Source of the DNA: a virus
Lineage: Duplodnaviria; Heunggongvirae; Uroviricota; Caudoviricetes
Virus record (IMG/VR): IMGVR_UViG_2537561603_000006
Coordinates: 1 to 38,043 of that record
Reading direction: 5' to 3' (one strand)
Length of the DNA stretch: 38,043 bases
Both the position numbers and the translations under genes were made by a program. Numbering within the stretch: the first letter of the stretch is position 1; the number at the start of each line of letters is the position of its first letter. The notes beneath the pieces are model-generated. The model was not told the origin of the DNA, did not search any database, and was given only the letters and a program-made list of their open reading frames with translations. Below are positions 1 to 38,043 of this stretch, piece by piece.

Positions 1-294
1 ACCAAGGTTTTCGAGAGCCGTTTTCACCGTGCCATCCGATTTGATATCGCCAAACGGATTCTTGCGGCTTAACAGCAGCGCACGAAGCGCGGTAAGCAGT
101 TGGTCGTGCCGCGCCTTCTCCAGACTGGCACCGGATGCCTCCACCACGCTGCAGAGTTCTTCCTGCAACATGTCAAAGTAGTCATCATCCAGATCGGTGG
201 CAGGCGTGCCTGTCTGGGGGTTACCACGGGTAAAACCGTTCTTACCCGCGCCGAACTTATCCTTCTGCGCGGTTTTCGTGTCTATACGATGCAT
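1..294 (-). CDS. Tail fibre protein, N-terminal part only (gene continues beyond left window edge)
   Basis: Minus-strand ATG at 294 directly after the stop of the upstream gene; translation [29 protein letters not shown]... resembles conserved N-termini of Mu/P2-type tail fibres; position after the gp48-like gene matches Mu order. Confidence 0.55.
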
Positions 295-297
295 GGA

Positions 298-882
298 TTA
301 CTCCGGATATTTAAAAATTACGTAGGTATGCGACGGGCAGAGTTTGTTAAGCACACACTCGACAACGGTGTCGCCCCAGATACGCAGCGCGGAATCACAG
401 GGATCGCCACATGTCATCCAGGTGGTGTTGGTGGCGGCTGGCATGTTGACCTGCCAGTAATACCGCCATTCCGGCGCATTCACAGCGTCAGTACAGGCCG
501 ATGAGCAGGTGAACGTGCTTTTGTCGTATCGCGTGATGGTGGCATCTGGTCTGCCCAGGGCAGCAAGCTGTGCAAGATAAAAATCCTCGTTGATGCCACC
601 CGCCAGGTTAACCTTCGCATCCAGCCGTTGCTGACGCTGGCGAAGGGTCTGTGTCCCTGCGGGAATACATTCATCCGGCAGGCCGCACAGACGCTCCCAG
701 CGATTTATCAGTTCGGTGGTGGTGCGCGGATCCAGCTCCCGCATCAGGGCATCCGCACGCTGATGAACACGAGTTAATGACGGTGCCGCACCGGCAATCG
801 CCGGATCGCTGGCTGACCACGCCGGACCGGGCGGCAGCAGTGCCGACAACAGACGGATGTAATCATCGTTTGTCACGTCCAT
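298..882 (-). CDS. Mu gp48-like / YmfQ-like tail (baseplate wedge) protein
   Basis: 194 aa ORF, last gene before the tail fibre; resembles e14 YmfQ (DUF2313) by memory; synteny with Mu gp48. Confidence 0.6.
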
Positions 883-1931
883 GAAATCGTCCCCAGAACC
901 GCCAGTTCATTTTTTGCAATGGAGATATTGTCCGCCGGTGCAAGCAATTGATGGCTGTATTCCCCGTTCGCACCGGAAATCGCCTCACTGATACGCGATA
1001 CCTTCAGTTCTCCCTGCGGATAACCATCACGCAGCAGGAACGAACGCAACTCGGCGGTGATGGCAGCCCGTATTTCTGGTGTGTCCGGCGTCACGCGGAT
1101 ATGAAAATCCACCGTATGTGCCACCGGCCTGAATACATACAAATCAGAGCCTGCCACCGGGGCCAGTGGCCCGATATGTTGTCTTGCTGCCGTTTCCGTT
1201 GATTCTTCCGGAATGGGATTAATCAGGTCACTGCTGGCAATCATCACACCGACAGTCCCCGTTCCCATCCAGTGTCGGTATGTCCATGCGCGGGTAATGC
1301 CAGGTACTTCTTTAGCCCAGACGACATAGTCCCCGTCAGCCCCGCCCTGCGGCGTCCAGTAATACCGCTCAATGACGCGGGCGCGCCACGTTTCCAGCTC
1401 TTCAGTATCAAATCCGCCTGTCAGGGTGTCAGCCACGCCGGAAGACGGCAGACCATTCACCGGCGTGACCAGGATTAATGCCGTACCGTCGTCAGCGTTA
1501 CCAACCGCACCTGCACTTGAGCAGGCGATCGGCACACGCAGGACACCACCGGAGCTGATTGCATCGTCAGTTGTCGTGTACTGCACCAGGTCATTGCGCT
1601 GAATAACACTCCCGGCAGTCACCTTCAGGCCATCGCTGACACCTTCCCAGCGCATATACCCGCTGGCAACCGTGGCTCCCTTGCGCGGACACCGTTTCAT
1701 CGCAGCATGTCGCGCCAGCCAGGACTCATCGCACAGGTCAGGCAGCATATTCATTGCCAGATAATCGATGTAACCGTAGACCGTATGCAGCGCCGCCGCA
1801 TACACCTTTGCCCGCACGTCTTCATCCATGCGCCGGAGCGTGTCGCTGACGTCCAGCCTGGCGAATAAATCGTTACGGAGCATACTGATATTTTCTGCCA
1901 GCGTCGGGCGCTGAAATTCACTGTCCGCCAT
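873..1931 (-). CDS. Baseplate J-like protein (Mu gp47 family)
   Basis: 352 aa ORF overlapping neighbours by a few nt (translational coupling); position and size match baseplate J. Confidence 0.75.
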
Positions 1932-2346
1932 GCGTTATCGCACTCCACAGATCATCAAAAGAAATCACTACTGGTCCATCACGACGCCAGAGGATGATAC
2001 TGTTACCCAGCTCATTAATCCCGGTGCGGCGGATATCCAGATCAATACGGGACACCACGCCGTCATCAATCATCCATTGCAGGCATTCGCGGATATATCC
2101 CCTTACCGTCTGCACCAGCTGATTGGTCAGTTTGCTGCGCTGAAGCAGCCACAGTCGGGAGCCGTAACGGTCATTCTGTACCGCAGGCCAGGTATCCCCC
2201 CACCATCCCATTGGGACGTCGGCATAGTCATCAGGCTCCGCCCGCCGCCAGGTGAACAGGGAAATCACCACGGCGCGGGTCAGCGGATCCAGCGGTGCGC
2301 TGGCGCAGGTGCGTTTACCGTTCACCGTCAGCCACAGTTCCATCAT
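1918..2346 (-). CDS. Mu gp46-like baseplate protein
   Basis: 142 aa ORF between spike and baseplate J; synteny with Mu gp46. Confidence 0.65.
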   Translation of the reverse strand: MMELWLTVNGKRTCASAPLDPLTRAVVISLFTWRRAEPDDYADVPMGWWGDTWPAVQNDRYGSRLWLLQRSKLTNQLVQTVRGYIRECLQWMIDDGVVSRIDLDIRRTGINELGNSIILWRRDGPVVISFDDLWSAITHGGQ

Positions 2347-2891
2347 GCCTCCATCGCTTTATCAGGTTTATCGGTGTTACTGCCCTGACCGTTCTCTCTG
2401 TGACGATGCCCGTTATAGGCAAGCCGCATCGCTGACATGGTGGTGCCGCCGGAGTCGCACAGGTCTTTCACCTGTCCGGTCACTTCCAGATCCATTTCAA
2501 AACGTGCTTCAGGTGCATTGCGAAACGTGATCGTTTTACCTGCACCGTCCACCACGATCCCCTCCCGGGTCAGCGTCACGGACTGCCCCTGATCGTCATA
2601 GACAGCCACCTCACCCGTCTGCAGCCCTTTCAGGCGGTAACGCCGGTCCGACACCGTAACAACCACCGCATGAGAACGGTCACCATCCGGAAACAACACC
2701 ACCGCTTCCGCACCGCTGTTTGCCCTTGCGGTAAAACCGTAAGGTTCAAGATGTTCAACCCCGGCTTTGGGTTCACCGGCAATCAGGGACACATCCACGG
2801 TCTGACATTTCGTGGCGGCACTGATGCTTTTCACCACGGCCCGCCCAATCAGCCCGAGGAGTTGTCGCTGTATGGTTTCAATCGCCCTCAT
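2343..2891 (-). CDS. Baseplate assembly protein V / spike (Mu gp45-like)
   Basis: 182 aa ORF; beta-rich sequence typical of gpV spikes; synteny. Confidence 0.7.
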   Translation of the reverse strand: MRAIETIQRQLLGLIGRAVVKSISAATKCQTVDVSLIAGEPKAGVEHLEPYGFTARANSGAEAVVLFPDGDRSHAVVVTVSDRRYRLKGLQTGEVAVYDDQGQSVTLTREGIVVDGAGKTITFRNAPEARFEMDLEVTGQVKDLCDSGGTTMSAMRLAYNGHRHRENGQGSNTDKPDKAMEA

Positions 2892-3970
2892 CAGAACGGG
2901 TCCTCCTGTACTCTGGCTTTTTTCTTTTTCCGCGCGCCGGGATCTTCGGGTTCAGGCAGATAAGCATCAGGCGGGCCGACACGGATTTCCGTCAGGGTAC
3001 CGTTCTGGCCCTGAGTAAACGTGACTTCCGATACAAGCAGTTCGGTATTGTCGAAACCACAGACCGGATCAAAGACAATCACCCGCTGGTTGGGCTGCCA
3101 CAGCGTACCGTTACCCTGTCGCCAGCCCTGCACCACATAGATGGTTTCATCCGTCCGCGCCGCCCGTTGCCGGGCTTCAAAGTCAGCACGCGCAATACAG
3201 CCTGCCCCCGTGGCCTGCCCTGTCTGCCTGATATACATCGGACGGTAACGGGCAATAAATGCGTCCTCTGTGCGGGCCCGCAGCGCGGTGGTGGTGGCCT
3301 CACCGAAATCATCGTCGTTTCCGGCACGCTGCCCCGCCACCTGGTAAACAGAAAACCGCTCCCGGATACTCTTCTCCGTATCGCAGGAAAGGATGTTTTC
3401 CCCGAGTACCAGCGCGGTATGTGCCCGCGTTGAGCCAATACCGCCAACCACCAGCCTGCCGTGCGGGTCGTCATAAGCCAGCGCCTGCTGCTGACCGAGT
3501 ATTTTGTTAATCACCTCGATCACCGTTTCACCGTGATCAGGCTGGACATCAGGAATAACACCCGACGGCGCACCGCTGTTCACCACCTCAATGCCGAAGG
3601 GCGCAGCAAGCGCCTGCGCAATCTGTACCAGTGATCGTCCGTTAAACTGTGTCGGTTCGGCTGCACAATCAATCAGGTCAGCGGTCAGACTGCGTCCGGC
3701 AATACCGGTGCTGACCGAACGGGCATCGTAACGAACGGGCGTAGCCTCCACCCAGCCGGTGATCACCAGCTCATCACCAATCAGCACCTCCACTTTTGAA
3801 CCGTTTTTAATGCGCGGCTGAAGCGTGGTGATACCCTCATCACCCGGCCACTGGCGGGTGATCTCCACACTGAAATCCCGCGCCAGCCGTTCAATACCGG
3901 CACCGATGCGCACCGATGTCCAGCCATTCCACTCCCGGCCATTTACCCGTAGCGTGACATTGTCGTTCAT
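2891..3970 (-). CDS. Baseplate hub / tail protein (Mu gp44 / P2 gpD-like)
   Basis: 359 aa ORF immediately downstream of the DNA-circulation gene; synteny with Mu P. Confidence 0.65.
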   Translation of the reverse strand: MNDNVTLRVNGREWNGWTSVRIGAGIERLARDFSVEITRQWPGDEGITTLQPRIKNGSKVEVLIGDELVITGWVEATPVRYDARSVSTGIAGRSLTADLIDCAAEPTQFNGRSLVQIAQALAAPFGIEVVNSGAPSGVIPDVQPDHGETVIEVINKILGQQQALAYDDPHGRLVVGGIGSTRAHTALVLGENILSCDTEKSIRERFSVYQVAGQRAGNDDDFGEATTTALRARTEDAFIARYRPMYIRQTGQATGAGCIARADFEARQRAARTDETIYVVQGWRQGNGTLWQPNQRVIVFDPVCGFDNTELLVSEVTFTQGQNGTLTEIRVGPPDAYLPEPEDPGARKKKKARVQEDPF

Positions 3971-5295
3971 TGCACTGGCACCTTCAGAGGGATCACCGGC
4001 ACAAAGCCGGGATGCGTAATGGCATTACGCCGGATAATGTCCGCGTCACGCGCCGCGTTATCAAACCAGGTCGCCGCCAGCACCAGCGCGGGTAAAACCT
4101 CATCCGGTGTGCGCTGAATGATCCGTGCAGACTGTTCAAGGCGCGTGTTGATATCCGCATTCAGATCTGCTTTCACCCGGCGCAGCGCCAGAAACAGCGC
4201 ATCACTGGTTGTACGGGACAACTCCTTATCAATTGCCGTATTCAGTGTGTCGCGAATGTCAGTCAGTTCTTCCCACGTCGGCAGGTCAACCGTGTTTTTC
4301 ACCGCCGGTGCATTGTTCAGTGCCGGATGCGTGACGGAAGGCCAGCCAGTGCTCTGCGCGGGTGTTGTTGCCTGCCCCACTGCGGCATTCTGCATCACCG
4401 CGGAAGTTGTTGGCGCAGGCAATCGGGTGACGGCATACGCCGCTTCGCTGATTGCGATCGTACGAAGGGTGCTGGCAACCACGTTACGCTGCTGTGTCGC
4501 CGTGGCGGTGGTTTTACTGTCCGTTTTCCAGACGCCGCGCGGTTGCAGATCGCTGCCGAGGCTGACACCGGAAAGCGTTTTGATCATGGTGACCAGGTCG
4601 CTGGCGTTACCATAAAGGCGTTTCCCGGTACGCCACATTTTCTGCACCTGCTCAACGAAATTTTTGCCTGACGATGGTGGCGGCAGAAGTACCGAGATAT
4701 CCCCCTGCAACAGCCTGGCCGCATCCGATACGGCAGAATCCACCACTTTCATCGCATCAGAAACATACCCAAGCATTGTGCTGACATTACCAACGACGTC
4801 GTTCTGCACAAAATCCGCCACGCCATCGATACTGAAACCGCTGAAGCTGTCACTGATGCAGTCATCCAGTGCAGAACAGGATGACATCAGCGTCTGCGCC
4901 GTCGCCGCACCTGATGTGGGGTAAGAGAGCTCTCCTGCTTCGACAAACTTCAGGTCAAAGCGGACAATACGTCCTTCACTTTTCGATGTGCTGACCCGAA
5001 CTTCCCCGTCAACACAGACTTTCAGCTCACCGTATGTCGGATGGACAAGCGTGCCGGGACCGGGTTTATTCAGCGCGTCAATCAGGCGATCGCGCTGGTC
5101 AAAGCAGTCATCTCCCACCACATAAGCCGTGATGGACGGGCGGAAAGTGATTTTCCCCAGGTCTTCGGTATAGGGTTTGTCGCGGTTCGGGTATTCGTGC
5201 GTTTCCACACGACGACCGGTTCCCGCACTTTCTTCTTCAACCTTAAACGGCACACCGCGAAATGACGCGTCCTGAAGTCTGTCTTTCCACGTCAT
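3967..5295 (-). CDS. Mu-like DNA circulation protein (gp43/N family)
   Basis: N-terminus MTWKDRLQDASFRGVPFKVEEESAGTGRRVETHEYPNRDKPYTEDLG is characteristic of this family; start placed at the internal ATG (5295) preceded by GGAG 7 nt upstream, not the track's longest ORF start (5337). Confidence 0.75.
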   Translation of the reverse strand: MTWKDRLQDASFRGVPFKVEEESAGTGRRVETHEYPNRDKPYTEDLGKITFRPSITAYVVGDDCFDQRDRLIDALNKPGPGTLVHPTYGELKVCVDGEVRVSTSKSEGRIVRFDLKFVEAGELSYPTSGAATAQTLMSSCSALDDCISDSFSGFSIDGVADFVQNDVVGNVSTMLGYVSDAMKVVDSAVSDAARLLQGDISVLLPPPSSGKNFVEQVQKMWRTGKRLYGNASDLVTMIKTLSGVSLGSDLQPRGVWKTDSKTTATATQQRNVVASTLRTIAISEAAYAVTRLPAPTTSAVMQNAAVGQATTPAQSTGWPSVTHPALNNAPAVKNTVDLPTWEELTDIRDTLNTAIDKELSRTTSDALFLALRRVKADLNADINTRLEQSARIIQRTPDEVLPALVLAATWFDNAARDADIIRRNAITHPGFVPVIPLKVPVQ

Positions 5296-5355
5296 ATAAA
5301 CTCCGTACATAAAAAATCCCACCGGAGTGGGACTCATTAACAGATTAATTTTTCA

Positions 5356-7191
5356 TTACCTGCCAAAGCGCGTATAGCCAACATCATGGCTGACATCAAA
5401 ACCGCTGGATCGCGTTTCCATAACCCGCATACCCGGAGGCGAATTCACAAAAGAGACCTTGATCTCACCATCAACTTTTGGCGCAGAAGCTTTGTTAATC
5501 ATGAAGGGATTCGGGCCTGTGGCATCGGAGGCGTTGTTTGACTGAGCCAGATCTACCGCCGGATAAGGTGTGTATCCCCGCGCCGGTATTCCCGTCCCAT
5601 AAGCATCATAAGCACCCGCGCCCCACTGCGCAGAGTTAATGGCATCGACCGTGTCACCGGAACTGTCGGTAAACCACTCAATAATTGGCTTCAGCTTATC
5701 CCACATATCCTGAAACCACTTAACAACCGGTCCCCAGTTATTGATCACCATCCCCAGCGGCGACCAGGCAAAAACCTTCTTCAGAAGTTCCCAGCCAGCC
5801 TCAAAATAAGGACCAATGGTTTCCCAGAGCTTCTTAAAATAAGGTCCGACAACATCCCAGTTAGTGATAATTAATCCCGCAGCCAGAGCAATCGCCGTCG
5901 CAATCATGCCAATCGGCGTCATCGACATAATCCTGCTGACAATACTGATGGCACTGCCCACGCCCATCAATCCCAGTTTCAGAATCGCAAGACCGGCAGC
6001 AAGCCCGACGACGCCGCGAATACCCCGGGGATTTTCATCCGCAAACTTCGTGAATTTCTCCCCCAACACCCCCAGCCACTGCGTGATATTTTTGGCGTCA
6101 CCAGAAAATGCGCCGCCAATAGCTGCAAGACCGTTAGTTGCGGTCCCCGTCATTGCCTCCCACAGGTTGGACAGCGTACCAAGCTGAGCCTGAACACGTT
6201 TATTCAGGCTGGCCTGTTTATTCATCTTCTGCTGGCTCTGATCGTAGCCATCCTTTCCTTTATCGATTAGTGCATTGACCACCTGAAGGGTTTCGGCATC
6301 ATCACCAAATATTGCCTTAAGTACACCGGTTCGCTTAACGTCGGTCAGTTTTCGCAGCTTTGCCAGTTGCCTGAACATGTTATCAAGACCGCCAAAACTC
6401 CCTTTGCCATCAGTAAAATCGAGCTGTACCCCGAGTTTCTGGCGGGCCATGATTTTATTGACGTCCCTGATTTTCTTAACGCTTAATCCGGACTGGATAA
6501 CTTTTCGCAGGGCATTACCTGCCGACTCCCCGTTCATCCCCATCTGATCCATCATGACACTGATGGGGGCAAGACTCTGTGCAGCCTGAAGACCGTCCTT
6601 ATTCACCATCTTCAGAACAGAGCTGGTTTTAGTGAAGAATGACAGCATGTTGGTGTCGTCAACGCCCAGATAAAACGCCTTCTGAATTGTGTCGAACAGC
6701 CCCATCATGTCTTCTGAGGCCGTTCCGGTAGCATCCTGCATCTTTGCGGCAAACTCGGCAGCCGCTTCCGGTGTTTTTTTCAGTTGTACCGCAAGATAAG
6801 CTGTCGCTTTACCCACACCACCCAGAATGTTTTCTGCCGGGATCCCCTGACGCACCAGCATCTGCATCATGTTCTGGAAATCAGCCGTTGTACCGGGTAG
6901 CTGGTTACCCAGGCCAATAGCCAGTTTATTGATGTCCTGAAAGCTCTTTCCAACCTCGCCGTTCGCATCCATCATGGCGACTTTCAGCCCGGTAGCGGCG
7001 TTTTCCTGATCGGCATAAGATTTCAGGGAAAGCGTCAGCCCCGCTGCCAGTCCGCCACCAAGCGCCAGCCCACCCTGTGACGCCTCTTCCGCCTGGCGTT
7101 TAAATCCCCGGATTTTCTTTTGCATTTTCGACAGCGCGGGAGAAAGCCTGTCGACACCGGTGATCAACGCCTTAAGCTCAAATTCAGCCAT
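5356..7191 (-). CDS. Tail tape measure protein
   Basis: 611 aa, Ala/Gly-rich with a hydrophobic central segment; sits between chaperone and DNA-circulation gene. Confidence 0.85.
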   Translation of the reverse strand: MAEFELKALITGVDRLSPALSKMQKKIRGFKRQAEEASQGGLALGGGLAAGLTLSLKSYADQENAATGLKVAMMDANGEVGKSFQDINKLAIGLGNQLPGTTADFQNMMQMLVRQGIPAENILGGVGKATAYLAVQLKKTPEAAAEFAAKMQDATGTASEDMMGLFDTIQKAFYLGVDDTNMLSFFTKTSSVLKMVNKDGLQAAQSLAPISVMMDQMGMNGESAGNALRKVIQSGLSVKKIRDVNKIMARQKLGVQLDFTDGKGSFGGLDNMFRQLAKLRKLTDVKRTGVLKAIFGDDAETLQVVNALIDKGKDGYDQSQQKMNKQASLNKRVQAQLGTLSNLWEAMTGTATNGLAAIGGAFSGDAKNITQWLGVLGEKFTKFADENPRGIRGVVGLAAGLAILKLGLMGVGSAISIVSRIMSMTPIGMIATAIALAAGLIITNWDVVGPYFKKLWETIGPYFEAGWELLKKVFAWSPLGMVINNWGPVVKWFQDMWDKLKPIIEWFTDSSGDTVDAINSAQWGAGAYDAYGTGIPARGYTPYPAVDLAQSNNASDATGPNPFMINKASAPKVDGEIKVSFVNSPPGMRVMETRSSGFDVSHDVGYTRFGR

Positions 7192-7332
7192 GTGTGCGTT
7201 TCTCCTGCTCTATCCTGTTTGCCTGACTGACCAGCAAGGGAATTTCACTGATCGGCATATTCAGCAATTCGAAGGGATTAATGCGCCAGTAGCTGGCGCA
7301 GTCAAAGAAGCGATCAGTGAGGTATTCAGCCG

Positions 7333-7602
7333 TCAGGCCTGGAGGAAAAAACCAGCCACAAGCCACGCCGCTGCATTCAGGTCTGCCGGAGACATCTGGT
7401 CGACAGAGCTTTGCGGCACTTTCGCCAGCCGCACAATGTATTTCGACACCACATGCGCCAGAAGTCTGACGGACTCATCCTGATTCATCTGGTAGGGATA
7501 CCCCAGCTCGCGGACATCCTTCCCGGTGGGTTCATCAAACTCCAGTACGGAGAGTGTCTCACCATGAGCGATAATCGGTTTCTTTAACTCAAGCTCTTTC
7601 AT
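7333..7602 (-). CDS. Tail assembly chaperone (G-like); a -1 frameshift extends it into the 7184-7366 frame
   Basis: 89 aa ORF between tube and tape measure; UUUUUUC heptamer at its 3' end; overlapping -1 frame ORF 7184..7366 continues ...WFFPPGLTAEY. Confidence 0.6.
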   Translation of the reverse strand: MKELELKKPIIAHGETLSVLEFDEPTGKDVRELGYPYQMNQDESVRLLAHVVSKYIVRLAKVPQSSVDQMSPADLNAAAWLVAGFFLQA

Positions 7603-7958
7603 TACTGGTAATCCCCTTCTTCACCGTGGAACTCAAGATCAACCGTGCCTTCTTCGGCATTATGGTTCGCTTCTCCGTGCAGCCAGGCGGACGACAATAC
7701 ATAGACCTGACCGTTCGCCAGCTCGGCAGTGATGGTCATCTCATCAGACGAGGTGATTTTGCTCACCGGAAAATTCTTCGGCACCTTGAAGGTCCCTTTG
7801 ACATAAGGCGCACGGTGAGTTTCCTTGCGGTCCACTGAACCGTCCAGGCCGATGATGTCATCATTGACCGTCCTGTTCATGGGCACCTCAATGCCGCCGG
7901 TCAGCGATAGCTGCTGACCGTCAATTTTGAAATAACAGGTTCCCCCGATACGGGCCAT
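7602..7958 (-). CDS. Tail tube protein (Mu M-like)
   Basis: 118 aa ORF directly downstream of the sheath gene with ATG/stop overlap. Confidence 0.7.
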   Translation of the reverse strand: MARIGGTCYFKIDGQQLSLTGGIEVPMNRTVNDDIIGLDGSVDRKETHRAPYVKGTFKVPKNFPVSKITSSDEMTITAELANGQVYVLSSAWLHGEANHNAEEGTVDLEFHGEEGDYQ

Positions 7959-9454
7959 TATGCAGACTCCTCTGAATACTGAAGACGGAACTGGTTAACC
8001 ACGGCAAAAACACGCAACTGGTTAACATAGTCAGGCGGGAACAGCGTGTTCAGGCGGTTCGGATCGCTGGCATCACGCTCCACAACCAGGTACTGCTTAA
8101 ACAGTTCGTAGTTTTCCACGATCCCCGCACGCTCAAGCTGACGGTAGGTTGCCAGCAGTTCCCCTTTGATTACCGCCGGGGTGACAATCGCCTGACCGGG
8201 ACCAAAGCGGGTACCGTCGCTGGCAAGCTTGTGACGCCCGTACTTACTGGTAATGACGGATTTCAGTTTGCGCAGTACATACGCGCTGGTATGCAGCGTC
8301 TCGCTGTCGAGGTAGCTGTTATCCGCAACCCCGTAAGCATTTTTCCTGTACGTGGTGACATCACGCTGAATGCGCAGCCCCCCGCTTTCGACATACGCCG
8401 TTGCCACGCCATGAGACAGCAGGGTCTGCTGCTCGGTCATCGTGAACCGTTTCCCCTTCGGCGCAGGCAACATACCCACCAGCTCACCGGTCTGCGTGGG
8501 ACGTGCCGGATCGTTGCGGATAAACACCGCTGCGCGGGCGGTACGGCTTGCCGCCAGCTCGTCGGCAGGCGTCTGGGTCTCTTTTTCGTACCCCGCCAGG
8601 GTGATGTGCTGCTGGTTAAACTGGTCACCTGCGTTCACCAGTTCTGACAGTGTGCCGGTCTTTGCCGTATACACATGACCATACAGCTGACGCGCATAGC
8701 TCCAGCGACCGCTGGTATCGTTCATCTCGGTCACCAGCGTGTTAACGGAGGCCGTGTCGTTGAACGGCAGACCGATATAATCAAACGGCTCATCCGCCAT
8801 TGCAGCCACCGCGCCGGTGAGAACCGGAGCGCCCGTTCCGGCGGTCCCCGTCGCCACGGCAATCTGTACGCCCGCTGGCAGCACTTCGCCCCCACCGAAG
8901 CCGTAGTAATTGAGGCTGACAGGAATTTCATTCCCGCAAAGCCCCTTATGACGCGCGGTCAGCGTGACAACACCAGCCGAAGATGAAGCTGTAAACGGCA
9001 GAGTCGGAACGGCATTGATGGCATCTTTGATACTGCTGGCAATCGTCGTGACGTTATCGCCGTTGGTCACCGGAGCCTGCACGCGGGTACGTCCCACATA
9101 GACATTCACCGTGCCGCTTTCGGTTGCTTCCCCGGTCACCGTCAGCGTAACCGTTGCCGCCGCGCCTGTGGCTTCCGGAACGGCAATCACATACAGCTCA
9201 CCAAACGGGTCGGTCTGGCGATAAGCCTCGACCATACGCGCCAGCTGACTTCCCGCACCACAAATCTGGCGTGCATAGTCTGCCGACGGCATCAGCACCA
9301 GACTGTTGGCAACAATCTCTGCACCGTTATTGGCATGACCAATCAGCAGCGATGCTCCGCTGTCCTGTGCAGTATTCGCCGCCTGGTTATCCATTTCCGC
9401 ATAAAACAGCGGAACCAGCGTATTCGACGGAATGGTGTTAAAGCTTATCGTCAT
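7958..9454 (-). CDS. Contractile tail sheath protein
   Basis: 498 aa ORF; size, composition and position before the tube gene. Confidence 0.85.
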   Translation of the reverse strand: MTISFNTIPSNTLVPLFYAEMDNQAANTAQDSGASLLIGHANNGAEIVANSLVLMPSADYARQICGAGSQLARMVEAYRQTDPFGELYVIAVPEATGAAATVTLTVTGEATESGTVNVYVGRTRVQAPVTNGDNVTTIASSIKDAINAVPTLPFTASSSAGVVTLTARHKGLCGNEIPVSLNYYGFGGGEVLPAGVQIAVATGTAGTGAPVLTGAVAAMADEPFDYIGLPFNDTASVNTLVTEMNDTSGRWSYARQLYGHVYTAKTGTLSELVNAGDQFNQQHITLAGYEKETQTPADELAASRTARAAVFIRNDPARPTQTGELVGMLPAPKGKRFTMTEQQTLLSHGVATAYVESGGLRIQRDVTTYRKNAYGVADNSYLDSETLHTSAYVLRKLKSVITSKYGRHKLASDGTRFGPGQAIVTPAVIKGELLATYRQLERAGIVENYELFKQYLVVERDASDPNRLNTLFPPDYVNQLRVFAVVNQFRLQYSEESA

Positions 9455-9608
9455 CGGTGTTCACCTTTTTATTCACGCGCCGGATATCACCCGCTGCTTC
9501 ACGGCGCAGCCAGTAGTTGTTCTCGTCAACATTTCGCCCTTCGGTGGGCAAAAGGTCACCGCGGGCAGGGTCAGGCACTGACCGCCCTTTAACAGGTTTC
9601 ACAAACAT
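9438..9608 (-). CDS. Small hypothetical protein upstream of sheath
   Basis: 56 aa minus-strand ORF (MFVKPVKGRSVPDPARGDLLPTEGRN...) found by manual translation, below the track's 60 aa cutoff; overlaps sheath start. Confidence 0.35.
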   Translation of the reverse strand: MFVKPVKGRSVPDPARGDLLPTEGRNVDENNYWLRREAAGDIRRVNKKVNTDDDKL

Positions 9609-9616
9609 GAAGATTC

Positions 9617-10177
9617 TCAGGAAGGAAGGGTTATTTCGGTGTGATGTTCGATATCGCCGTCAGGCCCGTTACCGGGATCGAGATAATCAACATCAATCGC
9701 CAGCGTTCGCAGTTCATCCAGACTGTTCAGCTCATCCTGCTGGCGGGTATCGTCTTCGGTCAGCTCGCTGATGACCGAAAAATCGAACTGATAAATCAGC
9801 TCATGACGATTCAGATCCAGTAGAGTGCCGCCGTCATAGGTAATCGGGTTACCGCACGCTTCCGGGTTCCAGCCCAGCAGGGCCTTAAAGAGCATCTGCC
9901 GGACATCGTCCACCACATCATACGAGGCAAACTGACCGCGCTCATCACGCCCGTTACTCAGTATGACAACCACGGAGAAACCCTCTTTCAGCTCCTGCCA
10001 GTAGTCGGTCTGGCTTTTGTTTTCTCCCGGAGAATCATCACCCGGTACAACATATGCCGCCGGGAGTTTCAGCTTTCCGACCTCCGGCAGATTTTTGAAC
10101 TGGGCCGCGCCTGCAACCCGGTTTTCAAAATACGGACAGCGGGCACGCAGTGCAGCAATAACAGGCGTCAGTTTCAT
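9617..10177 (-). CDS. Virion morphogenesis / tail completion protein (Mu gp37-like)
   Basis: 186 aa acidic ORF between head-tail joining genes and sheath; synteny. Confidence 0.55.
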   Translation of the reverse strand: MKLTPVIAALRARCPYFENRVAGAAQFKNLPEVGKLKLPAAYVVPGDDSPGENKSQTDYWQELKEGFSVVVILSNGRDERGQFASYDVVDDVRQMLFKALLGWNPEACGNPITYDGGTLLDLNRHELIYQFDFSVISELTEDDTRQQDELNSLDELRTLAIDVDYLDPGNGPDGDIEHHTEITLPS

Positions 10178-10680
10178 CTGTGTCGTCGCTCCGGCTTCAG
10201 TGATTTACGCAATTCCCGCGCCAGAAAATAGCGTGTCCAGCTGCGGTTCTTTTCAAGCGTTTCCACCATGAAGTTATTACGTGGAGCCAGTCGCCAGCCG
10301 CTGCCACCGGATGCACCACGATGATGGCTGCGACGACGCTTTGCCCCTCGCCTCACGCCATAGAACAAAAAAGCCGGATAAAAATCACCGGTGATACGGC
10401 GGTTTCCCTCTCCATTACGCTGGTTAGGGGCTATACGTGCCATAAAACCAGGACGATGTTTACTGGCTCTGGGTACCATGTAACCAATCGAACGAGCCAG
10501 GCGTCCGGTCTGATAACCGGGGTTTTCACCCGGTGCCGACCGCGCACGGCGCATCACCAGCCGACGGGCATCACGCATATGACGCTGACCAATCGTGACA
10601 AACGCCCGCCGGACACGGGCGCGGTTAAAGCGCATCTCCGCGGGCTGCTGAAAATCAACGTGCAAAAAGGAAGTCGCCAT
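10174..10680 (-). CDS. Head-tail joining protein (HK97 gp10-like)
   Basis: 168 aa strongly basic ORF; ATG overlaps stop of the upstream adaptor reading frame. Confidence 0.55.
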   Translation of the reverse strand: MATSFLHVDFQQPAEMRFNRARVRRAFVTIGQRHMRDARRLVMRRARSAPGENPGYQTGRLARSIGYMVPRASKHRPGFMARIAPNQRNGEGNRRITGDFYPAFLFYGVRRGAKRRRSHHRGASGGSGWRLAPRNNFMVETLEKNRSWTRYFLARELRKSLKPERRHR

Positions 10681-10919
10681 TGTTGCCTCCGTGACTCTGC
10701 GTAAATTCGCCCAGCTCCGTACACTCCAGCAGCAGAAAGCGCCGCGCCCCGTTCAGATCACGCTGACGTTTCACCCGGTACACACTGTCACCGCAGACCA
10801 CCTCATAATCAGCGGTGATCCCCCGGCGGTAGCGAATGGTGATGTAATGGGTGATGGCGTCTCCGGTCTGCGCGGTTTCCTGCCAGGTAGTGGCACTGGT
10901 CTGGACAACCTTCGCCCAT
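10655..10919 (-). pseudogene. Head-tail adaptor gene whose ATG is out of frame with the body (apparent 1-nt frameshift)
   Basis: Long open frame ...AKVVQTSATTWQETAQTGDAITHYITIRYRRGITADYEVVCGDSVYRVKRQRDLNGARRFLLLECTELGEF... has no ATG/GTG/TTG after its upstream TAA; the only ATG (10919..10917) is in the +1 frame within a GGG run. Confidence 0.45.
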
Positions 10920-11061
10920 GCCCGGAACGCAACCGGATATTAAGGCTCCACGCCAAAGTTATCCGCGGGCATATCCACCCGCTGGCGGATCAGGACGCGT
11001 TTATTCAGTTCGCCGGGGTCCGGCAGAATGTAGGTTGCGCTGGTCTGCGCCTGACGAATTT

Positions 11062-11385
11062 TCATTGCGGAAAGTACCTGTACGGGCCGACAAGCCAGCC
11101 AAAACTCTGCGGCATGTCGAGTTTCTCCACTTCCGTAACCGAAGAGCGGTTTTCGTAAAAATGGCTGATAAGCATCAGCATCCCCAGACGAATATCATCC
11201 GGCAGGTGCAGCCCGTCCGGATCGCTGTCCGGAATGGTTTCATCCGGTGCATAGAGCTTCCGGTTCAGATACGTTTCCGTCCGCTTTTGCGCCGCACAGG
11301 CCAGCAGTTGCAGATGGCGGTCATCAGCATCGAAATCCTCATCCAGCCGGAGTTGGGCTTTAATCTCTTCCATTGTCAGAAGCAT
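11062..11385 (-). CDS. gp6-like head-tail connector protein
   Basis: 107 aa ORF downstream of capsid; sequence typical of gp6-like connectors. Confidence 0.65.
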   Translation of the reverse strand: MLLTMEEIKAQLRLDEDFDADDRHLQLLACAAQKRTETYLNRKLYAPDETIPDSDPDGLHLPDDIRLGMLMLISHFYENRSSVTEVEKLDMPQSFGWLVGPYRYFPQ

Positions 11386-11387
11386 AC

Positions 11388-11588
11388 TCAGCCCTCTTTA
11401 CTGGTCGTGGCTTTTTTCTCTTTTGCCGCTTTACTGCTTTTTGCACTGGTTCCGCGCTCTGCTAACCCGGCCTGAAGTGCAATCTCCTGCACCCGGGCAG
11501 GAAGCGCCCCGTCGTCATACTCACCGGCCCGAATGACCTCAACACGCATACCGTCCGGTGACCATTTCAGATCTTGTTTCAGGATCAT
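11388..11588 (-). CDS. Small hypothetical protein (Lys/Ala-rich tail)
   Basis: 66 aa ORF between capsid and connector. Confidence 0.4.
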   Translation of the reverse strand: MILKQDLKWSPDGMRVEVIRAGEYDDGALPARVQEIALQAGLAERGTSAKSSKAAKEKKATTSKEG

Positions 11589-11637
11589 GATTCTTCACCC
11601 GTCAGAACAGGGGGCGCGGTTCCGCGCCCCTGAATGA

Positions 11638-12843
11638 TTACGCCGCTGCAATCTTCAGCAGTTTGATGGCCTGCGAATCGACCAGCATCCCGCCGGTGCG
11701 CTTGGTGGTATAAAAACCGACAAACGGTTTATTGGTGTACGGATCACGCAGAATGCGGGTGCCGATACGGTCAACGATGGTGTAACCCCGTTTGAAGTTA
11801 CCAAATGCAATGGCTTTCGCATCAGCGGCGATATCCGGCATCTGTTCGTTTTCAGCTATACCGTAACCCGCCAGAGAGGACGGCTGCCCCAGTTCCAGCC
11901 CCGGACGCCACAGATAGTTACCCTCGCTGTCTTTCAGCAGACGGATGGCAAACAGGCTGTTGTTGTTCATCATGAACTTCGCGCCAGTGCGGTGTGCCTT
12001 ACGTAGCGTGTAAATCAGTTTGATAATGGCGTCTGCGGTCACCGTCGTCGCTTCACCGGATACAATATGCTGAAGTTTGCCGAACGCCCGGACCTTGTCG
12101 GTTTCATCAGTGGATTCATACGCCAGGAACCCTTTCGGCTTCTTGGTGCCATCGCCTGAGGTAAAGGCAATTTCTTCCTGTTCGGCAAATTCGGTTGCCA
12201 GCTCGCTGTTGATCCAGGCCTCTACGTTGAAGAAGGCATCGTCCAGCATTTTCTGGGTAGCCTGCGGGTTGCCGTAGATTTCCCCCATGAGAGGTTCAAT
12301 CAGCTCCAGTCTGGAGGTGGCAGTCTGGGATCGCGTATCCGTTTCCCCCACCCATCCGGAAGCCGTACCGCCCAGATTCACCAGTTTTTTGTAGTCGGAA
12401 CCGCCAACGGTGATCACCGTGGCTTCCTGACGCATCACCACTTCATCTTTCAGCAGGTTAAGAATGTTGCGATCCAGTTCTTCCGGCACGGCGTAGCCAC
12501 CGTCTTCATCGGTACCCACCTGCAATGCCTTACGCTCCAGATCGCGCAGACCGTCTTCACGGCCTTTACGCAGGAAGCCCACAAACGCCTCTTTATGCTC
12601 GGTGGCCAGTTTATTTTGCGCTCCACCAGCTGGACGTTTCAGCTCAAGCAGCTCTTTTTCAAGGTCGCTTTTGAGATTTTCCAGCTCGCTGAGTTTCCCG
12701 TTCAGGGTTTCCACCTGCCCGGCAAGCTTGCCTTTTTCCTGCTCAATCGCATCCACGCGCTTGTCGTTCTTTGCTTTGAAGTCGTCAAACTTCTGCTGCA
12801 GCTCCTGCGCGACCTGTTCGACATCTTTAATATCAACCGCCAT
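11638..12843 (-). CDS. Major capsid protein (HK97 fold family)
   Basis: 401 aa with N-terminal coiled-coil delta-domain-like region then capsid body; follows the prohead protease. Confidence 0.9.
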   Translation of the reverse strand: MAVDIKDVEQVAQELQQKFDDFKAKNDKRVDAIEQEKGKLAGQVETLNGKLSELENLKSDLEKELLELKRPAGGAQNKLATEHKEAFVGFLRKGREDGLRDLERKALQVGTDEDGGYAVPEELDRNILNLLKDEVVMRQEATVITVGGSDYKKLVNLGGTASGWVGETDTRSQTATSRLELIEPLMGEIYGNPQATQKMLDDAFFNVEAWINSELATEFAEQEEIAFTSGDGTKKPKGFLAYESTDETDKVRAFGKLQHIVSGEATTVTADAIIKLIYTLRKAHRTGAKFMMNNNSLFAIRLLKDSEGNYLWRPGLELGQPSSLAGYGIAENEQMPDIAADAKAIAFGNFKRGYTIVDRIGTRILRDPYTNKPFVGFYTTKRTGGMLVDSQAIKLLKIAAA

Positions 12844-12857
12844 CGTATTTCTCCTGA

Positions 12858-13544
12858 TTAGAAGTTCAGATTTTTCAGTGCATTCAGTGCAGAGCCCACA
12901 TCCTCAGCGTCGCGCAGGGACAGTGCGCCATAGCCCCCGGCCATGAATGCTTTGGCCTGGGTACGGGAGAGTCCGACATCACGCAGGACTCTTTCGATTT
13001 TTTTCTGTTCGGGGATTTCCCCGCGGGCCAGTGCGTTCTTGACGTCGCTGATCCGCGCCTCGTCGTTAGACGGGAACGTCACCAGGCTGACTTCCCAGAG
13101 GTCGATTTCTTTCAGCAGAAAGGCTTCTTTGCTCCGGTCGTATTCCCAGTCTTTCAGGACGTACCCAATAGAAAGGCCGGTTAACGAACCGGCCTTCATG
13201 TGTGCATGTGCGCGTTTTGCGAGGGGATCATCATCAATAAGCAACCGTCCCCTGACGTAAAGCCCGACATCGTCTTCCTTCATTTCGGTGTAAACACCGA
13301 TGGGTTCATCCATGCGGTGCTGCCAGAGCAGCGCAGGTAACGCTTTTCTGTCACTCCACGCCCGCAGGGAAGCAGCAAATGCCCCGGACATCACCACATC
13401 ATCGTGGCTGTCCTTTACACCAAAGACGGAGCCATACCCTTCAAACTCACCGGAGTCACTGACAGATTTCAGACTCAGCGGTACATCAAGACGTTGTTTC
13501 GTCTGCATTGGCGTTATCCTTCTGCTTACCGGCTTTACTGCCAT
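12858..13544 (-). CDS. Prohead maturation protease (HK97 family)
   Basis: 228 aa ORF between portal and capsid. Confidence 0.8.
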   Translation of the reverse strand: MAVKPVSRRITPMQTKQRLDVPLSLKSVSDSGEFEGYGSVFGVKDSHDDVVMSGAFAASLRAWSDRKALPALLWQHRMDEPIGVYTEMKEDDVGLYVRGRLLIDDDPLAKRAHAHMKAGSLTGLSIGYVLKDWEYDRSKEAFLLKEIDLWEVSLVTFPSNDEARISDVKNALARGEIPEQKKIERVLRDVGLSRTQAKAFMAGGYGALSLRDAEDVGSALNALKNLNF

Positions 13545-14727
13545 CGGAGGGTTTCGTGGTCATGTTCATCGGTGTGAGATAGACATCACCACCGGGACGC
13601 GGATTCATATCTTCCAGGTCGCGGCAGTCATTGGGAGAGTAAATTCCCCAGTTGATCCCGGTGGCGTAGGCTTCAAAACGGGACTTCATATCCCCGCGCA
13701 GTAACGCCCCGGCGTTAAATTTGGCGTAATAAACGCCCTGCTTACTTTTTCGTACCAGTCCGGTGTTGATCCGCTGTTCGATGCGGGTCAGATACGGCAC
13801 CAGTGAATAGTTGATAAATCCCAGCCCCAGCTCTTCGATATTGTTGAAGGTGGCGCGATCGGTGTTCTGCACCATGTGCAACGGCACCCGGAACAGACGA
13901 CAGATTTCTTCAAGCTGAAACTTGCGGGTTTCCAGGAACTGGCTGTCCTCGGCGTTCAGCGCCATCGACTTCCAGTCCAGCCCCATCTCAAGGATCATCG
14001 GGCGGTGAGCATTGCCAAGCCCGGTGTGACGCTCCTCAAAATCTTTCTTCAGGCGCTCATAAGCCTGATCTGACAGCGTCTGCTCTGTACGCAACACACC
14101 CGACGTCACCGCGCCATTGCTGAACAGTCTGGCCCCGTGCTCTTCGGTCGCTGCCGCCAGCGATATTGCCTCGCGGGCATAGGCGATGGGATTCAGCCCC
14201 ACCAGTCCGTCCAGCGTCAGCGTGCGCACATGCCAGATATCCTCCTGGCTCAGTACATCCGTGGAGCCATCCGGGAATGTGACCTGATAGACCGGCTCCC
14301 AGCTACTGTTAAGCTTCGGTACCACACAGCCGGGATCGACGGGCAGCAGTTCAGCCACTTCGCCAAATGCTTTCACTTTGTAGGCGTAAAAGTTTCCCCG
14401 CAGGCACAGACAGGTGACCACCAGCTCCCAGAACTCCTGCGGCGTCATATAGCCATTGGGATGCGTGGAGATCAGCTTATGCAGACGTTCGCCAGTGGCT
14501 CTCTGCTTCAGGCTGCCGTTCAGGTGATACAGGTTGCAGGGCAACATCCCGACCGACTCCGCCAGCACCCTGACACAGGAAAAAACCGCCGTCAGTCGCA
14601 TGGCCCGCTGGCTGCTGATCTGCTTTCCGGTATAGGTGTCGTAGGACAACCCGATAGCATCCGCCAGCTCTGCTGGCGTGGTCACCGGTGCGTCACTTTT
14701 TCGTTGAAATAATCCCGAAAAGAACAC
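13486..14727 (-). CDS. Portal protein (HK97 family)
   Basis: 413 aa ORF downstream of large terminase; start uncertain. Confidence 0.85.
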   Translation of the reverse strand: MFFSGLFQRKSDAPVTTPAELADAIGLSYDTYTGKQISSQRAMRLTAVFSCVRVLAESVGMLPCNLYHLNGSLKQRATGERLHKLISTHPNGYMTPQEFWELVVTCLCLRGNFYAYKVKAFGEVAELLPVDPGCVVPKLNSSWEPVYQVTFPDGSTDVLSQEDIWHVRTLTLDGLVGLNPIAYAREAISLAAATEEHGARLFSNGAVTSGVLRTEQTLSDQAYERLKKDFEERHTGLGNAHRPMILEMGLDWKSMALNAEDSQFLETRKFQLEEICRLFRVPLHMVQNTDRATFNNIEELGLGFINYSLVPYLTRIEQRINTGLVRKSKQGVYYAKFNAGALLRGDMKSRFEAYATGINWGIYSPNDCRDLEDMNPRPGGDVYLTPMNMTTKPSDGSKAGKQKDNANADETTS

Positions 14728-14909
14728 TATTTACCTCCGCCGACAGACGACTGTGTACGGTCGAGATATCGCGCCACCAGCCACGACCAGAACAGGCACA
14801 ACGCCCCGGCAACAACAAACCCCGCCGGGGGATAAATCAGCCAGGCACCATACGCCAGCAAAAGCGCCCCCAGCACGCCCACCAGAGGCGCGAGAATCAG
14901 CATGATCAT
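14727..14909 (-). CDS. Small two-helix membrane protein
   Basis: 60 aa ORF, two hydrophobic segments, wedged between terminase and portal. Confidence 0.35.
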
Positions 14910-14920
14910 AATTACCTCAG

Positions 14921-16654
14921 TTAAAGCGAGCGGATCCCATAGGACTCAATGTGGTCAGACAGCGTGTCTTCTTTCTCGTACAGCATGGCTCTGCCAACCG
15001 CCATAATCAGCGCAACTGCACCATCGATTTTGTTTTCCGCCTGCTCTTTGACGGGCTTCACCACATCATCGTTACCCGGAATGGTTTTGCCGACCACGTT
15101 GCCGATACACCAGGTCATGATGGGATTGCCATCATGATGAAAGCGCCCCGATTCAATTGCCGCTTCCAGCTCTTTCATCGGGTCGGACATGTTGGTGTAG
15201 TTCTGAATGATAGTGATGGGGTTCAGGTCTTCATCAGCAAGGTCATGTGACAACCCGGTCGCCCCGAAGGGGTCGATGGGTGACTCACTGACCGGGCTGA
15301 TTTTGTTCGCCGCTTTGGCCTCCTCGAGGATGTAGCGATAATCCACCTCCGCACCATCGGTAACGGTCAGAACGCCCATTTCCACCCATTTCTGAAAGCG
15401 TTCGGCTGTCCGTCGATCTTCATTTTTCTCGACGCTGTACACCGTGTCATACGGTACCCAGAAACGCGGGGCCACACTGTAGTAATGCGTTTTACCGTCA
15501 ATCTCGCGGGTATAAAGTCGCGCCATGCTGTTCATATCCAGCTTACGCGCCAGGTCAAAGGCCAGAATGCACGGCTGCCCCTCGAACTGCTCAAGAGTCA
15601 GTGATTTATCCTCGCAGCTCTGCCAGCTCACCAAGTTGAAATACGCCGAACGCGCCGACACCCAGATATTGAGGTGTTTTGTTTTAAAGACGTTTGCCAG
15701 ACGGGCGTTATTTTTCGCACGCTGCTGCTGACTTAACAAAAATTCGCGATAAACCGACACGCCAATATTTGGATTGGCTTTTTCCAGCACCTGCGGGTCG
15801 GTCCAGTCGTCACCTTCATCAACGGTATAGATGATCCCGAACAGTTCATCGTTAGGCACCGAGCCGTTGAGCATCTCGATGACTTCCCGCCGTTTGTCGT
15901 AGCACGGCCCCTCAATGTTGTACCCGGCGGTAGTGATAGCCCACATCAGTGGCTGACGTCGCGCCCCCATCCCGGTAAGCATCGTGGTGTAAAGCGCATC
16001 TGTGGCGTGCTCGTGATATTCATCCACCACCGCACAGTGGGGTGATGAACCATCACCGGGGTTACCGATCAGCGGTTCAAAACGCGCACCATCCTCCGGA
16101 CGGTTCATGTTTGAGGCGTTAACCTCAATCCCGAACGCTTCCGTCAGCATGGGTGTGCGTTTACACATCAGTCTTGCCGGACGAAAGACTTCCCATGCCT
16201 GTTTCTCCGTCGTGGCACCGGAATACACTTCCGCGCCGAACTCGTTATCACAGGCAAAACAATACAGGGCGACACCGGCAGAGATTGCCGATTTGCCGTT
16301 CTTACGGGGGATTTCGGTATACACCTCACGGAAGCGGCGCAGCCGGGAGCCTTTATTGACCCCGCCAAACGCGCAGCAGATCACAAAGAGCTGCCACGGC
16401 TCCAGCGTGATGGGCATCCTCTTAAATGCCCACTCACCCTTGGTGTGCGGCAACAGCTGAATAAATTTGGCGGCCCGTTCAGCCAGGTCCTTGTCGAAGC
16501 GGTAACGAAACGACTTACTTTTTTCCGCCATCAGGTCATCAAGATGGCGCTGGCAGGCCTGAATCACAAACTGGCAGGCCACAATCTTTCCGCGCACGAC
16601 ATCCCGGGCATACTGATTGGCAGCATTTACGTTGGGGTAAGATTTCCGGCTCAT
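14921..16654 (-). CDS. Terminase large subunit
   Basis: 577 aa; N-terminal ATPase and C-terminal nuclease regions; ATG overlaps small-subunit stop. Confidence 0.9.
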
Positions 16655-17154
16655 GATTCGATGATTTTCAGAAACGGGTTAGTGGCTTTCTTCTTCCCCG
16701 CCAGGCCAATCAGACGCTGGCGGCTGCTGGGGTCGAGTCCGAGCATTGCCCCCGTACTGCTCATCTCGGACTCCTGTTCTTTTTTGGCGGTCAGCTCCGG
16801 ATTTTTGACCATACCGCCCATTGCACCGGTGATGGTGTTGCCCTGTCTGGCAATATTTTTCACGGCACGTCGCCAGAACTCGTAGGCCACGCACCACCGC
16901 TCAAGCACCGCGAGGTCAGTCACGCACAGCAGGCCCTGACCGCAGAGTTCTTTAGTTGTCAGTTGCCACATGATCGTAGCGAGAGGGAGATCTTCTTCAG
17001 CGAACCACTCCGGTGGCTCAACACCTTTGATGGGCGTAAAAACAGGTTCATCTTTATTCAGGGCTCGCTTGCCGGGGTTTCCGGCCAGCGCCTTGCGCGC
17101 CGTTGGCTTGGGGCGACGCCCGGAACGCCCCGCCGTTCCAGCCATATGCGGCAC
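16651..17154 (-). CDS. Terminase small subunit (P27 family-like)
   Basis: 167 aa ORF; AGGAG Shine-Dalgarno upstream; precedes large subunit. Confidence 0.8.
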
Positions 17155-17271
17155 TCCTGGTTAAATTTCATTTTTCGCGGGTATAAAAAAACGATGGGGC
17201 GGGCAGTCCGGAAGACGTCAGGTCACAGGGATTTGACCCGCCCCTCCCCCACAGACAGTTGAGAATTATTA
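17155..17271. other. Candidate cos / packaging-site region with a long GC inverted repeat
   Basis: GGGGCGGG (17196-17203) pairs with CCCGCCCC (17237-17244) across about 33 nt; on the minus strand it is followed by a T-run; lies between HNH and terS. Confidence 0.35.
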
Positions 17272-17622
17272 TCACTTTAGCCGTTCACGGGCCGTCTTCG
17301 CCTTATGGCAGGGCCAGCACAGACTCTGCAGATTACTGTCGGCATCAGTGCCGCCATGCGCTTTAGGGATAATATGGTCAACGGTTTTCGCCTCACGCAC
17401 CACACCAGCACGCAGACATAACTGACACAGGCCTTTGTCACGCTTCAGGACACGCGCGCGGATAACGTCCCACTTCGAACCATAACCACGCTGATGGCGG
17501 GACTGGCCCGGCTTGTATTGCTTCCAGCCTTCGCTTTTGTGGCTTTCGCAGTAGCCTGACGGATCTGTCGTGGTATGGCGGCAGCCGCGAACACGGCAGG
17601 CTTTTGGGGTTCGTGGGGGCAT
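17272..17622 (-). CDS. HNH endonuclease (terminase-associated)
   Basis: Cys-rich protein with ...TVDHIIPKAHGGTDADSNLQSLCWPCHKAKT... (HNH motif); start chosen at internal Met (MPPRTPK...), the track's longest ORF starts at 17673. Confidence 0.8.
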   Translation of the reverse strand: MPPRTPKACRVRGCRHTTTDPSGYCESHKSEGWKQYKPGQSRHQRGYGSKWDVIRARVLKRDKGLCQLCLRAGVVREAKTVDHIIPKAHGGTDADSNLQSLCWPCHKAKTARERLK

Positions 17623-17707
17623 TGAAGACTCTCTTTGATGTGCATGTGTGGTGCGCATAAAAAAGCCCCGCATGTGCGAGGCTAATGATTTGCATAAATT
17701 TGTTGTT

Positions 17708-17932
17708 TCAGTCTAGCTTTATAAGTTTTACGGGTTTCTCGCCTGCTTCTACACACCAGTTGTTGTACTCATGTACAGCTCGCATCAGCTCACCATCATA
17801 GTGACCAATCTTCTCTACAAGGGATGTAAGCGATTGGGGGTTGAATTCAACAATTTCTGGTGGGATGAGGTTTACATTCCCTTTCTGATGAAGGGCATAG
17901 ACAGCAGTACGTAAATCACCAATAGCTTTCAT
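17708..17932 (-). CDS. Hypothetical protein (AT-rich cargo)
   Basis: 74 aa ORF; preceded by a 25-codon ORF (17933..18010, found manually) whose stop abuts its ATG. Confidence 0.45.
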   Translation of the reverse strand: MKAIGDLRTAVYALHQKGNVNLIPPEIVEFNPQSLTSLVEKIGHYDGELMRAVHEYNNWCVEAGEKPVKLIKLD

Positions 17933-18055
17933 TCATTCAGCATGAAGATCTTTGATCTTTTCATTAAGGATTTTGCAGCGACCTATTGCTTCATAATTCA
18001 GTTCAGACATTCTGCCCTCCTATTAAAATTCGTTATCTTTAGAGATAACTCTATA

Positions 18056-18460
18056 TTAAGAATGATTTTCTTTATCCTTAAAATAATACCCAATTATAAA
18101 TCCTAATGAAGTACCAAGGGCAGTAATCATTATTGACAATACCTTTTCCAGCTCGAGTGGCTTTAAATATTGAACGTAATCATCAACACCTTTGCTCTTT
18201 AACTCTAAAGCCCAATTCACAACAGAATTATTATACCAAAGAACAAAAAGACAGCTAAAAATAAGAAGGCAAAAAAAGAACCAGAGAAACGTAATAGTTA
18301 AGGCGCTTCGTGTTTTACCATCAGTATGCTTAGAGTTAACAGCATTTTCCTCTGCTTTTCCAGCTGACTCTTCAATTTTTTTATTTTCGATCCTGGCTAC
18401 TTTTAATCTATCAAGGATGTTTCCAACATCTTCAATCGACATTTGAATTCCCTCCCGCAA
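18056..18460 (-). CDS. Hypothetical membrane protein (AT-rich cargo)
   Basis: 134 aa; hydrophobic segments ALTITFLWFFFCLLIFSCLFVLWY and VLSIMITALGTSLGFIIGYYF. Confidence 0.5.
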   Translation of the reverse strand: MREGIQMSIEDVGNILDRLKVARIENKKIEESAGKAEENAVNSKHTDGKTRSALTITFLWFFFCLLIFSCLFVLWYNNSVVNWALELKSKGVDDYVQYLKPLELEKVLSIMITALGTSLGFIIGYYFKDKENHS

Positions 18461-18743
18461 TTTTAGATAAGGAGTTCATAGCCTCAACATAGTCTGAACT
18501 TAAAGACTCATTATATTTTTCAATACTCGAAATTCCATTTTTCACAACTGGGCTAATTTTTTTGTAGAGAGCAACCTGTCCTTTTTCAAACTCAGAGAGA
18601 TTATCACCAGAGTTTTTGCGGATATCCTCAATTGAGTTCAATAGATCTGTAATAAGAACCATGTGAGCATCAGCCATCGCAGCAGATGCTGCTCTGAACT
18701 CCGCAATCTTTTCAATAGCTTGTTTGATTTTTATGTTTGACAT
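18432..18743 (-). CDS. Hypothetical soluble protein (AT-rich cargo)
   Basis: 103 aa ORF upstream of, and slightly overlapping, the membrane protein gene. Confidence 0.5.
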   Translation of the reverse strand: MSNIKIKQAIEKIAEFRAASAAMADAHMVLITDLLNSIEDIRKNSGDNLSEFEKGQVALYKKISPVVKNGISSIEKYNESLSSDYVEAMNSLSKIAGGNSNVD

Positions 18744-19004
18744 ATTATCTCCATCATATAATGTTCATATTCTCTCACTTATCATCAAAAATGACAAGCT
18801 AAGGGAACCACTTAATTTATATGTGGAAAGAATGATTAAATTTTTCAATCTTAATATATACATCACATCAATTATTAAAAGTAACAAAACACTTGTCTAC
18901 TTATAACTTTATTGTTTTTCATATTTAGGTAAGCATGAGCAATAATTATATCGTATTCTGTGTGGTATATTATATTCATCTACTAACAAGAAAAATATAC
19001 CACT

Positions 19005-19196
19005 TCAAATTGTACGTTTGTATTTCTTATGCATACCGCGCTCAACAGAGTCACCAGGAATATGGTTAATAGTCTGCTGTATATTTCTGGCCTCTTCCGT
19101 TGCCTCTACACGGTGTCCTGCTGCTGAGTGCTTAGCCGCTGCGTTAACTTCAGTGTATAACAGAGCAGTTTTAACCTCTTCTTTTACTAGTGCCAC
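19005..19196 (-). CDS. Hypothetical small protein (GTG start)
   Basis: 63 aa ORF; first codon is GTG; no clear Shine-Dalgarno; a 34-codon hydrophobic ORF (19171..19275) overlaps it in another frame. Confidence 0.3.
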   Translation of the reverse strand: MALVKEEVKTALLYTEVNAAAKHSAAGHRVEATEEARNIQQTINHIPGDSVERGMHKKYKRTI

Positions 19197-19352
19197 GGAT
19201 ACGCCCTAGGCCAACAACTCCAGCGATAACAGTGATAACCAAAGCAACCAGTCCAATAAATCTTTCGATACTCATTGCATCAGAACAGATTTTGCCAAAT
19301 TAACAGAACGGGCGTGGTATAACACTTCGAAAACACGATCAATCTGCCTCTT

Positions 19353-19814
19353 TTAATTCATGCATTGAGTTCTGATGTATTCCTGTAGGTAATTAACCTG
19401 TGCGGTTATCCTGTCGATTCCACTTCGGAGACGGTAATAATTGAATTCAGCATCTGCTGTAAGTCTTGGGCTTTCTCCATCGCCCATGCCGCTGGCTCTG
19501 GTCGTTGATTTTGCACAGGTGGCGGCGACTTGCAGGCGCTTACGCCCAGCAGAAACATCAGCACGGAGGCTTTCGATAGTCGCGTTAGCATCAGCAAGCT
19601 CCTTTGTGTATCTGGCGTCAAGTTCTGCTACGTCACGTTGACGCTTCTGCATATCAGAAATGGTCGCCATAGCCGAATCTAATGCCATAGCATTCTCATC
19701 ACGCTGCTTTTTGTATTCAATAGCTTTATTGTGGTAATGATTCGCTGAACAGATAAAAGAACCAATGACAGTAACGAAGAAAGCAGCGATAACCAGCTTA
19801 TAGCTCAACTTCAT
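19353..19814 (-). CDS. Rz: Rz-like i-spanin
   Basis: 153 aa with N-terminal transmembrane anchor and coiled-coil periplasmic domain; directly downstream of the endolysin gene. Confidence 0.8.
   Translation of the reverse strand: MKLSYKLVIAAFFVTVIGSFICSANHYHNKAIEYKKQRDENAMALDSAMATISDMQKRQRDVAELDARYTKELADANATIESLRADVSAGRKRLQVAATCAKSTTRASGMGDGESPRLTADAEFNYYRLRSGIDRITAQVNYLQEYIRTQCMN
19406..19591 (-). CDS. Rz1: Rz1-like o-spanin lipoprotein embedded in Rz
   Basis: +1 frame inside Rz; lipobox-like LLGVSAC followed by a proline-rich stretch; start set at the Met preceding the lipobox. Confidence 0.65.
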   Translation of the reverse strand: MLTRLSKASVLMFLLGVSACKSPPPVQNQRPEPAAWAMEKAQDLQQMLNSIITVSEVESTG

Positions 19815-20274
19815 TTACCACCCCACCAGCCTCTTTAAATCGGGCAATCAGGTCACCGATTTTATGCTCATATTGACCGTAACCTGCACCGGGTAATGAC
19901 GCCCAGATATTGCTGCAACGATCGATAGCCTGACGGATATCACCGCGATCAATCATCGGTAAAGCACCACGCTCTTTAATCTGCTGCAATGCCACTGCGT
20001 CCTGGCTTTTGGGGGAGAAGTCTTTCAAACCAAGCTGTTTACGGTAAGCATCCCACCAGCGTGAAAGAAGCTGATAACGCCCGGCGGCTGTTGATTTGAG
20101 TTTGGGGTTTAGCGTGACAAGTTTGCGAGGGTGATCGGAGTAATCAGTAAACAGTTCGCCGCCAACAATAACATCATAACCGTGGTTACGTGTCGGTTGT
20201 CGCCCGTTATCCGTTCCTTCTGACCATGCCACCATATCAAGGAAAGCTTTACGCTGGGAATTTAGTGCCTGCAT
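19798..20274 (-). CDS. R: Endolysin, lambda R-type lytic transglycosylase
   Basis: Translation ...QRKAFLDMVAWSEGTDNGRQPTRNHGYDVIVGGELFTDYSDHPRKLVTLNPKLKSTAAGRYQLLSRWWDAYRKQ... is near-identical to lambda R as remembered. Confidence 0.95.
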   Translation of the reverse strand: MQALNSQRKAFLDMVAWSEGTDNGRQPTRNHGYDVIVGGELFTDYSDHPRKLVTLNPKLKSTAAGRYQLLSRWWDAYRKQLGLKDFSPKSQDAVALQQIKERGALPMIDRGDIRQAIDRCSNIWASLPGAGYGQYEHKIGDLIARFKEAGGVVNEVEL

Positions 20275-20277
20275 AAA

Positions 20278-20685
20278 TTACTCCTTCGAGCTACCAAATT
20301 TGTTACCGATTACTCTCATTGCAGCCCCACGAATTGCATCGACCCCGATCAACCCCACCCCACCACCAATGGCAACAGAAAGCGATTTAGGCCATCCGAC
20401 ATACTCAAGCGCGGATGCAAATGTCAGCGTCAGAGCGCCACAGAGCAAAATTTCGAGTGATTTTCGTTTCCAGCCGCCACCACCACCAAAATAGGCAATA
20501 CGCAAACCAGCCATAACAATCGACATAATCACTGCGCCCAGCGGCGTATCTCCACGCCACCAGCTCTGGAACAACTCCAGCCAGTCCGGCCAGGTATTTG
20601 GGTTATGAGGCATTTCGTCATCTCTCACCTCGCGATTATTTGCGGGTGCTGTGTTGGAAATAAAAAGGCCAAGCAACGTGGCCAC
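20278..20685 (-). CDS. Holin (lambda S-like)
   Basis: C-terminal two-thirds aligns by eye with lambda S; hydrophobic helices and charged tail; true start likely an internal Met. Confidence 0.7.
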   Translation of the reverse strand: MATLLGLFISNTAPANNREVRDDEMPHNPNTWPDWLELFQSWWRGDTPLGAVIMSIVMAGLRIAYFGGGGGWKRKSLEILLCGALTLTFASALEYVGWPKSLSVAIGGGVGLIGVDAIRGAAMRVIGNKFGSSKE

Positions 20686-20690
20686 CAGAA

Positions 20691-21743
20691 TTATTTCCCC
20701 ACCAGTTCACTTACCTCTTTCACCGTCTGGTTAAACCGATCTGACTCAAGCTCAACACCTAACGCCCGACGCCCCAGCGCCATTGCTGCTTTTATTGTGG
20801 AACCGGATCCCATAAAGAAATCAGCAACCAGATCGCCTGGTCGACTACTGGCATTAATTATTTGCCGGAGCATATCCGCCGGTTTCTCACACGGATGTTT
20901 ACCCGGGTAGAACTGAACGGGTTTATGCGTCCAGACATCGGTATAAGGCACGGAGACTGATACGGAGAAATAACGCCGGAGAGATTTAAACTCATCCAGC
21001 AAATCAGAATATTTGCGATTCAGTGAATCATAAGATGCCACCAGCTGGTGGTGTGGTTGTTCCAGTTGTTGTTCCTGAAACTTCTCTGCCACTACACGGG
21101 AAAACAGTGCCTGCAACTTCCGGTAGTCAGCCTCATTCGGCAACTGCCACTGACTGGCACCAAACCAGTGGGAAACCATATTTTTCTTACCAGTGGCTTC
21201 GGCAATCTGTTTTGCCGTTATACCCAGTTCGGCACGAGCATCCCTGAAATACGAAATCAGCGGTGCCATTATGTGCTGTTTGAGTTGACTTTCTTTTGCC
21301 GCATAGCCGTCACTTTTGCCGCGATATGGTCCCTGGTAATGTTCAGCAAACAGAACGCGTTCTGTTGCGGGAAAATATGCGCGCAGACTTTCTTTATTAC
21401 ACCCGTTCCATCGTCCGGACGGCTTCGCCCAGATAATATGGTTAAGAACGTTGAAACGTTCACGCATCATGATCTCGATATCAGATGCGAGGCGATGTCC
21501 ACAGAACAGGTAAAGGCTTCCGGCAGGTTTCAGCACCCGCCAGAACTGGGCCAGACAGTGGTCCAGCCACTTCAGGTAATCTTCGTCCCCTTTCCACTGA
21601 TTGTCCCAACCGTTGGGTTTCACCTTGAAGTACGGCGGATCGGTAACAATCAGGTCAATGGAATCATCAGGCAGGGACTGAATAAAATGCAGGCAATCAG
21701 CGTTGATTAAATCAACACTGTTTATTTTTACAGTATTTTTCAT
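20691..21743 (-). CDS. DNA methyltransferase (N6-adenine/N4-cytosine, DPPY class)
   Basis: 350 aa; motif IV ...DLIVTDPPYF... near N-terminus; no adjacent nuclease gene. Confidence 0.85.
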   Translation of the reverse strand: MKNTVKINSVDLINADCLHFIQSLPDDSIDLIVTDPPYFKVKPNGWDNQWKGDEDYLKWLDHCLAQFWRVLKPAGSLYLFCGHRLASDIEIMMRERFNVLNHIIWAKPSGRWNGCNKESLRAYFPATERVLFAEHYQGPYRGKSDGYAAKESQLKQHIMAPLISYFRDARAELGITAKQIAEATGKKNMVSHWFGASQWQLPNEADYRKLQALFSRVVAEKFQEQQLEQPHHQLVASYDSLNRKYSDLLDEFKSLRRYFSVSVSVPYTDVWTHKPVQFYPGKHPCEKPADMLRQIINASSRPGDLVADFFMGSGSTIKAAMALGRRALGVELESDRFNQTVKEVSELVGK

Positions 21744-21893
21744 GGATCAGTAAGCGTAACTCTGGTAGGCTCACTCTGCTTTTGCGCTAAAGCAGTGGGC
21801 CATGGTTCGCTTGTGACCAGTTAGCATGAGCGAATGGCTGGCAGGTGCTACCAACACCCACCAGCCGCCCATTTTCACAGCAGGAAACCGCCA

Positions 21894-22097
21894 TTACTGG
21901 CAGCGTCTGAATTTATTCCCATACCCGCCGCTATCCTTCGCCAGACCCGCCAAAACTAACTGCGTCAGTATCAACTGACACCGGGCTTCGCTTACCCCGG
22001 TAATACTCGTCATCGCACGGGGCGTTATCCACTTGTCAGCAGGTAAGAAATGAAGGACTGTGGCGGCGGTTTCTGTCATATCTTGCTGTTTTAGCAT
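21894..22097 (-). CDS. Small hypothetical protein, possible winged-helix
   Basis: 67 aa ORF between the tR'-like terminator and the methyltransferase. Confidence 0.35.
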   Translation of the reverse strand: MLKQQDMTETAATVLHFLPADKWITPRAMTSITGVSEARCQLILTQLVLAGLAKDSGGYGNKFRRCQ

Positions 22098-22217
22098 GTC
22101 TTTTTACCTTTTCTGGTTAACCTGACACACCAATAACTCTTGTCTAAAAAGCCAGCAAGATAAAAAGTCGGTATTCACCTCCACCAGCACGTTTACTGTA
22201 CTGGACCGCTTTTGGGC

Positions 22218-22246
22218 ACAAAAAAACCCGCTCGGAGGCGGGTTTA
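22218..22246 (-). terminator. Intrinsic terminator (tR'-like candidate)
   Basis: Minus-strand RNA AAACCCGCCUCCGAGCGGGUUUUUUU: GC stem plus U7 tract. Confidence 0.5.
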
Positions 22247-22356
22247 AGCTGTGTGGCGAAGTAACCACTCTTAACACGATACAATAGTTTTTGCGTACGC
22301 GTTAGCATTTTTGTTAAAGTATAAAAATGTAATTAAACCAGTATGTTATCACTACA

Positions 22357-23241
22357 ATGAAATGCATCCGAAAACATCCAGCAATAGCTTATACAGTAAT
22401 TATTTTAGTTTTTGCTTTAATATACAATTTCACTTGGAGCGTCAATCCAGATTCTTTCATTAAAAACAACGTTCTCAACTCTACACCTGTATATGATGCC
22501 GTTAATTTAGCATATGCGAACAATGAGGTAAAAAAAGAAGATCCTGTCAGTGTTTCGAGGGAAGTATTTGCAGAGCAAATTTTAACACTTACAAATCAAT
22601 TCAATAAGATAACAATTGAAAACTTAGAACTTGAAAAAACATTATCTCAACAGCAAGAAAAATTAAAACAAATTAGTGAAAGACAATCAATAAAGTGGGG
22701 CGAAAACACCAAAAAATACATAGCAGACAGTTTGAAAGATTTACACAAAACGCTTATCACTAAAAATAGTGAACGTACTGCCATAACATCTTTAAAAAAC
22801 AAAACAAATGAAAGTCAGATTAACATTATGCTGGCCGACAAAGATGAAGAAATAGCCAAAATAAACCTTGAAATAGCGTATAAAGAGAATGATGCTAATG
22901 TCTATATCTTATCTCATGTCGGCGACTTTAATGATCCAATAATCGTTAATGAGCTTGACGCAATCAATAAAGAAATTGAGAAAACAAGAACAAAAATAAT
23001 AAACAATAAAAAGAAAATAATGGAGATAAGGAATAAATCTCAATCTATGCTGGAGAAACTCAAAAAAGATGACCTTAACTTTTGGGATTTCTTATTTTAT
23101 AGCATAGGAATATCTACAACGACCACCTTTGGTGATTTGTTAGCAAATTCAAGACTTATCAGACTGATAGTTTGCGTGCAACTTTTACTATCAATTATAG
23201 TTTTAGCTAACGTAACTCAAAGATTTTTATCAAAAAAATAA
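22357..23241 (+). CDS. Membrane protein with potassium-channel-like pore loop (TM1, about 210 aa coiled-coil insert, pore helix, filter-like TTTTFGD, TM2)
   Basis: 294 aa; N-terminal TM AIAYTVIILVFALIYNF; C-terminus FWDFLFYSIGISTTTTFGDLLANSRLIRLIVCVQLLLSIIVLANV aligns position for position with the channel pore-helix/filter/inner-helix pattern; AT-rich; opposite strand to flanking phage genes. Confidence 0.6.
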   Translation: MKCIRKHPAIAYTVIILVFALIYNFTWSVNPDSFIKNNVLNSTPVYDAVNLAYANNEVKKEDPVSVSREVFAEQILTLTNQFNKITIENLELEKTLSQQQEKLKQISERQSIKWGENTKKYIADSLKDLHKTLITKNSERTAITSLKNKTNESQINIMLADKDEEIAKINLEIAYKENDANVYILSHVGDFNDPIIVNELDAINKEIEKTRTKIINNKKKIMEIRNKSQSMLEKLKKDDLNFWDFLFYSIGISTTTTFGDLLANSRLIRLIVCVQLLLSIIVLANVTQRFLSKK

Positions 23242-23248
23242 AAAACAA

Positions 23249-23268
23249 AGCCCTCAAAAATGAGGGCT
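23249..23268. terminator. Bidirectional hairpin terminator between Q and the channel-like gene
   Basis: AGCCCTCA-AAAA-TGAGGGCT perfect 8-bp stem; T-run on the minus strand after the hairpin, A/T-rich on the plus strand. Confidence 0.55.
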
Positions 23269-23278
23269 AATTTAAACC

Positions 23279-23638
23279 TTAAGATAAGAACGATAAAATC
23301 CCGTCCAAAAATCCTAGTGCAGTTTGAAGTTCTTTTCTGACAGTACCATCTGAACATTTTCGTTTCTTTGCGATTGTACGGAGTGAAATACCAATAACAA
23401 AGTGAGCAATTAATAATTCATATTCTTCTGGTTTATATTTACGCAACCGCGCCACACAACCGTCTATCATGATCCCTTCATCATCATCACACTGAAGGCG
23501 TGTTTTTTTACCATGAGGTAAAAGCCCCTTGAAACCAGCCGCTATCGGCTGCCAGTCCACACCGCTGTTATCTGCTGCTGCCCATGCTCCCCAGCGGTCT
23601 AACACCTCGTACATATCACGCATCAAATCTCTCCACAA
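23279..23638 (-). CDS. Q: Late antiterminator Q (QuuD-like)
   Basis: 119 aa; ...VLDRWGAWAAADNSGVDWQPIAAGFKGLLP... matches the DLP12 QuuD-type Q family as remembered; upstream of the lysis genes. Confidence 0.75.
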   Translation of the reverse strand: MWRDLMRDMYEVLDRWGAWAAADNSGVDWQPIAAGFKGLLPHGKKTRLQCDDDEGIMIDGCVARLRKYKPEEYELLIAHFVIGISLRTIAKKRKCSDGTVRKELQTALGFLDGILSFLS

Positions 23639-23640
23639 AA

Positions 23641-24636
23641 TCAGGCCAGCACACCAATTGCCAGCGCGCGATCGATAAATCGAAAAATCAGCTCCAGTTG
23701 GGAACCATACTTCTCTTCAAACGCCACGGTGTCCGCATGCAGCTCGTCGTGATGCTTTCTGCACAATGGCAACACAAAGAGGTCATGCGCTTTTGTACCC
23801 ATTCCACCCTGACCGTGACCTATCAGGTGATGGGGATCATCAGCAGGCTTTCCACAACATGCACACGGCTGCCTCTTAACCCAGCACGTGTACTTTTCGT
23901 TAACCCAGCGGCGACGTTTTGGGCGTAACATAAAAAACTCTGGCGACTCCGGATCCACTTTCAGTGCCAGTACCTTTTTCGCTTTATCCTGGATGATGCT
24001 GGTGGCAGGAACTGAAGGCACAAGGTCACTTTCCCGGGTGACAGACTGCACAACAGGCTTCGGTAATCTCAGTGCCTTACGGGCTGCACTTTCCGGTAAG
24101 GCATCCGCCAGGTCATTACGAATCAGCCACCAGCACAGTTCCGGCATTGTCACAACGTGACTATCATCAAAACCGAGATCCCGACGCACAACAGACAACA
24201 CCCAGCGGGCACAGTTATCCGTTGCCATTGATTCCAGCCGTTCCGTGAACTGATCGCGCAGCTGGTTATCGCAGTGCCAGCACAGACGGATTGCGCCCGG
24301 AGCGTGTCGCATTGTGGTCATGTTCTCGCTGTGCCAGTCGGAATGAGGCCACTGGCAGCCTTTTTCACGAAGTAACCAGCTTTCAAGACATTCCACTCCA
24401 CCAGCACGACGGATCACTGCCTCATTGCGGAACACGGCCCGAACGGCAGGATCATCCGCCAGCGGTTGTGATGCCGCCGGAACGGCACCACTGGCGAAAG
24501 ATGAATAACGTTCCGGCTCAGGCTCCAGCAGGACACGCCCCTGCATAAACAAGGGCATCAGCTCTGAACCTGGTCTGAACAATACGATCCCCATACGCGG
24601 GGCAATTTCAGGGGTCAGTAGTGCTCTCACGGTCAC
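23641..24636 (-). CDS. DUF968-like protein (YdfU-like)
   Basis: 331 aa; Cys/His-rich C-terminus ...CWVKRQPCACCGKPADDPHHLIGHGQGGMGTKAHDLFVLPLCRKHHDELH... typical of the family. Confidence 0.55.
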   Translation of the reverse strand: MTVRALLTPEIAPRMGIVLFRPGSELMPLFMQGRVLLEPEPERYSSFASGAVPAASQPLADDPAVRAVFRNEAVIRRAGGVECLESWLLREKGCQWPHSDWHSENMTTMRHAPGAIRLCWHCDNQLRDQFTERLESMATDNCARWVLSVVRRDLGFDDSHVVTMPELCWWLIRNDLADALPESAARKALRLPKPVVQSVTRESDLVPSVPATSIIQDKAKKVLALKVDPESPEFFMLRPKRRRWVNEKYTCWVKRQPCACCGKPADDPHHLIGHGQGGMGTKAHDLFVLPLCRKHHDELHADTVAFEEKYGSQLELIFRFIDRALAIGVLA

Positions 24637-24637
24637 C

Positions 24638-25447
24638 TCAATGAACGGTATCGAGCAGCTTTAACAGCTCAGGGAATCGGGATTCGAAGAAATGCGGCTG
24701 CGTCTCGCGCGGATTTGCGGGACTGGTGATGTTCTTGCCGAACATGCAGCCTTTCGCCGTCAGCGACCAGAATTTTTTGATGTTGTTAATCGCAGTGCGG
24801 CTGTATCGTTCACGTTGTTCAACGATCCCCAGCTTCGCCATCTGGTGATATGCCTGATTAGCTGTCAGGCGGATACCATACTGCTTCAGCAGTGCACTCA
24901 ATGACAGCGTGGGGCGGCTTGAGCCATCAGGCGCGTCAGCAGGAGCATCAATGGCATAGCGCGGTGCCAGATTCGGTAAGCCAACAGCCTCCTGGAGTTT
25001 CTGACAGGCACCAAGCACTGAAGAGTTAGACAGGTTTAACTCCCGGCGCATAAAGTCCAGCAGGATCACGCCAGCCTGCATCTTGTCAGCAGCCTGTCCG
25101 GATAATTTTTCCGGTGCGCTGGTTACCATATCGAAAGTACGGATCACCTTCAGATGGAATGACGGGCTGATCCACATTGCATAGGCATACACCAGTTCCT
25201 TGCAGACATACGTTCCCCGTTCATTTCCCCCATGAATCACACTCACCGGGTCAACACCCAAATTCTGGGTGTTGGTCAATTCATGAACAAGCTCAACAGT
25301 TTGTTGGCTGGAAAGAAACTTTCCCGGCTCCTTGGTTCTGGCATTTGCACCAGATGCTACTGCTGCGCGATGCAGATCGTTCAGGCTGTAACGCCCATAA
25401 GCATCACGACGAACTTCAATACCATCAATGACCATCAGATTATTCAT
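24638..25447 (-). CDS. KilA-N domain protein (antirepressor-like)
   Basis: 269 aa; N-terminal region with KilA-N-like pattern; nin-region position. Confidence 0.6.
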   Translation of the reverse strand: MNNLMVIDGIEVRRDAYGRYSLNDLHRAAVASGANARTKEPGKFLSSQQTVELVHELTNTQNLGVDPVSVIHGGNERGTYVCKELVYAYAMWISPSFHLKVIRTFDMVTSAPEKLSGQAADKMQAGVILLDFMRRELNLSNSSVLGACQKLQEAVGLPNLAPRYAIDAPADAPDGSSRPTLSLSALLKQYGIRLTANQAYHQMAKLGIVEQRERYSRTAINNIKKFWSLTAKGCMFGKNITSPANPRETQPHFFESRFPELLKLLDTVH

Positions 25448-25466
25448 ACTTCGTTTCTCCTCTTAA

Positions 25467-25856
25467 TCAGGCGGCTGCACCCGCCGTTTTCTCGTACTTA
25501 CTGATAGTGATCTCGACCTTCCCTTCCGGGATAACCGGTCCCCACTCCACCAGCATTCTTTTCACCTGACTGTCGTCTTCCCACACACCCGCGTGGGTCA
25601 GGGCGTCAAACAGCGCCTTGTTATAGTTGTCCAGATCGCGGATCCGGTTATCCGGAGGAAACAACACGATCTCCACTGAAGCAGGTGCCGACGTTGGTTT
25701 CGGCAGACGACGTAACTGCTCAACTATTGCTGCGCACGCCGCGCTCTGGAATTTTCGCCCCGCCGCGCTTATCAGGCTCTTACCAGCAAACGCCCCTTTG
25801 TTGGGGTGTCGCCAGTACGTGTTCACGCTGGGCGGGAAAGGCAAGATCAGCTTCAT
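25467..25856 (-). CDS. rusA: RusA-type Holliday junction resolvase
   Basis: 129 aa; ...LPFPPSVNTYWRH... and ...RDLDNYNKALFDALTHAGVWEDDSQV... match RusA conserved motifs. Confidence 0.85.
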   Translation of the reverse strand: MKLILPFPPSVNTYWRHPNKGAFAGKSLISAAGRKFQSAACAAIVEQLRRLPKPTSAPASVEIVLFPPDNRIRDLDNYNKALFDALTHAGVWEDDSQVKRMLVEWGPVIPEGKVEITISKYEKTAGAAA

Positions 25857-26179
25857 ACTTTCAGGCCTCTCTCATGTAACCAGTGGGCTGCACGCAGCCT
25901 TGCGTTTTCCTCACCGGCAAGCAGTGAGCGGATAATCCCGACCGCCTCGCTGTCGTCGTCCTTCACTGCGGTATGAAGCGTTATCCCCCGGGCCACGCCA
26001 CGCTTTATCGTAATGACGCCTTTTTTCTCCAGTGCGCGAAGATGCTCCACCGCTGCATTCACTGAACGGTATCCCAGCATGGTTGCCACCTCCTGATTGG
26101 TTGGCGGGAAGCCACGTTCTTTCTGGTAAGAAATCAGCATATCCAGCACCTGCTGCTGGCATTGAGTTAACGTCGTCAT
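25853..26179 (-). CDS. LexA N-terminal DNA-binding-domain-like protein (no peptidase domain)
   Basis: 108 aa; LTQCQQQVLDMLISYQKERGFPPTNQEVATMLGYRSVNAAVEHLRALEKKGVI parallels LexA [53 protein letters not shown] (recalled); ORF ends before any S24 domain. Confidence 0.55.
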   Translation of the reverse strand: MTTLTQCQQQVLDMLISYQKERGFPPTNQEVATMLGYRSVNAAVEHLRALEKKGVITIKRGVARGITLHTAVKDDDSEAVGIIRSLLAGEENARLRAAHWLHERGLKV

Positions 26180-26862
26180 GCCGCCATCTCCCTGACCAGT
26201 TTTTCCGCCTGCTGGCGAACCTGCACCAGAAAGGCTTCACCACATGCCTCAAGTTCATCGCGCCCGATGTAGCTGATTGCCGGTCCCTTCCAGGTCTTGT
26301 CGAAAACAGCAATAGCACCAGCGAAGAAAGCTCCTGTCGGCACCTGCTTCTCATCCTTCGGGATAAACCAGGCAGGCAGTTCAAAACCAATACGCCCGCG
26401 AATAAAAGCAATATGGTCCGCATCTTCCGGCCACCACACTTCGCTGGTGGCAGCTTTGATCAGGAAAACATAGCGCCCGCCCTTATCACGCATGGCACTG
26501 GCATGTTTCATGATGTAACGCATGCCGGTGATGTATTGCCCCTCATGCTGACTGGCGCGGCTGTATGGGGGATTACCAAAGGCAACACCTTTAAGCTCCG
26601 CAAGACGTTCTGACCAGTCATGCGCCAGCGCGTTATCTTCCGCCGTGTAATACGCGGCACATTTGGCGTTATCACCGTCAGTGAACAGATCCAGAACAAA
26701 CGGGCCAAACAGGGTGTTAATTCCCCAGAAAATGTTGTCCGGCGTGCGCCACTGATCGCCCACTTCCTTCAGTTCATGGGCTGGTTTGTTCCGCAGTTCC
26801 ACCAGCGCCTGGCAATATTTATTACTCATTAAGCCCCCACGTAATTCCCTGACAGATACCAC
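26176..26862 (-). CDS. Phage-type Dam N6-adenine methyltransferase (orphan)
   Basis: 228 aa; motif ...VAFGNPPYS... (NPPY); no adjacent nuclease gene. Confidence 0.8.
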   Translation of the reverse strand: MVSVRELRGGLMSNKYCQALVELRNKPAHELKEVGDQWRTPDNIFWGINTLFGPFVLDLFTDGDNAKCAAYYTAEDNALAHDWSERLAELKGVAFGNPPYSRASQHEGQYITGMRYIMKHASAMRDKGGRYVFLIKAATSEVWWPEDADHIAFIRGRIGFELPAWFIPKDEKQVPTGAFFAGAIAVFDKTWKGPAISYIGRDELEACGEAFLVQVRQQAEKLVREMAA

Positions 26863-27323
26863 TCTTCACCCGATGCAGCGCGCTTGCTGCTTTTCCGTAA
26901 GCACCGCTCACGGCGCGCCAGAAAATTGTTTCGTTCTGACTGGGAGTGGCTTTCACGGAATGCCGCCATCCACACGGTTGCAGCACGACGGTATAAGCCC
27001 TTGGACTCCAGTTCTTCAGCCTGGCGGGTCAGGCACAAAATCACCCGGGGATCGTTAGTGCCGACATAGAAATTACGCACAGGTTTGGTTTCACGAACTG
27101 GTTGCGGTTCCGGCTCCTGCGCTCTCTCAGTCAGGCGCGGGAAATGTCTGCGTGTATCTCCTTCACAACGGTGAGCCACACGCCCACTCTGACGTAACTT
27201 GCTTGCAGACTGCAGAACGCGCTGCCGTGAGTAACCTGCAAAAGCATCCGCAATGTCTCCGGAAGTACACCCCGGATGGGCTTCAATGAATTTCTGAACT
27301 TCATTCAAAAGACTCATAATCAC
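26829..27323 (-). CDS. Hypothetical basic protein, replication/nin region
   Basis: 164 aa ORF downstream of the O-like gene; family not recognised. Confidence 0.45.
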   Translation of the reverse strand: MIMSLLNEVQKFIEAHPGCTSGDIADAFAGYSRQRVLQSASKLRQSGRVAHRCEGDTRRHFPRLTERAQEPEPQPVRETKPVRNFYVGTNDPRVILCLTRQAEELESKGLYRRAATVWMAAFRESHSQSERNNFLARRERCLRKSSKRAASGEEWYLSGNYVGA

Positions 27324-28261
27324 CCCCTGAATCCTGCCGGGATCTGGCTGTAGTCCACGTTGTCGTAACTGGATTTGAAGTACGGGTCTTCGCGTTTTTC
27401 GGTGTACGTGCTTACGGACGGCGATAAGCGCAGGGAAAGCTCATCCCATTTTTCCCGCAGCTTCGACGGGCTGAGCACGTTACGGCACCAGAACGGATCG
27501 CGGCTGACGCGGCTGTACATCTCGCAGATTTGTTTATGAGTACGCCCATCCTGTACACACATCAGGCGAATTTCGTTTGCCCAGGCTGTCCAGTTCGGTT
27601 CTTTAGGACGTACCACTTCGCCGTCACATTCGGCGGCCTGCTCGTACAGAGCGATGATTTTTTTCCAGAGCCACTGTGCGCAGGTCAAATCATCCTGCGT
27701 TCCCCACTGGCGCTTTTTAGGGCTGAATACAACCGCATCAGGATGGCGAGTTAAAAACTCTTGTTCAGCCGTCTGCGTGTCCGGTTGCGAAGCGTCCGGA
27801 CGAGAAGTTTTTTTATCTGACGGATCATGTTTTGATTTTACTGACGGATCCCCGCCAGATTCTGACGGGTGAAAACCCGCTTTTTTGCCAGATTTCGACG
27901 CATCAAATTTTGACTGGTCAGATTTTGATGCGTCAGATTTTGACGGGTCAGAATCTGACAGTTGAGAAAATGCCGCTGCCTGAAGCTTCGCAACGTTAAG
28001 CTGATAAACATTCGACGCATTGCGGTTACCCTGGCGACGCGCCTTACGCGTTAACCAGCCTTCCGCTTCCAGCCGTGCGATAGCCGTTCTGACGGTGCTC
28101 ATCCCCGCGCCAATCTGGCGGGCAATGGTTTCAATTGATGGCCAGCACACACCTTCGTCATTACTGAAATCAGCCAGGCGGGCCATAATTGCCACGCTGG
28201 ATAACTTCATGCCTGACGCAGCGCAACCATCCCATACATAGCCGGTTAATTTAGTGCTCAT
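27320..28261 (-). CDS. Replication initiation protein (lambda O-like, N-terminal HTH) with internal origin iterons
   Basis: 313 aa; N-terminal HTH-like region; central SDSDPSKSDASKSDQSKFDASKSGKK repeats encoded by the iteron DNA. Confidence 0.7.
   Translation of the reverse strand: MSTKLTGYVWDGCAASGMKLSSVAIMARLADFSNDEGVCWPSIETIARQIGAGMSTVRTAIARLEAEGWLTRKARRQGNRNASNVYQLNVAKLQAAAFSQLSDSDPSKSDASKSDQSKFDASKSGKKAGFHPSESGGDPSVKSKHDPSDKKTSRPDASQPDTQTAEQEFLTRHPDAVVFSPKKRQWGTQDDLTCAQWLWKKIIALYEQAAECDGEVVRPKEPNWTAWANEIRLMCVQDGRTHKQICEMYSRVSRDPFWCRNVLSPSKLREKWDELSLRLSPSVSTYTEKREDPYFKSSYDNVDYSQIPAGFRG
27811..27961. repeat. Iteron array (candidate ori) inside the O-like gene
   Basis: At least seven direct repeats of about 14-16 bp of the form (T/C)CAGAT(T/C)(T/C)TGACGG. 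Confidence 0.6.
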
Positions 28262-28609
28262 GACCGACCTCTATTTCCCTGAATTTACGACGAAACTGTT
28301 CGAGCGGGCTGAAGCACTCATGCTCATAGCCTTCGCGGAGGTAGATAACCCGTTGTGTTTCCGGTTCCCAACGAATGACTCTGACGGGCACTCCGTAGTG
28401 ATCTTTGAACCAGCGGTTAACTTGTCGCAAAGGACTGTCTCCTTTTGCCGGTTGAAATCACCCACAGCCCACTCTGCAAAGCTGTGGGTTACAATTTCCC
28501 TGTCACCTGGTACATTCACTGCATAGCAATACTCCACCTTCGCTTTTCCACCCGGTACAGGAAGTGCAATCAGTTGCGAGCGACGGTAGTGTGTTGTTAA
28601 ACTGTTCAT
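28244..28609 (-). pseudogene. Hypothetical gene needing a frame change to reach its apparent C-terminus
   Basis: ATG at 28609 opens [55 protein letters not shown]...; a second frame open from about 28462 (…[53 protein letters not shown]…) runs to a stop at 28244 with no start codon of its own. Confidence 0.3.
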
Positions 28610-29220
28610 GCGTTAGTTTCTCCACAACCAGAAGCAATCGACGCCACGACGCCCGGAGCTGCACACTCGCGGGCGTCATTACTTTCTGAAATGCAAAAAA
28701 TTTTGTAGACAAGTGCTGCATGCTCCTGCAGCTTCGAAATTGAGAGATACAGCTCGTCGTTAATTGCTGTCTTCTCATGCGGTTCCACTACACCGTCTTC
28801 GATTGCTGAACGAATCTGTTTTGAATAACTGCCGATCTGTTCAATGACTTCCAGCAGACGCTGGTTAATATCGGCGTTGTCCACATCCTCGACGTCAGGA
28901 AGAGACACAAAGACGCCATTTGCAGACTGCGCCACAGCATCAGCAATGAAGTGAGTTCCACCAGCACGTTGCAAAATCATTGCCCATCCCAGCGGGAAAA
29001 TCTGATCGCCATCAGCACGAAGGCGGTTAAATAATGCGTTCTCTGTTACATCCAGCCAGTCAGCTGCTTCAGCGTAACCACCCGGCAACTTTGCGATAGT
29101 TTTTCTGACAGCTTTCACGTACCACTCAGGCTGTTTTTCTACTTTCCAGTGATGCTTACCCACGGTTAGCCTCATCGTTCTGTGGTTTCTGTTAATCGAT
29201 TTATCCATTAGATTTTTCAT
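28606..29220 (-). CDS. Hypothetical regulatory protein in the cII position
   Basis: ORF immediately downstream of cro; start ambiguous (track start 29277 overlaps cro by 77 nt; internal Met at 29220 or 29208 more likely); family not recognised. Confidence 0.4.
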
Positions 29221-29401
29221 AAAGCTCAGGTTTAAATGGCAACCGTCCGCAAGTTCTATATGCAGCTTCTGCTGCACGTCCTTTTGGAATTAACTGGCCC
29301 GGACGGTTTCGCCACTGATAAACGGCTTCAGTTGTTATGCCGAAAAAAGCAGCAACTTTCTCAATACTGCCGAAGTAGCTTTCGATATCGTCAGTTGTCA
29401 T
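29201..29401 (-). CDS. Cro-like HTH regulator
   Basis: 66 aa, HTH region AAFFGITTEAVYQWRN; GGAGGG Shine-Dalgarno upstream; divergent from cI across an operator region. Confidence 0.7.
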   Translation of the reverse strand: MTTDDIESYFGSIEKVAAFFGITTEAVYQWRNRPGQLIPKGRAAEAAYRTCGRLPFKPELYEKSNG

Positions 29402-29498
29402 ACGCCCTCCAAACTAAGTTTTATTAGATGCTAATTACAAATCTATCTTTGGTCAATAAAAACTAAGATTACTTAGCAATTCAAGAAATGGTGCTCCT
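29402..29498. promoter_or_regulatory. Divergent promoter/operator region between cro and cI
   Basis: AT-rich 97 bp with repeated CTAAG/CTTAG half-sites: CTAAGTTTTATTAG (29414-29427) and CTAAGATTACTTAG (29463-29476). Confidence 0.5.
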
Positions 29499-30125
29499 AT
29501 GGAAACGGTTGGTCAGCGTATAAAAGCTCTGAGAAGAGTTACCAGAACGTCCCAGAAAGAATTGGGTAAATTTTGTGGAGTAAGCGACGTTGCTGTGGGG
29601 TACTGGGAGAAAGACATCAATACCCCTGGTGGGGAGGCACTTTCGAAATTAGCGAAGTTCTTCAATACGTCAATAGATTACATTCTTTATGGTGCTGAGT
29701 TTGAAGGCAAACTCGTCACAAACATGCGCAGAGTTCCTGTAATATCGTGGGTTCAGGCTGGGCAGTTTACTGAGTGCAGGGCAGCAGAAGTGTTTAGTGA
29801 AGTGGACAAGTGGGTAGATACATCATTAAAGATTGGTGATAACTCATTTGCATTAGAGGTTAAAGGTGACTCCATGGCTAACCCTAATGGCCTCCCAACA
29901 ATACCAGAAGGCGCAACAGTGATTGTAGATCCAGATGCAGAACCTCGTCATGGAAAAATAGTCATCGCTCGACTTGATGGAACAAACGAAGCTACAGTAA
30001 AAAAATTAGTCATCGATGGCCCTCAAAAGTTTTTAGTGCCATTAAATCCTCGGTATCCCAACATCCCTATCAATGGTAATTGCCTTATCATTGGTGTAGT
30101 CAAAGGAGTTCAATACGAACTCTAA
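29499..30125 (+). CDS. CI-like repressor (N-terminal HTH, C-terminal S24 LexA-like peptidase domain)
   Basis: 208 aa; N-terminal HTH (QKELGKFCGVSDVAVGYWEKD); C-terminal ...ALEVKGDSMANPNGLPTIPEGATVIVDPD... with Ser-Lys dyad context. Confidence 0.85.
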   Translation: METVGQRIKALRRVTRTSQKELGKFCGVSDVAVGYWEKDINTPGGEALSKLAKFFNTSIDYILYGAEFEGKLVTNMRRVPVISWVQAGQFTECRAAEVFSEVDKWVDTSLKIGDNSFALEVKGDSMANPNGLPTIPEGATVIVDPDAEPRHGKIVIARLDGTNEATVKKLVIDGPQKFLVPLNPRYPNIPINGNCLIIGVVKGVQYEL

Positions 30126-30309
30126 GACCTCTCTTCTCTAACTAAGGCACCGAACTAAGAAAAGTTTGGTGTTTTCTCTTGCCATAACAACTAAGTTAAG
30201 TTAGATTTTATGTCAAAGATAACGAACAGGCAGGACGCCCACGAAGTAGCCGCCGGTGGCGTATGAATGACCGGATGATTCGTTAAATACTATGTGTAAG
30301 AGAGCGCAA

Positions 30310-30513
30310 ATGAACCGTTATCTCACATGCTCGTTTTGTGGCGCAAACGAGCTGCAGGCAAAAAAAATCATCGCCAAAGGCGGAAAAGATGAAGTTGCTA
30401 TCTGCTCTGAGTGCGTAGTCTTGTGTGTCGGAGCATTAATCAATATCAGCACAACTATTCAGTTCACACCAAATGAGAATGCGCCTTTAGATGCGCGGAA
30501 ATCTGGAGGTTAA
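30310..30513 (+). CDS. ClpX N-terminal zinc-binding-domain-like small protein
   Basis: LTCSFCGANELQAKKIIAKGGKDEVAICSECVVLC has the CxxC-x20-CxxC pattern and flanking residues of the ClpX zinc-binding domain ([32 protein letters not shown], recalled); start at 30310 preferred over 30292. Confidence 0.55.
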   Translation: MNRYLTCSFCGANELQAKKIIAKGGKDEVAICSECVVLCVGALINISTTIQFTPNENAPLDARKSGG

Positions 30514-30521
30514 AGAACAAA

Positions 30522-30797
30522 ATGAAAGTCCAGATTTTAAACAATAGTGGTGAAGTCGTTTGGTCATACGACATAGCCGCTCCTGTAGATCAGAGCGGCG
30601 ATAGCTGGACCAATGGGAAACATCAGATTATGGCTGGAGTTGTATTCTCTTTACGCCGTGCTTTGGAACAGGCTGAAGTATTTCCATCAGACCCTGAATG
30701 GAAATGGCCTTTTTCTATTTGTCCAAATTCGGAGAGCACATTTCAGAAAATTGGTCAGAAAGTCGCACTCGAAGAGCATCAGCCAACTGTTTTCTGA
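30522..30797 (+). CDS. Hypothetical protein (rex-position cargo)
   Basis: 91 aa; GGAGG Shine-Dalgarno 8 nt before the ATG; 3' end overlaps a convergent ORF. Confidence 0.45.
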   Translation: MKVQILNNSGEVVWSYDIAAPVDQSGDSWTNGKHQIMAGVVFSLRRALEQAEVFPSDPEWKWPFSICPNSESTFQKIGQKVALEEHQPTVF

Positions 30798-30960
30798 TTT
30801 TTTCAGGTAACTCGTCGGCATCGCAGAAACAACAACGCTCGATCATGTTGAAAGCCGATTCGTAGAACTGTTTCTGCTGAGTGTCGCTGAGACAGGAAAA
30901 GAGCGACGTTACGATGATTTTATTAATTGCATTATCAAGTTCTTTTTCATCAAAAGTCAT
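30715..30960 (-). CDS. Hypothetical protein (convergent to the rex-position genes)
   Basis: 81 aa; strong Shine-Dalgarno AAGGAAAA before ATG at 30960; Cys cluster ERCCFCDADE. Confidence 0.45.
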   Translation of the reverse strand: MTFDEKELDNAINKIIVTSLFSCLSDTQQKQFYESAFNMIERCCFCDADELPEKIRKQLADALRVRLSDQFSEMCSPNLDK

Positions 30961-31380
30961 TTGATTTTCCTTTTATGTATACGGGCTTAAAAGGATACCA
31001 CCGAGCCTGAAGTGGTGAAAAGACAGGCACATAACAGCTAAGTATTTTCAACCAGAGAGAATCCTTAGCGTTGTGGTGAATGCGGCTCAGCGCACGCGGG
31101 TTAAGGTTGAGGCTGACAGTCGACCTTCTGTGGATACCCACCCGTCTGGTGTGCAACCTTCGCCAGGCACCGGGAGGCACCCGGCACCACAACTTTATGC
31201 TGTGTGTAGTCTTGGCGGTACCAGTTTGTACCCTTGCTTCCGGCTGGTACCGCTCTTTTTACAAAACAGAGAAGAGCATCACCGGACGACGGGCTCATAA
31301 CCCAATCCATCCGGGCGGCTGCCACCGCAGGTGTTCTTCTCTGTTTTGTGGAGAAACCAACCGACCTTGCAGGGTCGATA

Positions 31381-31760
31381 TGATGAGGAGCAGCAAAATG
31401 GCTAGCGAACGCAGTACTGATGTGCAGGCATTTATCGGGGAGCTGGACGGCGGCGTATTTGAAACCAAAATCGGCGCAGTTCTCAGTGAAGTCGCTTCCG
31501 GTGTGATGAACACGAAAACCAAAGGTAAGGTCTCGCTCAACCTGGAAATCGAACCGTTTGATGAGAACCGTGTGAAAATAAAACATAAACTCTCATATGT
31601 TCGCCCGACTAACCGCGGGAAAATTTCCGAAGAAGACACCACCGAAACGCCGATGTATGTCAATCGCGGTGGTCGCCTGACTATTCTGCAGGAAGACCAG
31701 GGACAATTACTGACTCTTGCCGGTGAACCTGACGGAAAACTCCGCGCAGCAGGTCATTAA
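31381..31760 (+). CDS. YfdP-like hypothetical protein
   Basis: About 126 aa from MMRSSKMASERST...; the track's longer ORF (from 31080) is a read-through of the GC-rich leader; followed by yfdQ/yfdR-like genes. Confidence 0.5.
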
Positions 31761-31824
31761 TATCGTTTTTAATTAACTGATTATTTATCTCATCACTGAA
31801 TATTTTATATAGTGAGGACTGATT

Positions 31825-32649
31825 ATGTCTCAGAACTTAGACGCAACCGCAATTAATCAAATCCATGCCCTTATTTCTGCTCAGGGTGTTAATGAAATTA
31901 TCAGTAAGATTGGTGCCGATGCTGTGGCATTGCCTGAGAATTTCCGCATTCATGATCTGGAAAAATTTAATTTAAATCGTTTCCGTTTCCGTGGTGCGCT
32001 TTCCACTGCCAGCATCGATGACTTTACCCGTTATTCTAAAGATCTTGCAGATGAAGGCACCCGCTGCTTTATCGATGCCGATAATATGCGTGCCGTCAGT
32101 GTGCTTAACCTGGGTACTATTGATGAACCAGGTCACGCAGATAACACCGCCACTCTCAAACTGAAAAAGACAGCACCGTTCTCTGCTCTGTTGTCTGTTA
32201 ATGGCGAGCGTAACTCCCAGAAATCACTGGCAGAATGGATTGAAGACTGGGCCGACTACCTTGTGGGCTTTGATGCTAATGGTGACACCATTCAGGCAAC
32301 AAAAGCGGCTGCGGCGGTCCGTAAAATCACGATTGAAGCAAACCAGACTGCTGATTTTGAAGATAATGACTTCAGCGGCAAACGCTCCCTGATGGAGTCT
32401 GTCGAAGCGAAGACCAAAGACATTATGCCAGTGGCATTTGAGTTTAAATGCGTTCCGTTTGAAGGTCTGAAAGAACGTCCGTTTAAATTACGCCTCAGCA
32501 TTATCACTGGCGATCGTCCGGTACTGGTTCTGCGCATTATTCAGCTGGAAGCGGTGCAGGAAGATATGGCTAACGAATTTCGTGATCTGCTTGTTGAGAA
32601 ATTCAAGGACAGCAAAGTAGAAACCTTTATTGGGACTTTCACCGCCTGA
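31825..32649 (+). CDS. yfdQ: YfdQ-like protein (DUF2303 family)
   Basis: 274 aa, same length as CPS-53 YfdQ as remembered; followed by an HD-domain gene as in the yfdPQRS block. Confidence 0.6.
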
Positions 32650-32662
32650 TTTCATTACTGCA

Positions 32663-32685
32663 AATGCCCCTGCGGGGGCATTTAT
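32663..32685 (+). terminator. Weak hairpin downstream of the yfdQ-like gene
   Basis: AATGCCCC-TGCG-GGGGCATT stem-loop followed by TTTA; short U-tract. Confidence 0.3.
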
Positions 32686-32765
32686 GGAAACGTAATTGAC
32701 TCAATAATCGCCTGAAGGCGAGGGTTTTCTTTAACCAAAATTCAGCGCGGTGCAGCGCATATAAC

Positions 32766-33314
32766 GTGGAGAACAAAATGTCATTTATTAAAACTTTTTC
32801 CGGGAAACATTTTTATTATGACAGGATAAATAAAGACAACATCGATATTAACGATATCGCGGTTTCCCTTTCAAATATCTGTCGCTTTGCCGGCCATCTT
32901 TCACACTTCTACAGCGTCGCCCAACATGCGGTGCTTTGCAGCCAGCTGGTACCGCAGGAATTTGCTTTTGAAGCGTTAATGCATGATGCAACAGAAGCGT
33001 ATTGCCAGGACATCCCGGCTCCACTGAAACGCCTTCTTCCTGACTATAAACTGATGGAAGAAAAAATAGACGCCGTAATCCGTGAGAAATACGGGTTACC
33101 CCCGGTTATGAGTACACCCGTGAAATATGCCGATCTCATCATGCTGGCAACCGAACGCCGCGATCTCGGGCTTGATGATGGCTCTTTCTGGCCTGTGCTG
33201 GAAGGTATCCCGGCAACAGAGATATTCAACGTGATTCCACTGGCTCCAGGCCATGCCTACGGGATGTTTATGGAACGCTTTAACGAATTATCGGAGTTAC
33301 GCAAATGCGCATAA
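32766..33314 (+). CDS. yfdR: HD-domain phosphohydrolase (YfdR-like 5'-deoxynucleotidase)
   Basis: 182 aa; metal-binding motifs ...HLSHFYSVAQHAV... and ...LMHDATEAYCQDIP... typical of the HD superfamily. Confidence 0.75.
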   Translation: MENKMSFIKTFSGKHFYYDRINKDNIDINDIAVSLSNICRFAGHLSHFYSVAQHAVLCSQLVPQEFAFEALMHDATEAYCQDIPAPLKRLLPDYKLMEEKIDAVIREKYGLPPVMSTPVKYADLIMLATERRDLGLDDGSFWPVLEGIPATEIFNVIPLAPGHAYGMFMERFNELSELRKCA

Positions 33315-33667
33315 ATGTTTTCGAAATGGAAGGGTTTCTTCGCGGGAAATGTGTACCGCGAGATCTGAAAGTGAACGAAACAAATGCTGAGTACCTGGTA
33401 CGTAAATTCGACGCGCTTGAAGCTAAATGTGCAGCACTGGAAAGCAAAATAATACCAGTGTCAGCTGAACTGCCACCAGCAAATGAAAGTGTTCTGTTAT
33501 TTGATGCTAACGGAGAAGGCTGGCTGATTGGCTGGCGTTCTCTCTGGTACACCTGGGGACAAAAAGAAACCGGAGAATGGCAGTGGACATTTCAGGTCGG
33601 GGACCTTGAAAACGTCAATATCACTCACTGGGCAGTAATGCCGAAAGCACCAGAGACTAAGAAATGA
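33305..33667 (+). CDS. DUF551-like protein
   Basis: 120 aa; Trp-rich C-terminus ...GEGWLIGWRSLWYTWGQKETGEWQW... Confidence 0.55.
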   Translation: MRINVFEMEGFLRGKCVPRDLKVNETNAEYLVRKFDALEAKCAALESKIIPVSAELPPANESVLLFDANGEGWLIGWRSLWYTWGQKETGEWQWTFQVGDLENVNITHWAVMPKAPETKK

Positions 33668-33879
33668 GCGTGATAAAAACTCATACAGGAATTGTTATCA
33701 CCCGAGACGGTGAAAAGCGGATGAAATTACATTCCACTGAAACGTCTTGGGTTGCCGGACGTTGTGAATCCTACGACAAAAAGACTGGTTACCGTTGGGG
33801 GGCACCTAACATGCGTCGCCGTCTGCTACTGGACAGCATCAGGCCAATAAAACAGGTAGCAACCAGGGAACAAAATTAA
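33664..33879 (+). CDS. Small hypothetical protein
   Basis: 71 aa ORF coupled (ATG/TGA overlap) to the upstream gene. Confidence 0.4.
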   Translation: MSVIKTHTGIVITRDGEKRMKLHSTETSWVAGRCESYDKKTGYRWGAPNMRRRLLLDSIRPIKQVATREQN

Positions 33880-33926
33880 TTATCAGGACTGGAATTTGAT
33901 ATTACTGCCCGTGTGCAGCGGGCTAA

Positions 33927-34145
33927 GTGGAGAAACATATGCTGAACCTCGATTGTGTTCCAATCTCAACTTATTGCAAAGAAACTGGCGAAACTCCTGA
34001 AGCAATAAACAAACGTGTACAGCGCGGTGTTTGGCGTGAAGGTGTTCAGGTTTTAAAGGTTGAAGGCGTTAAGGAGAGGTGGATTGATCTTAGTGAGGTT
34101 GCAAAATGGGCCAGACAAAACTGCTCAAACTACCGCGCGGCGTAA
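33927..34145 (+). CDS. xis: Excisionase-like protein
   Basis: 72 aa ORF overlapping the integrase start by 40 nt. Confidence 0.55.
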   Translation: MEKHMLNLDCVPISTYCKETGETPEAINKRVQRGVWREGVQVLKVEGVKERWIDLSEVAKWARQNCSNYRAA

Positions 34146-35272
34146 CAATCAGGAAACACCGCCAGGGCGAAACGATCAATATAACTTTCACCTACAAAGG
34201 AGTTAGATGTCGTGAGCCGCTTTCCAATCTGGAAGTAACACCAAAGAACATTAAATACGCCGAGCGTACACTCGGCGAAATCCATAATAAGATCGAAAGG
34301 GGAACATTCATTTATGCAGAATATTTTCCCCGTTCTGCTCGTTTGAAAATTTTTGGTAATGCTGCTGCAGGCAAAACGGTAAAGATGTACCTGGACGAAT
34401 ATCTTGAAATCTGCGAAACAAGAAAACTTTCACCCTCTACGATTGGTGGCTATAAAAAATGCCGTAGTGCGTTAGCCTCACTTCACATTTGCCCTGCAAG
34501 TGAATTAACACCAGCAACCCTGAAAGCGTGGATTCAAAGCCAGAAAACAACCTTAAAAACCATTCGCAACCAGTTATCTTTCCTGCGGTCAGCACTTGAT
34601 GAAGCCGTGACCGATGGGGTACTTCAAATTAACCCCGTATCGTTAGTAACAGCTTCGCGCTACCAAAGTGATAAGTCAGAAGCAGAAAGCAGCTATGTGG
34701 TTGATCCGCTATCACCAGCAGAAGTTGATGCATTACTAGCAGCAGCCGGAAACAAACAATGGGAAAATCTGTTCCGGTTCGCCATACATACAGGCCTGCG
34801 TAGTTCTGAATTATGTGCCCTACGATGGCATGATATCGACTTTGTTGGAAAAACAGCCCATGTTCAGAGCGCAAGTGTTGTCGGAGTTATCAAAGGAACA
34901 AAGACAAAAGCCGGTACCCGTAAAGTTGAACTGACTGAAGAAGCAATGTTGGCGTTGATAAACCAGAAGCCATTTACATTCATGAAGGATGCTACTGTCT
35001 TTGAAGATCCAAAGACCAATAAACCCTGGGCAAGTGCTGATGCAATTAGGAAAAAAGCATGGGTGCCAACATTGCGAAAAGCAGGTATTCGTTACAGAAA
35101 CCCATATCAAACCAGGCATACATTCGCCACCAGCCATATCAGCCGGGGAGCAAACCTGTTTTGGCTTGCAGCTCAAATGGGGCATAAAGGGCCTGAGATG
35201 CTTTTCAGGCACTATGGCGCATATCTGAAGGAATATGATGGACAAACAAGCTTGAAGAAGATAACAATATAA
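34106..35272 (+). CDS. int: Tyrosine integrase
   Basis: 388 aa; catalytic-domain signatures (...RHTFATSHISRGANLFWLAAQMGH..., ...FRHYGAYL...) and N-terminal arm-binding-like domain. Confidence 0.9.
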   Translation: MGQTKLLKLPRGVTIRKHRQGETINITFTYKGVRCREPLSNLEVTPKNIKYAERTLGEIHNKIERGTFIYAEYFPRSARLKIFGNAAAGKTVKMYLDEYLEICETRKLSPSTIGGYKKCRSALASLHICPASELTPATLKAWIQSQKTTLKTIRNQLSFLRSALDEAVTDGVLQINPVSLVTASRYQSDKSEAESSYVVDPLSPAEVDALLAAAGNKQWENLFRFAIHTGLRSSELCALRWHDIDFVGKTAHVQSASVVGVIKGTKTKAGTRKVELTEEAMLALINQKPFTFMKDATVFEDPKTNKPWASADAIRKKAWVPTLRKAGIRYRNPYQTRHTFATSHISRGANLFWLAAQMGHKGPEMLFRHYGAYLKEYDGQTSLKKITI

Positions 35273-35330
35273 TCCAAGCATGAAACTATTGGCCACAATT
35301 TGTGGCCATTTTACGGAGCAAGATAGAAAC

Positions 35331-37064
35331 ATGGCAAATCAAATTACCAAACTAAAAAATATAAATGTTGTGAAGTTTCGCGGACTGAAAAATATAAACA
35401 TCGAGTTTGGTTCTCGCCTAACTGTTATTTGTGGTAAAAATGGCACATCTAAATCCACAATTCTTGGCATTATCGCCCAAATATTTAGCTTTACAAAGGA
35501 CTTTACCAAAAACCCTGAGACTGATTTAACACAATATAAAACATTAACAAATGGCAGCTTCAAGTCAGCTTTCAGCGAACATTTTAGGCTTTCAGAACAA
35601 TTTGATGTTCCTGGTTCAATGGACGTCAAAATTAGTGTCTATGATGGTGCATCGAACAAACATCTTGAAAAACTAACATTAGGTTTATACAGCTACAGTG
35701 ACAGAGATAAATCAAGGCCTGTAGTCAGGGGAAATGATTCAATACCGGAAAAAAACCAAAGTAGAAACGTTACTCATCCTGTTATTTTTTTAAGCTTAGC
35801 ACGACTTCTTCCTATTACATTAAGGACTGATTACTCAACACGGGATGTTCAGTACATCAATGAAAATTCTGATGAAATCAGAATGATGAGTAACCAACTC
35901 TTACTAAAAAACAATGGAAGCTCAGTAACAGCAACAAAAGGTACTATCGATTCAATGGTTGTCCATGGTGACAATTATGATCACCAATCAGTATCTGTTG
36001 GTGAAGATAATGTTGGACAATTAATCCAAGCAATTTTTTCATTTAAAAGATTGAAGGAAACTTATTCTGATTATCATGGCGGAATATTGTTAATTGATGA
36101 AGCCGATGCAGGTCTTTTCCCTGCTGCACAGTTAGAGCTAATTAATATTCTAACTAAAGCAGCAAAACAATACGATCTGCAAATAATCATGACCTCGCAC
36201 TCTCCATTAATAATAGAGGATATCTATAATCGTTCAAAACAAGATAGTGATAGCTTTAAAACAATATATCTTACAGACACATATGGAGATATTAAAACAA
36301 AGAATAATCTTTCATGGACAGATATCCACGCTGATTTACATGTTGAAACTGTAAAAATTAATGATGACATTTGTCTTCCAAAGGCAAATGTATATTTTGA
36401 AGACAAAGAAGGTTTCGACTTTTTCAAACAATTGATAACAGATCGAAAAATAAATAAAATATTAAATCCATTAGGGAATATAAATATTAGCTGCTCTGCC
36501 ATGCTTGACTTAATGGCAAGAAAAATACCAGAATTTACAGCTAAAAGCTTGATCGTCTTAGACGGTGATGTTGTCCACGACAATAGTGCTAATGCAAAAA
36601 AAGCCAAAAAAGAAAAAAACTTATGTTTGCTTCCAAGCACCTTACCTCCAGACCAAATGATTTTTGAGTTTTTATATAATTTACCACCTGATGATGCATA
36701 TTGGGAAAATAAAAATAAATTTACAAAAGCTGTTTTTATGAAAACAGCTAAAGACATAATTGCAACGCTAAAGATTGGTAACGCTCCGATTGATTTAAAA
36801 ATCCTTATAGATAATTATAAAAAAGTTAACAAAAAACATGGCGGGATAGTTAGAAAACTGTTTAAAGATTTTGCACATACGACTCAATTTCAGGCCCAAG
36901 TAAAAGGGCGAGTTAAAGATAACCCATATCGATATTGGGTCGAGAAAAATCCTGTGCAATCGGATAGCTTCAAGAATGAACTAATAAAGAGTCTTAAAGT
37001 TATTATGACAAGTGGACATGGTGTCGATTCTGCTACCATCTCATCATATCTGTCAGATAACTAA
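35331..37064 (+). CDS. OLD-family-like ATPase with putative C-terminal Toprim nuclease domain
   Basis: N-terminus MANQITKLKNINVVKFRGLKNINIEFG; Walker A-like ICGKNGTSKSTIL; Walker B ILLIDEADAGLF; C-terminal ...YFEDKEG... then about 54 aa later ...LIVLDGD... (Toprim-like Glu/DxD spacing); GGAG upstream of ATG 35331; AT-rich. Confidence 0.65.
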   Translation: MANQITKLKNINVVKFRGLKNINIEFGSRLTVICGKNGTSKSTILGIIAQIFSFTKDFTKNPETDLTQYKTLTNGSFKSAFSEHFRLSEQFDVPGSMDVKISVYDGASNKHLEKLTLGLYSYSDRDKSRPVVRGNDSIPEKNQSRNVTHPVIFLSLARLLPITLRTDYSTRDVQYINENSDEIRMMSNQLLLKNNGSSVTATKGTIDSMVVHGDNYDHQSVSVGEDNVGQLIQAIFSFKRLKETYSDYHGGILLIDEADAGLFPAAQLELINILTKAAKQYDLQIIMTSHSPLIIEDIYNRSKQDSDSFKTIYLTDTYGDIKTKNNLSWTDIHADLHVETVKINDDICLPKANVYFEDKEGFDFFKQLITDRKINKILNPLGNINISCSAMLDLMARKIPEFTAKSLIVLDGDVVHDNSANAKKAKKEKNLCLLPSTLPPDQMIFEFLYNLPPDDAYWENKNKFTKAVFMKTAKDIIATLKIGNAPIDLKILIDNYKKVNKKHGGIVRKLFKDFAHTTQFQAQVKGRVKDNPYRYWVEKNPVQSDSFKNELIKSLKVIMTSGHGVDSATISSYLSDN

Positions 37065-37074
37065 TTGATTAAAA

Positions 37075-37110
37075 AGGGCTTTATGTGATGGCCACAAAGC
37101 CCTTTTTTTG
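37075..37110 (+). terminator. Intrinsic terminator after the ATPase gene
   Basis: AGGGCTTT-13 nt loop-AAAGCCCT followed by TTTTTT. Confidence 0.55.
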
Positions 37111-37143
37111 ATATACTTTAGATCTGACATTTAGAGGTATCAT

Positions 37144-38043
37144 ATGCGTTTTAACACCCCACTTCGCTATCCTGGCGGTAAAGGCAAGCTTGCAAATTTC
37201 ATGCTTCGGCTTATTGAAGAAAATAATCTTTCGCCTATACATTATGCCGAACCATATGCTGGGGGTGCTGGTTTAGCATTGAAACTGTTACATCTAAATG
37301 CAGCTGAAAAAATCATCCTTAATGATATTAATATTTCTGTTTATGCTTTTTGGCACAGTGTATTAAATCATGCAGATCAATTATGTTCTTTAATTGAAAG
37401 AACTGAAGTTACAATGGATGAATGGTTTAGGCAGAAAGATATAATTAATAATCCTAAAGACCATGATCTTTTAACAATTGGTTTCTCAACCTTTTTTCTC
37501 AATAGAACAAATCGTTCTGGAATATTAAAAGGTGGAGTAATTGGCGGTAAAAATCAAGAAGGGAAATGGAAGCTTGACGCTCGCTATAATAAGAGTGATT
37601 TGATTTCTCGAATCCATAAAATATCAGAAAATCGTCACAGAATAGATTTATATAACATGGATGCAATTGATTTCATTAAAAAAATAGTTATTCAATTGCC
37701 ACAAAACTCATTAACATATTTGGATCCACCTTATTACATAAAAGGTAAAGGTTTATATATCAACCATTATAATCATGATGATCATGTTAGGGTTGCAAAA
37801 GTCGTACAGAATAATATTAAAACACCTTGGATTGTTTCTTACGATAACACTCCTGAGATCCAAGCTATGTATAAGACATCATCATTAGTATATGGAATAA
37901 ACTACAGTGCCCAAGATCGGTACAAAGGATCTGAGGTAATGTTCTTCAGTGAACGATTGAAAATCTTTAAAACAGATGATCCAACTAAGGTAAAAGCGCC
38001 TGTATTTAAAAGAGGATGTGTTGACGACCACATCCAGACATAA
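37144..38043 (+). CDS. Dam-class (D12) N6-adenine DNA methyltransferase
   Basis: 299 aa; ...LRYPGGKGKL..., ...AEPYAGGAGLAL... (AdoMet-binding), ...LDPPYY... (catalytic DPPY); complete, stop at 38041-38043; AT-rich. Confidence 0.85.
   Translation: MRFNTPLRYPGGKGKLANFMLRLIEENNLSPIHYAEPYAGGAGLALKLLHLNAAEKIILNDINISVYAFWHSVLNHADQLCSLIERTEVTMDEWFRQKDIINNPKDHDLLTIGFSTFFLNRTNRSGILKGGVIGGKNQEGKWKLDARYNKSDLISRIHKISENRHRIDLYNMDAIDFIKKIVIQLPQNSLTYLDPPYYIKGKGLYINHYNHDDHVRVAKVVQNNIKTPWIVSYDNTPEIQAMYKTSSLVYGINYSAQDRYKGSEVMFFSERLKIFKTDDPTKVKAPVFKRGCVDDHIQT

Follow-up and report, generated by a model that had tools for sequence, protein, structure and literature searches.

Between the lysis cassette and the HNH/terminase genes of the E. 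coli prophage DNA analysed here (38,043 nt, referred to below as the window) lies an AT-rich island that, judged by its sequence, is a composite of a dead PHROG 1026 gene, a moron formed by the small genes p103 and p128, and a broken Sb55-like gene (Table 1). Genes resembling p103 and p128 are adjacent or overlapping in 29 of 29 non-redundant loci. With its distinct composition, patchy presence, predicted promoter and terminators, the pair would be a textbook moron. We tentatively read it as a prophage-expressed inner-membrane conflict module acting in exclusion, abortive infection or as a toxin-antidote pair, a reading to which we give somewhat less than even weight.

Table 1. Features of the island and its flanks, in window positions.
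Feature	Coordinates	Strand	Basis
HNH endonuclease, right flank; then P27-family TerS, then TerL	17272..17622	minus	Pfam HNH, E 3e-16
Intrinsic terminator, AGCCTCGC-acat-GCGGGGCT then TTTTT	17664..17683	minus	terminator scan, recovered by a second scan
p100, Sb55-like gene, PHROG 4827, 100 aa if intact	17708..18010	minus	phrog_4827 matches
74 aa ORF	17932-17708	minus	
25 aa ORF, abutting the 74 aa ORF	18010-17933	minus	
p128, 128 aa two-pass inner-membrane protein (predicted), PHROG 20796	18056..18442	minus	phrog_20796, E 5.9e-70
134 aa ORF (TTG start)	18460-18056	minus	
p103, 103 aa soluble helical-hairpin protein (predicted), PHROG 21707	18432..18743	minus	phrog_21707, E 2.7e-48
103 aa ORF	18743-18432	minus	
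AT-rich non-coding spacer (GC 0.25, the island's most AT-rich part) with promoter-like site	18744..19004	minus	consensus scan
Frameshifted small gene with N-terminal TM, PHROG 1026 ('Rz-like spanin')	19005..19275	minus	phrog_1026 matches
63 aa ORF (GTG start), overlapping the 34 aa ORF	19196-19005	minus	
34 aa ORF	19275-19171	minus	
Rz i-spanin, left flank	19353..19814	minus	Pfam Phage_lysis, E 1.9e-39; phrog_13, E 4.8e-66
Rz1, embedded in Rz	19621-19406		
Holin ORF (GTG start); lambda-type holin proper about 20604-20278	20685-20278		Phage_holin_3_1

Measured in 400-nt windows, GC content falls from 0.55-0.58 in the TerL, TerS and HNH genes to 0.29-0.36 across 17800-19200 and returns to 0.46-0.49 in Rz and the lysozyme gene. 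By segment it is 0.567 in HNH, 0.409 in p100, 0.331 in p128, 0.365 in p103, 0.249 in the spacer and 0.459 in Rz, and GC3 is 0.28-0.36 in the island as against 0.58-0.65 in the packaging genes. The sharp drop relative to the flanking late genes claimed in the initial annotation is thus borne out (GC about 0.55 to 0.25-0.37), and all the ORFs that it listed are present on the minus strand. They are not five or six independent small genes, however: the 34 and 63 aa ORFs are parts of one frameshifted gene and the 25 and 74 aa ORFs are parts of one gene cut by a nonsense codon. On the left, Rz/Rz1 forms the end of a holin-lysozyme-spanin cassette, and with the separate holin gene the window already contains a complete S-R-Rz/Rz1 lysis set. 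On the right, the HNH protein is 116 aa long according to the RefSeq annotation of a 99.6%-identical locus. The slot between the lysis cassette and HNH/terminase had been proposed as a moron site; a low-GC insert does lie there, and the literature describes the region before the packaging genes as a hot spot for morons and immunity genes (PMC11364771).

The two ORFs next to Rz match successive parts of the 85-position phrog_1026 profile, the 34 aa ORF covering positions 5-35 (E 5e-4) and the 63 aa ORF positions 46-84 (E 4.6e-10), and they show 61% and 51% identity, respectively, to the PHROG 1026 copy of the related locus L018. The 63 aa ORF is in the +1 frame relative to the 34 aa ORF. The break is a 1-nt insertion at the A4 run 19185-19182 (AGT AAA AGA AGA GGT TAA), and the frameshift is common to all near-identical E. 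coli copies. Intact homologues of 87-96 aa, in a single frame, occur in L016, L018, L024, L050 and L003 and also in 43 phage records (mEp390, HK639, Klebsiella phages). Because its halves sit in different frames, we filed the window copy as a pseudogene; by its alignment it is a decayed lysis-cassette gene and not cargo. A programmed +1 frameshift at AAA-AGA-AGA was considered and is unlikely, since all other PHROG 1026 lineages are simply in frame. Like the PHROG 1026 proteins of mEp390, HK639 and Klebsiella temperate phages, to whose N- and C-terminal halves the two ORFs align, the remnant lies after the lysis genes; unlike them, it has a frame broken by the 1-nt insertion and canonical Rz/Rz1 already present upstream.

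At the HNH end, the 25 aa ORF covers positions 1-25 and the 74 aa ORF positions 27-95 of the 96-position phrog_4827 profile. The intervening codon 26 is an in-frame TGA (17935-17933), and the very next codon is ATG, at which translation might restart. The nonsense change is CGA to TGA, with CGA retained in E. coli VTB97420v (intact 100 aa protein WP_001607219.1). Contig counts are 61 for the 74 aa fragment and 347 for the intact form. Over 100 aa, p100 is 86% identical to Sb55 of Salmonella phage ST64B and shares its place immediately upstream of the HNH gene, the normal position of Sb55-like genes; the TGA at codon 26 distinguishes the window copy from Sb55.

Between p100 and the spacer lie p128 and p103. 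The initial annotation had described a two-TM membrane ORF of 134 aa, starting at TTG, that overlaps the 103 aa ORF. The overlapping pair stands, but the TTG start does not: the PHROG profile, which begins at M7 of the TTG ORF, and RefSeq annotation agree on ATG 18442 as the most likely start, leaving an 11-nt overlap between the genes (ATGTCGATTGA). The topology of p128 is probably N-in/C-in, with two TM helices at about 47-69 and 101-121. It has a variable 40 aa N-helix, predicted to be cytoplasmic, and the conserved motifs DGKTRSxLT, YN and LGTSLGFIIGYYFK. The membrane-proximal motifs, TRSxLT before TM1 and GFIIGYYFK after TM2, are near-invariant and would be cytoplasmic in this topology, and TM2 is rich in Gly, Ser and Thr, with small residues (GALGTSLG). 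Mean pairwise identity is 18% in the N-terminus and 59% in the membrane core, which is highly conserved from Enterobacterales to Bacteroidota, CPR bacteria and one alphaproteobacterium.

The AlphaFold2 model of p103 (pLDDT 79.5; 76 for that of p128) consists of two helices, 2-45 and 51-101. Three conserved residues, R17, Y77 and Y85, fall inside the motifs L..FR and EYNxSLxxDY and, in the model, cluster at the open end of the predicted hairpin. Mean pairwise identity among p103 proteins is 25%. A word-indexed search with p103 alone reached only its own cluster, and the p103 alignment was therefore built from neighbouring-locus ORFs. The Providencia/Xenorhabdus subfamily has a conserved N-terminal TM anchor, which places p103 at the membrane.

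Purifying selection is evident on both genes (dN/dS 0.19-0.24 for p103 and 0.05-0.10 for p128), and their homologues fall into about 100 protein clusters; because of these clusters and the low dN/dS, p103 and p128 are not chance ORFs. For p128 there are 103 homologous clusters, every one named 'hypothetical', and its family amounts to 237 clusters at 50% identity. The family reaches beyond the Proteobacteria and has no Pfam entry. A mirror-tree-style comparison of p103 identity with p128 N-terminal and C-terminal identity gave rho values of 0.24 and 0.37, which are weak and non-discriminating.

In every locus with upstream sequence the p103-like gene is directly upstream of p128, and in all 29 related loci the pair lies between the lysis genes and HNH/terminase. 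Module GC in these loci is 31-40%, with flanks mostly at 47-58% but down to 35%; the contrast is small in low-GC hosts (L025, 0.32 versus 0.35; L040; L008; L048). The same slot occurs without the pair in ST64B and in an E. coli M9 prophage, where lysis, Sb55 and HNH genes are present. The island had no megablast match among 50,697 phage records, tblastn of p103, p128 and p100 against the same collection had hits in Klebsiella phage P7641 and phages of the ST64B type alone, and the whole island was found at a coverage of at least 80% in 2 of 5426 complete E. coli genomes. Metagenome and second viral scans returned mostly the same enterobacterial prophages again.

Distant family members occupy cargo positions in other mobile elements. 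Their gene orders include integrase, Xre-HTH, helical protein and 2TM protein; integrase, 2TM protein and 90 aa protein; and DndB- or DpdB-like, 2TM protein and 88 aa protein. Only at the distant locus L107 does a separate Xre HTH gene stand before the pair. One alphaproteobacterial copy of the p128 family adjoins rplI, and no mobile-element gene is visible there.

The spacer upstream of p103 had been described as promoter-like. By consensus match the window has a -35 element TTGTCA (18797-18792), a 17-nt gap and a TG-extended -10 element GAGAAT (18774-18769), followed by a Shine-Dalgarno GGAG at 18752-18749. The predicted site is not only present but conserved in position across the family: in 18 of 27 non-redundant loci the interval from -48 to -33 relative to the p103-like ATG contains a -10 hexamer with at least 5 of 6 matches, as against 0-9 of 27 loci (mostly 0-5) for 16-nt bins clear of that interval. 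The -35 elements across related loci are mostly weak, and the promoter and terminator calls are consensus matches in AT-rich DNA. The terminator at 17683-17664 ends the island, shortly before the HNH gene, and in the window lies 3' of p100, not of p128; in 23 of 29 related loci an intrinsic terminator is found no more than 160 nt past p128. In the spacer, no Rfam family scored as high as its gathering threshold. A match to STnc100 at 17653-17746, overlapping the terminator (23.8 bits versus a gathering score of 47), was dropped because it is absent from ST64B and from the sister E. coli locus.

The initial annotation could name no family for the island proteins, and searches of Pfam, NCBIfam, PADLOC, the PDB and predicted folds likewise placed none of them in a named functional family. 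For p103 and p128, Pfam, NCBIfam, PADLOC, PHROGs function labels, the PDB and Foldseek gave no defence, exclusion, toxin or holin family, and the holin families of Pfam and PHROGs matched neither p128 nor 50 distant relatives. PADLOC-DB v2 had no match for p103, p100, the small ORFs or distant family members, and its only match for p128, 2TM_IV (E 0.003, 14.9 bits), is in the range expected of hydrophobic segments. Sub-threshold profile matches to EcKL (18 bits), bPH_10 (14.8) and DUF1328 (19) were rejected as compositional or hydrophobic noise. PDB sequence searches with profiles of p103 and p128 and with the sequence of p100 hit designed helical bundles, rhodopsin TM segments and a stathmin repeat, none of them meaningful. 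The Foldseek check proposed earlier, run on the AlphaFold2 models of p103 and p128, gave nothing confident against the PDB and BFVD; the best hits (E 0.18-4.7) were generic helical hairpins (Vipp1/PspA, ESCRT-III, EsxA) that agree in shape only and were rejected. Literature searches on Sb55 and on the GYYFK motif returned nothing. Like a type II toxin-antitoxin system, the pair consists of two small, overlapping and probably co-transcribed genes; in related loci the genes overlap or abut. Of the domains typical of type II systems, p103, a plain hairpin, has neither HTH nor RHH, and p128 hits no toxin family.

At a T7 slippage tract in p128 (18277-18271) the window has the intact allele; the T6 allele yields a 74 aa product (P0036). 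In the prophage lineage, which is >99.9% identical over 20 kb, the tract is T6 in most members, and by exact-protein counts truncated p128 is found in 41 contigs (104 index blocks) and intact p128 in 19 contigs (45 blocks). All four combinations of T-tract allele and SNP-19987 were seen, a four-gamete pattern that could also come from recombination. In L050, a separate lineage, p128 is frameshifted by an A7-to-A8 change, and p103 is intact in both cases. Loss of p128 with p103 kept is the pattern that would be expected if a costly or toxic partner goes first. However, T6-T7 tracts follow from conserved Phe-Phe codons in an AT-rich gene, so the recurrent p128 frameshifts may reflect mutational bias and neutral decay and not cost.

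Under the conflict-module reading, the pair would be made in the lysogen from its own sigma-70 promoter, with additional late read-through, and the two genes would be translationally coupled. p103 would dock on the cytoplasmic face or the N-helix of p128 and control it, and the complex would have the inner membrane as its site of action in a conflict between phages or between phage and host. The outcome might be superinfection exclusion or abortive infection, or the two might be a toxin-antidote pair with p128 as the costly effector. What speaks for such functions is indirect: how the module is built, the mobile-element settings of distant relatives and the repeated inactivation of the membrane gene. 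It could further be speculated that p103 and p128 found an undescribed, widely distributed two-component membrane system, in which a conserved 2TM effector is restrained by its fast-evolving hairpin partner, the lysogen is protected by exclusion or abortive infection, and E. coli switches the system on and off via the T7 tract inside TM1; in this full form we consider the proposal unlikely.

One alternative is a lysis-timing accessory, in which p128 would be holin- or antiholin-like and p103 its cytoplasmic regulator, the pair tuning the firing of the lambda-type holin in the lytic cycle, by analogy perhaps with P1 LydA/LydB or with T4 RI/RIII acting on holin T. In enterobacterial prophages the pair invariably follows the lysis cassette directly and on its strand, a constant place that is equally compatible with this role and guarantees late read-through from the Q-dependent promoter; the spanin-like PHROG 1026 gene often accompanies it, and p128 resembles class II holins in its small size, its probable N-in/C-in two-TM layout and its small-residue TM2. 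Yet PHROG and Pfam give no holin, antiholin or lysis match, the window's own lysis set is complete, and the pair has its own predicted promoter, terminator and foreign composition. Close relatives with similar lysis and packaging modules have no such pair, distant homologues adjoin integrases or DndB-like genes instead of lysis genes, and p128 is frameshifted in most members of an otherwise intact prophage lineage. Lysis timing seems to us improbable.

Morons may also benefit the host, as lambda bor and lom exemplify. The pair could in this way be a lysogenic-conversion or host-fitness factor that alters envelope physiology (stress tolerance, transport, colonisation) with no part in phage conflict. 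Moron architecture and a lysogen-type predicted promoter fit such a role, the broadly conserved membrane core suggests a conserved cellular target and not a fast-evolving phage protein, and the copy beside rplI is consistent with it. We nevertheless find it very doubtful, given that the whole island is so rare in complete E. coli genomes, that p128 is often inactivated, that neither a signal peptide nor a surface-exposed domain is present, and that the fast-evolving p103 and p128 N-terminus fit an arms race better. Quite improbable, too, is that the island is decaying baggage no longer selected in the E. coli lineage, the window's p103 and p128 being merely not yet hit. In the window, two of the four island genes are already broken, one by the PHROG 1026 frameshift and the other by the nonsense codon in p100; p128 carries a frameshift in roughly two thirds of the lineage, and only two p103 substitutions separate the two E. 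coli lineages, both of them non-synonymous. Against decay stand the family-wide purifying selection on both genes and their constant co-occurrence, a second E. coli lineage in which p128, p103 and p100 are intact in 220-347 contigs, and the remainder of the T6/T7-lineage prophage, which is >99.9% conserved with intact structural genes.

The p103/p128 unit is an obligate small-gene pair with its own predicted promoter, found in many Klebsiella, Serratia, Enterobacter, Providencia and E. coli prophages and annotated nowhere. Lambdoid prophages keep immunity and virulence cargo in the lysis/packaging slot. If the pair is an exclusion or abortive-infection system, it would represent a new compact membrane effector family in prophage defence; a role in tuning lysis would instead make it a new class of lysis regulator. 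The T7 and T6 alleles form a natural isogenic on/off pair already in public genomes. The gene map is also corrected, in that two RefSeq-style 'hypothetical proteins' (63 aa and 74 aa) turn out to be pieces of broken genes.

The moron concept of lambdoid and HK97-like phages is reportedly that of Hendrix and Juhala. Like HK97 gp15, lambda bor and lom and phi80 Tai, the island sits as a low-GC insert where conserved late-gene modules meet, brings promoter-like and terminator elements of its own, and is carried by some relatives but not by others. It differs from these morons in that p103/p128 is a two-gene unit and not a single gene, and no sequence similarity of the island proteins to gp15, Bor or Lom was seen, and they probably have none to Tai. 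In the tblastn search of the phage collection with p103, p128 and p100 there was no match in phi80, with which the genomic slot alone is shared: the phi80 Tai immunity genes occupy the same slot upstream of the packaging genes (PMC11364771).

Class II holins and their regulators (the S21 pinholin; P1 LydA/LydB) are similar: beside the lysis cassette, a gene for a small N-in/C-in two-TM protein with a Gly/Ser/Thr-rich TM2 is paired with one for a small soluble partner. In contrast to these holins, p128 has no holin-family match or dual-start motif and its phage has its own lambda-family holin, while relatives can do without the module, which elsewhere occurs in contexts other than lysis. Two-component membrane abortive-infection systems such as lambda RexA/RexB offer another comparison. 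RexB has four TM helices and RexA 279 aa, the rex genes lie in the immunity region and not in the late operon, and there is no homology to p103/p128. What the two share is carriage on a prophage and the pairing of a protein that is (for p103, predicted to be) soluble and cytoplasmic with a small polytopic protein of the inner membrane, the soluble member being the faster to evolve.

The window comes from an ST64B/HK97-like lambdoid prophage of E. coli in which an AT-rich island on the minus strand (about 17700-19350) lies between the lysis cassette and the HNH and terminase genes. Two complete E. coli chromosomes hold the locus with 99.6% identity across the island. The sharp drop in composition relative to the flanking genes, as described in the initial annotation, was borne out: GC content is 0.55-0.58 in the packaging genes but only 0.29-0.36 across 17800-19200, reaching its minimum in the spacer upstream of p103, and third-position GC is 0.58-0.65 in the HNH and TerL genes versus 0.28-0.36 in the island genes. 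The small ORFs listed there all exist at their coordinates, but two of the three ORF pairs are broken single genes. Very probably, the island has three parts: the decayed remains of a spanin-like gene, an autonomous moron whose two genes encode a cytoplasmic hairpin (p103) and a two-pass inner-membrane protein (p128) that work together, and an Sb55-like gene (p100) interrupted by a nonsense codon.

Positions of the features of the window in and around the island
Feature	Position	Strand	Remark
Q antiterminator	23638-23279		
Second AT-rich island	22200-23400		GC 0.30-0.36; between Q and methylase/holin
294-aa ORF	22357-23241	plus	opposite strand, within second AT-rich island
DNA methylase	21743-20691	minus	first of the relevant genes in transcription order
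Lambda-family holin	20685-20278 (as ORF)	minus	Pfam Phage_holin_3_1
Lysozyme	20274-19798	minus	after holin
Rz with embedded Rz1	19814-19353	minus	last lysis gene, then island
34-codon hydrophobic ORF	19275-19171	minus	PHROG 1026 positions 5-35
63-codon GTG ORF	19196-19005	minus	PHROG 1026 positions 46-84
A4 run	19185-19182	minus	in PHROG 1026 remnant
Spacer	18744-19004		lowest island GC, 0.249
Promoter-like site	18797-18769	minus	TTGTCA, 17 nt, TG-extended GAGAAT
p103 gene	18743-18432	minus	PHROG 21707
p128 gene	18442-18056	minus	PHROG 20796
T7 tract	18277-18271	minus	in p128
p100 gene	18010-17708	minus	25- and 74-codon ORFs
TGA of p100	17935-17933	minus	
Terminator	17683-17664	minus	after Sb55-like gene
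HNH endonuclease	about 17622-17272	minus	next after island
P27-family small terminase, then large terminase		minus	after HNH gene

The 34- and 63-codon ORFs match successive parts of the 85-position profile of PHROG 1026, annotated as “Rz-like spanin”. Related prophages and 43 deposited phage genomes (among them mEp390, HK639 and many Klebsiella temperate phages) encode intact, single-frame homologues of 87-96 aa, and an overlapping O-spanin is annotated with some of them. The window's frame shifts directly after ...RGTSK, at AGT AAA AGA AGA GGT TAA. When the A4 run is cut to A3 both halves align gap-free with the homologues, which indicates that the lesion is a 1-nt insertion in a homopolymer. 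It is common to all near-identical E. coli copies, and we take it as a mutation because other lineages are plainly in frame. The two ORFs are thus one broken, decayed spanin-like gene. At the site (19171-19190, AAA AGA AGA GGT TAA) a slippery Lys codon precedes two rare AGA codons, and some +1 frameshifting back to the 63-aa frame would in principle be possible.

Similarly, the 25- and 74-codon ORFs share one frame with only a TGA between them, and match positions 1-25 and 27-95 of PHROG 4827, respectively. E. coli VTB97420v has CGA at this position and encodes an intact 100-aa protein. p100 shares 86% identity with Sb55 of Salmonella phage ST64B, which lies directly upstream of the HNH gene, as p100 does in the window. 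The two ORFs are a single Sb55-like gene interrupted by a nonsense codon. An ATG directly follows the stop (GAA TGA ATG AAA, 17930-17940), and termination-reinitiation could make the 74-aa C-terminal fragment, which gene callers annotate in 61 contigs. Downstream, the longest HNH ORF (ATG 17673) begins within the terminator stem; the RefSeq start of the orthologue, 51 nt further downstream (116 aa), was judged more plausible.

PHROG alignment and RefSeq annotation agree on ATG 18442 as the start of p128; the protein is then 128 aa long, and its gene overlaps that of p103 by 11 nt. About 100 homologous clusters at 90% identity, every one named “hypothetical”, come from Serratia, Enterobacter, Klebsiella, Providencia, Pantoea, Citrobacter, Xenorhabdus and other hosts. 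A full HMMER scan of 1.84 billion representatives extended the family outside Enterobacterales: with E up to 0.001 it recovered 237 clusters, every one of small proteins with the same motifs, and Pfam covers none of them. The N-terminal 40 residues are variable; R45, L48 and T49 are invariant in the consensus DGKTRSxLT just ahead of TM1, Y70-N71 and W77 are conserved after it, and TM2 with the C-terminus is nearly invariant (LGTSLGFIIGYYFK). Hydropathy and charge distribution suggest an N-in/C-in topology with a periplasmic loop of ~30 residues. In the AlphaFold2 model (pLDDT 76), residues 3-83 form one long helix and residues 98-126 another, with a short helix between them.

Of the loci fetched for comparison (9 genomic, 39 viral and 20 metagenomic), all non-redundant ones that include sequence upstream of p128 have a gene of ~100 aa with a helical product directly before it, often overlapping it. 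These partners are just 15-30% identical to the window's p103 and share two motifs, L..(F/Y)R close to the N-terminus and (E)YNxSLxxDY close to the C-terminus. AlphaFold2 predicts p103 to be a two-helix hairpin (2-45 and 51-101; pLDDT 79.5). By simple geometry R17 in helix 1 is opposite Y77-Y85 in helix 2, so the conserved residues would form one patch at the hairpin's open end. The Providencia/Xenorhabdus partner (L007, L008, L048; P0111-P0123) is ~131 aa long with a conserved N-terminal TM segment, IFFPLxAxWMxWK, and appears to be a membrane-anchored variant of the soluble protein, which argues that p103-like partners work at the membrane. Purifying selection acts on both genes (dN/dS 0.05-0.10 for p128 and 0.19-0.24 for p103, where dS is unsaturated). 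Mean pairwise identity is 59% in the p128 membrane core, 25% in p103 and 18% in the p128 N-terminus. The conserved pairing points to an obligate unit.

For this pair, the proposal that the island is moron cargo is well supported by composition, promoter and terminator signals, patchy presence and the slot itself. Module GC is 31-40% in every host while flanks are mostly 47-58% (lowest 35%), the contrast being small in four low-GC hosts (L025, L040, L008 and L048). The spacer described as promoter-like does contain a -10/-35-type site, followed by GGAG and the p103 ATG. In 18 of 27 non-redundant loci a -10 hexamer (at least five of six matches to TATAAT) recurs 33-48 nt ahead of the p103-like ATG; non-overlapping bins gave 0-9 of 27, mostly 0-5. 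As a rule, the -35 elements are weak. In 23 of 29 loci the 160 nt after p128 include a canonical intrinsic terminator, and the pair is absent from the slot-sharing relatives ST64B and mouse E. coli M9.

The window's prophage lineage is >99.9% identical over 20 kb, and the only variable position in its 1.8-kb island is the T7 tract, which encodes Phe-Phe in TM1 of p128. A T6 allele truncates p128 to 74 aa. By exact protein look-up, truncated p128 occurs in 41 contigs (104 index blocks), compared with 19 (45 blocks) for the window's intact form and 78 for window-type p103. All four combinations of tract length and SNP 19987 are present, though there are just nine variable sites, so the tract changed more than once or was shuffled by recombination. 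An unrelated Klebsiella-type prophage (L050) carries an A7-to-A8 expansion that frameshifts p128 (6001-6370; compared with Klebsiella phage P7641, L003), apparently an independent inactivation. T6-T7 tracts occur in most family members because the conserved Phe-Phe is TTT TTT in AT-rich genes, and the hot spot may be incidental and not an evolved switch. In a second E. coli lineage p103, p128 and p100 are all intact (220-347 contigs). Among the T6 allele products (P0036 and P0281), the 74-aa one retains the N-helix and gains an out-of-frame yet hydrophobic tail, and gene callers also annotate a 54-aa product with the loop and TM2; the frameshift may split p128 rather than abolish it.

The initial annotation could name no family for these proteins, and this held in profile, sequence and fold searches. 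Pfam, NCBIfam, PADLOC and PHROG function labels gave nothing above threshold that assigns p103 or p128 a function; a PDB sequence search, and the proposed Foldseek check of the AlphaFold models against PDB and BFVD, gave no significant match. Distant two-TM members occupy cargo positions of other mobile elements. One has an integrase as neighbour and is preceded by an Xre-type HTH gene and a gene for a 93-aa helical protein (L107); others, also beside an integrase, have a different partner of 90 aa downstream (L109/L110); and one adjoins a DndB/DpdB-like gene (L012). The Bacteroidota members (L012 5698-6369; L109 4065-4646) are without the upstream helical partner and have a conserved 88-90 aa protein next downstream, which matched nothing in Pfam or PADLOC. 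An alphaproteobacterial copy with an 89-aa helical partner is positioned after rplI.

It is possible, and we propose it tentatively, that the pair is a conflict module acting in exclusion, abortive infection or as a toxin-antidote system. This is suggested by its own predicted promoter, its foreign composition and its varying presence among close relatives, by a fast-evolving soluble partner beside a conserved membrane core, by distant relatives in mobile-element cargo positions, and by repeated loss of the membrane gene while the partner is kept. The main rival, an accessory role in lysis timing, would fit the pair's constant place next to the lysis cassette, and p128 resembles holins in size and topology; however, there is no holin match whatever, the pair is dispensable in relatives and it occurs in non-lysis contexts elsewhere, which makes this role unlikely. 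A host-fitness role for the pair is another possibility, as is simple decay of the island.

A second AT-rich island occupies the slot between Q and the methylase and holin genes. The C-terminus of its 294-aa ORF scores above the Pfam gathering threshold for Ion_trans_2 (24.5 versus 22.5 bits), a K+-channel pore domain; PADLOC gave no match for this ORF. At L001, the sister locus in E. coli, a KAP-family NTPase takes the slot of this ORF. The p103-p128 island and packaging genes of the two prophage lineages are 97-99.6% identical, whereas the Q-to-holin region (window 20636-23577) is entirely different, with the methylase and the 294-aa ORF in the window and the KAP NTPase in L001. This is a clear case of mosaicism at the classic Q-holin moron site.

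The p103-p128 pair defines a compact, widely carried and wholly unannotated two-gene family, and natural on/off alleles of p128 exist for testing its role. Its slot, upstream of the packaging module, has been described as a hot spot for morons and immunity genes (PMC11364771).

Follow-up and report, generated by a model that had tools for sequence, protein, structure and literature searches.

In LexA, contact with RecA* and dimerisation both depend on the C-terminal domain, and intermolecular cleavage by the C-terminal domains of LexA and of cI repressors has been reported. Dimerisation of LexA takes place through its S24 domain (PMC8565304). The DNA contacts of helix III in E. coli LexA are made by Ser39, Asn41, Ala42, Glu44, and Glu45 (PMC3091678), and the free N-terminal domain is reported to go on binding SOS boxes and repressing until it is degraded by ClpXP (PMC10584840). 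A truncated, 66-aa LexA homologue, gp6, has been described in the Bacillus tectivirus GIL01, where it binds a non-LexA palindrome (GaCACAn nTGTGaC) that overlaps the −35 element of the late promoter P3. Gp6 activates P3, its residue K38 is essential for DNA binding, and lysogeny of GIL01 is held by host LexA together with gp7 (PMC6182141). In a survey of Stx phages, a pfam01726 "LexA family transcriptional regulator" (pham 237) was recorded in 15 phages and placed among the cI-like "LexA" phams, with its role not separated from theirs (PMC8136144). Pham 237 appears to be the same family as the protein described here.

The window analyzed here, by which we mean the whole stretch of 38,043 nucleotides, is an SfV/e14-like lambdoid prophage. 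A gene on its minus strand at 25853-26179 (ATG start, 108 codons, 327 bp) encodes a 108-aa protein whose residues 1-65 were aligned by Pfam to the entire PF01726 profile (LexA_DNA_bind, positions 1-65/65) with E=2.9e-19 and 69 bits, the cut-off being 23.7. The NCBIfam lexA equivalog, TIGR00498, was aligned over profile positions 1-91 of 203 only and scored 70.8 bits, below its cut-off of 110.95; stopping at position 91 indicates that the peptidase half is missing. A Pfam scan of the protein gave no match to Peptidase_S24 (PF00717), and no S24 remnant was present 3′ of the gene, whose stop codon already lies within the start of the RusA gene. The best match among solved structures found with HMMER was the N-terminal domain of E. 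coli LexA (1lea, E=7e-16, residues 2-69). An AlphaFold model built from an alignment of 30 family members (mean pLDDT 81.7) placed a winged helix-turn-helix at residues 1-68 (25976-26179, minus strand), with helices at 6-22, 28-35, and 40-52, wing strands at 56-58 and 66-68, and a low-confidence linker at 71-75. Foldseek superimposed this model on the chains of the LexA-DNA complex 3jso with an rmsd of 1.1 Å over 67-68 residues at 50-51% identity; for 1lea and 3jso together the values were 1.1-1.3 Å and 50% over residues 1-68. The sequence-only reading of this DNA had proposed an N-terminal winged helix of the LexA type that ends before any S24 domain, and both parts of that proposal are confirmed at a level far beyond chance. 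As the winged helix is complete and the S24 domain is missing, self-cleavage in response to RecA* is impossible, and the immunity to RecA-stimulated autocleavage that had been claimed therefore holds. The full protein (residues 1-108) also matched PHROG 362 over profile positions 1-106/106 with E=1.4e-59. The label of that family is "transcriptional repressor". NCBI uses the name "LexA family transcriptional regulator" for clusters of 782 and 2527 sequences that share 97-98% identity with the protein.

Within the prophage, the gene maps to the nin region, on the strand of cro and Q, and not to the immunity region. Profile matches along the minus strand gave the order cro (P22_Cro, 29201-29401), a cII-like gene (CP76, 28606-29277), a DUF4222 gene, a replication protein (HTH_36, 27320-28261), PerC (26829-27323), a Dam-family phage N-6-adenine methyltransferase (26176-26862; PF05869, E=2.1e-45), the LexA-domain gene, a RusA Holliday-junction resolvase (25467-25856; PF05866, E=6.1e-15), KilA-N (24638-25447), DUF968 (23641-24636), and Q (PF06530, 23279-23638). 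The LexA-domain gene is joined to both neighbors by ATGA overlaps on the same strand, its start to the Dam stop at 26176-26179 and its stop to the RusA start at 25853-25856. A consensus scan identified a candidate pR (TTGACC-17-TAGCAT, 29428-29456, minus strand) upstream of cro, and no promoter-like site on the minus strand between this candidate and the LexA-domain gene. From the position in the cro-to-Q operon, the ATGA coupling, and the lack of a promoter-like site of its own, we infer delayed-early expression of the gene as part of the pR operon, with its product expected once the prophage is induced or a cell is infected but not in a lysogen under repression. The cI-type repressor of the window is encoded at 29499-30125 on the plus strand, divergent from cro, and contains HTH_3 and Peptidase_S24 (E=1.4e-27), with an AG dipeptide, GDSM, and VKKL visible in its sequence. 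It had been described as an adjacent cI with an intact S24 domain; the intact domain is there, but the two genes are 3.3 kb apart and on opposite strands.

The same gene order was found in Cronobacter, Atlantibacter, and Salmonella loci at 45-57% protein identity: replication protein, PerC, methyltransferase, LexA-domain gene, RusA, Rha/ANT or KilA-N, DUF968, and Q. The 4-bp overlap with RusA was kept in the relatives examined from these three genera. The methyltransferase slot varied among relatives, being filled by PF05869, PF02086 (D12-class), PF00145 (C5), or nothing, and in CFT073 and many other E. coli there is no methyltransferase and PerC abuts the LexA-domain gene. RusA lay under or beside the match in all 29 of the full-length E. 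coli matches listed. In the Klebsiella clade, RusA is missing and the order is a 27-bit SOS box, dinI, an ORF, the LexA-domain gene, an ORF, and DUF968. No strong terminator was present between the SOS box and dinI and the LexA-domain homologue in these Klebsiella prophages, which suggests SOS-driven expression of the homologue in this clade and links it to SOS control.

The LexA-domain gene was identified in 2233 of 5426 complete E. coli genomes (~41%), 2223 of which have 80% or more of its length; carriers include CFT073 and O157:H7 and O104:H4 strains. Near-identical proteins are encoded by phages SfV (orf42), SfII, SfIV, mEp460, cdtI, and Stx2a_1447/WGPS2. Fifteen records named "Stx2c-converting phage" were matched, all with the LexA-domain gene, and no record named "Stx2a-converting" was among the matches to the protein. 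Relatives of 105-135 aa, with PF01726 as essentially their sole recorded domain, occur in prophages of Salmonella, Citrobacter, Cronobacter, Klebsiella, Enterobacter, Atlantibacter, Kosakonia, and Hafnia, and LexA-domain proteins that stand alone have been predicted as well for mycobacteriophage Wildcat, for tectiviruses, and for many uncultured phages. Among seven E. coli alleles, pairs with sufficient divergence had a dN/dS of 0.02-0.25. One allele, L017, has a stop at codon 7 and lies within a prophage disrupted by IS3. A truncation artefact or pseudogene was considered as well and was ruled out by the conserved tail described below, the synteny, and dN/dS. A search of genome contigs revealed no obvious donor lineage for the LexA domain, with matches mostly to proteobacterial host lexA at 44-56% identity, and cluster names were uninformative on its origin. 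PADLOC gave no meaningful match to a defense system in the window. The family is already catalogued in databases without functional characterization. A full-text literature search found no functional study of, or experiment on, the protein; it brought up just the work on gp6, the one characterized analogue found, and the survey of Stx phages.

The recognition helix (residues 39-50, SVNAAVEHLRAL, 26030-26065, minus strand) was delimited by HMMER alignment to LexA and tabulated across the family. The window protein reads S39-V-N41-A42-A-V44-E45-H where LexA reads S-P-N-A-A-E-E-H, so that S39, N41, A42, and E45 are identical and position 44 is V instead of E. The wing residues R64-G65-I66 are also those of LexA and are invariant in the family. 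Since four of the five LexA contact residues are kept, a CTGT-like half-site is reasonable for the E. coli clade, and binding of its protein to LexA-box-like DNA is plausible from the residues alone. Across the family, however, positions 44/45 differ by clade (VE, AE, FE, ND, TD, and LL). To our knowledge, all host genera in which the family occurs share a single LexA box. Variation at 44/45 despite a shared box is better fitted by clade-specific phage operators than by a common host target, and it weakens a family-wide role at host SOS boxes.

The remainder of the protein, residues 77-108 (25856-25951, minus strand), is a family-specific tail ending in …RGLKV. The AlphaFold model predicted two helices here, at residues 74-87 and 93-103, with a pLDDT of ~84-85 across residues 81-100. 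In the family alignments A97 never varies and A93 and L101 hardly do, and the tail is kept, at similar protein lengths, in relatives at 40-50% identity across genera. The tail residues matched nothing in Pfam or, using Foldseek, among PDB structures. This conserved two-helix tail had been overlooked in the sequence-only reading. With the dimerisation domain of LexA absent, a conserved amphipathic helix-turn-helix tail is the obvious candidate for dimerisation, and the hairpin is probably a dimerisation element that replaces the S24 domain. In winged-helix regulators of the DtxR/MntR and Rrf2 types, the helices of the dimer interface are placed after the wing, as the tail is here, and regulators of these types are among the weak Foldseek matches to the whole model. 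Some metagenomic proteins (P0156, P0160, P0164, and P0133) contain two tandem LexA domains and no tail, and the tandem arrangement in the S24-less P0156, P0160, and P0164 would fit a requirement for two DNA-binding domains at each site. In both HMMER and MAFFT alignments, residues 79-90 (AVGIIRSLLAGE) of the window protein were aligned to the LexA linker and cleavage strand LPLVGRVAAGE, with A88-G89-E90 opposite A84-G85-E86 of LexA. This alignment suggests descent from a lexA gene cut just beyond the cleavage site. The AG dipeptide itself is not conserved in the family, where NG, EG, ER, AE, TR, DD, AN, and NN were found at the same position.

Possible binding sites were searched for with a position weight matrix, an approximate one made from ~26 E. 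coli SOS boxes, on which those boxes themselves score 12.7-26.8 bits. The sole strong SOS box in the window was CACTGTTTATTTTTACAGTA (21716-21735), which scored 22.3 bits compared to a maximum of 21.0 and a 95th percentile of 16.0 in 200 shuffles. It overlaps codons 3-9 of a PF01555 DNA methylase gene (20691-21743) at the head of the late region. Conservation of this box extends to phiP27, phiNP, Stx2a_1447, and Salmonella prophages, where neighboring codons vary. Specifically, phiP27 and phiNP carry the box yet lack a LexA-domain gene, so the box is not assignable as the operator of the LexA-domain protein. The box is probably used by host LexA, and the LexA-domain protein is a possible second candidate for binding there. 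The same scan of the window found no SOS box near the LexA-domain gene, whose start lies within the Dam stop, and consequently there is no sign of autoregulation; within 12 kb of the Cronobacter LexA-domain loci it found none either. CTGT/ACAG palindromes with spacings of 0-20 were not enriched in the window, and the cI-cro operators are palindromes of the CTAAG type, not the CTGT type. A comparison of perfect inverted repeats with 8-bp arms in five divergent loci (the window and four others) gave no shared non-coding palindrome; the remaining repeats belonged to terminators or replication-origin iterons or fell within coding sequence. The late leader contained no operator candidate besides the SOS box inside the methylase start.

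The best explanation of the locus, to which we assign a probability of roughly 0.35, is that the protein acts as a RecA-insensitive, uncleavable stand-in for LexA at CTGT-type boxes. The analysis shows which domain the protein has, that the protease is missing, that the protein is conserved, where its gene lies in the operon, and which LexA contacts are kept; its DNA specificity, dimerisation through the tail, timing, and physiological effect are what we infer in the following scheme. The protein would be made as a delayed-early product of the cro-to-Q operon, only after induction or infection, and its C-terminal helical hairpins would pair two winged helices, taking over the part of the S24 domain in dimerisation. 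Because the base contacts of LexA helix III are nearly all retained, the E. coli-clade protein would most likely recognize CTGT-type, LexA-box-like palindromes. It would then replace LexA once RecA* has destroyed the host repressor, and its targets would be host SOS genes, the methylase SOS box, and LexA-controlled functions of co-resident elements. A role in damping the SOS response is mechanistically credible given that the free N-terminal domain of LexA is reported to repress still (PMC10584840). In the weighing of this stand-in role, we counted for it that gp6, which has a different site, carries K38 at the N41 position. Counted against it were the clade variation at 44/45, the single SOS box that occurs also in phages lacking the gene, and the absence of an SOS box at the Cronobacter loci.

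Almost as likely is a dedicated phage transcription factor with an operator of its own, as in gp6, that regulates phage genes and leaves the host SOS response unaffected. The LexA fold would here have been borrowed and its specificity moved, for example, to a late-region or moron promoter. A precedent exists in gp6, a truncated LexA homologue that activates P3 (PMC6182141), and a private operator is also favored by the diversification of helix positions 44/45 across clades at constant synteny, the Cronobacter loci without SOS boxes, and the common occurrence of stand-alone LexA-domain proteins in unrelated phages. It has to contend with searches around the gene and in the late leader that turned up neither a conserved palindrome outside coding sequence nor an operator specific to a clade, with the four of five LexA contacts that the E. 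coli clade keeps, unlike gp6, and with the fact that lambdoid late transcription is already under Q. Rather doubtful is an extension in which a phage-made, RecA-proof LexA surrogate closes LexA-box promoters again and serves as a device of inter-prophage competition. Such a surrogate would act after host LexA and phage cI have been destroyed, would shut off host SOS functions, and would silence those antirepressors, colicins, and lysis genes that competing prophages and plasmids of the same cell keep under LexA control, so that the induced phage monopolizes the host.

The role originally put forward for the protein, a non-inducible repressor or a decoy that tunes the SOS response or prophage induction, is distinctly unlikely when read as a repressor that silences the prophage or as a decoy that takes up RecA* or LexA in the lysogen. 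The absent cleavage machinery and the PHROG label of a transcriptional repressor speak for it. A repressor is opposed by the early-right operon position, on the lytic strand between cro and Q in translational coupling to Dam and RusA, by the 3.3 kb that separate the gene from cI without a promoter-like site of its own, and by the CTAAG-type cI-cro operators. A decoy is unlikely because the C-terminal domain, in which RecA* contact and dimerisation reside, is absent, which leaves neither RecA* nor LexA open to sequestration. Still less probable, and in our view very remote, is the idea that the tail is a pseudo-substrate that docks in trans into the S24 site of LexA or cI and is either cut or blocks their self-cleavage. 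The alignment of A88-G89-E90 to the LexA cleavage site and the intermolecular cleavage by LexA and cI C-terminal domains are compatible with it, but AG is not conserved among family members and segment 79-90 is predicted in the AlphaFold model to be helical rather than a strand-loop. Finally, a functionless, decaying remnant of a captured lexA, for which only the L017 allele with its early stop in an IS3-disrupted prophage could be cited, is effectively refuted by the conservation data. These are the dN/dS of 0.02-0.25, the retention of length, tail, and synteny across genera at 40-50% identity, and the presence in 2233 of 5426 complete E. coli genomes, 2223 of them with at least 80% of the length.

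The label "LexA repressor", or grouping with cI-type repressors, hides the inability of these proteins to respond to RecA. Should the stand-in for LexA sit on SOS boxes, prophages would, once induced, actively reprogram the DNA-damage response of their host, which would matter for the release of toxins and phages triggered by antibiotics and for competition between co-resident prophages. Were the surrogate proposal true, the gene would be a widespread device of inter-prophage competition, present in ~41% of complete E. coli genomes, and could be one of the reasons why Stx phage types differ in inducibility. A private operator would instead mean an unrecognized regulator in an otherwise well-mapped lambdoid early operon and a second, independent viral conversion of the LexA fold into a transcription factor of the virus's own.

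Compared with known systems, the window protein is most readily set beside E. coli LexA, to which residues 1-68 are 50-51% identical and with which the similarity continues through the linker to the A-G-E of the cleavage site. LexA has an S24 peptidase and dimerisation domain, whereas the window protein has a 32-residue helical tail in the place of the C-terminal domain and is without self-cleavage, response to RecA*, and dimerisation of the LexA type. Unlike LexA, its gene is phage-borne and lies in a lytic operon without an upstream SOS box. The LexA cleavage fragment (residues 1-84) is likewise a DNA-binding domain without a C-terminal domain, and it reportedly retains some binding to SOS boxes and some repression (PMC10584840). 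The fragment is transient and removed by ClpXP, whereas the window protein is encoded as such by its own gene, carries a conserved extra tail, and has a C-terminus unlike that of the fragment. Lambdoid cI repressors often receive the same database label, "LexA family". They differ in having an HTH_3 fold and an intact S24 domain, in being divergent from cro, and in maintaining lysogeny, in contrast to a LexA winged helix without S24. With gp6 of GIL01, the window protein shares a phage-encoded early gene and a LexA DNA-binding domain that has no protease and undergoes no RecA-driven cleavage. Gp6 has neither a tail nor a second domain, and its K38 falls in the MAFFT alignment at the position of N41, which is N in both LexA and the window protein. 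The window phage, unlike GIL01 with its lysogeny through LexA and gp7, encodes a cI, a Cro, and a Q of its own. BLASTP did not align gp6 to the window protein, so that the LexA fold appears to have been captured independently in the two, which differ in architecture and phage type and probably also in specificity.

The late region of the prophage is headed by a PF01555 DNA methylase gene (20691-21743, minus strand), and a strong LexA-type SOS box at 21716-21735 overlaps its codons 3-9, scoring 22.3 bits against an approximate matrix of E. coli LexA boxes. In phiP27, phiNP, Stx2a_1447 and Salmonella prophages this box was kept while the adjoining codons varied. No convincing promoter was found beside it. 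The methylase coding sequence also contained a perfect 18-bp palindrome, AACAGAACGCGTTCTGTT, at 21349-21366, of the form ACAG…CTGT, with an orientation inverse to that of an SOS box.

Directly upstream of the methylase gene lies a 67-aa ORF (21894-22097, minus strand), which may encode a second small DNA-binding protein of the late leader; phiP27 has, at the matching position, a small ORF with a TrmB-family regulator annotation. Between the late regulator gene Q and the late operon, a 294-aa gene occupies the opposite strand (22357-23241, plus), and terminator-like hairpins are present on either side of it (23249-23268 and 22224-22245). Its product is rich in lysine and glutamate in its central region and matches Ion_trans_2 at its C-terminal end (E = 2.5e-5), and the gene is probably a moron. 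Within the replication gene, two copies of GTCAGA(T/A)T(T/C)TGAC in inverted orientation (27932-27959) presumably represent origin iterons, and the same motif was identified in an Atlantibacter prophage (L011, 4157-4184).

The LexA-domain gene was present in 15 of the 15 matching records of the phage collection named "Stx2c-converting phage", whereas no record named "Stx2a-converting phage" in that collection matched it, a contrast that is confounded because the entire early region differs between these phage types. Eleven "Stx2a-converting" records have the late methylase, together with its SOS box, in common with the window. Among the seven alleles in the dN/dS comparison, the sole inactivated copy had a stop at codon 7 (L017, 1501-1827; E. 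coli B1S11). The prophage carrying this allele also has a KilA-N gene truncated by an IS3 insertion.

In three Klebsiella prophage loci (L005-L007, about 5385-6393), a 27-bit SOS box and dinI are located directly upstream of the homologue of the LexA-domain gene, with no strong terminator between them and the homologue. This Klebsiella protein is 130 aa long and has the recognition helix SSNAVLLH. A PARIS-like gene pair, AAA_15 and DUF4435, was also noted a few kb away in these loci.

The first helix of the tail of the LexA-domain protein (residues 79-90, AVGIIRSLLAGE; tail 25856-25951, minus strand) aligns with the linker and cleavage strand of LexA (LPLVGRVAAGE), and this alignment takes in the scissile bond A84-G85. 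The AG dipeptide of the tail was not conserved in other clades. Four metagenomic proteins of 141-164 aa (P0156, P0160, P0164 and P0133) contained two tandem LexA DNA-binding domains and lacked both an S24 domain and a tail. These proteins look like covalent pseudo-dimers and constitute a third way of pairing LexA winged helices.

Follow-up and report, generated by a model that had tools for sequence, protein, structure and literature searches.

The window, by which we mean the whole 38,043-nt stretch of DNA that was analysed, carries a lambdoid E. coli prophage that resembles SfV and CPS-53. One of its genes specifies a 67-aa protein, a free copy of the ClpX N-terminal C4 zinc-binding domain (ZBD) without the ATPase. 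Judged from its sequence context, the gene for this protein appears to be the first gene of a repressor-controlled early-left operon, the position held by N in lambda. We prefer to read the protein as an early-lytic mimic of the ClpX N-domain, one that would divert or block ZBD-dependent degradation by ClpXP, and we give this reading a probability of about 40%. The features on which the argument draws are listed below, with coordinates in the window.

29201-29401, minus strand: cro-like gene of the P22_Cro family (Pfam P22_Cro, 4.4e-11), divergent from cI
29412-29476: OR region with two exact copies of AACTAAGN5TTAG, at 29412-29427 and 29461-29476 (pattern search; repeat families D4 and D6)
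29499-30125, plus strand: cI-type repressor with HTH_3 and Peptidase_S24 domains (Pfam S24 1.4e-27, HTH_3 1.3e-9)
30144-30184, plus strand: hairpin followed by UUUUCUCUU, at which the cI transcript probably ends (RNA fold -15.1 kcal/mol, z -2.4)
30153-30204: OL-type operators, at 30153-30168 (1 mismatch) and 30189-30204 (exact), found as matches to the OR motif
30179-30207, plus strand: putative pL-type promoter TTGCCA-17-TAGATT, overlapped by the operator at 30189-30204 (promoter scan)
30224-30283, plus strand: conserved transcribed leader of ~60 nt (GGCAGGACGCCCACGAAGTAGC...), shared among loci with unrelated immunity regions
30253-30257 and 30270-30274, plus strand: predicted leader hairpin, CCGGT pairing with ACCGG (RNAalifold)
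30310-30513, plus strand: gene for the stand-alone ClpX-type C4 zinc-binding-domain protein, 67 aa (Pfam, PDB, AF2, Foldseek)
30360-30367, plus strand: A8 homopolymer inside the zinc-finger gene, a frameshift hotspot (allele comparison)
30522-30797, plus strand: 91-aa gene (p91), PHROG 3195, with no Pfam family, an independent module
30715-30960, minus strand: 81-aa gene (p81), PHROG 3311, convergent with p91 (PGAP annotation, conservation)
31040-31262, plus strand: STnc100-like prophage sRNA, further down the operon (Rfam RF02076, full length, E 5.3e-8, 44.3 bits, just under the gathering score of 47)

The zinc-finger protein (MNRYLTCSFCGANELQAKKIIAKGGKDEVAICSECVVLCVGALINISTTIQFTPNENAPLDARKSGG) is made up of a core, residues 1-45, and a tail, residues 52-67, that is predicted to be disordered. 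It matched the Pfam family zf-C4_ClpX (PF06689) with 42.6 bits (E 5.6e-11; the gathering cut-off is 27 bits), and its sole sequence matches in the PDB were ClpX N-domains (2ds5_A, E 5.4e-5). An AF2 model, with a pLDDT of about 67-87 over residues 1-51, predicts a ClpX ZBD-type zinc finger with a C-terminal helix at its end. When this model was compared with the PDB by Foldseek, the top 7 matches were all ClpX ZBDs (prob 0.98-1.0, TMt 0.68-0.83), and no structure other than ClpX resembled it at E<=1. The model was within 1.4-1.8 A rmsd of the crystal and NMR structures of the ClpX ZBD over 39-45 columns. The AAA+ module with its IGF loop is absent from the protein, which is 67 aa in all; the NCBIfam ClpX equivalog gave 26.5 bits, against a cut-off of 359, and aligned at model positions 5-43 only. 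Apart from such sub-threshold matches to the ClpX N-terminus, no NCBIfam family was found for the zinc-finger, p91 or p81 proteins. The initial annotation had recognised a stand-alone ClpX zinc-binding-domain homologue without AAA+, and Pfam, the PDB, NCBIfam and the predicted fold, which matched ClpX ZBD structures alone when it was checked, all agree with that identification.

Throughout the family, the Cys ligands C7, C10, C32 and C35 do not vary; they align with C14/C17/C36/C39 of ClpX, and the protein would bind zinc through them. The Cys signature had been given as CSFC and CSEC separated by 20 residues. Both motifs are present as described; the spacing is in fact CSFC-x21-CSEC, because a loop of the phage protein (KGGKDE) is 3 residues longer than in ClpX. 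Compared with two Salmonella alleles, the gene differs at codon positions 1/2/3 in the proportions 8/8/29 and 11/10/30. Since the differences concentrate at codon position 3, the ORF is a real gene under purifying selection. An upstream in-frame ATG at 30292, which would give a protein of 73 aa, was rejected as the start because the homologues all begin at the Met of 30310.

The segment from 29400 to 31400 is 99.8% identical to E. coli chromosomes. Read from left to right, the region consists of the leftward cro, OR, the rightward cI, the terminator, OL/pL, the leader, the zinc-finger gene, p91 with the overlapping antisense p81, the sRNA, yfdP/Q/R and the integrase. The yfdP/Q/R genes and the integrase lie on the plus strand and thus have the orientation of the zinc-finger gene. 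Four matches to the operator motif AACTAAGN5TTAG were found in the 38-kb window, two in OR and two in the spacer between cI and the zinc-finger gene. Only 0.53 matches were expected, and none of 100 shuffles reached four. The U-run of the hairpin 3' of cI is weak. An operator-like string at 31030-31043 (repeat D10) was considered as a possible immunity-specific element and was dismissed because SfV, which has a different immunity, also has it.

It had been proposed that the zinc-finger gene lies directly after cI, where lambda carries rexAB, and is expressed from the lysogen. The gene is separated from the cI stop by a 184-nt spacer (30126-30309) with the terminator hairpin, two operators, a promoter-like site and the conserved leader, the promoter and operators being called from consensus and comparison. 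Because these elements intervene, the gene is outside the rexAB position, and an OL/pL-type element precedes it both in the window and in the further immunity types that were compared. Like the zinc-finger gene, lambda rexAB is on the cI side of the immunity region and on the cI strand. However, rexAB is found between cI and OL and is cotranscribed with cI in the lysogen, whereas the zinc-finger gene is beyond OL/pL. No homology of the zinc-finger gene to RexA or RexB was found. Expression from the lysogen is likewise unsupported, as the gene is downstream of a promoter-like site overlapped by an operator that matches the prophage's own OR. We expect the zinc-finger gene to be repressed in the lysogen, presumably by cI, and its product to be made early after induction or infection.

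The same logic, with a repressor, a repressed promoter, small ORFs, an sRNA and further genes, is found in the dicB operon of Qin. We take the order in Qin to be the dicA repressor followed by ydfA-ydfB-ydfC-dicF-dicB, with ydfA as the first gene of the dicB operon. Thus, the Qin operon begins with ydfA, whereas here the ZBD gene comes first, and we identified no homologue of dicB in the window. A weak DicF-like match was seen at 31201-31255. At the Rfam gathering threshold, the whole window gave no match.

The arrangement was also compared across other immunity types. A hairpin with a stem and T-run follows the repressor in SfV, L003, L004, L006, L009 and L133, and these hairpins, taken for terminators on inspection by eye, are clearer than the one in the window; that of SfV is annotated as a putative rho-independent terminator. 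The Salmonella phages 118970_sal3 and F1055 have a hairpin with a T-run after the repressor gene. Past the hairpin, a TTGAC-type -35 element was found in SfV, 118970_sal3, F1055 and L006, and a weaker one in L009. In this promoter region, each of these phages or prophages was found to repeat its own OR motif. The motif is TGTACCC in SfV, ACTTGCGCAA / TTGCACAnTGCGCAA in 118970_sal3 and F1055, AGTTTATnTCGATA in the Rac-like metagenomic prophage L006 and AAGTTTATAAAC in another of this kind, L009. The Enterobacter-type prophage L133 has the same design with the motif AATGTAAGAT, and L134 has window-type operators with the promoter TTGACC-17-TAGATT. The comparison of own OR motifs covered SfV, L003/L004, L006, L009, L133 and L134. 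For L011 and L012, which are from E. coli and have a different XRE-type repressor, it covered the promoter (TTGACA-17-TAGATT in L011, with TAAATT in L012) and the leader; in both, this leader and then the zinc-finger gene come after the promoter. Since the operator motif varies with the immunity type at both sites, we read the downstream element as an OL/pL signature. The repressor and the promoter of L012 are separated by an inserted gene with a BRCT domain, which is on the opposite strand, and the zinc-finger gene is still found behind the leader. The site of this BRCT gene is the true rex-equivalent position.

The leader lies 21-28 nt past the -10 element in loci with otherwise unrelated flanks, and its hairpin is kept in SfV by two compensatory pairs (CCTGG/CCAGG). 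An exact 22-mer from the leader was present in at least 120 IMG/VR contigs, and 113 leader-bearing contigs had enough downstream sequence for the first ORF to be scored. This ORF was the zinc-finger gene in 8 contigs, the 91-aa gene in 12 and an unrelated small ORF in 83, YdfA (DUF1391) being one of these, and 10 contigs had none. The first slot behind the pL leader is hypervariable.

The 91-aa gene had been described as coupled to the zinc-finger gene. The ORF is real and the gap is short, as p91 starts 8 nt past the zinc-finger stop and GGAGG precedes its start. Over codons 1-64, p91 has a third-position bias (15/9/36 and 20/11/34), and its homologues extend down to 58% identity; its AF2 model had a pLDDT of 47 and was unusable. 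A dedicated two-gene cassette was not borne out, since the two genes mostly occur separately and move as independent modules. In Rac-like prophages without the zinc-finger gene, p91 is the first gene after the repressor, and L006-L009 have p91 without the zinc-finger gene. SfV also has p91 and no zinc-finger gene, 46 nt replacing the sequence that corresponds to 30285-30519 of the window. Conversely, F1055 has the zinc-finger gene and no p91, and in mEp460_4F5, which has the same cI, an HTH protein replaces both. Among the leader-bearing IMG/VR contigs, p91 was absent from 6 of the 8 with the zinc-finger gene and present in the other 2, and the zinc-finger gene was absent from 14 of the 16 with p91.

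The conserved partner of p91 is p81. The two genes occur together in 15 of 16 contigs and overlap by 83 nt at the 3' end of p91, and p81 is 63% identical in L006-L009. Past codon 86 of p91, the changes concentrate at the third codon position of the antisense reading frame (6/20/4). A 122-aa form of p91 that is called in L006-L009 was rejected because the substitutions past codon 86 fit that frame.

Of 5426 complete E. coli genomes, 98 have the zinc-finger gene, and PGAP names intact copies 'ClpX C4-type zinc finger protein'. The protein falls in PHROG 5259, a function-unknown group; the family is already catalogued and uncharacterised. Close relatives were found only in prophages of E. coli, Salmonella, Citrobacter and Enterobacter. 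Wherever we examined the gene order of a phage or prophage locus, the gene came first after the repressor or its promoter. Members of the family differ in their C-terminal tails, which range from 57 to 123 aa, and a short phi-x-phi-x-F..AP motif is shared by some of them. Genomes and metagenomes commonly contain more distantly related stand-alone proteins with 1-4 ZBD-like units. One environmental ZBD of 59 aa has as neighbours an HTH gene and two free proteins of the Clp_N-domain type; its contig also has integrase and transposase genes, and this association of a ZBD with Clp_N proteins on a mobile element is a suggestive parallel. The top match of the representative search, P0042, was set aside as spurious, being a repeat protein of 2505 aa.

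Frameshifted alleles of the gene were also seen. The A7 allele of the homopolymer, found in L001 and L075, cuts the protein to 35 aa. In 12 of 40 sampled E. coli rows, the match was 236 or 238 nt long instead of 237, these rows coming mostly from one set of near-identical genomes. The frameshifted alleles argue against strong selection in the lysogen. The gene is also dispensable, as mEp460_4F5, with the same cI, and SfV, with the same downstream genes, are without it.

The protein was next compared with the ClpX ZBD (PDB 1OVX, 2DS5-2DS8; PF06689). The two have the C4 pattern in common and are 38-44% identical, and the phage protein keeps the core hydrophobic residues and F16 of ClpX. In ClpX, F16 and I46 form a hydrophobic pocket that is common to the binding of trigger factor, lambdaO, SspB and RssB (PMC7804408), and our comparison of the adaptor pocket covered these two residues, as given in that paper. 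F16 corresponds to F9, which is invariant across the family, and I46 to Ala42, at a position that is variable in the family. Y34 of ClpX is replaced by an Ala that is invariant in the family, and the basic 3-residue insertion in the KGGKDE loop is family-specific. Because of the Ala residues at I46 and Y34 and the loop insertion, the binding surface may differ from that of ClpX. Thus, the fold and core of the phage family are ZBD-like, and the client-binding surface is conserved in part only. The family-specific invariant residues suggest that the family may have a partner of its own. There are also differences in architecture. The ZBD of ClpX is joined to a linker and the AAA+ module, whereas the 67-aa protein is free-standing and has neither; unlike ClpX, it has a variable disordered C-terminal tail and is encoded by the leading gene of a phage early operon.

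The isolated ClpX ZBD forms a dimer on its own and can be crosslinked to RssB, and when provided in trans in vitro it inhibits RssB-dependent sigmaS degradation by ClpXP (PMC7226468). It also binds SspB XB-motif peptides with a KD of 35-82 nM (PMC12373786), and the ZBD is needed for lambdaO degradation (PMC7804408). Under the mimic reading, the phage protein would be silent in the lysogen and be made at once on induction or infection. Since its gene belongs to the early operon and is not expected to be lysogen-expressed, any interference with ClpXP would probably take place early in lytic growth. The protein, presumably a dimer, could bind ZBD-dependent substrates and adaptors, such as lambdaO-type initiators, SspB, RssB and MuA/UmuD-type clients. 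Another possibility is that it pairs with the ZBD of ClpX itself. By either route, the ZBD-dependent branch of ClpXP degradation would be diverted or blocked. The benefit to the phage is speculative; a lambdaO-type initiator could be stabilised, or ClpXP-dependent host suicide modules could be kept inactive. Put in full, the proposal is that a phage protein which mimics the N-domain of ClpX in trans, and which pL would deliver within minutes of induction, reprograms the substrate choice of ClpXP by titration of ZBD-dependent substrates and adaptors or by capping the ClpX ZBD. We offer this fuller version tentatively and would not be surprised if it failed.

Small accessory proteins that target host AAA+ proteases are familiar from other phages. 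CIII of lambda is made from pL and blocks FtsH, and T4 PinA and T7 Gp4.5 act against Lon. ClpXP controls lambdaO, Mu, sigmaS, LexA fragments and several antitoxins, and we know of no natural phage inhibitor or modulator of ClpX. None of CIII, PinA and Gp4.5 has sequence or fold kinship with the 67-aa protein. By analogy with CIII, likewise a small accessory protein of a repressor-controlled early operon, the zinc-finger protein could be a counterpart for ClpXP, one that would act by competition and target ClpX by mimicking its docking domain. In the literature, we found no phage ClpXP inhibitor or ClpX modulator and no characterised phage or stand-alone ClpX zinc-finger protein; PMC3874153 mentions ClpXP solely regarding HsdR.

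The partial conservation of the surface is also consistent with another explanation, in which the phage has turned the ZBD fold to a target that has nothing to do with ClpX. In that case it would be a small zinc-ribbon dimer for the binding of some other host or phage factor, with tails that give specificity, and its resemblance to ClpX would be a matter of ancestry. The replacement of I46 by Ala at a variable position, the invariant Ala at Y34 and the KGGKDE insertion fit this explanation, as do the strong conservation of the family-specific residues and tails that vary from 57 to 123 aa, some with phi-x-phi-x-F..AP. Many bacterial stand-alone or tandem ZBD proteins without a known link to ClpX could be viewed in the same way. 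However, the ZBD core residues and the adaptor-pocket F16 are kept, an isolated ZBD binds ClpX clients autonomously, and the present data point to no alternative partner, so we consider reuse for another target a serious contender that is nevertheless doubtful. The variable tails could also bind cargo, in which case the protein might be an adaptor that docks on ClpX, through ZBD-ZBD pairing or through its tail, and delivers a specific host protein to ClpXP. The ZBD of ClpX dimerises constitutively (PMC7226468), and tethering to it is sufficient for degron-less proteins to be degraded (PMC12373786). On the other hand, the tail of the window's protein is short and predicted to be disordered, the ClpX ZBD dimer is very stable, heterodimerisation with it is hypothetical, and no cargo candidate is known. 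We therefore think a role as an adaptor improbable.

A further explanation is the one put forward in the initial annotation, that the zinc-finger protein and the 91-aa protein form a rex-like exclusion cassette, cotranscribed with cI in the lysogen, that sabotages superinfecting phages. The zinc-finger gene is indeed near cI and on the same strand, some read-through past the hairpin with its weak U-run is conceivable, and the 8-nt gap with GGAGG before p91 suggests co-translation in the window. Against this, operators and a promoter separate cI from the zinc-finger gene, also in the other immunity types tested, the true insert between repressor and pL in L012 is a different gene, the zinc-finger gene and p91 are separable, and frameshifted alleles persist in the set of near-identical E. 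coli genomes. In the PADLOC defence models, no match was found for the zinc-finger protein (E<=0.1) or for the p91, yfdP and yfdQ proteins, and p81 gave only a negligible SspC match (E 0.035, 10.3 bits). Superinfection exclusion thus finds no support in the defence models or in the alleles, and we regard the lysogen-expressed cassette as very improbable. The domain had been recognised rightly and the biochemical idea was reasonable; the regulatory compartment and the partner gene were wrong.

The leader and the slot behind it are common to at least 120 enterobacterial phage contigs, and the first slot has the look of a store from which phages draw small early proteins for host takeover. If the decoy mechanism of our preferred reading is true, phages would have a new way of manipulating a host AAA+ protease. 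To use a free docking domain as a decoy would be a simple mechanism, and it would provide a ready tool to block adaptor-dependent ClpXP selectively. The mimic reading, if true, would also suggest a function for the many stand-alone ZBD proteins of genomes and metagenomes.

The features discussed here are as follows, with positions in the window except for the last one, which lies in L012, an E. coli locus with a different XRE-type repressor.

27320-28261, minus strand: gene for a replication-initiator-like protein (HTH_36), N-terminus MSTKLTG
30224-30283, plus strand: leader of about 60 nt (GGCAGGACGCCCACGAAGTAGCCGCCGGTGGC...), conserved across loci
30360-30367: A8 homopolymer inside the zinc-finger gene
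30522-30797, plus strand: 91-aa gene, one half of a conserved convergent pair
30715-30960, minus strand: 81-aa gene, the other half
31040-31262, plus strand: STnc100-like prophage sRNA (RF02076), full-length match just under the gathering score
L012 1933-2823, minus strand: gene for a BRCT-domain protein, E. coli STEC799

The leader lies 21-28 nt 3' of the -10 element of the promoter that follows the repressor gene, and it is common to phages in which both the immunity region and the first gene are unrelated. It was found in the compared loci L002-L008, L011 and L012, and in at least 120 IMG/VR contigs. A hairpin (CCGGT/ACCGG) is predicted within it, and two compensatory changes preserve the pairing in phage SfV. 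No Rfam family matched the leader. It may act in antitermination as a nut/put-like element, serve as a processing site, or be a regulatory RNA of another kind. In L012, the BRCT-domain gene, which runs on the opposite strand, separates the repressor gene from the pL-type promoter; for this phage group, that site is the true equivalent of the rex (moron) position.

A near-identical set of E. coli genomes, and one IMG/VR contig as well, carry alleles of the zinc-finger gene with A7 in place of A8; the change cuts the protein to 35 aa. The run is interrupted in more divergent alleles through synonymous or conservative changes. The longer members of the family (P0009, P0010, P0013, P0046 and P0049) have a short C-terminal motif in common, I/L-x-V/F-x-F-x-x-A-P (e.g. 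ITVKFGDAP, ISFPDAP and LSVKFDYAP), and the protein of the window carries a looser form, TIQFTPNENAP, at residues ~47-59. This motif could be a docking peptide. N-terminal ClpX recognition signals include STAKL of Dps and TNTAKI of lambdaO, and the MSTKLTG start of the initiator-like protein resembles them. If the zinc-finger protein shields a phage protein from ClpXP, this initiator would be a candidate client.

The 91-aa and 81-aa genes overlap by 83 nt at their 3' ends and occur together in 15 of 16 contigs, Rac-like prophages among these. PGAP calls only the 81-aa gene, and in divergent loci gene callers lengthen the plus-strand frame to 122 aa, across its antisense partner. The overlapping layout suggests antisense or transcriptional-interference control. 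The sRNA match scored 44.3 bits against a gathering score of 47 (E 5e-8); positions 31201-31255 within it also give a weak DicF-like match. In genome L001, which is near-identical, PGAP treats this stretch as a pseudogene labelled "frameshifted hypothetical protein".

Finally, the contig of P0267 (JGI 3300067032) encodes a stand-alone ClpX-type zinc finger of 59 aa immediately 3' of an HTH_3 gene, and close by are two Clp_N-domain proteins, of 158 and 229 aa, that are likewise free-standing. Integrase and transposase genes are on the same contig, which hints at mobile islands that gather isolated Clp N-domains.

Follow-up and report, generated by a model that had tools for sequence, protein, structure and literature searches.

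A probable small RNA gene and a structured yfdP leader at the head of the yfdP-int operon of an SfV/ST64B-like Escherichia coli prophage

The closest described counterpart of the locus studied here is sRNA-17 of E. coli K1 RS218, a 193-nt RNA of an mEp460-like prophage that was delimited by 5'/3' RACE and Northern blotting, and whose ends, as given by the published primers, read CGTTGTGGTGAATGCG... (5') and ...CTTCCGGCTGGTACCGCTCTTTT (3') (PMC7719688). Its expression and its control by ArcA have been demonstrated for the RS218 variant only, and the same study describes for it no Rfam homologue, no pseudoknot and no counterpart of the downstream element that we call module 2 (PMC7719688). In wild-type RS218, yfdP and yfdR are nearly without reads, but replacement of the sRNA-17 region increases both strongly; with a Cm cassette in place of sRNA-17, yfdP increased about 96-fold (PMC7719688). 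A second counterpart, PasD1 of EPEC, is a Northern-confirmed, Hfq-dependent RNA of 173 nt with RIL-seq partners (PMC8550237). PasD1 and PasD2 (EcOnc13) are prophage sRNAs; PasD depends on Hfq and has its seed in a linker. PasD has already been linked to the Rfam family STnc100 (RF02076) by Zhu, Shabalina and Storz 2026, and the members of both typically map to the late region, where they are found downstream of Q or stx2 and close to holin/lysis genes.

The window, by which we mean the whole 38,043-nt stretch of the virus record IMGVR_UViG_2537561603_000006, is an SfV/ST64B-like E. coli prophage, to which SfV matches with 98.7% identity across 551 bases. A minus-strand ORF that ends at 30960 forms the left border of a gap (30961-31397) that runs to yfdP, whose ATG is at 31398 in the RefSeq annotation and not at 31381, where a preliminary description of this DNA had started the downstream gene. 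The gap does not encode protein and contains two conserved RNA structures, both on the plus strand, with a 371-nt stretch folding at -157.9 kcal/mol (z = -7.0), a value equalled by none of 100 shuffles, so that the structured region noticed earlier is indeed there. Of 5426 complete E. coli genomes, 2864 contain a match to the stretch and 1361 contain most of it. Our reading, to which we give a probability of about 75%, is that a prophage sRNA gene comes first in the gap and that the structured 5' leader of the yfdP-yfdQ-yfdR...xis-int operon comes after it; the features are listed in Table 1.

Table 1. Features of the gap between the upstream minus-strand gene and yfdP, in window coordinates
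Feature	Position	Strand	Details and basis
Upstream part of mobile sRNA module, probable promoter region	30998-31069	+	read from sequence
Promoter candidate 1	AAGACA 31020-25, N17, TATTTT 31043-48	+	hand-picked, weak
Promoter candidate 2	-10-like GAGAAT 31057-62, start ~31069-70	+	hand-picked, weak
Probable sRNA gene	31070-~31260	+	124-nt pseudoknotted 5' domain, 20-nt unpaired linker, intrinsic terminator
5' domain, apparent STnc100-superfamily core	31070-31193	+	Rfam STnc100 match, covariation
Core helix P1	31070-78/31185-93	+	
Core AAU junction	31079-81	+	
Core helix P2	31081-84/31091-94	+	
Core helix P3	31097-100/31141-44	+	
Core helix P4	31145-51/31161-67	+	
Core helix P5	31170-74/31180-84	+	
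Pseudoknot in core	31103-31160	+	AAGGUUG (31103-09) with CAACCUU (31154-60, P4 loop)
Single-stranded linker UUUAUGCUGUGUGUAGUCUU	31194-31213	+	unpaired in sRNA centroid fold
Rho-independent terminator	31214-31260	+	stem GGCGGUACCAG (31214-24) / CUGGUACCGCU (31244-54), then CUUUUU (C + U5, U5 at 31256-60)
Module 2	31261-31349	+	20-bp outer stem closing junction of hairpins A and B
Module 2 outer stem	31261-80/31330-49	+	20 bp
Module 2 hairpin A	31282-88/31308-14	+	19-nt loop
Initiator-tRNA anticodon stem-loop copy GGGCUCAUAACCC	31291-31303	+	in hairpin A loop
Module 2 hairpin B	31315-28	+	
Small hairpin and yfdP start	31362-31400	+	hairpin 31362-66/31373-77; SD GAGGAG 31385-90; ATG 31398; basis: sequence, fold, RefSeq yfdP start

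RefSeq/PGAP treats part of the gap as a pseudogene, a 'frameshifted hypothetical protein' at 31073-31383, and a small or frameshifted protein-coding gene could also appeal to the yfdP frame, which is open from 31080 (226 aa), to a 75-aa ORF at 31073-31300, and to the upstream extensions of yfdP-type genes annotated in phage records, which reach 31080 in several of them (SfIVp34 and CDSs of Kati and sal3). We nevertheless give this reading virtually no chance. Substitutions between the window and ST64B are distributed 28/28/28 over codon positions 1/2/3 in the leader as against 27/34/81 in yfdP; the leader indels are of 1, 1, 20 and 1 nt; and the ST64B leader has stops in all three frames. The 75-aa ORF gave no match among PHROGs or in Pfam, and the translations are rich in Arg/Pro/Gly, as GC-rich RNA helices would give. 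We regard the leader as non-coding because of the codon-position test, the indels and the ORF without PHROG or Pfam match, which bears out the earlier impression that no convincing ORF is present.

An Rfam search, named in the preliminary description as a way to check the region, had a divided outcome. At gathering thresholds the scan of the whole window returned zero families; the lead came solely from a permissive scan, in which 31040-31262 matched STnc100 over its full length (model positions 1-206/206) with 44.3 bits and an E value of 3.5e-8, below the gathering score of 47 bits. The homologues in ST64B, sal3, phiES15, phage P1 and SJ46 score 33-42 bits with the same model. The GGUG/CACC closing helix, the series of hairpins, the P5 hairpin and the 3' terminator of STnc100 are all found here, as is its location in prophages or phages of Gammaproteobacteria. 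The window element, STnc100 and PasD are alike in having a P1 with GGUG/CACC, an AAU junction, a P2 loop CUNNGCG, a P4 loop pseudoknotted to the strand after P2, and a linker followed by an intrinsic terminator. The 5' end of PasD1 coincides with the 5' base of P1, and its seed lies between core and terminator. The P5 of STnc100 is ACCGGGAGGCACCCGG; the window core differs from STnc100 and PasD by another P2 (GCGGCUCAGCGCA) and by an additional P3 helix, and the sRNA heads the yfdP...int operon, unlike STnc100 and PasD in their usual placement. STnc100, PasD and sRNA-17 appear to form one structural superfamily, with a common pseudoknotted body and exchangeable seed-terminator ends. The description of their core as a pseudoknotted domain is new with respect to the Rfam STnc100 consensus structure, which is drawn without the pseudoknot.

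Other known RNAs fit less well. The DicF model (RF00039) gave 19.1 bits (E 0.19) at 31201-31255, below its threshold of 48. DicF is likewise a prophage sRNA, the 3' part of the window element, UUGGCGGUA(C/U)CAGUUU, resembles its terminator region, and the ban operon of phage P1 holds a dicF-like region together with a copy of the core; DicF differs, however, in being 53 nt long, excised from a polycistronic RNA and without a structured 5' domain. Identity with PasB was rejected (83 nt, prophage PP6, unrelated probe sequence), and so were svsR, an sRNA of the NC-SV prophage, and HnrS, which are different RNAs at other positions.

The preliminary description had looked for the notable structure in the terminator and the long helix downstream of it, and had overlooked the largest part of the structure, the 124-nt pseudoknotted domain. 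Homologues of this core occur in ST64B, phiES15, phage P1, SJ46 and many viral contigs, and the family has invariant loops in a comparison that includes 93 unique cores from viral contigs. Across homologues, helices P1, P2 and P5, to which the covariation counts are limited because the full-core MAFFT alignment mis-registers P3, P4 and the pseudoknot, are 97.6% paired, with both-sided changes in 6 pairs and a covariation score of 0.251 versus 0.127 in shuffles (0 of 500 shuffles reach 0.251). The pseudoknot was tested by a script on each sequence singly, and not on the MAFFT alignment. In 82 of 120 unique family cores, the P4 loop can form 6 or more contiguous Watson-Crick pairs with the upstream strand, compared with 6% after loop shuffling and 9% after swapping loops between members. 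The best matches comprise 52 distinct strand pairs, more than 25 of them of at least 6 nt, for example AAGGCUG/CAGCCUU, UGGUUAU/AUAACCA, CAGUUAA/UUAACUG and CCAGUC/GACUGG.

The hairpin CGGTACCAG with its U tract, recognised from the outset, is present and is the intrinsic terminator of the sRNA. Terminator stems vary while the structure is kept (ST64B, phiES15, Flotzy), and a terminator-like hairpin with a U run that begins 33-97 nt past the core is found in 68 of 102 distinct family instances. The copy in phage P1 and SJ46 is without a terminator and lies within the ban operon; therefore, some family members are not free-standing sRNAs. Thermodynamically the sRNA alone has a modest z score of -1.8, similar to that of the opposite strand (-2.2). 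The assignment to the plus strand follows from the U tract, which lies on that strand, from G-U pairs in the helices, which would become A-C on the opposite strand, and from the RACE ends of sRNA-17, which correspond to the yfdP (plus) strand through a yfdP-oriented mEp460 alignment.

With sRNA-17 the window element shares both locus and strand, namely the interval from the immunity region to yfdP in an SfV/mEp460-type prophage. This comparison is based on the published primers and on an alignment with mEp460 (and also Stx2a_WGPS2). The first helix of sRNA-17, GUUGUGGUG...CACCACAAC, is P1 of the window; its 3' end maps onto the window terminator, its terminator GGCGGUACCAG...CUGGUACCGCUCUUUU is one loop base off, and the lengths are similar (193 nt and about 190 nt). 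The two RNAs are not identical over the full 193 nt, since they have in common only P1 and the part that begins with the terminator, and the match between mEp460-type phages and the window starts only at 31212. The interior of the sRNA-17 core differs in P2 and in its internal hairpins, its P5 is CCGG-AGAUCAGCA-CCGG as compared with CCGGG-AGGCA-CCCGG, and its linker, AGCCACUGCUUU, is shorter and different, so the targets of the two RNAs probably differ. Variants of the window type would fall under the 'degenerative sRNA-17' of PMC7719688. The RACE 5' end of sRNA-17 could be a processing site and not the start of transcription. For the ST64B locus, the Salmonella paper on D23580/4/74 gives no sRNA. 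The sRNA, one of the options offered in the preliminary description, is thus favoured by the STnc100 match, by the position, 5' helix and terminator shared with sRNA-17, and by the architecture of PasD1.

Because the PasD seed occupies the equivalent place, we infer that the linker is a base-pairing seed. Its motif GC(U/A)GUGUG(U/A)AGUC is found ahead of at least 10 different terminators and after different 5' domains. A search of the window itself found no site complementary to the linker, as would also be seen if the locus were purely an insulator or attenuator acting in cis, with the terminator alone under selection and the short RNA a by-product without targets in trans. The near silence of yfdP and yfdR in wild-type RS218 and their strong rise after replacement of the sRNA-17 region would also agree with such a function, as would the conservation of the terminator and module 2 before differing first genes. 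Yet a 124-nt covarying pseudoknotted domain would be superfluous for a bare terminator, the linker motif is kept ahead of those at least 10 unrelated terminators, and PasD has many RIL-seq partners through its equivalent linker. Judged by the primers, moreover, the sRNA-17 mutant retains the terminator hairpin, so that lost termination does not readily explain the rise of yfdP; that rise may be a cassette artefact. On these grounds we consider a bare cis insulator distinctly unlikely.

The reading as a nut or put antitermination site is not supported. The boxA-like string of the preliminary description is the 3' stem of the terminator with the U tract, its 'GCU' sitting inside the stem, and homologues carry GACC, GCCC or GCAC for GCUC while keeping the hairpin and U tract. 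In a scan of the window, the site does not come within 3 mismatches of GCTCTTTAACAA without gaps, whereas four other sites have 2 mismatches or fewer, and the plus strand has 13 occurrences of GCTCTT. The boxA consensus (CGCUCUUA / GCUCUUUAACAA) is matched only with a gap, and the likeness is at chance level and not conserved. HK022 putL/putR and lambda nutL are comparable as RNA elements at the start of a temperate phage early operon, just ahead of terminators; put RNA, of about 70 nt and two stems (PMC9378689), differs from the 124-nt pseudoknotted multi-helix domain in size and fold. Between the HK022 immunity region and the window, no common Rfam family was found and BLAST returned only chance matches of 10-14 nt.

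A broader form of this idea, in which a put- or nut-like RNA replaces N and acts in cis as a processive antiterminator, allowing polymerase to pass 31214-60 and later terminators, draws on the fact that the element opens the early-left operon of phages without an annotated N gene (none is annotated in SfV, ST64B or the present prophage, and phiES15 is a further case). The lambdoid phiES15 has the element ahead of kil-gam, a terminator that the induced phage has to pass follows immediately 3', the invariant core loops are what conserved macromolecule binding would produce, and the phage P1/SJ46 copy, which has no terminator, sits within an operon. We hold it to be very unlikely even so, given the dissimilarity to HK022 put and the unconserved boxA likeness. 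Two in three members of the family form a compact unit that ends in its own terminator, the relatives are discrete Hfq-bound or Northern-visible sRNAs, and many copies lie in tandem or downstream of Q, a poor fit for a leader antiterminator.

A mobile block common to the window, SfIV, Kati, PhiR49 and others begins at about 30998, and the upstream neighbours are differing minus-strand genes in five phages; because of this difference, the sRNA promoter probably also serves the operon. A sigma-70 consensus scan found zero plus-strand sites with at least 9 of 12 matches upstream of the sRNA, and the two candidates in Table 1 were picked by hand. The stretch CATAACAGCTAAGT (31030-43) repeats the left portion of a CI operator-like site at 13/14 positions. 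Sites of this CI operator-like kind, together with a sequence that resembles a good promoter, are found about 850 bp upstream, at 30153-30214.

In the mechanism that we propose for the sRNA, transcription would begin shortly upstream of 31070, at a predicted promoter, and the RNA would present in order the 124-nt pseudoknotted domain, the 20-nt unpaired stretch and the strong intrinsic terminator. Transcripts that stop at the terminator would be the sRNA of about 190 nt of the STnc100/PasD/sRNA-17 superfamily, whose 5' domain, by analogy with PasD, is probably a stabilising or protein-binding body, and whose linker, presumably with Hfq, would pair with mRNAs encoded elsewhere. In a lysogen, the terminator would also bar transcription from the downstream operon that ends in xis and int, and any transcripts reading through it would carry module 2.

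The long-range helix on which module 2 is built had been seen in the preliminary description with coordinates about 1-2 nt off and is real, with 20 bp. Viral contigs supplied 27 divergent representatives of it; 93.4% of cells are paired, 9 pairs are altered in both strands of the helix and none of 500 shuffles scores as high. Both folds, module 2 as well as the sRNA core, are kept with compensatory changes in other phages. No credible match to Rfam was obtained on the plus strand and we found no published description; as far as we could find, module 2 is an undescribed element. The suggestion of a regulatory leader is supported in part: a conserved 5' leader extends from the terminator through the yfdP start. 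ST64B has an equivalent but different small hairpin ahead of yfdP, and CPS-53 of K-12 retains only the last ~25 nt of the leader.

At its apex module 2 carries GGGCUCAUAACCC, which matches the anticodon stem-loop of the E. coli initiator tRNA base for base, with three G-C pairs and the loop CUCAUAA; the alignment with metZ of E. coli K-12 reads CG(U/A)CGGGCUCAUAACCC(G/A)A. The surrounding 21-nt motif is found in genomes of 24 species, of about 17 named genera and nearly all Enterobacterales, and in at least 120 viral contigs. Type I copies always lie 3' of a U tract and ahead of the first gene of an operon; that gene resembles yfdP in 58 of 78 distinct cases and is otherwise yfdR-like, rdgC-like or xis. 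Type II copies directly adjoin tRNA-Arg or tRNA-Thr genes and end in NCCA.

This arrangement could be taken to mean that module 2 is a dead tRNA-Met gene and the core a relic of a tRNA island, neither of them functional now. Besides the copied anticodon arm and the type II copies, the copy of the core within the tRNA-rich ban operon of phage P1 and the direct stacking of P5 on P1, which in our reading of the sequence recalls the way a T arm adjoins an acceptor stem, would fit such an origin. We find it highly improbable nonetheless: ARAGORN detects no tRNA in the window, and both elements are missed by ARAGORN and by the Rfam tRNA model RF00005, neither of which calls the type II copies beside real tRNAs; compensatory changes and long invariant loops over about 17 genera are unlike pseudogenes; and conservation resides in the non-tRNA parts, namely the 19-nt loop, hairpin B and the 20-bp stem.

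Leaders of mRNAs that mimic tRNAs exist, for example the thrS operator, and the lambda N leader carries an RNase III site in the early-left leader. Like the former, module 2 has an anticodon-arm copy in a 5' leader; like the latter, it puts a perfect stem of great length into the leader of an early-left operon. Unlike tRNA-mimicking leaders, it copies the initiator tRNA, the gene downstream varies and is no synthetase, and its apex recurs as a tRNA-like unit after tRNA genes. The perfect 20-bp stem, which is lengthened where the U tract pairs with the conserved downstream GGAG, resembles an RNase III substrate, so that cleavage there may be predicted, and the apex displays the initiator-tRNA anticodon loop. 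The role of module 2 is the least certain step of our proposal; most likely it would process and/or stabilise the mRNA of the operon, or give rise to a small tRNA-like RNA. A more specific version, which we think unlikely but worth stating, is that it is a functional, widely conserved, phage-borne mimic of the initiator-tRNA anticodon stem-loop that is freed from early or late transcripts by RNase III or tRNA-processing enzymes and acts in trans. Long-stem copies such as the present one would be freed by RNase III and the tRNA-adjoining NCCA copies by tRNA-processing enzymes, and the product would be a decoy or binder for a factor that recognises tRNAfMet. Enteric VapC toxins cut initiator tRNA, and an anticodon-loop nuclease of this kind would be one candidate, with MetRS, IF3 or the 30S P site as others.

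Existing annotation takes the locus for a frameshifted pseudogene or for additional N-terminal sequence of YfdP, and its identity as RNA would correct thousands of annotations. The superfamily view joins three separate literatures, on STnc100, PasD and sRNA-17, and offers a framework in which the linker can be used to predict targets. An sRNA terminator between the promoter and the xis/int operon probably helps to silence the excision genes. Should module 2 serve as a decoy or as a signal for processing, it would be a new kind of phage RNA element, and, if the mimic is true, it would shield phage development from tRNA-targeting defence or tune initiation.

We assign the stretch from 31070 to about 31260, upstream of yfdP on the plus strand, to the STnc100/PasD/sRNA-17 superfamily as an sRNA gene, with a probability of roughly 80%. 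Judged by sequence comparison, the window appears to encode here a variant form of a previously described sRNA locus, composed of a core, a linker and a terminator, and followed in the yfdP leader by a second structured element (31261-31349), here called module 2. The window is an SfV/ST64B-type E. coli prophage. A 551-nt query around the finding was matched in 2864 of 5426 complete E. coli genomes, with most of the query present in 1361; many E. coli chromosomes carry it at 100% identity and Shigella phage SfV at 98.7%, and ST64B, sal3, phiES15, P1-like phages and Klebsiella phages match more weakly. Of this region, the cryptic K-12 prophage CPS-53 (L003 9583-9608) retains no more than the ~25 nt immediately preceding yfdP, with its Shine-Dalgarno sequence and start, and has lost both the sRNA and module 2.

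The gap is non-coding, as the preliminary description had proposed on finding no convincing ORF. Between the window and ST64B, substitutions at the three codon positions number 28/28/28 in the leader and 27/34/81 in yfdP, the leader indels measure 1, 1, 20 and 1 nt, and the ST64B leader carries stop codons in all three frames; this comparison excludes a coding gene, and a 75-aa ORF has no match in PHROG or Pfam. The 'frameshifted hypothetical protein' that RefSeq places across the RNA (31073-31383), and the upstream extension of yfdP through it (31080-31760) in SfIVp34, a Kati CDS and a sal3 CDS, are probably artefacts of GC-rich RNA helices. The structure noted in this gap is real: a 371-nt stretch folds at -157.9 kcal/mol, compared with -120.4 +/- 5.3 in shuffles (z = -7.0).

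An Rfam search and a covariation analysis, both suggested in the preliminary description, were run. Nowhere in the window did a family reach its gathering score. In a permissive scan, STnc100 (RF02076) matched 31040-31262 over its full length (44.3 bits, E 3.5e-8), below that family's threshold of 47 bits; homologous stretches in ST64B, sal3, phiES15, phage P1 and SJ46 score 33-42 bits. Scanning viral contigs with two conserved strings yielded at least 120 loci per string and 148 unique cores of 72-146 nt, which taken as a set reveal one architecture. Helix P1 varies with compensation (GUUGCGGUG/CACCGCAAC in phage P1, AUUGUGGUG/CACCACAAU in phiES15), and some relatives have CCUGG/CCAGG as the P5 stem in place of CCGGG/CCCGG. 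In a 21-sequence alignment, helices P1, P2 and P5 are 97.6% paired, with six pairs changing on both sides; pairing falls to 26-50% when the partners are slid. Their covariation score of 0.251, compared with 0.127 +/- 0.013, was reached by none of 500 shuffles; for module 2, too, 500 shuffles all stayed below the observed covariation. The P4 loop forms a pseudoknot with at least six contiguous Watson-Crick pairs in 82 of 120 unique cores (6% after loop shuffling, 9% after swapping loops between members), in more than 25 different sequence versions; the Rfam STnc100 consensus structure line contains no such pairing.

Features of the sRNA gene, module 2 and the neighboring genes
Feature	Position	Strand	Description
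cro		-	Start of local gene order
cI	29499-30125	+	Small ORFs next
ORF	30715-30960	-	Borders the gap on its upstream side
Weak promoter candidate	31020-48	+	AAGACA-N17-TATTTT, picked by eye
Weak -10-like candidate	31057-62	+	GAGAAT, picked by eye
P1	31070-78/31185-93	+	GUUGUGGUG/CACCACAAC in window
AAU junction	After P1 5' strand	+	Core architecture
P2		+	Core architecture; loop CUNNGCG
P3	Between P2 and P4	+	Core architecture
Pseudoknot	31103-09 with 31154-60	+	AAGGUUG with CAACCUU; P4 loop pairs with strand after P2/P3
P4	31145-51/31161-67	+	Loop engaged in pseudoknot
P5		+	CCGGG-AGGCA-CCCGG; stacked on P1
Linker	31194-31213	+	20 nt, unpaired in centroid fold
Hairpin A	31282-88/31308-14	+	19-nt loop ACGGGCUCAUAACCCAAUC
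yfdP	ATG 31398	+	Then yfdQ, yfdR, further on xis and int

Downstream of the core, the hairpin described earlier is present as a terminator stem (31214-24/31244-54) followed by C and five U, and a hairpin with a U run starts 33-97 nt past the core in 68 of 102 distinct family instances. The boxA resemblance of this sequence is due to chance: its 'GCU' is part of the terminator stem, homologues retain the hairpin and U tract without retaining GCUC, and the ungapped site has more than three mismatches to GCTCTTTAACAA, a string that four other places in the window match within two. The put- or nut-like antiterminator that had been suggested is not supported; the phage P1 copy, which lacks a terminator, might conceivably fit it, but the sequence does not resemble the HK022 put region, from which it also differs in size and fold, and most family members are compact, terminator-ended and often located in late regions or in tandem. 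The linker motif GC(U/A)GUGUG(U/A)AGUC lies immediately 5' of at least 10 unrelated terminator stems and behind 5' domains that differ from one another, among them a minimal variant without most of the core. This is the conservation pattern expected of a seed, and 31194-31213 may serve as one; the window holds no site complementary to it. A pure insulator would leave both the covarying core and the conserved linker unexplained. The U tract, the G-U pairs in the helices and the sRNA-17 RACE ends on the yfdP-oriented mEp460 alignment place the RNA on the plus strand; folding energy alone (z = -1.8 on this strand, -2.2 on the other) does not discriminate.

Further arrangements were seen among the viral contigs. 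In L152, P1 5'/P2 (GUUGUGGUGAAUGCGGCUCAGCGCGC) runs straight into the linker motif (GCAGUGUGUAGUC) and terminator, most of the core being absent, which suggests that the seed-terminator end can function with a reduced body. Two or three STnc100-type cores per contig occur among L020, L078, L016, L029, L049, L068 and L090, with several pairs exactly 484 nt apart; these are arrays of different variants, not single genes. The core copy without terminator in phage P1 (L005 2502-2625) and SJ46 (L010, same) lies inside the ban operon, between tRNA-Asn/Thr genes and tciA; this operon is also annotated with a 'dicF-like region' and tRNA-Ile(CAU).

Of the options offered in the preliminary description, the sRNA is the one borne out, and its link to verified sRNAs strengthens this reading. 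PasD1 of EPEC E2348/69 is 173 nt long, Northern-confirmed and Hfq-dependent, with RIL-seq partners (PMC8550237). Preceded by a TTGACT-N17-TTAAAA promoter, it starts at the 5' base of P1, shares P2, P4 and the pseudoknot (here AAUGAUC/GAUCAUU), and has its seed, UGUGAG, in the linker that leads to the terminator. The relation between PasD and STnc100 was already made by Zhu, Shabalina and Storz (bioRxiv 2026). The closest relative is sRNA-17 of E. coli K1 RS218, a 193-nt RNA defined by 5'/3' RACE and Northern in an mEp460-like prophage, with full-length primers CGTTGTGGTGAATGCGCAGG... and ...CTTCCGGCTGGTACCGCTCTTTT (PMC7719688). When mEp460 and an Stx2a phage are aligned with the window, this RNA falls in the same position upstream of yfdP, with the same P1 and a terminator differing in one loop base, whereas its interior and linker differ from those of the window. 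That study found no Rfam relative, classed genomes sharing only the terminator part, as the window does, as 'degenerative', and reported that yfdP rose from 0.5 to 47 reads when a Cm cassette took the place of sRNA-17 (PMC7719688).

The module common to heteroimmune relatives begins at ~30998, and a different minus-strand gene lies just upstream in the window, sal3, mEp460, SfIV and Kati, which would place the sRNA promoter within ~70-110 nt of P1. This promoter is probably also, through read-through, the sole promoter of the yfdP operon. A consensus scan of this interval on the plus strand found no site. Two CI operator-like repeats (AACTAAG-N-TTAG; ACTAAG...TTAG) lie at 30153-30214 (+), directly after the cI stop codon, where they overlap a good promoter-like site (TTGCCA-N17-TAGATT, 30179-30207); the gap between cI and cro (29412-29477) contains these repeats twice as well, and a 13/14 copy of one operator half lies at 31030-43. 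The 30153-30214 segment, ~850 bp upstream of the sRNA, has the appearance of a repressor-controlled promoter for a leftward operon. Just downstream of the promoter-like site, a 73-aa ORF (30292-30513, +; phrog_5259) has a ClpX-type C4 zinc finger (PF06689, E 5.6e-11), and its product, a small phage protein, may have ClpX substrates or adaptors as partners. The convergent ORFs 30522-30797 (+; phrog_3195) and 30715-30960 (-; phrog_3311), each a full-length PHROG family, overlap by 83 nt; the former is annotated in SfV and the latter in RefSeq, and both could not easily be expressed from the proposed promoters. The ST64B sb41 region (L007 21-97, minus strand of the locus) has an above-threshold isrK match (RF01394, 64.3 bits), with no equivalent in the window at Rfam gathering thresholds.

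In module 2, the long-range helix noted earlier spans 20 bp (31261-80/31330-49) and closes a junction of two hairpins. The loop centre of hairpin A, GGGCUCAUAACCC, is identical to the E. coli initiator tRNA anticodon stem-loop, and with its flanks matches metZ at 17 of 20 bases. Scanning with the 21-nt loop motif retrieved at least 120 viral contigs and 24 species genomes, with ~17 genera named in titles, including Escherichia, Shigella, Citrobacter, Enterobacter, Kosakonia, Klebsiella, Raoultella, Leclercia, Phytobacter, Mixta, Pantoea and Erwinia; all are Enterobacterales except one assembly labelled Chryseobacterium. Pairing in the fold amounts to 93.4% over 22 divergent sequences, and nine pairs change on both sides. 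Type I copies, as in the window, always abut the terminator U tract, have the long outer stem and precede the first operon gene, a yfdP-like gene in 58 of 78 distinct cases and otherwise a yfdR-like, rdgC-like or excisionase gene; type II copies have a 6-7-bp outer stem, then NCCA, and follow a phage tRNA cluster a few bases after its final gene, on the downstream side of Q. Neither type is called as a tRNA by ARAGORN or the Rfam tRNA model, and a reading as tRNA relics would not explain the covariation and invariant loops over ~17 genera. No credible Rfam family was found for module 2 on the plus strand, nor any published description in a limited literature search. In type I copies GGAGAAA (31350-31356) is kept immediately behind the long stem; it is able to base-pair with the upstream terminator's U tract and CUCU, which would lengthen the helix beyond 25 bp in transcripts that read through. 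In Pantoea phage PA-1 (L136, about 1490-1620) the order is reversed, module 2 being followed immediately by the core start GUUGUGGUGAAU...; the two modules travel together, in shuffled order.

Our confidence in functional statements, on sRNA targets and promoter control as well as on module 2, is far lower than in the identity of the sRNA gene. The same module 2 apex could be released in the two settings, by RNase III acting on the 20-bp perfect stem of type I and by tRNA-processing enzymes in type II, and it might act as a decoy, or as a site bound by factors reading the initiator anticodon arm. The pseudoknot in the core and module 2 are the parts that a specialist may perhaps find unexpected.

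Follow-up and report, generated by a model that had tools for sequence, protein, structure and literature searches.

The window analysed here (IMGVR_UViG_2537561603_000006:1-38043, 38,043 nucleotides) closes with the end of an E. coli prophage, which carries a two-gene pair just after the integrase gene: an ATPase gene and then a methylase gene. Coordinates are those of the window and all the features described are on the plus strand, except for one palindrome that has no strand assigned. The prophage tyrosine integrase gene (34106-35272; Pfam Arm-DNA-bind_2 at 1e-23 and Phage_integrase at 2.6e-16) is located directly upstream of the pair and is labelled "site-specific integrase" in NZ_CP123009. 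The ATPase gene (35331-37064) encodes the putative effector, a protein of 577 aa with more than 1100 homologues whose AF2 model has a mean pLDDT of 89.9. This protein starts with MANQITKLKNINVVKFRGLKNINIEFG, as in the RefSeq annotation of identical E. coli loci; a longer ORF is possible from 35280, but the conserved N-terminus of the homologues starts at MANQ. The methylase gene (37144-38043) encodes 299 aa, and the last base of the window is that of its stop codon. The pair has int on one side and the prophage end on the other; in E. coli, a further integrase gene follows the methylase. Other orphan methylases are also present in the same prophage.

Direct reading of the sequence revealed a perfect palindrome, GGCCACAAtTTGTGGCC (35293-35309), in the short stretch that separates the int stop codon from the start of the ATPase gene; its half-site TGGCCACA is repeated in the intergenic hairpin loop (37089-37096). 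The palindrome motif is kept in part in the Citrobacter prophage phiNP and in the IMG/VR locus L088, and it is a possible operator. The intergenic gap of 79 nt holds a hairpin resembling an intrinsic terminator, AAAAAGGGCUUU...AAAGCCCUUUUUUU (37071-37108), with an RNA folding energy of -17.2 kcal/mol (z = -4.15; 0 of 200 shuffles were equally stable), and U7 follows it. The hairpin is also kept in phiNP and L088; a simple terminator scan gave no call for it. A consensus scan placed a promoter-like site, TGGCCA-17-TATACT with TG (37089-37117), directly upstream of the methylase, and promoter-like elements were also found between the two genes in diverged enterobacterial loci. This layout suggests that the methylase may be expressed independently of the ATPase, through a putative promoter behind the terminator. 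The preliminary description of this DNA, which had reported an AT-rich pair next to int with a terminator between the genes, agrees with these features and with the base composition, since the G+C content of the pair region is 0.32-0.38, whereas most of the window is at 0.42-0.59.

The N-terminal part of the 577-aa protein is an ATPase domain of the Pfam AAA_15/AAA_21 type. Invariance was evaluated in 42 homologues with 50-88% identity. The Walker A or P-loop motif (G35-K-N-G-T-S-K41-S42; 35433-35456) has G35, K36, N37, G38, T39, K41, and S42 invariant; in the Walker B motif (I-L-L-I-D256-E257; 36084-36101) and the D-loop that follows, ADAGLFPAAQ, residues L254, I255, D256, E257, and D259-Q267 are invariant. 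Both the Walker A-like GKNGTSKST and the Walker B pointed out beforehand are thus present and fully conserved, and the signature-like SVGEDNVGQ together with TSHSP shows the same invariance. Walker A is retained in relatives at 24-44% identity, and Walker B is also conserved in distant relatives. The comparison by hhalign with a profile of the P2 Old family covered residues 6-296 with 92.7% probability (E = 4e-7), and the top matches of the whole chain in Foldseek were Thermus (Ts) OLD and GajA, with more than 540 aligned columns. The Walker A, signature, Walker B, and H-loop motifs of the OLD-clade ABC ATPases are all found, and the ABC/OLD-type N-terminus proposed in the preliminary description is confirmed by the Pfam, hhalign, and Foldseek results.

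By its predicted fold, the region that follows would be a Toprim-like core (residues 348-450; 36372-36680), formed by β1 NVYFED, β3 VLDGD, β4 LLP, and LPPDQ. Its acidic residues are E357, D358, and E360 in β1, D411 and D413 in β3, and D441 in LPPDQ. The distance from NVYFED (E357) to VLDGD (D411 and D413) is 54 residues, as had been read in the sequence from the start, and E357, D411, and D413 are invariant in the 42 homologues. In the AF2 model, which is confident here, E357 is placed at the end of β1 and D411-x-D413 at the end of β3. The PADLOC HMMs of HEC-04 and of the retron ATPase-Toprim protein (retron I-B) align through this region, and AriB, a tRNA-cleaving Toprim (PMC12409363), is among the proteins structurally closest to the C-terminal domain. 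Searches with Pfam gave no Toprim match in the 577-aa protein or in 10 distant methylase-linked relatives, where ATPase domains alone appeared, and on the C-terminal domains of 20 homologues they gave noise, including one OLD-like_TOPRIM_1 at E = 0.27. A PDB profile search with the C-terminal domain alone returned nothing at E ≤ 10, and hhalign of the C-terminal profile against the P2 Old family profile gave a probability of 0.6%. The Toprim assignment made in the preliminary description is backed by the AF2 fold and the invariant acidic residues, but it is not recovered by Pfam or by the P2 Old profile comparison; taking together the predicted fold, the invariant E357/D411/D413, and the HMM alignments, the C-terminal region is probably Toprim-like. 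The chain ends in a predicted all-helical domain (residues 455-577; 36693-37061; AF2 helices H466-574), where conservation is lowest along the protein: the column values are 0.47-0.63, compared with 0.8-0.9 for the ATPase core. The ATPase-Toprim effector showed no identifiable sequence-specific DNA-binding domain.

The second protein of the pair carries YPGGK, EPYAGGAG, and DPPYY. It matched Pfam MethyltransfD12 (PF02086) at E = 2.2e-19, with 70.6 bits against a cut-off of 22 and over profile positions 1-245 of 253, and PADLOC PD-Lambda-5_B (PDLC04018) at full length with E = 5.1e-124 (residues 1-282 against model positions 1-283 of 291). In an alignment of 13 diverse family members, including ones linked to PD-lambda-5, the AdoMet-binding motif I (EPYAGGAG, residues 36-43; 37249-37272) has E36, P37, A39, G40, and G41 invariant, and the catalytic motif IV (DPPY, residues 194-197; 37723-37734) has D194, P195, P196, and Y197 invariant. 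The only PDB sequence match was 7m6b, at 1e-16. By homology, the protein is a D12-class N6-adenine DNA methyltransferase of the PD-Lambda-5_B family, and complete, as the preliminary description held. The label "Dam-class" used there is correct for the D12 class and not for the Dam subfamily proper: a canonical GATC Dam was rejected, with NCBIfam TIGR00571 giving 54.1 bits against a cut-off of 114.85. Column conservation across the family showed no hypervariable target-recognition region in the methylase.

The association of the two genes was then evaluated in 80 ATPase-seeded genome loci, from at least 80 species-level genomes and at least 6 phyla (Gamma-, Beta-, and Alphaproteobacteria, Geobacter, Bacteroidota, Mycobacteria, Acidobacteriota, and Listeria), 78 of which had enough DNA to be judged. 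A methylase homologue adjoins the ATPase in 78/78, with 38-64% identity (89% in the frameshifted copy of L002). It is directly downstream and on the same strand in about 70 of the 78, at distances of -10 to +139 nt, and many loci show overlaps of 1-4 nt between the genes. No third gene is conserved near the pair in the 80 loci, and the conserved neighbours are the ATPase and the methylase alone. The distance matrices of the two proteins co-vary (r = 0.77, Mantel p = 0.001). Among 5426 complete E. coli genomes the ATPase is found in 85, the methylase in 85, and the whole pair in 85. There is an asymmetry in this linkage: the ATPase is never seen without the methylase (78/78 loci; 85/85 in E. 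coli), and the methylase is sometimes partnerless, which is typical of toxin/antidote or R-M pairs. In the two degraded loci, L002 and L081, both genes are frameshifted. Diverged copies of the pair adjoin icd/intE of an e14-like prophage, and in several beta-proteobacterial loci the pair lies beside a type III R-M system. The search of plasmids produced 14 weak or atypical matches only, and the IncI1 ibfA plasmids had no tblastn match at E ≤ 1e-6.

The gene-neighbourhood comparison that the preliminary description had called for thus found the pair to be conserved, and its alternative of two independent genes is rejected because both genes are present in 78/78 loci. The form of this alternative that we considered, a stand-alone HEC-04-like abortive-infection ATPase that by chance neighbours an orphan phage Dam-type methylase evading host restriction, could appeal to the terminator and the separate promoter-like site at this locus, to the other orphan methylases of the prophage, and to the fact that HEC-04/IbfA function alone. 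It is nevertheless highly improbable, as co-occurrence without exception over at least 6 phyla, the many overlapping stop and start codons, the co-varying distances, the lack of any other conserved neighbour, and the identical counts in the E. coli genomes all argue against it.

The methylase relates the pair to PD-lambda-5, a system of E. coli ECOR7 formed by a ParB/HEPN protein and a methyltransferase that confers broad anti-phage protection (Vassallo et al. 2022; PMC9519451). Its cloning needed a host deleted for the mrr region (PMC9519451), which implies that the PD-lambda-5 methylase modifies DNA in vivo. PD-lambda-5 was strongest against T-even phages, and its discoverers described it as "RM+Abi" and not as plain R-M (PMC9519451). 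Like PD-lambda-5, the pair is a two-gene phage-borne module whose effector combines an NTPase-type and a nuclease-type domain, and its methylase is 51-53% identical to those found beside PD-Lambda-5_A genes, sharing with them motifs that include FFLNRTNRSGIL. The difference is in the partner, which is an ABC ATPase-Toprim protein here and ParB/HEPN in PD-lambda-5. No PD-Lambda-5_A model appeared among the 25 best PADLOC matches of the ATPase, while genuine PD-Lambda-5_A partners score 1e-167 (L084) and 4e-74 (L083); with such a partner, PADLOC 2.0.0 would not call the system.

In the IMG/VR contigs whose methylase is at least 38% identical, the partner is an ABC ATPase in about 19 and a ParB/HEPN protein in about 29, and the two partner types are interleaved on the methylase tree. 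In L116 and L117, whose methylases have 87% DNA identity and whose flanks are syntenic, the same slot is occupied by ParB/HEPN in one and by the ATPase in the other. The two effector types are therefore interchangeable beside a PD-Lambda-5_B-type methylase, and the pair looks like an unnamed sister of PD-lambda-5 in which the effector protein has been swapped. The statement that the pairing was not recognised as a described system holds in that the pair is unnamed, but its methylase half belongs to PD-lambda-5 and its ATPase is remotely related to HEC-04/IbfA, so that the pairing is an unnamed variant and not one without relatives.

The kinship with HEC-04/IbfA was examined on the side of the effector. 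Like them, the 577-aa protein is one polypeptide with an ABC ATPase and then an E...DxD Toprim-like domain, and the spacing of HEC-04 E319/D375/D377 is similar to that of E357/D411/D413. The HEC-04 HMM matched the whole protein at 3.8e-16 (56.8 bits) in two stretches, the C-terminal domain in 10 of 20 homologues (best E = 1.5e-5), and the E. coli paralogue L082 at 3.4e-22 over residues 252-441. However, the similarity to HEC-04/IbfA (R64/pUA1135 ibfA) is remote; these proteins, of about 500 aa, have no counterpart of the additional helical region at the C-terminus and are encoded by genes that act singly, whereas the family of the 577-aa ATPase is always linked to a methylase. The effector is thus probably a remote relative of HEC-04/IbfA and of the retron ATPase-Toprim effectors. 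Mutants of HEC-04 in Walker A and in E/D/D lose defence (Payne et al. 2024, preprint, bioRxiv 10.1101/2024.01.29.577857), and the ABC ATPases of its clade are sensors of phage proteins (bioRxiv 10.1101/2024.01.29.577857). HEC-04/IbfA act alone, without a methylase, and are toxic when induced, and IbfA behaves as an abortive infection system.

With regard to the OLD nucleases, four classes are described: P2 Old (class 1), Gabija GajA (class 2), retron (class 3), and PARIS AriA/AriB (class 4). The effector has their N-terminal ABC ATPase, C-terminal Toprim-like domain, and length of about 580 aa, and like P2 old it is a lysogenic-conversion gene at a prophage end; unlike P2 Old, in all of whose homologues Toprim_OLD (PF20469) is found, it lacks this domain. 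To our knowledge, none of the four classes has a methylase partner. Neither a GajB-type helicase nor a retron nor a separate AriB was found near the pair in the 80 loci. Gabija was rejected on the basis that the GajA HMM is limited to ATPase segments and that the GajB UvrD-like helicase is absent beside the pair. PARIS was rejected as well (AriB/AriAB models were not detected over the C-terminal part and the partner gene is absent), and so were Septu, the retron effector, and Menshen, whose HMM matches cover ATPase segments alone and whose partner genes are absent. OLD-type ABC ATPases reportedly work with R-M-like modules (Krishnan et al. 2020, a study of the ABC ATPases of conflict systems). 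A literature search, in which RefSeq protein accessions were included, found no experimental study of the pair; the paper on the Citrobacter phiNP prophage lists the ATPase merely as a "fitness" gene, and one on an OLD nuclease and a methyltransferase in PAO1161 was set aside, given that the genes are unlinked there.

As in type II and III R-M systems, a methylase adjoins a putative nuclease that is never found without it, the methylase has a putative promoter of its own, and the effector would be ATP-dependent as is type III Res; the effector fold, however, differs from the known restriction endonucleases and Res helicases, and classical R-M families diversify their specificity, whereas this methylase has no variable target-recognition region. 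The pair also recalls PrrC-EcoprrI and RloC, where an ABC ATPase-nuclease fusion is genetically tied to a methylase-containing module under an "RM+Abi" logic, but here there is no restriction or specificity subunit, and the nuclease is Toprim-like instead of the HEPN of PrrC/RloC. This parallel, together with PARIS, leads to a guard-type abortive infection, in which the methylase would hold the ATPase-Toprim protein latent or be monitored by it; the trigger would come from the phage, for example an anti-restriction protein or a DNA mimic, host tRNA or bulk nucleic acid would then be cleaved, and methylation would be a separate first layer or a by-product. We regard this explanation as rather unlikely, even if several observations suit it: the alternative partner carries HEPN, usually an RNase; AriB is among the closest C-terminal structural relatives; HEC-04/IbfA are single-acting and toxic, with an abortive-infection-like IbfA; and ABC ATPases of the same clade sense phage proteins. 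Phage inhibitors would not obviously be aimed at a Dam-like methylase on its own, and the invariant catalytic motifs of the methylase and the in vivo methylation by PD-lambda-5 point to the importance of the mark. The rule that the nuclease is never without the methylase fits the guard and R-M-like models equally.

The asymmetry and close linkage described above, which recall R-M or toxin-antitoxin pairs, would also be expected of an addiction module for post-segregational killing, in which the methylase would be the antidote and the nuclease the toxin, stabilising the prophage with little or no anti-phage role. The position at the edge of an integrative element next to int and the joint decay of both genes in L002 and L081 are in line with it. 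It seems improbable to us, considering that phage protection is conferred both by the sister PD-lambda-5 and by the related HEC-04, and that the pair is also found outside prophages beside a type III R-M system; addiction and defence are, moreover, not mutually exclusive.

The reading that we favour, with some reserve, is that the pair is a methylation-coupled, ATP-gated nuclease defence module, R-M-like and sister of PD-lambda-5. The methylase would put N6-methyladenine on the resident DNA, the ATPase would serve as a nucleotide-dependent switch or sensor, and the Toprim-like domain, through E357, D411, and D413, would cut nucleic acid, DNA or RNA, in a metal-dependent manner. The methylation mark, placed at a recognition motif that we infer along with the nuclease activity and the anti-phage role, or else the methylase itself, would restrain the effector from harming the host; unmarked invading DNA or the infected cell would be attacked, with an R-M-like outcome, and the ATPase-Toprim effector would fill the slot held by the ParB/HEPN protein in PD-lambda-5. 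Since the HEC-04/IbfA relatives work without a methylase, such an effector need not itself depend on methylation for self-tolerance. The lack of a hypervariable region in the methylase and of an identified sequence-specific DNA-binding domain in the effector speaks against an R-M-like mechanism, and the preference of PD-lambda-5 for T-even phages and its "RM+Abi" description against a plain one.

T-even phage DNA resists most R-M enzymes. A modular arrangement, which we propose only tentatively, is that the Dam-like methylase could be a shared specificity and self-marking subunit into which ABC ATPase-Toprim or ParB-HEPN cassettes plug. The effector would then need no DNA sequence recognition of its own and would read the methylase or the mark, as type III Res relies on Mod. 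This arrangement would account for the effector swaps, the missing hypervariable region, and the action on T-even phages, and, if true, it would represent a new R-M type whose nuclease is an OLD-like, ATP-driven Toprim enzyme.

Should the pair prove active, it would be a widespread defence module missed by current annotation, where PADLOC 2.0.0 would list no more than an orphan PD-Lambda-5_B or a type II methylase. Besides the genomes and phyla sampled above, its spread takes in 85/5426 complete E. coli for this allele alone and many viral contigs. The swap between ParB/HEPN and ABC ATPase-Toprim cassettes offers a natural experiment on the coupling of a methylation mark to highly dissimilar effectors, and it also bears on the role of the methylase in PD-lambda-5. 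The OLD nuclease family would gain a methylase-linked class beside the four described. As a lysogenic-conversion locus next to int, the pair may influence superinfection exclusion as well as gene flow in hosts such as E. coli, Citrobacter, and Klebsiella.

The window closes with 2.7 kb that hold two complete + strand genes, directly downstream of a tyrosine integrase (34106-35272). Gene 1 (35331-37064, +) encodes a 577-residue ATPase that begins MANQITKL, and RefSeq sets the start at the identical place in E. coli chromosomes with 99.8% identity across the stretch. Gene 2 (37144-38043, +) encodes a methylase of 299 residues, and the final base of the window is the end of its stop codon. The region of the pair was AT-rich (G+C 0.32-0.38 versus 0.42-0.59 across most of the window), in agreement with the preliminary description of an AT-rich pair next to int, whose quoted motifs were all found in place. 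Considering that a second integrase and then the host genes yghU, gss, and pitB come after it in NZ_CP123009, the pair lies in the classical cargo slot from int to the prophage end.

The 79-nt spacer forms a hairpin (-17.2 kcal/mol, z = -4.15) with U7 after it, consistent with the terminator proposed earlier between the genes, and a promoter-like TGGCCA-17-TATACT overlaps this hairpin. A perfect palindrome, GGCCACAAtTTGTGGCC, is located just upstream of the ATPase start (35293-35309), and its half-site TGGCCACA recurs at 37089-37096 within the hairpin loop between the genes, overlapping the -35-like hexamer of the promoter-like site of the methylase. A related ATGGCCA(C/T)A was found at the equivalent position in Citrobacter phage phiNP and in the loci L088, L089, and L004; these elements might serve as an operator or as a site of methylation-sensitive control. 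Separately, three diverged enterobacterial copies at a prophage end adjoining icd/intE (L082, L012, and L025) carry (G)TTATCAAAA as a direct repeat in three copies some 100 nt before the ATPase start, possibly representing an operator or arm-type sites for the integrase.

The product of gene 1 belongs to the OLD clade of ABC ATPases. It matched Pfam AAA_15, AAA_21, and AAA_23, as expected from the ABC/AAA_21-type N-terminus first proposed, and more than 1100 homologues were found. In 42 of them (50-88% identity) Walker A (G35..K41-S42), Walker B (D256-E257), the D-loop after it, H290, and a signature-like S222-x-G-E-D-N-x-G-Q were invariant. The AlphaFold model was confident (pLDDT 89.9), and its best whole-chain Foldseek matches were Thermus OLD (6p74) and Gabija GajA, with 540-690 aligned columns. 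The family profile aligned with that of P2 Old homologues over residues 6-296 (92.7% probability), whereas the C-terminal domain could not be aligned with P2 Old by hhalign, and neither Pfam nor the PDB sequence search detected anything in this domain, which stands far from the Toprim_OLD family of Pfam.

The Toprim centre read earlier from a Glu followed by VLDGD had no counterpart in these searches, but its residues were invariant and the predicted fold agreed with it. Residues from about 348 to 450 are predicted to form beta-alpha repeats, with strand 1 terminating at E357 (NVYFED), D411-G-D413 (VLDGD) after strand 3, and a conserved LPPDQ after strand 4; these motifs are retained even in relatives that are linked to a methylase and only 24-44% identical. 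The PADLOC model of HEC-04 matched the isolated domain in 10 of 20 homologues and aligned with the E. coli paralogue over residues 252-441, and the retron type I-B "ATPase-Toprim" model also aligned through the C-terminal region. HEC-04 is described as an ABC ATPase fused to TOPRIM, whose Walker A and E319/D375/D377 mutants are reported to be defence-negative (Payne et al., bioRxiv 10.1101/2024.01.29.577857); IbfA, from IncI1 plasmids, is its homologue. Judging from motifs, HMM alignments, and predicted structure, this domain is very probably of the Toprim type, a presumed metal-dependent nuclease.

Gene 2 encodes a D12-class methyltransferase (PF02086), whose motifs I (EPYAGGAG) and IV (DPPY) do not vary within the family. 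The D12 class had been recognized before and stands, and the "Dam-class" label holds in the sense of D12; canonical Dam was rejected (54 bits versus a cut-off of 114.85). The top match in any library was PADLOC PD-Lambda-5_B (E 5e-124, full length). Conservation spans the entire protein, the FFLNRTNRSGILKGGVIGGK segment included, and the family alignment showed no hypervariable recognition region. In the GenBank record of phiNP (OR565852.1) the ATPase is annotated with no gene downstream of it; the methylase is there but unannotated, given that a tblastn match of 89% identity to residues 1-289 follows the ATPase (5814-6680 of the fetched locus, about 43926-44792 of the record). The prophage has a second DNA methylase of 350 aa (20691-21743, - strand; Pfam N6_N4_Mtase 6e-42, PADLOC MTase_II 3e-152), which adjoins the lysis genes, with no candidate nuclease beside it, and a near-identical E. 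coli prophage has a third in its early region (L001, 262-915), annotated "phage N-6-adenine-methyltransferase".

The pairing of the two genes is real. The neighbourhood survey proposed at the outset was run on 80 ATPase-seeded loci, one per species, from Enterobacterales, Pseudomonas, Acinetobacter, Halomonadaceae, many Betaproteobacteria, Azospirillum, Geobacter, Bacteroidota, Mycobacteria, Acidobacteriota, and Listeria, and a methylase homologue was present in all 78 having enough DNA. In about 70 of these it directly followed the ATPase in the same orientation (gaps of -10 to +139 nt, overlaps of 1-4 nt being frequent), and in a few it was convergent or upstream. In a P2-like Vibrio phage, an ATPase of 30% identity and a Dam-type methylase are encoded convergently. 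Clustering of all flanking ORFs revealed no third conserved gene. Distances of the two proteins co-vary (r = 0.77, Mantel p = 0.001), and of 5426 complete E. coli genomes 85 had the ATPase, 85 the methylase, and 85 the two as a pair. A second allele (47% and 57% identical) lies between icd and intE in an e14-like prophage. Both genes are frameshifted in Symbiopectobacterium sp. (L002) and Listeria rocourtiae (L081), and the pair appears to decay together. That these are two independent, unrelated neighbours, the alternative offered initially, is excluded by the co-occurrence data and we give it almost no weight.

In a subset of loci the recurrent neighbours are a type III Mod/Res pair and an SNF2-type helicase fragment, which is a defence-island context. 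They lie 2-5 kb from the pair in L021, L030, L015, and about 10-19 other beta-proteobacterial loci, with a Mod of about 587 aa and a Res of about 911 aa; near-identical copies of the pair in different genera suggest recent horizontal transfer of the island. Elsewhere in the prophage lies an AT-rich island (22357-23241, +; G+C 0.35) whose 294-aa ORF has a transmembrane segment at the N-terminus, a long middle resembling a coiled coil, and an Ion_trans_2 match (2.5e-5) at the C-terminus; the ORF had no PADLOC match and is possibly a further lysogenic-conversion or abortive-infection gene. In the most AT-rich kilobase of the window (18056-18743, -; G+C 0.32), two small ORFs overlap each other, one of 134 aa with a transmembrane segment and one of 103 aa, without meaningful Pfam or PADLOC matches.

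The methylase family is common to PD-lambda-5, whose partner is ParB/HEPN in place of the ABC ATPase-Toprim. That system, from ECOR7 ("ParB/HEPN, methyltransferase", 2461 bp), gives broad protection, strongest on T-even phages, and was read by its discoverers as a compact "RM+Abi" system (Vassallo et al., PMC9519451). E. coli methylases 51-53% identical to ours adjoin proteins scoring 1e-167 and 4e-74 on PD-Lambda-5_A, one such locus being a 2460-bp unit in the P2 hotspot; this model was absent from the best 25 PADLOC matches of our ATPase. An IMG/VR search seeded with the methylase family gave roughly 61 loci at a methylase identity of 38% or more, of which about 19 had an ABC ATPase partner and about 29 ParB/HEPN, the remainder being contig edges or apparent orphans. 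ATPase-linked and ParB/HEPN-linked methylases were interleaved in the tree. In the contigs L116 (3300043039_000093) and L117 (3300011625_000001) the methylase genes share 87% DNA identity and the upstream phage backbone is syntenic, and the identical slot between them holds ParB/HEPN in one and ABC ATPase-Toprim in the other, a natural effector swap. Partner counts, tree, and swap together indicate that the two effectors are interchangeable cassettes beside one methylase family.

Strict linkage, carriers that are mostly prophages and islands, and a methylase family belonging also to a validated defence system moderately favour a methylation-coupled, R-M-like defence module. In it the methylase would mark the resident DNA, an activity supported by its invariant catalytic motifs and by the cloning of PD-lambda-5, which needed a host deleted for the mrr region (Vassallo et al., PMC9519451). 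The ABC ATPase would be an ATP-dependent switch and the Toprim domain the nuclease, self-attack being blocked by the methyl mark or by the methylase protein. The effector was never seen without methylase while the methylase sometimes occurs without effector, an asymmetry that fits a toxin/antidote or R-M relationship; a purely addictive role, compatible with either mechanism considered here, seems unlikely. The main rival is a PrrC/PARIS-like guard acting by abortive infection, possibly on RNA, to which the HEPN of the alternative partner, an AriB-like fold, and the abortive behaviour of HEC-04/IbfA standing alone all point; we regard it as distinctly less probable than the R-M-like module.

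Both components are of known kinds, the ATPase-Toprim protein being OLD/HEC-04-like and the methylase PD-Lambda-5_B. A 2020 survey of ABC ATPases may touch broadly on OLD-type ATPases that are coupled to modules resembling R-M. The dyad itself has no model in PADLOC 2.0.0 and our literature search found no paper naming or testing it, in line with the initial impression that the pairing was not a described system. A bolder and less likely reading is that the methylase is a common specificity subunit for plug-in NTPase-nuclease effectors, which, if true, would be a new type of R-M.
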